Assembly: GCF_000407485.1 (NCBI RefSeq)
Contig: NZ_ASWD01000004.1
Location: 259,429 to 283,428 of the forward strand
Direction: 5' to 3'
Length of the DNA stretch: 24,000 nucleotides
Source of the DNA: Enterococcus pallens ATCC BAA-351
GTDB lineage: Bacteria > Bacillota > Bacilli > Lactobacillales > Enterococcaceae
Shown here one piece after another: positions 1 to 24,000 of the stretch (its first letter is position 1; every line of letters starts with the position of its first letter). Both the position numbers and the translations under genes were made by a program. The notes below the pieces were generated by a model. The model ran no database searches, had not been told where the DNA came from, and saw only the letters and a program-made list of their open reading frames with translations.

Positions 1-990
1 GGCCATAAACATCATTGGCATTAACATGTCATAGCCTTGGTTCGCAAAGTTCTGCAAAGCAATCGGTGTCATGGCATGGTGTAAACCTGTAAAGATCGCA
101 ATTGGTCGAATCGCACCTACGACAATCCCTGCTAACACTGGTGAAATAGTAAATAGTCCAGCCACACCTGCAGCCAATAGATTCCCTAAATGAATACTAA
201 TTGGTCCAATAATTGTTAATGTAACCAAACCAGCCACGAACAAGGAGATGGTTGGAGTAAAGACAGTTCGTAAAACTTGCGGCAAGACCTTATCCACCCA
301 ACGATAAATGTAGCTTAACGCTAAAACTGCAAAGATAATCGGAATAACCGTTCCCGCATAGTTAAAGACCGGAACTGGGACAAGCCCAAACAGTCGAAAC
401 GCTGAAATATTTCCTTCAGCTACCGCATTGGTCATCGTTGGAAACTGTAAAGTTGCTGCAATCGCAATGGCCAAATATTGGTTCGTTTTGAAAATGTGAG
501 CAGCAGAAGCGGCAACGAAAAATGGCAAGAATGTAAATACGCCGCTGGCAATCATATCAATGACTAAATAAGTATCTGTTTGGTTAGAGATGACATTTAA
601 GGCAACTAACCCTGCCATCAATCCTTTGATCATTCCGGCTCCGGCAATCGCAGGTACGATTGGTCCAAATACCCCGGATACAGTATCCATAAACAAGGAA
701 ACGGCACCTTTTTTCTCAGTATCTCCTTGCTGGCTGTTTTCATCTAAACCTAGCTCTTTGGCTAATGGTGCAAAGTAATCAGCTACATCGGTTCCAATAA
801 CGACCTGTAATTGATCGCTTTGGTATTTAGTTCCTACTACTTTAGGAATCTTTTCCAAAGCCGCATAATCAACCTTCTTTTCATCCTTTAAGTTAAAACG
901 CAAGCGGGTCATACAATGCCAAGCGTTGTTAATATTTTCAGCACCGCCAACATCTTTAATGATCTGTTTTGCAATATCTTCATGTTTCAT
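1..990 (-). CDS. PTS sugar transporter, fused EIIB-EIIC (glucose/sucrose/beta-glucoside superfamily). N-terminal part only; the 3' end runs off the window at position 1.
   Basis: Absent from the ORF track because no stop lies inside the window. Reverse translation from the ATG at 990-988 gives MKHEDIAKQIIKDVGGAENINNAWHCMTRLRFNLKDEKK..., which contains the EIIB phospho-cysteine motif C-x-TRLR. Hydrophobic EIIC-like segments follow (GPIVPAIAGAGMIKGLMAGL, GLHHAMTPIALQNF). AAGGAGGG Shine-Dalgarno (complement of 1001-1008) lies 10 nt upstream. Confidence 0.85.
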   Translation of the reverse strand, partial: MKHEDIAKQIIKDVGGAENINNAWHCMTRLRFNLKDEKKVDYAALEKIPKVVGTKYQSDQLQVVIGTDVADYFAPLAKELGLDENSQQGDTEKKGAVSLFMDTVSGVFGPIVPAIAGAGMIKGLMAGLVALNVISNQTDTYLVIDMIASGVFTFLPFFVAASAAHIFKTNQYLAIAIAATLQFPTMTNAVAEGNISAFRLFGLVPVPVFNYAGTVIPIIFAVLALSYIYRWVDKVLPQVLRTVFTPTISLFVAGLVTLTIIGPISIHLGNLLAAGVAGLFTISPVLAGIVVGAIRPIAIFTGLHHAMTPIALQNFANQGYDMLMPMMFMA

Positions 991-1110
991 TTTTTAATAG
1001 CCCTCCTTCATTCTTACGGAACAAGTAATTCAAGCTCGGACTAGTCAACTTCGCTTGAATGATGTGATTCCGTTTTCACCCTCACATAGTAGCATGGTAT
1101 TTCAAACTTG

Positions 1111-1199
1111 TAAAACCAGTCCTTTTCGGTATTTTTATATTAAAAACCGCTATATATCAACGTTTTAAAATAAATTTAATAAAAATTGGACTGGTTTTA
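1111..1199. promoter_or_regulatory. Pair of perfect 12-nt inverted repeats (TAAAACCAGTCC at 1111-1122; its reverse complement at 1188-1199) bracketing an AT-rich 65-bp spacer in the divergent PTS / dehydratase intergenic region. Candidate operator pair.
   Basis: Read directly from the sequence. Each arm contains an ACCAGT/ACTGGT half-site of the kind used by GntR/HutC-family repressors, and a HutC-type regulator is encoded at 2898-3605. Binding is not demonstrated. Confidence 0.35.
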
Positions 1200-1301
1200 T
1201 CGTGCTAATCTAGTATTTTTCAGACCAAATTGACACCGCTTGTCTATCCGTGTTTCAATGAGTGTGGAAATGATTCGTATTACAAAATTGGAGTGAACAA
1301 T

Positions 1302-2501
1302 ATGACACCAACCATTATTACTGATATAAAAAGCTTCGCGATCAAACCTGATCGCCATAATCTATTAGTTGTCAAAGTAGAAACCGACAAAGGAGTATCC
1401 GGTCTTGGCTGCGGTACCTTCCAGTTCCGTCCATTAGCCGTTCAAACAGTGGTAGAAGAATACTTGAAACCGCTATTGATTGGCCGTGATGCCAACCAAA
1501 TCGAAGACATCTGGCAAGTAATGAACGTAAACTCTTACTGGCGCAATGGACCTATCACCAACAATGCAATCTCTGGTGTAGATATGGCCTTGTGGGATAT
1601 CAAAGGCAAATTGGCTGATATGCCATTGTACCAACTATTAGGTGGAAAAGCTCGTACAGCAATCCCAGCTTATACCCATGCAGTTGCCGACAATTTAGAT
1701 GATCTTTATGGAGAAATCGACAAATTTCTAGCAGAAGGGTATCGTTATATCCGTTGCCAATTAGGCTTCTACGGCGGCAACCCTGAGAACCTGCAAACAC
1801 CGGATCAACCAATTAAAGGTTCTTACTTCGATCAAGAAGATTATATGCAAACAACGTTAAAAATGTTTAAAGCAATCAAAGAAAAATACGGCAACCAGTT
1901 CCAAATGCTGCATGATGTACATGAACGTCTGCATCCTAATCAAGCGATTCAGTTTGCCAAAGCAACTGAGCCCTACAATCTGTTCTTTTTAGAGGATATT
2001 TTACCGCCGAACCAAAATGAATGGTTGGCACAATTACGCAGCCAATCAGCAACACCAATCGCTACTGGCGAGCTGTTTAACAACCCAATGGAATGGAAAG
2101 AACTAGTACGCAACCGTCAAATCGACTTTATGCGGGCACACGTTTCTCAAATTGGTGGAATTACACCAGCGCTAAAATTGGCGCATTTCTGTGAAGCAAT
2201 GGGTATCCGTATTGCTTGGCATACGCCTTCTGATATCAGTCCAGTTGGTTTAGCAGTGAATACTCATTTGAACATTCACCTGCACAATGCAGCAATTCAA
2301 GAAAACATTGATATTCCTGAAAATACCCGCAACCTGTTTGGCAATATTCCTGCACCAGAAAAAGGCTTCTTCTACCCGATTGAACAAAGCGGAATCGGCG
2401 TGACCTTCAACGAAGAATTAGCTGAAGAACATCCCGTCGTTTACCGTCCTCATGAATGGACACAAAGCCGGACACCTGACGGAACAATTGTAACGCCATA
2501 G
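1302..2501 (+). CDS. Enolase-superfamily dehydratase, D-mannonate dehydratase (ManD) / D-galactonate dehydratase family member (399 aa).
   Basis: The translation [40 protein letters not shown]...[13 protein letters not shown]...PLYQLLGG is typical of the ManD subgroup of the mandelate racemase/muconate lactonizing enzyme family. I prefer the ATG at 1302 with GGAG at 1290-1293 over the TTG at 1230 used by the ORF track. Confidence 0.9.
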
Positions 2502-2504
2502 CAA

Positions 2505-2552
2505 AAAAACGCTGAGATCAACGGAACCTAGGGGTTGATCTCAGTGTTTTTA
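2505..2552 (+). terminator. Rho-independent terminator downstream of the dehydratase gene.
   Basis: An 11-bp perfect stem (ctgagatcaac 2512-2522 with gttgatctcag 2534-2544) is followed by tgttttt. An A-run precedes it, so it could work in both directions. Confidence 0.8.
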
Positions 2553-2613
2553 TATGTATTCAATTTTTTTGGCAGTTAGCTGGTATAATAAAGAAGAAGG
2601 GTGGCGATGACTT

Positions 2614-2901
2614 ATGACAAAGCACACGCATCAAAAAAACACTTCTAGACCTATTCTTTGGCGCTTCGGTATTATTGGACTTTTTTTGTACAATCGGTTG
2701 AAAGATACGACCTATTTTCAAAACCGGACAGCTATTTTTAGCTTCTATTGCTTTTCCTTCCTTTTCGTTTTCTCACTTCTGTATATCGGCTTAATTTTCT
2801 TTGGTTTTAGTCCATCCATTCCACTCGTCTGGAGTATCCTATTACTTACAAGTATCGCATACGGCTATTGGGCTGCCCGCTATTTCTCTTCAACCTGTTA
2901 G
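2614..2901 (+). CDS. Small hypothetical integral membrane protein (95 aa, about 3 predicted TM segments).
   Basis: ORF with hydrophobic stretches (FGIIGLFLY, FSFYCFSFLFVFSLLYIGLIFFGF, LVWSILLLTSIAYGYW). An extended -10-like TGgTATAAT lies at 2581-2589 and a purine-rich SD (gaagggtgg) precedes the ATG. I recognise no family. Confidence 0.4.
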   Translation: MTKHTHQKNTSRPILWRFGIIGLFLYNRLKDTTYFQNRTAIFSFYCFSFLFVFSLLYIGLIFFGFSPSIPLVWSILLLTSIAYGYWAARYFSSTC

Positions 2902-3605
2902 TCTATCCGTGAACGATGAATTTCCCGATCAAATGGCCGAATATAGGTCACTGAATAATCAATCGCAATAATGCTGCTGTATTCGTAGACCTGACCATCT
3001 TCTAGGATTGCCCGATTGGTGATCTGCATCGCCGGTGTTCCACGCTTGCATAAAAGCAGGCGCGACTGCTCCTTATTGGTAGTAATCGGATCGTAGCTGG
3101 TAATGTAATGGGAGATACGGTAGCCCTGATTTTCTACATAATTTTGAATCGAATGCTCCACTGCCTCCTGTGAAAAATTAGGAAACATCGAAACCGGCAG
3201 CTTAGAGATTTCCAGCTGCTCAATCTTATAATTGACAATTCGAATCCGCTCAAAGGTCCAGATTTCCTCCTCCGCATCAATCTGAAAAATCTTCTGCTCC
3301 TCTAGCGTTGCAGGCGCCTTCTTCAGATCAATCATTTTAGAGTCAATTCGATCATAAGGAGTCCGAGTCAACGAGTTAAAAATCAACGGATTATTGACCC
3401 ATTCCTCATGGACAAAGATCCCTGAACCTTGAACGACCCGCACAATCCCAATTTCTTCCAAATTTTTCACAGCTTGCTGAATCGTAAAGCGCGACACCCC
3501 ATAAATCTTTGCTAAATCCCGCTGATTCGGCAGCTTGCCGTTTTTAAACTCTTCTTGATATATTTTACTAAGCAAATCTTGCACAATGAATTCGCGTTTT
3601 TTCAT
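2898..3605 (-). CDS. GntR-family transcriptional regulator, HutC subfamily (N-terminal wHTH plus C-terminal UTRA effector domain), 235 aa.
   Basis: MKKREFIVQDLLSKIYQEEFKNGKLPNQRDLAKIYGVSRFTIQQAVKNLEEIGIVRVVQGSGIFV is a canonical GntR HTH. The C-terminal half resembles UTRA. Start placed at the ATG at 3605 with AGGAG (complement of 3613-3617) 7 nt upstream, rather than at 3626. Confidence 0.9.
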   Translation of the reverse strand: MKKREFIVQDLLSKIYQEEFKNGKLPNQRDLAKIYGVSRFTIQQAVKNLEEIGIVRVVQGSGIFVHEEWVNNPLIFNSLTRTPYDRIDSKMIDLKKAPATLEEQKIFQIDAEEEIWTFERIRIVNYKIEQLEISKLPVSMFPNFSQEAVEHSIQNYVENQGYRISHYITSYDPITTNKEQSRLLLCKRGTPAMQITNRAILEDGQVYEYSSIIAIDYSVTYIRPFDREIHRSRID

Positions 3606-3619
3606 GGAGAGACTCCTTT

Positions 3620-3633
3620 GTATCATTTGATAC
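3620..3633. promoter_or_regulatory. 14-bp palindrome GTATCA-TT-TGATAC immediately upstream of the GntR gene SD. Candidate autoregulatory operator.
   Basis: Perfect 6-bp arms read directly. It fits the generic GntR-family GT-Nx-AC operator architecture and sits between a plausible -10 (TATAGT on the minus strand) and the RBS. Function is inferred. Confidence 0.35.
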
Positions 3634-4112
3634 TGTAACTATACATGGAATCTGCTGAAAAGTTAATAAGTAAACATAAGATGAGGTAGTTGTTTGGGTA
3701 GTATAGGTCTATTTTGGACAACTGCTCGTTGGATCAATTCGTTTTCTTTATTTACTCTTGCCGCTCCAGCAAGCTGTTGACTAGGTCAGCCTAAAACGAT
3801 AGATACCAAACTAAATCATCAATTCAGACGTTTCAGCAACAAAAAAATTGCGATGCTCCTTTCTAAGAAGTGAGCCCCTATTCGGTCACCTTCTAGCAGC
3901 CGACCATCACAAACATGCTACATACTATAATTCCTCTAACACCATTCCATAGATTAGGCTAGGTGTTTTAGATATGTCCCACTATCATATGTTTATCATC
4001 GGGTTACAGGAATAGACGATTATATCAGTGTCTTGATATAAATTTCTATGTCCTCAAAATGGGAAAACACTAAAGTTACTTGTATAATTTAAAAAATTTT
4101 AATACTGGAACC

Positions 4113-4153
4113 AAAAAAATCCTATAGAATCTTTTCCAGACAGATTCTATAGG
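4113..4153 (-). terminator. Rho-independent terminator ending the minus-strand PTS/BtpA/HAD operon.
   Basis: A 12-bp perfect stem (cctatagaatct 4121-4132 with agattctatagg 4142-4153) is followed on the minus strand by a T7 run (complement of 4114-4120). It lies 9 nt after the stop of the HAD gene. Confidence 0.8.
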
Positions 4154-4161
4154 ACGGATTA

Positions 4162-4833
4162 TTATCTTAACGTTGCTATATACGTTTGAACATGTTCGAT
4201 TATCTCATTAAAATCTTGATACTCAATAAATGGAAGGCCTTGTTTATTTAGATAGTCACTGAGTTGCTGGCCTTTCTTCGCATAGACAATGTCAGCTGCT
4301 TTTGAACCTTCAAAATCAGAAATGCTGTCTCCAATAAAAATGACTTGGTAACCCTGTTTTTGATAGCTTCTAATTACTTTGGCTTTATCCACGCCATTTT
4401 CTTGATCATAAAAGAGCTGCGGATGCTCAACAGTCATTTTCCCATCAGCAAAAATCAATTGATTTGAAATAACTCGTTCATTGGGGATGGACATGCCCTC
4501 CCCTTTGAGGGAATAGTAAACGTTTTGACATGTTCCAGCACTGACAATTACAAAATCCCACTCCTTGATTAAGAAATTTTTGAAAGAAAGATCAATTAAC
4601 ATATTTTCTTGTAAAGTACAGATGAATTCTTCTTTAGATATTCTAATAGCTTCTAACTGTTCCTTTATATATGTTCTTACAGAAATCTTCTTTTGCCTTA
4701 TGTCGCTAAGGTATGCTTGATGCAATTCAGGAATATAGGTTTCAGCTAGCATTGTCGTACTATCATTTATTGAAATGGTCCCATCGAAATCAATCACAAA
4801 CTTATATCGAACAGACTCGTTTAGTTTTTTCAT
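4162..4833 (-). CDS. HAD-superfamily hydrolase/phosphatase (subfamily IB-like, PSPase/MtnX-like), 223 aa.
   Basis: Motif I FVIDFDGTIS (DxDGT) near the N-terminus and motif IV-like FIGDSISD near the C-terminus. It overlaps the upstream gene by 4 nt. Confidence 0.8.
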   Translation of the reverse strand: MKKLNESVRYKFVIDFDGTISINDSTTMLAETYIPELHQAYLSDIRQKKISVRTYIKEQLEAIRISKEEFICTLQENMLIDLSFKNFLIKEWDFVIVSAGTCQNVYYSLKGEGMSIPNERVISNQLIFADGKMTVEHPQLFYDQENGVDKAKVIRSYQKQGYQVIFIGDSISDFEGSKAADIVYAKKGQQLSDYLNKQGLPFIEYQDFNEIIEHVQTYIATLR

Positions 4834-5648
4834 GAATGAAGTTGATTCCGAAAGGCTTTGACTTTATCCATAAACTCCTTAACACGTGCTTGATCAACGT
4901 GATTCTCAAACACACCATCCTTTTTAAAGGTAGTTCCCACAACTGCTCCGTCTGCTATTTTTAATTGCTCCTCAACATTATTTAGTCTAACGCCTGTATT
5001 TGCAAAGACGACAGTGTTTGGAACAACATCTTTGACGATTTTTAACGTGTTCGCATCTGTTTCAGTTCCTGCTGTTAATCCTGAGACGCAAAGAGCATCG
5101 GGACGGTTGTTAAACACCGTTGATTTAGCAACACTAATGATATCCCGATCCCCAAGATAAGTCGCCGCTTCTGGTACGATGTTAAACAATAGCTTAACGT
5201 TTTGCGCGCCAATTTGCTTTTGGTGTCGAACAGTCTCCCCAACATTAGTATTCCACAAACCAAAGTCTGAACCATAAACTCCAGTAAAGATTTCTCTTAC
5301 AAAGATAGCATCCACTGCTTTAGCTAGGTCTAACGATTTCTTTGCATCCCATAGCACATTCACACCAAAAGGAATTTTAATGAACGGCTTCAGTTCTCCA
5401 ATAATCCGTGCCATCGCAGCCACTGTTTCTGTATGAACATCGGTCAAATATGGCAAAGAGAACTCATTCGAAAACATTACCGCATCCACGCCGCCTTCTT
5501 GAAGTGCTAGAAAATCAGCTTTAGCATGTTCGATGACCTTTTCCATACCGCCTTCTTCATCAAAATGAGGATCTCCCGGCAGTGCATCAAAATGACACAT
5601 CGCAATAATCGCTTTTTCTGTACCTAATTTTTCTTTTAACCAAGTCAT
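4830..5648 (-). CDS. BtpA/SgcQ-family TIM-barrel protein, 272 aa.
   Basis: MTWLKEKLGTEKAIIAMCHFDALPGDPHFD...GGVDAVMFSNEF...ANTGV resembles the BtpA / E. coli SgcQ family. Its context next to a galactitol-type EIIC matches the sgc operon. Confidence 0.75.
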   Translation of the reverse strand: MTWLKEKLGTEKAIIAMCHFDALPGDPHFDEEGGMEKVIEHAKADFLALQEGGVDAVMFSNEFSLPYLTDVHTETVAAMARIIGELKPFIKIPFGVNVLWDAKKSLDLAKAVDAIFVREIFTGVYGSDFGLWNTNVGETVRHQKQIGAQNVKLLFNIVPEAATYLGDRDIISVAKSTVFNNRPDALCVSGLTAGTETDANTLKIVKDVVPNTVVFANTGVRLNNVEEQLKIADGAVVGTTFKKDGVFENHVDQARVKEFMDKVKAFRNQLHS

Positions 5649-5666
5649 GTTTTTTCCTCCTGATTT

Positions 5667-6986
5667 TTACTCTTTTAGAGCATTTCTTTTTACAAAAATT
5701 GTTATGAAGCAAGTCATTATAATTAAAATGGCTAAGCCAAGATAACCTAAGAATCCAATATTGGCGATAATAAAATCAAACACATTTCCTGCCCATAAAG
5801 CCGTAACCTTATCGCCAGATTCCGAAACACCGCCCTCTTCCGCTAATTTGGTAAAGTACGGAGATATCCAAGTGGCAATATACAAGATGCCGGTCATGTT
5901 AATAACACCACTGATTAAGGTTTTTAAAATATTCCCTTTATGAATGATACTAGCCATACAGATGAAGAATGCTGCAAAGGCTAAATCTGCTAAAGGTAAC
6001 ACCTTATTTCCTGGTAAAATCGCTGCTAATATCAGCGTAATTGGAATCAATATGGTCCCAATAATCATCGTTGTCGGATGACCCAAGGTAACGGCAGAAT
6101 CCAGACCTATATACACTTCTTTGCCAGAAAAATGTTTAGCAAAGAATCCTTTTGCTGCTTCGGATAATGGCATCAAGCCTTCCACGATTATCTTAATCAT
6201 CCGAGGAAACAGCACCATGATTCCACAGACACCCATCACAAGGTTCGCACCATCTTTAAAGCCATAGCCTGCCAACAAACTTAAAATAATTCCCAAGATT
6301 CCCCCGATTATGACTGGGTCTCCCATAAAGCCGACCTTTTTCTGCAGTCCTTTAATATCTAAATTCGAATTATGCAGAAAAGGAATTTTACTGTAAATCT
6401 TATCTAAAATGACGAACAAAGGAACGCTGCTGGCCGCATAGCCTTGCGGTATTGAAATACTTTCGACACCCAGCTCCTTTTGAACCCTTTTCGCTGTGTA
6501 GTCAGCCGATAATAACGACCAGGTCGCTTGAACCAACGCTGCTCCCATACCTAAAATCAAATTTCCTGTTACTAAATGAACGACAGCGCCGGTAAAGGCA
6601 TAGTGAGAATAATTGAAAATATCAATATTCATCGTTTTGGTAGCACCAACAGCTAAAAGCAGCACATTCAAAACGAAGACTGACGGGATGATCAGTGCCC
6701 CTACTACTGTCGAAAAAGCGACTCCTGCGCCTGCGCCTGAACCAAGATCAATAACCGTTAAATTAAAACCAAATCGTTCAACAATCAAATTGACCGCCGG
6801 TGATAAAAAACTAGAAATCAGTCCTACAGCTAAATTAAACCCAATAAACCCAACACCTACTGTGATTCCTGATTTTACAGACTTAAAAAAGCCTAAACCA
6901 AAGATCAAACCAATAATGAATAAAACAATCGGAACAAAAACGGTTGATCCTAGCGATAAAATATAATCAAGTATGCCTTCCATCAA
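5667..6986 (-). CDS. PTS EIIC component, galactitol (GatC/SgcC) family, 439 aa.
   Basis: Polytopic membrane protein with an N-terminus (MMEGILDYILSLGSTVFVPIVLFIIGL...) typical of GatC/SgcC-type EIIC. EIIB and EIIA genes are adjacent. Confidence 0.9.
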   Translation of the reverse strand: MMEGILDYILSLGSTVFVPIVLFIIGLIFGLGFFKSVKSGITVGVGFIGFNLAVGLISSFLSPAVNLIVERFGFNLTVIDLGSGAGAGVAFSTVVGALIIPSVFVLNVLLLAVGATKTMNIDIFNYSHYAFTGAVVHLVTGNLILGMGAALVQATWSLLSADYTAKRVQKELGVESISIPQGYAASSVPLFVILDKIYSKIPFLHNSNLDIKGLQKKVGFMGDPVIIGGILGIILSLLAGYGFKDGANLVMGVCGIMVLFPRMIKIIVEGLMPLSEAAKGFFAKHFSGKEVYIGLDSAVTLGHPTTMIIGTILIPITLILAAILPGNKVLPLADLAFAAFFICMASIIHKGNILKTLISGVINMTGILYIATWISPYFTKLAEEGGVSESGDKVTALWAGNVFDFIIANIGFLGYLGLAILIIMTCFITIFVKRNALKE

Positions 6987-7003
6987 TTTCCCTCCTTCTC
7001 AAA

Positions 7004-7279
7004 TCAATTCTTTAAAATATCAATGATCTTCTCAGCTGCCTCTGCTTCTCCAATCCCTACCAAAAAGGGTGTTCCTACAACCATTGGCACACCATAATCT
7101 TCTTCAACCCGCATCGCTGTCACAAATAAGTCCGCTTCCTTGTACATATCCAGCTCACTTAATTGTGCTTGAGAAAGCGTGTATTCCACTTCATTATCAT
7201 CCAAGACCTTTCTAACCTTTTCAGCGATCATAGAAGAAGTTGCCATACCTGTTCCACATGCTACAATTACTCTTTTCAT
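7004..7279 (-). CDS. PTS EIIB component (galactitol/SgcB-type), 91 aa.
   Basis: MKRVIVACGTGMATSSMI carries the phospho-cysteine loop of PTS_IIB proteins. Its start overlaps the stop of the upstream gene by 4 nt. Confidence 0.85.
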   Translation of the reverse strand: MKRVIVACGTGMATSSMIAEKVRKVLDDNEVEYTLSQAQLSELDMYKEADLFVTAMRVEEDYGVPMVVGTPFLVGIGEAEAAEKIIDILKN

Positions 7280-8388
7280 TGTCCCTCTCCCCTTTCAAAA
7301 TCAATATCTTTTCCAAATCTTTGAACACCATCTAACGAATACAAAAACCCTGCTAATAATTGATAAATTCCTAGAGCATCCTCTAAATTAATCACTTCAA
7401 TCGGTGTATGCGTATAACGAGTCGGGAGTGAAATATTTGCTACAACTGTCCGACTGCTTTCAATTGAAATATAGGCAGTCTCGGTCAAAATCCCTGTAGC
7501 CACTTCTCTTTGCATAGGTATACCAACCTTTTTCCCAATAGTTTCTAAGTAGGTCAAAAAATTCTTATTGGGAACAATACCCGCTAAGGTCCCTCGACTA
7601 TGATGATTCATATAAGTCAGCGCCGGACCTTTGCCTAAATGAATTTCAGATAACCCCATCAAGTCTGGTGTATCAGTGGCGGGAGTAACATCTAAGCCGA
7701 GCACAATTTCTGGATCAATTGTTCTTACAGTTGGCATGATACCGCGGGTGTTGAACTCCTCTTGAACACTGAATACTAGATAAAGATCAACCTTCAGCTT
7801 CTCAATATCTATGTTCTCATTCAAATAAACCAAGATACTTAACAACGCCCGATCATCCATCGCTTTGTTTGAAATACACTTTCCACATAACTCTAAAAAC
7901 TGAGGTTTAAAAGTAACTGGGGTTCCAATATTGATCCCTGCTTCCAGCACTTCGTCACGACTCATAGCACCAATATCCAAATAATAGTCCCGAGCATTTT
8001 CTGGAAGCTTTCCTTCTTTTTGCTTTGCTAAATGATGAGACTTAACTCCTACAACGCCGTTAACAGGACCTTTTTCCCCATGTAGTTCAAGCTTTAAACC
8101 AGCGAGGCACGTTGGGTTCAGTGAACCTAATTTTTCACAATGAATGAACCCTGCTTCATCTATGTGATTGACCATCATACCAACTTCATCCATATGACCA
8201 AAAAGCATAACCTTTTGCTTCCCGACATTTTTAGGTGTCATGTGAACGGTTAAATTACCTAAGATATCAAGAGAAACCTGTCGCTCTTCTCCTAGATGAT
8301 CCATTAGATAGTGAATAACCTGGTCCTCATACCCGACATTTCCCGAAAGATCAGTCATTTCCCTGATCAGCTGCTTCATTCGCTGCAT
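7276..8388 (-). CDS. M42-family metallopeptidase-like protein (FrvX/SgcX/YpdE family; often annotated as endoglucanase or aminopeptidase), 370 aa.
   Basis: Motifs FGHMDEVG, AMDDR, SVQEE and a C-terminal YTHTP match the M42 metal-binding pattern. AGGAGGGG SD lies 7 nt upstream of the ATG at 8388. Confidence 0.9.
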   Translation of the reverse strand: MQRMKQLIREMTDLSGNVGYEDQVIHYLMDHLGEERQVSLDILGNLTVHMTPKNVGKQKVMLFGHMDEVGMMVNHIDEAGFIHCEKLGSLNPTCLAGLKLELHGEKGPVNGVVGVKSHHLAKQKEGKLPENARDYYLDIGAMSRDEVLEAGINIGTPVTFKPQFLELCGKCISNKAMDDRALLSILVYLNENIDIEKLKVDLYLVFSVQEEFNTRGIMPTVRTIDPEIVLGLDVTPATDTPDLMGLSEIHLGKGPALTYMNHHSRGTLAGIVPNKNFLTYLETIGKKVGIPMQREVATGILTETAYISIESSRTVVANISLPTRYTHTPIEVINLEDALGIYQLLAGFLYSLDGVQRFGKDIDFERGEGQ

Positions 8389-8849
8389 GTTTCTTCCCCT
8401 CCTAATTGAGCAAAATGGGAAAAGACGCTCATTAATTTCTCCTTTGAATCCGCCAGTTTAATCTCTTCGATAAATTGTTGATTGGTGAATAGCTGAGCCA
8501 ATGAGGAAAGATTTTTTAAATGAATTTTTCCATCGGTAAAGACTAAACCGATCACTAAATCTACTGGCAGCAGCTCCAAAGTTTCCGCATTTCGAAAGAC
8601 TACAGGTTTAGCTGGTTTTACTAAGAAAAACGTATTTTTGGTCACATTCTTTGGCTCTGTGTGACAGATAGCTACGTTCAATCCGGCCAGCTTCAGGCCC
8701 GTAGGATATTTTTCTTCTCTGGAAATGATGGATTGCTCGTACGTTTCCTTCACATAACCTTTTTCATATAAATCCTTGGCTACTGAAGAAAGTAGTTCTT
8801 GAGCAGTTGAATACTCCTCATCAAAATAAACAAAATCTTGGTTAAGCAT
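8376..8849 (-). CDS. PTS EIIA component (fructose/mannitol/Ntr type, SgcA-like), 157 aa.
   Basis: VAICHTEP contains the EIIA_2 active-site His context. I place the start at the ATG at 8849 (GGAG 9 nt upstream, 5 nt after the regulator stop) rather than at 8909, which would overlap the regulator by 56 nt. Confidence 0.85.
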   Translation of the reverse strand: MLNQDFVYFDEEYSTAQELLSSVAKDLYEKGYVKETYEQSIISREEKYPTGLKLAGLNVAICHTEPKNVTKNTFFLVKPAKPVVFRNAETLELLPVDLVIGLVFTDGKIHLKNLSSLAQLFTNQQFIEEIKLADSKEKLMSVFSHFAQLGGEETCSE

Positions 8850-8853
8850 CTTA

Positions 8854-10908
8854 TCACACTCCATTGAGCCACTTTTTGAAGAAATCAGATAAAGGTTCTG
8901 CTCTTTCAATTGCGTGGTCTAATTTTTGATAAAAGTTTTCATCATGAGAAAAGGCGTTGATATTCATGACTGTATTGATCAAACGCTCTTTTTCTTTTGA
9001 TGCAATAAAAAATAGTAGCTTGACTGACAAGTCTTTCGGAAAAGTAACTGAATTCTTCACATAGAGAATGTGAATTCCTGATTTCAATACCCCGCTTTTC
9101 TCACTTCCATGTGGAATCGCCATTTGATTGCGAATAACAAAGTGAGCACCATATAAGTTGACTGATTGAGAGATCCCCTCCAAGTAACTCGCTTGGACAA
9201 CCTGCTTTTGTTCTAAACACTCACTACACATAGATAAGCTTGTTTGCCAGTCCTTTACATCCTGCACTATAGTAATATCTTCTTCAGTTAAGCCATCAAA
9301 CAAACTAGATTCCTTGCGTTCTTCTTGAAGGCTTTCGGGAAAAGCTTCCAACAAATCCTTTTTCAAACTGATTGGATTCGAGATAATTGCGTGGCGTTCT
9401 AAAACTTTCAACAATTTGTTTACTGAAATCTTTGATTCCTCCCGTTTGCGAGTAATCCCAAATTCCTTTAGCTTCTGATCATCATTGAAGGTTAAAAAGG
9501 GGGAAATAAACAATATTGGAACTTCTACAGACTTTTTAATCTCAAAAGAAAAATCTAACGTGCTGACAATCAGGTTGATATCTTCTGAAAGATACTCATT
9601 AATTTGATAAATAGAAGAAGTTCCCACAACCTCAACGTTGTAGTTCTTTTCAATTAGATTTTTTAAAAGAACGGATGTGCCGTACCCTGAGTGGCAAACC
9701 AGTAACACACGTAAATTGGGTTGATGTGTCTCTTGAAATCTTCTGATCGCCCCTAAGAAATGAATAACGAACAAAGCAATATCCTCTTTGGAAAAATGCA
9801 CATTCAGCTCTTTTTGATAGATCTCGATATTCTTTTCTAAGAGAGAAAATAAGTTTTGATAATTCCCAATGGCTTGATGATAAATCTCACTATCCATTTC
9901 ATAGGAATTATTTTTGCGATAAATCGTGCTTTTGACATGCTGATACAAGCCTTCCATTAAGATTGGATCCTCTGAAAGCTCCATACCAAGTTCTTTTCCA
10001 ATGCTCGTTACTAATTTAGAAACAAACAGCTTGAAGGACAAAAGATTTTTTTGGTAACTTTGATTGATAGAATCTTCACTGTAGCTAACTAAAATCCCTG
10101 CTAAATGAGCCAGCTCCTTCTCCGAAAAATTTAGGTTACCTTTGATACTCTGCATAAGCTTTTTGATACGTCTATATTCCTCAAGTGATTGAATTTGAGT
10201 TAGGTTTTGCACCTGCTGAATGGAATGACCATAGTAGATGCGATGAATAGCAACGAGAACATTTAGCAGAAGTGTTTCGTAAAAGTTAGTAAATGGATAG
10301 TTATCCGCCAACTCTTTTATCTGTTCCAGCATTTTTCCAAGATCAACATCGATAAAATCTTCAAGGATTCTTCGTTCAATCGGATTAGAAACAAGATGAT
10401 TCTCCTCTTCAGAAAAAAGCACTAAATAATTTTCCCGATAATGATTCAGAATAAAGCGCCTTGTCTCCAGTTCATTCTGGTTGGTAACCTGCCGCTCGTT
10501 CACCTGAAAATGCTCACCTTCTAAAATCGGGATGATTTGTTTGAAATCCGATTTGACCGTATTTCTGGTGACATCCAAAAAATCTGATTCCTTTTGAATA
10601 TTGATTTTTCCCGCAAGTATTAATTTGAAGGTTAAGTACTCTCTTCTTTTGCTCGAATCAGGTTTGTATATTTCTTCTAGCAATTGATTCACAGGGGTAA
10701 AATCCAGCACATTTGAAATAAGCTGTCCATTTAACTCTTTTTGAATTTCTGGCAAGTTCATCATTCTAAGGTAATAATTTAGATTTTCAATTTCATAGCG
10801 TATGGCACTTTCTGAAATAGTTAACTGCTCTTCAATAGCCTTTATTGAAGTTTGAGGATTTTTTTCCAAAAAATAAATCAGTTCTAATAAACGCTGATTC
10901 GCTTTCAC
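8854..10908 (-). CDS. PRD-domain PTS-controlled transcriptional regulator (MtlR/LicR/BglG-family activator: HTH, 2 x PRD, EIIB-like, EIIA-like), 684 aa.
   Basis: N-terminal HTH (MKANQRLLELIYFLEKNPQTSIKAIEEQLTISESAIRYEI), an EIIB-like VLLVCHSGYGTSVLL and a C-terminal EIIA-like MAIPHGS. GTG start with AGGAGG 6 nt upstream. Confidence 0.9.
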   Translation of the reverse strand: MKANQRLLELIYFLEKNPQTSIKAIEEQLTISESAIRYEIENLNYYLRMMNLPEIQKELNGQLISNVLDFTPVNQLLEEIYKPDSSKRREYLTFKLILAGKINIQKESDFLDVTRNTVKSDFKQIIPILEGEHFQVNERQVTNQNELETRRFILNHYRENYLVLFSEEENHLVSNPIERRILEDFIDVDLGKMLEQIKELADNYPFTNFYETLLLNVLVAIHRIYYGHSIQQVQNLTQIQSLEEYRRIKKLMQSIKGNLNFSEKELAHLAGILVSYSEDSINQSYQKNLLSFKLFVSKLVTSIGKELGMELSEDPILMEGLYQHVKSTIYRKNNSYEMDSEIYHQAIGNYQNLFSLLEKNIEIYQKELNVHFSKEDIALFVIHFLGAIRRFQETHQPNLRVLLVCHSGYGTSVLLKNLIEKNYNVEVVGTSSIYQINEYLSEDINLIVSTLDFSFEIKKSVEVPILFISPFLTFNDDQKLKEFGITRKREESKISVNKLLKVLERHAIISNPISLKKDLLEAFPESLQEERKESSLFDGLTEEDITIVQDVKDWQTSLSMCSECLEQKQVVQASYLEGISQSVNLYGAHFVIRNQMAIPHGSEKSGVLKSGIHILYVKNSVTFPKDLSVKLLFFIASKEKERLINTVMNINAFSHDENFYQKLDHAIERAEPLSDFFKKWLNGV

Positions 10909-11067
10909 TTTTTTCCTCCTTTCGGTTATTTATTACACTACTATCATAGTTTAGGCACGGGGATCATACAATGAGCAAAAAATTGAAATACTTCTCGAAA
11001 AATTGACCACTGAAAATCCGATGGAAAAGAATTATTGTATATAGTAAGAAGAAATGGAGGGATTGAA

Positions 11068-11682
11068 ATGATGAGAAACAGCATTATACCATCACTAGCT
11101 TCTGCTAGGCAACTCTACTTAGCAGAGGAAATATTGAAAGCAGAGAATGAGGGATACCCAGAGATCCACCTAGACATTGAAGACGGAAACTTCATCGACA
11201 ATATTACTTTCGGCTTATCCGTTATACATGACACGCGTTATTTAACATCGCTACCCTTCAACGTGCACTTAATGGTGACTCAGCCCAAGAAGTATCTAGA
11301 AGCACTTGTAGACTGTTCACCTTGCAGTGTTTTTATCCATGTTGAGTCTTGCCAAAATCTCGCAGAATTGATTTTTTATTGCCAGCAAAATAAAATCTCC
11401 GTTGGTTTAGCCTTTTTACCAACTACTTCACTGGAAAATTATGCCTACTTAATAAAGAGAGTTTCCATGCTTTTACTGATGACTAGCGAACCGGATGGCC
11501 AAGGACAAACCTTCATTGAGGAAATGATTGAAAAAATCAGTCTAGCTAGGAAAAGATTCCCCGAACAAGAGCTATGGGTTGACGGAGATATTACGATGGG
11601 AAGAGCTAGAGAATTGAAGCAGTTGGGTGTACAAAAATTTGTGATGGGTAGGGAGATTTTTGGGGCTGAGTATAATAAATAG
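11068..11682 (+). CDS. Ribulose-phosphate 3-epimerase family protein (SgcE-like), 204 aa.
   Basis: IHLDIEDGNFIDNITFG (RPE H-x-D-x-x-D-G motif), NVHLMV and WVDGDI are present. Start at the ATG at 11068 with GGAGGG 6 nt upstream. Transcribed divergently from the PTS operon. Confidence 0.85.
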   Translation: MMRNSIIPSLASARQLYLAEEILKAENEGYPEIHLDIEDGNFIDNITFGLSVIHDTRYLTSLPFNVHLMVTQPKKYLEALVDCSPCSVFIHVESCQNLAELIFYCQQNKISVGLAFLPTTSLENYAYLIKRVSMLLLMTSEPDGQGQTFIEEMIEKISLARKRFPEQELWVDGDITMGRARELKQLGVQKFVMGREIFGAEYNK

Positions 11683-11696
11683 TGAGATATGTTTAA

Positions 11697-11744
11697 AACA
11701 CCTAGATCTGTGATCAAAGTATGCTAGGTGTTCTCTTTTTATTG
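11697..11744 (+). terminator. Rho-independent terminator after the epimerase-like gene.
   Basis: A 9-bp stem (aacacctag 11697-11705 with ctaggtgtt 11724-11732) is followed by ctctttttatt. Confidence 0.75.
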
Positions 11745-11856
11745 TTTTGTATTCTTAGTACTAGATGATGCATCAAGTTTGAATTGTTAGATTGCATGAC
11801 TACTTAGCGTAAGCCACTTCCAAAAAAACTCCCTACCGAAATTCAAACCAAAACCA

Positions 11857-11890
11857 GAAAAAAACGCTCAATCATCATTCGATCAAGCGT
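11857..11890 (-). terminator. Probable rho-independent terminator closing the minus-strand fibre-locus transcription unit.
   Basis: The minus strand reads ACGCTtgATC-gaatgat-GATtgAGCGT followed by TTTTTTT. It begins 9 nt after the stop at 11899. The stem has an internal 2x2 mismatch. Confidence 0.5.
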
Positions 11891-11898
11891 CCCTCTAA

Positions 11899-12657
11899 TT
11901 AATTCGTCGCATATTGAAATTCTTCCAACTGTTGAGACCATTGCAGCCAATACTCATAAAATTCTTCACTAAGTCGGTAGCCCCTGCCCCATAGAGTGGT
12001 GATGGTTTCGCCAGTAATACCATGCAATTCAAACTTACGTTTTAATTTGTTAATTAGGCATGACAATTGACTCATATTTGATGGGGTATCTCCGTCACGC
12101 CAGAGATGATCACATAGTTCTTTGCGAGATAATACACCATTTTTGGGATAAGTATCAATCAGACATTCAAATACTTTTCGTTCTGTCTTTGACAAGCTTT
12201 TCAACAACAGCTTTAACTCGTTTTGCTCTGGACGTTCCACTGGATGAGGAAAGGATAAGATCTGGCTGCCGGAAACTAGCTCTTGCTCCAGCTGACGATT
12301 TAAATCATTCATTTTTTCCCGTAAGCTCTCGTAGCTAGTGTCTTTTGTTAGCCAATCTGCAATTCCCTGTTCGTGCCAATAAGCTTGATCTTCTTCGCTT
12401 GGCTCATTTTCCACAATACGCAGCACCATGAGTGGATAGTGCTTCAATAACGTTAGCAGCTGCTCTACTTCCGAATGACACAAGCTTTCGCTTAAGATGA
12501 CCCATTGAAAATACGAAATAAATGGGCTGACAGCGCCTTGTTGCAGGCGTTGAAGCATATCTGCAGAACACAAAACTTCACAGTTCATTCTTTGCAGCTT
12601 GCTAATAATGGTTTCTTCGGTCAAAATATTCTTTGTCAAAATAAGTACATGTTGCAT
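11899..12657 (-). CDS. Atypical (pseudo-receiver) OmpR/PhoB-family winged-helix transcriptional regulator, 252 aa.
   Basis: The C-terminus LSKTERKVFECLIDTYPKNGVLSRKELCDHLW...LINKLKRKF...TLWGRGYRL is a trans_reg_C wHTH. The N-terminus has receiver-like topology. The acidic pocket is replaced (VLILTKN instead of DD), the phospho-Asp position reads VILSES, and the conserved Lys context is kept (GIADWLTKD). No kinase gene lies in the window. Confidence 0.8.
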   Translation of the reverse strand: MQHVLILTKNILTEETIISKLQRMNCEVLCSADMLQRLQQGAVSPFISYFQWVILSESLCHSEVEQLLTLLKHYPLMVLRIVENEPSEEDQAYWHEQGIADWLTKDTSYESLREKMNDLNRQLEQELVSGSQILSFPHPVERPEQNELKLLLKSLSKTERKVFECLIDTYPKNGVLSRKELCDHLWRDGDTPSNMSQLSCLINKLKRKFELHGITGETITTLWGRGYRLSEEFYEYWLQWSQQLEEFQYATN

Positions 12658-12674
12658 GGGGATTCCCCTTTTCT

Positions 12675-13418
12675 TTATGTTTTTGAAGCTTTCTTTTCTT
12701 TAGTCGGCGGTTTCGTCTCCGTTTCTTCAGTATCAATCAACACATTCCATAAAATAATCAATGTCACCACTACACAAATAGCTACCTGTATCCATAATTG
12801 ATCAAAATACGACTCCGCCAGCTTGATACTGAATATTGCTAACAGGAAACAAACGACTAGAATCGCTGCTAACTGAATCTGTTTTAACTCCTGCTGGATG
12901 CGGTAGGTTGTTTCAATTGGCACACGCTTTTGTTGGGCCACCTGACGCACGGAGTTTTTCTCTACCAGCAGCCAGATGATTTCCCGATACAGCTTGCGTG
13001 CCTCCGGTTCTTTGCTAAACAAAGAATACGCACCTTTACTACGATCTCGTTCTTTGCCAGCTTTCATCAAGACCGGATGCAACAAGCGATCATTGCGCAG
13101 TGACCAACGAAAAATCTGCCGCCATTCTTCAATACTCAATTGAGGCAAGTTCAGGACATCCAGAGTCACTTCCAGAGTTTCCAGTTGATCGAGACAAGCC
13201 AGCAGCTGCCGATAATCCCGTGAAACGACCTCCCAGGAAGCAATCACCAAATGATCTCCTGGCTGGGCAAAATTCAGCAGTGCCTGAAACTCACTGGTAG
13301 GAGAGTTCAAGGCTTCTACCTCTTGATGCCCATCTGAAAAGAGTTCATCCACCGGATAATCCTCCAGCATATCCAATTGTTGGGTAATCTGATACCCGCG
13401 TGCATAGCCAAGATTCAT
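12675..13418 (-). CDS. Membrane-tethered serine-recombinase-like protein with a degenerate active site: resolvase-fold N-domain, resolvase-type HTH and two C-terminal TM helices (247 aa). Likely a regulator, not a recombinase.
   Basis: MNLGYARGYQITQQ aligns by eye to the resolvase M..(F/I)GYARVST..Q, with the nucleophilic Ser position not conserved. GDHLVIASWEVVSRDYRQLL resembles resolvase GD.L.V..LDRLGRD. The HTH is SVRQVAQQKRVPIETTYRIQQ. Two TM helices follow (LAAILVVCFLLAIFSIKLA, LWIQVAICVVVTLIILWNVLI). Start at the ATG at 13418 with GAGGAAGG upstream; the track start at 13481 is a TTG. Confidence 0.6.
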   Translation of the reverse strand: MNLGYARGYQITQQLDMLEDYPVDELFSDGHQEVEALNSPTSEFQALLNFAQPGDHLVIASWEVVSRDYRQLLACLDQLETLEVTLDVLNLPQLSIEEWRQIFRWSLRNDRLLHPVLMKAGKERDRSKGAYSLFSKEPEARKLYREIIWLLVEKNSVRQVAQQKRVPIETTYRIQQELKQIQLAAILVVCFLLAIFSIKLAESYFDQLWIQVAICVVVTLIILWNVLIDTEETETKPPTKEKKASKT

Positions 13419-13602
13419 CGTGTCCTTCCTCTTTCTGCTTGAGTTTTTCGTTGAATTCCCCCTCTCGCAGCAGCCTGGCAATCTTTTTTTGCAACTCCTG
13501 TTGACCCTTGATCAGCGAGAACAACAAATAGCTTTGTACCAGTACTACTAGGCCTAATAAAAGTAATAATAGGTAGACCATCGAATATCTCGCCTCTTTC
13601 AT
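13345..13602 (-). CDS. Small single-pass membrane protein (85 aa), hypothetical.
   Basis: MKEARYSMVYLLLLLLGLVVLVQSYLLFSLIKG is followed by a charged helical tail. Its ATG directly abuts the TAG of the 1076-aa gene (TAGATG at 13600-13605), suggesting translational coupling. Its 3' 74 nt overlap the next gene out of frame, so the true end is uncertain. Confidence 0.4.
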   Translation of the reverse strand: MKEARYSMVYLLLLLLGLVVLVQSYLLFSLIKGQQELQKKIARLLREGEFNEKLKQKEEGHDESWLCTRVSDYPTIGYAGGLSGG

Positions 13603-16600
13603 CTATTGGGTTTTTATCTTTCCTAAATCATTTTTTTCGTAATCCCAGCTGTAAGGCTGCGGTGTTTTAGTACTCCCTTTATCATCTGGATTCGGTTTAA
13701 TATACAGGGTTATCCAGAACTCACCATCATTATTTAAGGTATTTTTGGCTATCTGAGGATTCCCTGCCGTATAAGAAGTATTTCCGTTATGGCTTGCTCC
13801 CAGCGGATCGCCTTGTTGCGTTGTACAATAATAACCTACATACTGATAAAACTCTGGTGTGATCAGTGATAATTGCACTTGATCACTTATGTCTGCCAAA
13901 TGATCAGTCGGAATCGATACCTCGGTGAATACAGGATTATCCGTTGATTTTCCAGAATTGGCAGTAAGGTTAGCACGATAGTTTGGATCAATTGCTGGAC
14001 TTCCGCCATTGTCTAAAATATTCTGAATATCGAAATAACTTTTGCTCGGTACAACAATTTCTGCTGAAGAATCCAACACCACCTGTCGAACGTGCCAAAG
14101 TGCGTGACCAGTTAACGTAACATCCAAATAACCCACCGTTGCCGTTCCAGCCGTGTGATTTCCATCGGTTGCTCCATCCCACGTATAGCTAACAGATGGT
14201 CTAACTACTCCAGGCTCCAAAGCATTATGAATGGTTGGCAAATCAACTACCAATTTATTTGCATTCTTCCCAGCGTCTGCCAAAGTTGGTAATTCTGCAG
14301 CTGTTTCATGGGTAGAATCAAAATAATCATAGACTTTCACCTTGCCTCTGGTCAGGACTTCATCACGATCCTGTGTTCCTCGTAATCGGAAGGGGATTGA
14401 ATAATCATCTGCATAGTAAACAACTCCATTAGTATCCTTTGGCGTAACAGCTGGATTTGTTTCACTATTTGGAATCGTGTTTTTTGTCGTTACAAATACC
14501 CACACCCGGTTTTTGACTTCTGCACCAGCTTTTGGTTTGTATACCACATCCACAGGATAAGGCTTCGCAACGGTTGCCTCTCGTAACGCTTTTAGTTGAT
14601 TGGCATCCACTATTACCTTGCCTGATAACTTACTCGAATCTGTTCCGTCCTCATCCAAACCATTTCCGTAATCACCATCGCCGCTGCCATGTTTAGTCAA
14701 ATTCCAAGCCATTGTTTTGGCAAGCTTCTTAAATGCGGCTTCATCCGCTACATCAGCTGCAACAGTATTCAACGGAACATGGAAATTCTTTGCATCTAAC
14801 GCATACTCATCATTTTCATCAATCACAGTCTCATCTGTCACATTATTAATGTAGGTAGATGTAGTTGATGTTTGCTTCTGACTGTCAGAAACAAAATAAG
14901 TCAACAGCTGTGGTCCAGATTTATTTTTATCAAAGCCCAATTTAGCCCAGTCAATCGGATCAGAGGATTTCAGTGTTGTCCCATCTGCTTCATAAACTAA
15001 CGAATTTGGATTTTTATTAATCCTTTCTCTCAGCCAAGAAATATCGTAAAGAAACAGCCCCTTATCAATATCCATCGTATCGTAAACCTGAGTGGCCTTA
15101 GCATCAGTCATAGCTCCGTTTTTCGATCCAGTTAACAGCCAGCGATCTAAGCTTGCCTGTTGATTAACCGCGGGGTCATCTAAATCAACAATGAACGGAT
15201 CCGGAGCTTTAATTAAAGGTGTCCAATCATCAGTTTTACGCAAGATGGAAACAAACGCATTTCCCTTCGTTGGAGAGAGTGCTTGAGAAGACCATTCTTT
15301 ATTCGATCCACTGGCTATCTCACCAGGAAAGTTCCCATAAACCACTTCATCAATAAAATTGGTTTCTCTTGTAGTAAAGGCTCCAGAAAGTACGAATAAG
15401 TCCTCATCCCCAACAAAATTATTTATTTCAATCACTGAGGCCGATTCTGGAAATTCTAATTGGATGGAAGAGGCACTTTTCCAATTAAACTCTGCATCCA
15501 TATAGCCGCTGTATATTCCTGGCTGATTTCCAATATTTTCTAATGCTCCTTCGATGTTACTTACTTGACCGGCATAGAAGTAGCCTGACCCTTGTTTTGA
15601 AAAACGGAACCTTGTCCCCTTAGGAAATACCTTTAAGTTTTTTATCGTCGAGGTATTGACATTTAGCTCAATAATTTCTACTTGTGTCTCGTCTATTGCA
15701 CTATTTCTGTAAACCTGAGCAATTATTTTATTTTTATCAGAAATATCTGGTTGAAATGAGACAGAAGAATTAGGAAAACGAGCAATCTCAGTTCTACTGG
15801 CCTTCTTAGTTGTTGGATTGATGTCCCATCGGCAAATTCTATTTACGACGCCACCCATTTCGGTAGAAGTTGTTTCTGTGCCTAATACAACCGTGTCACT
15901 GATCGGATACATATTACCAATTCCGGCGTGATTGCGGCTATTCGATCCATGAAGCTCCGCTGCAACATCTGGAGAAGCTTCAAATTCTATCCTATTCAAT
16001 AACTGGCCATTAAAATGTTCAACATTAATAAACACACTTTTATCCGTAGAAGTTGGATAAATAACTGGTGTGCTCATATTTGTCCCAGAATTTGAAATCC
16101 AACAGCCCTGAATAGTCTGCCCCTTCATATCAACTGTACTCATATCAACAGCTCGTTTATTATCTAGAGGAGATATAGCTAGATGGGTTCCTTCATCTAC
16201 AAAAGTTGTTGTATTGATATTGTGAGAACTTGTTGTGTATAGAGCCATGAATTCAGTTCCGCTCTTTTGGAAAAATGAGTTGTAGACCACTTGCCTAGTT
16301 CCACTGGATTGATTGATATTATTGGGCGTTTCATGCACCCATTTAGTATCTAGAACCTCTCCGGTACGTGACTGTAAAATAATTCTTGTTTGATTAATAT
16401 TGTTGTACCCAGCTCCATAGGGATAAGTAGTAAAAATCTGCATAGAAATTACATTTCCCTTACTGGTAATATAACTCCTTGATGTATAGTTTCGAATCTG
16501 ACTACTAAACAGCTTGGTTTTTGCTGTTTCTGTCTCTGACAATTGCTTTCCTAAAGAAGGAATGTTCATGTCATATTGACGAAAAAGATCGTAACCGCTC

Positions 16601-16833
16601 TGATATTCTAGTTTTGTTTGACCGTCCACCGGAACCTCAAATTCATTCGTGCCCCCTTGATCCAGTTTAATCGTATTCGTTGGGTGGGCAGAGACTGCTT
16701 GTTTCTTCTGAGACAGACTCAATCCAGTGATAACTCCCATAATTAGCAAGACAGCCAAGCCTACAAATGCCAGTGCTCTTTTCCCTTGCTTGTTTTTCAC
16801 TAAAAGAAAACGAACCCTGTTTCTCTTCTTCAT
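13603..16833 (-). CDS. Large secreted protein of unknown function (1076 aa) with an N-terminal signal peptide and no recognisable anchor.
   Basis: The N-terminus MKKRNRVRFLLVKNKQGKRALAFVGLAVLLIMGVITGLSLSQKKQAVSA|HP has a basic n-region, an h-region and an AxA-like site. The remainder is hydrophilic, rich in Asn/Thr/Ser/Gly/Tyr and looks beta-rich. There is no LPXTG, no convincing WxL motif and no C-terminal TM. AAGGAG SD lies 9 nt upstream. Confidence 0.85.
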   Translation of the reverse strand: MKKRNRVRFLLVKNKQGKRALAFVGLAVLLIMGVITGLSLSQKKQAVSAHPTNTIKLDQGGTNEFEVPVDGQTKLEYQSGYDLFRQYDMNIPSLGKQLSETETAKTKLFSSQIRNYTSRSYITSKGNVISMQIFTTYPYGAGYNNINQTRIILQSRTGEVLDTKWVHETPNNINQSSGTRQVVYNSFFQKSGTEFMALYTTSSHNINTTTFVDEGTHLAISPLDNKRAVDMSTVDMKGQTIQGCWISNSGTNMSTPVIYPTSTDKSVFINVEHFNGQLLNRIEFEASPDVAAELHGSNSRNHAGIGNMYPISDTVVLGTETTSTEMGGVVNRICRWDINPTTKKASRTEIARFPNSSVSFQPDISDKNKIIAQVYRNSAIDETQVEIIELNVNTSTIKNLKVFPKGTRFRFSKQGSGYFYAGQVSNIEGALENIGNQPGIYSGYMDAEFNWKSASSIQLEFPESASVIEINNFVGDEDLFVLSGAFTTRETNFIDEVVYGNFPGEIASGSNKEWSSQALSPTKGNAFVSILRKTDDWTPLIKAPDPFIVDLDDPAVNQQASLDRWLLTGSKNGAMTDAKATQVYDTMDIDKGLFLYDISWLRERINKNPNSLVYEADGTTLKSSDPIDWAKLGFDKNKSGPQLLTYFVSDSQKQTSTTSTYINNVTDETVIDENDEYALDAKNFHVPLNTVAADVADEAAFKKLAKTMAWNLTKHGSGDGDYGNGLDEDGTDSSKLSGKVIVDANQLKALREATVAKPYPVDVVYKPKAGAEVKNRVWVFVTTKNTIPNSETNPAVTPKDTNGVVYYADDYSIPFRLRGTQDRDEVLTRGKVKVYDYFDSTHETAAELPTLADAGKNANKLVVDLPTIHNALEPGVVRPSVSYTWDGATDGNHTAGTATVGYLDVTLTGHALWHVRQVVLDSSAEIVVPSKSYFDIQNILDNGGSPAIDPNYRANLTANSGKSTDNPVFTEVSIPTDHLADISDQVQLSLITPEFYQYVGYYCTTQQGDPLGASHNGNTSYTAGNPQIAKNTLNNDGEFWITLYIKPNPDDKGSTKTPQPYSWDYEKNDLGKIKTQ

Positions 16834-16885
16834 TCTTCTCGACTCCTTTTCTCAAACCTCATCAAATCAATGTTCCACTTGGTAA

Positions 16886-24000: not shown

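Follow-up and report, generated by a model that had tools for sequence, protein, structure and literature searches.

The 24,000-nucleotide stretch of Enterococcus pallens DNA analysed here (the window) carries a gene, which we call pRes, at the end of a surface-fibre operon. Its open reading frame translates into exactly the 247-aa protein quoted in an earlier sequence-only reading, which described a membrane-tethered pseudo-serine-recombinase. The start codon is the ATG at 13418, preceded by GAGGAAGG; because this agrees with the N-termini of all homologues, a longer TTG-started frame was set aside. The features of the locus are collected in Table 1.

The pRes gene and its fibre locus

Among the conserved genes of an LPXTG-linked fibre operon of SipW/BsaA(TasA) type found in Enterococcus and Vagococcus, pRes comes last. 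Gene order (SipW, BsaA-like subunits, LPXTG protein, large variable protein, small ORF, pRes) is invariant in all 42 related loci, drawn from at least 15 genomes of the two genera, with the small ORF called in most of the loci rather than all. This identical synteny in 42 of 42 loci, together with the conserved co-occurrence and co-orientation of pRes with sipW and BsaA-family genes (TIGR04090 and TIGR02228 neighbours), supports what had previously been supposed, that pRes belongs to the adjacent surface locus. Some genomes contain at least 15 such loci each. E. raffinosus is among the enterococci in which loci of this family occur (cluster P0084, on 209 contigs).

Upstream of pRes, the large variable protein has no Pfam match in the window; it occurs in every related locus at 721-1890 aa and is the most divergent gene, with a median paralogue identity of 0.51. 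The small ORF that follows it was read in three paralogues (L009, L011, L017), where it has 66 aa and its terminal TGA overlaps the pRes ATG; ORFs of 59-71 aa end at the same position in other loci and point to a like arrangement there. The frame of the window's own copy differs past a G5 run, giving an 85-aa ORF with a 74-nt overlap with pRes. The small ORF differs between Enterococcus and Vagococcus, and no partner is conserved across both subfamilies.

Downstream of pRes, the OmpR-type product matches only Trans_reg_C in Pfam (E 9.8e-11), Response_reg not being found; its best PDB match is 2hqr (aa 31-229), and the gene is confined to the pallens/raffinosus group of loci. Where a species has a single copy of the locus, the other matched genes (SipW, BsaA-like, LPXTG, large protein, small TM ORF) all appear from homology to encode secreted or membrane proteins, so that pRes is likely the sole cytoplasmic protein of DNA-binding type there. 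The hairpin behind the last BsaA-like gene varies in stem sequence between loci and retains its pairing.

Table 1. Features of the pRes locus in the window
Feature	Position	Strand	Basis and remarks
Strong terminator-like hairpin closing the operon	11858..11896	(-)	17-pair stem, then T run
OmpR-type winged-helix regulator, degenerate receiver	11899..12657	(-)	17 nt downstream of pRes
pRes, membrane-anchored pseudo-serine-recombinase	12675..13418	(-)	247 aa; translation, Sin homology, family alignment, purifying selection
Variable charged tail after TM2	12678-12728	(-)	
Transmembrane helix 2 (TM2)	12729..12797	(-)	~aa 208-230; hydropathy peak 2.66
Transmembrane helix 1 (TM1)	12816..12878	(-)	~aa 181-201; hydropathy peak 2.7, AlphaFold2 helix
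Sin-type helix-turn-helix (HTH) DNA-binding domain	12888..13028	(-)	aa 131-177; alignment to Sin C-terminal domain
Resolvase-like catalytic-domain remnant, helix E shortened	13089..13418	(-)	aa 1-110; comparison with Sin/Tn3
Small single-pass membrane ORF	13345..13602	(-)	directly upstream of pRes
Large variable secreted protein	13603..16833	(-)	1076 aa; first gene of pRes sub-operon
Conserved leader element	16838..16912	(-)	palindrome ACACTCATGAGATGAGTGT+TTTT (16886-16906) and downstream partner CATTGATTTGATGAG
Terminator-like hairpin after last BsaA-like gene	16922..16944	(-)	GGGATACAG-N5-CTGTATCCC
Core fibre genes	16944..21682	(-)	NCBIfam TIGR04090, TIGR02228, NF053819; Pfam Gram_pos_anchor; synteny
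BsaA/TasA-like proteins	16944-17588, 17604-18485, 19252-20589	(-)	
LPXTG protein	18452-19210	(-)	
SipW-type signal peptidase fusion	20630-21682	(-)	

A dismantled resolvase with a membrane hairpin

The resemblance to serine resolvases, first seen as short motifs, is borne out by sequence profiles and by predicted structure. The Pfam Resolvase search that the sequence-only reading had proposed matches PF00239 to aa 9-90 of pRes (E 1.4e-5, 25.6 bits), above the gathering score of 23.3. A phmmer search of the PDB with the single pRes sequence finds Sin resolvase 2r0q at E 2.9e-11, with the catalytic domain aligned over aa 3-129 and the HTH domain over aa 122-176, and the pRes family profile matches Sin over positions 1-177 at E 8.2e-17. 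With the AlphaFold2 model (pLDDT 74.7) as a Foldseek query against the PDB, the top matches are all serine recombinases, led by the Sin, gamma-delta and Tn3 resolvases (E 3e-11 to 1e-6).

Sin, from Tn552 and staphylococcal plasmids (PDB 2r0q, 3pkz), is the best match in both sequence and structure, sharing with pRes the catalytic fold, the GYAR, GD..V and S-R-x-Y motifs, and an extended four-helix DNA-binding domain that ends in TVYRI in Sin. In this domain pRes YSLFSKEPEARKLY...VPIETTYRIQQ aligns with Sin YSPNAKDPQKRVIY...ITRQTVYRIKH, and the recognition-helix motif T-x-Y-R-I, common to the two proteins, is invariant in the family. The HTH domain is the best conserved region of pRes, with the membrane hairpin also among the best conserved, and Y144, R173 and I174 are retained even in comparison with true resolvases; the earlier assignment of a resolvase-type HTH thus agrees with both the Sin alignment and family conservation.

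The catalytic centre has fared differently. pRes GYARGYQITQ aligns with Sin GYARVSSLDQ, which places Tyr9 where the nucleophilic serine should be, and SWEVVSRDY aligns with SIDRLGRNY. Among 23 family members this position (Sin S9, Tn3 S10) is occupied by Tyr in 11, Asn in five, Ser in three and otherwise by Phe, Gly, His or Lys, and the original claim that the catalytic serine is not conserved can be upheld for pRes and for its family. Six residues are crucial to catalysis by Tn3 resolvase: Y6, R8, S10, D36, R68 and R71 (PMC2794168). The equivalents of Y6, D36 and R71 are retained in the pRes family, that of R8 is lost in 4 of the 23 members, and that of R68 is V64 in pRes and Val, Ala or Ile in all 23. 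Within the Enterococcus subfamily, Y5, R7, D29, D55 and R67 of pRes (Tn3 Y6, R8, D36, D59 and R71) are kept; the Vagococcus-type subfamily is divergent, lacking the nucleophilic Ser and having a degenerate N-terminal motif throughout. pRes further differs from Sin in a 4-aa deletion after Q13 and, as compared with Sin-like resolvases generally, a deletion of about 12 residues where helix E begins. In Sin this helix is the main dimer interface (PMC2428073); in pRes the AlphaFold2 model has a short helix (aa 96-108), followed by a low-confidence stretch (aa 114-129). Judged by these alignments, pRes is a true homologue of Sin resolvase whose active site has been dismantled; it descends from a small serine recombinase of Sin type and is very probably catalytically dead.

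Were pRes still an active recombinase using another nucleophile, such as Tyr9 or a nearby Ser or Thr, the retained Tn3 equivalents of the Enterococcus subfamily and the serine at position 9 of three members would find a ready explanation. We regard this as extremely improbable: position 9 accepts seven different residues despite otherwise very strong purifying selection, residues 1-27 of pRes hold no other Ser, every member has lost the R68 equivalent, most of the motif is missing in the Vagococcus subfamily, and the truncated helix is one required for dimerisation and synapsis. Flanking recombination sites were not found either, the window offering no repeats near pRes suitable as res, hix or att sites; no res-like site was found for pRes, which, unlike Sin, is encoded chromosomally, embedded in a fibre operon.

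Where Sin ends, pRes continues for about 70 residues that add two transmembrane helices. The Kyte-Doolittle profile (window 19) has two peaks of up to 2.7, centred on aa 192 and 219 and separated by a 7-residue loop (AESYFDQ), from which the chain is predicted to return its C-terminal tail to the cytoplasmic side. AlphaFold2 models a single unbroken helix over aa 168-203, the recognition helix passing into TM1 after about 6 residues. TM1 is retained in both the Enterococcus and Vagococcus-type subfamilies, and the polar residues Q211, C215, T219, N225 and D229 of TM2 are invariant or nearly so. Hydropathy and conservation in homologues therefore sustain the two-helix C-terminus that had been read from the sequence, and, because length and sequence of the helices are conserved in all full-length homologues, they are not the product of a frameshift or assembly error.

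The gene as a whole is under strong purifying selection and is the most constrained of the locus. Among 12 paralogues, amino-acid identity is 0.90 for pRes as against 0.51-0.81 for every other locus gene, with dN at 0.055 and dS saturated at about 1.4; gene conversion was considered as a source of the approximately 90% paralogue identity and rejected because dS is saturated. That pRes might be a decaying pseudogene, or an artefact joining a resolvase fragment to unrelated hydrophobic sequence, could be suspected from the marginal Pfam score and the frame anomaly in the neighbouring small ORF. The likelihood of this is negligible, the suspicion being refuted by 106 full-length homologues of the same length and architecture from independent assemblies, by their alignment, by the persistence of the TM helices across subfamilies at 30% identity, and by the dN and dS figures. 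Very probably, then, pRes is a functional, non-catalytic, membrane-anchored derivative of a resolvase. Its homologues are named 'recombinase family protein' in databases, a label that misleads by wrongly implying mobile DNA.

Putative inversion switches and a conserved leader

An invertible segment around pRes was sought by scanning the whole window for inverted repeats and is rejected for the window, since the scan gave no convincing pair and only weak, distant ones. The sequence-only reading, which had noted no invertible-segment architecture nearby, is thus correct within the window; it does not extend to the paralogous multi-copy loci. Closely related loci of this kind are each headed by a tyrosine recombinase gene lying between inverted sites, and the two sites have 5-nt spacers that match one another as exact reverse complements in 7 of 7 loci, even though the spacer sequence varies from locus to locus. 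The corresponding head region would fall past position 24000, as the window ends inside the preceding gene. pRes is not the enzyme of this tyrosine-recombinase switch. One Vagococcus locus is arranged differently: an intact Pin-like serine invertase stands at the head, and the tail carries several more resolvase paralogues that are soluble and lack the Ser. An inverted-repeat search of the head region next to the invertase gene returned only a 12-nt AT-rich pair.

These associations raise the possibility that pRes is a non-catalytic accessory subunit of site-specific recombination, binding near the phase-variation switch so as to modulate or lock the inversion that an active recombinase carries out. 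The model here would be Sin at regulatory site II, where it plays an architectural part and is catalytically inactive (PMC2428073). Both the matched spacers of the multi-copy loci and the company of Pin-like invertase and Ser-less paralogues in Vagococcus would suit such a role. We nevertheless judge it improbable. Species with a single copy of the locus keep pRes despite a fixed sigma-70-type promoter and no adjacent recombinase, the recombinase segment was seen in one orientation in 10 of 10 copies, the DNA-binding domain of a serine recombinase has no ancestral reason to recognise tyrosine-recombinase sites, and the membrane anchor would be left unexplained.

The sole non-coding element conserved in all Enterococcus loci is a leader upstream of the pRes sub-operon, of which 31 of the 42 related loci, and the window too, each have a single copy, and which spans species at just 50% pRes identity. 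It sits within 16834-16943, one of the intergenic regions earlier proposed for EMSA. The palindrome at 16886-16906 was examined as a pRes operator and rejected: only the 5' arm carries substitutions, which are C>T or A>G and hence compatible with G-U pairs. Pairing in the leader is 96-98%, and the long hairpin shows compensatory changes (RNAalifold, pair counting). The leader was therefore treated as RNA, and its pattern of substitution points to a structured RNA rather than a symmetric operator, though the palindrome may have a role as DNA as well. The ylbH leader of Rfam matched at 23.7 bits, where the gathering score is 50, and this was taken as chance.

A k-mer screen of all non-coding DNA of 35 loci picked out just two shared motifs, the leader and an AT-rich box that follows sipW, and neither this screen nor the window yielded a DNA target of pRes. 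The single-copy species have in common a conserved sigma-70-type promoter, TTGACA..AAATAACA..TATAGT, that is absent from the window and from the multi-copy loci.

A candidate membrane-bound regulator

The reading we favour, at roughly even odds (a probability of about 0.5), is that pRes is a membrane-bound transcription regulator of its fibre locus or loci. The resolvase-like domain and HTH would lie in the cytoplasm, with the recognition helix leading after about 6 residues into a two-helix hairpin whose outer loop has 7 residues; because the hairpin follows cytoplasmic N-terminal domains, both termini would be inside the cell. Sharing a transcript with the large variable protein and the small membrane protein, pRes would control transcription from the membrane as ToxR, TcpP or BcrR do. 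Since it has no extracytoplasmic sensor domain, sensing would proceed through intramembrane contacts, candidates for which are the small partner protein, SipW and unprocessed subunits. We infer that, by binding DNA at a target site, pRes would turn such a signal, which reports on membrane state or on fibre export, into a regulatory output that sets expression of the fibre locus or loci.

In having an HTH (by homology) and two TM helices in one polypeptide, pRes falls within the operational definition of a transmembrane regulator (PMC10269533). ToxR/ToxS, TcpP/TcpH, PsaE/PsaF and CadC resemble it in their membrane-tethered, cytoplasmic N-terminal DNA-binding domain; such regulators frequently have a small membrane partner encoded along with them, and pili or fimbriae are under the control of several (PMC10269533). 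The overlap of the small-ORF TGA with the pRes ATG recalls the co-transcribed partners ToxS, TcpH and PsaF. ToxR-type regulators differ in having a winged helix in place of a resolvase HTH, through which pRes is predicted by homology to bind DNA, in a periplasmic sensor where pRes has a two-helix hairpin with its 7-residue loop, and in a linker of tens of residues as against about 6.

Other parallels come from within and beyond the genus. BcrR, a one-component regulator of Enterococcus, likewise combines an N-terminal HTH with C-terminal TM helices and no large extracellular domain, and senses within the membrane; it has an XRE-type HTH and four TM helices, regulates an ABC transporter, and bears no sequence relationship to pRes. 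Tn3 and gamma-delta resolvases repress their own promoters merely by binding res, which shows how a catalysis-free derivative could stay useful, although those enzymes are soluble, active recombinases. MrpJ and PapX are HTH proteins encoded at the 3' end of adhesin operons and made only when the operon is ON, and with mrpI and fimB/E an invertible element sits at the operon head together with its recombinase. The multi-copy loci resemble these systems in pairing an end-of-operon HTH protein with a recombinase switch at the head; the analogy is one of logic only, as MrpJ and PapX are soluble regulators of Gram-negative chaperone-usher systems. Sin at site II supplies a precedent for a non-catalytic, architectural complex (PMC2428073).

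Several points weigh against regulation. The screen of 35 loci gave no DNA target, its one universally conserved hit, the leader, looks like RNA, and the protein lacks an extracytoplasmic sensor. With a tether of about 6 residues between recognition helix and TM1 in the AlphaFold2 model, DNA would be forced against the membrane, much tighter than with ToxR or CadC, and the shortened helix E makes dimeric site recognition uncertain. Fifteen near-identical copies in one genome are also more than a diffusible regulator would obviously need.

The same short linker, disfavouring access to DNA, would suit a membrane scaffold or assembly factor that does not bind DNA and whose folds serve protein contacts, for instance in organising SipW, the small membrane protein or export of the large variable protein at the membrane. 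Conserved polar residues in both TM helices suggest intramembrane partners; pRes is always terminal, behind the large protein and the small ORF, with translational coupling; a conserved protein partner would account for its paralogues staying nearly identical as the surface proteins diverge; and the k-mer screen of 35 loci found no operator. We consider this reading unlikely even so, because the T-x-Y-R-I motif shared with Sin is invariant, no soluble part of the protein is better conserved than the Sin-type DNA-binding domain, and there is no partner common to both subfamilies, the small ORF differing between Enterococcus and Vagococcus.

A bolder form of the regulator reading, which we put forward as speculation and hold to be rather doubtful, is that a recombinase fold has become a membrane-embedded DNA-recognition device, its recognition helix running rigidly on into a transmembrane helix. 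The near-identical copy at each locus would act in cis or trans, tethering or reading locus DNA at the membrane and coordinating which of up to 15 or more phase-variable paralogous fibre loci is expressed, while events within the membrane, for example export of fibre subunits or the small partner, would mechanically gate DNA binding.

pRes is uncharacterised. A 2023 survey of transmembrane transcription regulators lists 15 Resolvase-domain and 22 HTH_7 proteins with predicted TM segments in a supplementary table, uncommented, and our literature search on inactive or membrane-bound serine recombinases found no paper on such a protein, in keeping with the initial impression that no characterised example was known. 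If our reading is true, pRes would be the first serine recombinase analysed that has become a membrane protein and would found a new class of transmembrane DNA-binding factor, its extremely short link between recognition helix and membrane helix providing a testable model of direct mechanical coupling of membrane events to DNA binding. It also marks an unstudied family of SipW-dependent, LPXTG-linked surface-fibre loci in enterococci. In some species their number has grown to at least 15 per genome, each of them apparently having an inversion switch to itself, and such multi-copy fibre loci are likely a surface-variation system relevant to colonisation.

Resolvase ancestry, active site and membrane anchor

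The gene for pRes, the resolvase-like protein with a membrane anchor, starts at an ATG (13418) with a good ribosome-binding site, in agreement with the N-terminus of all homologues in the family alignment; its translation is the protein cited in the sequence-only reading, and a protein search returned an identical Enterococcus pallens record labelled 'recombinase family protein'. The resolvase homology is real and spans two domains. Pfam Resolvase matches pRes with an E value of 1.4e-5 (25.6 bits against a gathering threshold of 23.3), and the top match among solved structures is Sin resolvase (2r0q, E 2.9e-11), in two separate stretches, aa 3-129 for the catalytic domain and aa 122-176 for the C-terminal helix-turn-helix (HTH) domain; a family profile (23 members) matches Sin end to end, at E 8.2e-17 over positions 1-177. 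The AlphaFold2 model has a mean pLDDT of 74.7, with most of the catalytic-like domain at 85-92, and its top Foldseek matches in the PDB are serine recombinases only: Sin (3e-11), followed by gamma-delta, Tn3, Gin and TP901-1.

Residues Y6, R8, S10, D36, R68 and R71 are crucial in Tn3 resolvase (Olorunniji and Stark, PMC2794168). Reading their equivalents from the Sin alignment and counting states over the 23 family members, we find Y5 and R67 (Tn3 Y6 and R71) unchanged, and R7 (R8) and D29 (D36) kept in 19 and 22 members, respectively. The nucleophile S10 corresponds to Y9, a position holding Y in 11 members, N in five, S in three and F, G, H or K elsewhere, and R68 corresponds to V64, which is V, A or I throughout; pRes residues 1-27 contain no second Ser. 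Compared with Sin-like resolvases, the family has four residues fewer after Q13, and helix E is shortened at its start by about 12 residues. In Sin, this helix makes up the greater part of the dimer interface (PMC2428073). A divergent subfamily at about 30% identity, from Vagococcus sp. BWB3-3 and metagenomes, is more degenerate still at its N-terminus (GY.[RKQ]..., without Ser) and retains the HTH and membrane hairpin. Judged from these alignments, the active site is dismantled, and, kept residues weighed together with replaced ones, residual catalysis is highly improbable.

In the fibre loci of Vagococcus, the membrane-anchored form is accompanied by a cluster of soluble resolvase-like ORFs, which are also without the catalytic Ser (N-termini such as MAIYGYVRKGFP and MRIGYTILGHHE). 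One of these loci is headed by an intact, divergently oriented Pin-like invertase; clear invertible repeats were sought there and not found.

Beyond the resolvase part, two hydrophobic peaks (Kyte-Doolittle up to 2.7) centred at aa 192 and 219 lie on either side of a 7-residue loop, AESYFDQ, and a variable charged tail comes after them. Alignments of both subfamilies show the two helices conserved, polar residues Q211, C215, T219, N225 and D229 included. Since aa 168-203 are modelled as one continuous helix, the recognition helix (ETTYRIQQ) would lie only about six residues from the first transmembrane helix, a spacing also kept in the divergent subfamily. With the DNA-binding domain cytoplasmic, a hairpin puts both termini inside the cell, and it leaves no space for an external sensor domain.

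The sequence-only reading had proposed a resolvase fold with HTH, loss of the catalytic serine and two transmembrane helices; the first is borne out by Pfam, the Sin match, the family profile and Foldseek, the second by Y9 and the seven residues found at that position, and the third by hydropathy and conservation in both subfamilies. We regard it as firmly established that pRes is a non-catalytic, membrane-anchored, Sin-derived protein whose DNA-binding domain looks intact.

Selective constraint and the fibre operon

A word-indexed search found 106 homologues of the same length, those from named organisms all being Enterococcus except for one record labelled Erwinia. When 1.84 billion representatives were searched exhaustively with a profile, only about ten clusters at 50% identity spanned the transmembrane region, with ordinary resolvases of about 200 aa below them. 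A comparison of the window gene with 11 paralogues of Candidatus E. ferrettii gives a median amino-acid identity of 0.90, a dN of 0.055 and a dS of about 1.4 (saturated); all other fibre-locus genes are less conserved (identity 0.51-0.81). Because high identity is combined with saturated dS, which rules out recent gene conversion, purifying selection accounts for the likeness of the paralogues, and pRes, on this comparison of coding sequences, is a functional gene under unusually strong constraint. This constraint and the same-length homologues exclude the frameshift or assembly error that the earlier reading had allowed for, and an artefact or pseudogene is the least probable of all explanations considered.

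At least 15 fibre loci are present in Ca. E. ferrettii 665A, where some lie in tandem at intervals of about 15 kb, and at least 10 in Ca. E. moelleringii 669A; records labelled E. pallens comprise five or more distinct family members, and many other species have a single locus. The whole locus of about 15 kb is thus massively expanded in the first two genomes (L008-L035), where surface proteins have diverged to 36-70% identity and pRes, the 104-aa and the 382-aa proteins remain at 80-95%.

Gene order, established from neighbour annotation and blastp mapping, is invariant across 42 related loci: a SipW-type signal peptidase fusion (about 300-350 aa), a BsaA/TasA-like protein (about 410-445 aa), an LPXTG protein, two more BsaA-like proteins, a large variable protein (721-1890 aa), a small ORF and, at position 7, the pseudo-resolvase. 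That pRes is an obligatory, highly constrained member of the operon is equally solid. In single-copy loci the remaining matched genes all appear by homology to encode secreted or membrane-bound products, so pRes would be the sole product with a cytoplasmic DNA-binding-type domain. The pallens/raffinosus group has a second signal peptidase, a 104-aa protein and a glucosaminidase upstream of the core, and an OmpR-type winged-helix gene 17 nt downstream of pRes. The receiver-like N-terminus of the OmpR-type protein has no Pfam Response_reg match, and its top PDB match is 2hqr, which we take to be an atypical phosphorylation-independent regulator of Helicobacter; the fibre locus contains no histidine kinase. 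On visual inspection, the positions of the acidic pocket and of the phospho-acceptor appear replaced (VLILTKN, WVILSES).

Three paralogues were read, and in each the small ORF's TGA overlaps the ATG that starts pRes. The window ORF leaves the paralogue frame after a G5 run, and one extra G would restore a paralogue-like end (...ERGRTR, then TGA over the pRes ATG); slipped-strand variation, a genuine mutation and an error in sequencing are all conceivable causes. A 7.7-kb PTS/sugar-utilisation block adjoining the fibre locus is flanked by an inverted repeat of 27 nt with 85% complementarity, which may be due to chance or mark the ends of an inserted island.

Features of the window and of related fibre loci (L numbers)
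Feature	Position	Strand	Remark
27-nt inverted repeat	3959-3985 / 11679-11705
Strong terminator-like hairpin	11858-11896		after OmpR-type gene
OmpR-type protein, degenerate receiver	11899-12657	-	pallens/raffinosus group
pRes	12675-13418	-	247 aa
Small membrane ORF	13345-13602	-	C5 run 13458-13462 (+ strand)
Leader element	16838-16912	-	palindrome and block 1, 16886-16906
sipW-to-major-subunit gap	20590-20629	-	hairpin and box
Truncated ORF	23475-23972		related to 382-aa protein
Recombinase switch segment (putative)	L008:11805-13427		also L011, L014, L019, L021, L029, L035
CCGTCA direct repeats	L008:12023, 13337; L035:15873, 17224		also others
Vagococcus resolvase-like/invertase entries	L005:109-702	-
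Vagococcus resolvase-like/invertase entries	L005:9078-11624, 16327-16833; L006:8543-11514

Non-coding elements and the recombinase segment

A k-mer screen of 35 loci returned, as conserved non-coding motifs, only a leader module and an AT-rich box after sipW. In the gap that separates the large variable gene from the last BsaA-like gene, a terminator-like hairpin with a co-varying stem is followed by the leader, which consists of block 1 (ACACTCATGARRTGAGTGT plus a T run) and, 8-25 nt later, block 2 (CATTGATTTGATGAGTATTGA). It occurs as a single copy in the window and in each of 31 of the 42 related loci, also in species whose pRes is only 50% identical, and is absent from the Vagococcus loci; it would be a natural candidate for an autoregulatory operator. 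The short hairpin shows 19 one-sided changes, all G-U compatible, and no double changes, while an alternative long hairpin, pairing block 1 with block 2, has changes on both sides in five pairs and 13 cells, and a covariation score above all 500 shuffles. This pattern, with a short hairpin plus T run alternating with a long hairpin to the downstream block, argues against the palindrome as a pRes operator and favours RNA, so that no DNA site is assignable to pRes from the screen; the leader might serve in attenuation, as a site of processing or in binding a protein. Its Rfam match to the ylbH leader is weak and below threshold, at 23.7 bits where the gathering score is 50. In the sipW-to-major-subunit gap, an invariant TTTATATAAAA box comes after a small hairpin with a stem that co-varies from locus to locus.

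In multi-copy genomes three genes stand at the head of each locus, for a tyrosine recombinase of 368 aa, a coiled-coil protein and the 382-aa protein, to whose C-terminus the truncated window ORF is 95% identical; the equivalent head region of the window would fall past coordinate 24000. On either side of the recombinase gene lies a 23-bp site (TC.T.GTCT-N5-AGAC.A.GA) whose 5-nt spacer varies from locus to locus; within each pair the spacers are exact reverse complements (7 of 7 loci), the hallmark of inverted recombination sites, here enclosing about 1.6 kb. The site on the right adjoins a -10-like box that is conserved upstream of the locus. This layout suggests a phase-variation switch, and the segment is likely invertible; all copies seen have one orientation. 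Single-copy species have a fixed promoter without the recombinase module, so the core role of pRes is independent of the switch. An accessory role in recombination switching is improbable. Direct repeats (CCGTCA-N4-6-CCGTCA, period about 10 bp) upstream of the recombinase gene and of the locus promoter are candidate binding sites of the OmpR-type protein.

Relation to known systems and possible function

Although clearly descended from serine recombinases, pRes differs from active ones in its nucleophile, in R68 and in having no recombination sites around it in the window. With a putative DNA-binding domain and a transmembrane region it falls under the operational definition of transmembrane transcription regulators, but it has no sensor domain, and its DNA-binding domain is assigned by homology. 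A 2023 survey of such regulators (PMC10269533; about 50,000 entries) includes 15 Resolvase-domain and 22 HTH_7 proteins with predicted transmembrane segments, confined to a supplementary table; the main text never names resolvase or recombinase. The earlier reading knew of no characterised example of this architecture, and our literature search likewise found no paper analysing a membrane-anchored resolvase-derived protein like pRes, nor one on the Enterococcus fibre locus carrying it.

Several features weaken the case for a regulator: no DNA target was found, the very short tether would force DNA against the membrane, the dimerisation helix is truncated, and the many near-identical copies in one genome are a puzzle. 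A role as a protein scaffold or in assembly is unlikely, if less so than one in switching, and a share of the probability goes to none of the readings considered here. In favour of a regulator, the HTH is the best-conserved soluble region of pRes, resolvases function as repressors at res, and Enterococcus already has BcrR, an intramembrane-sensing HTH protein. Sin, moreover, makes non-catalytic regulatory complexes (PMC2428073), and membrane-bound regulators, several of which control pili, are often paired with a small co-transcribed membrane protein (PMC10269533), as the overlap of the small ORF with pRes would suggest here. We put at about one half the probability that pRes acts as a transmembrane transcription regulator.
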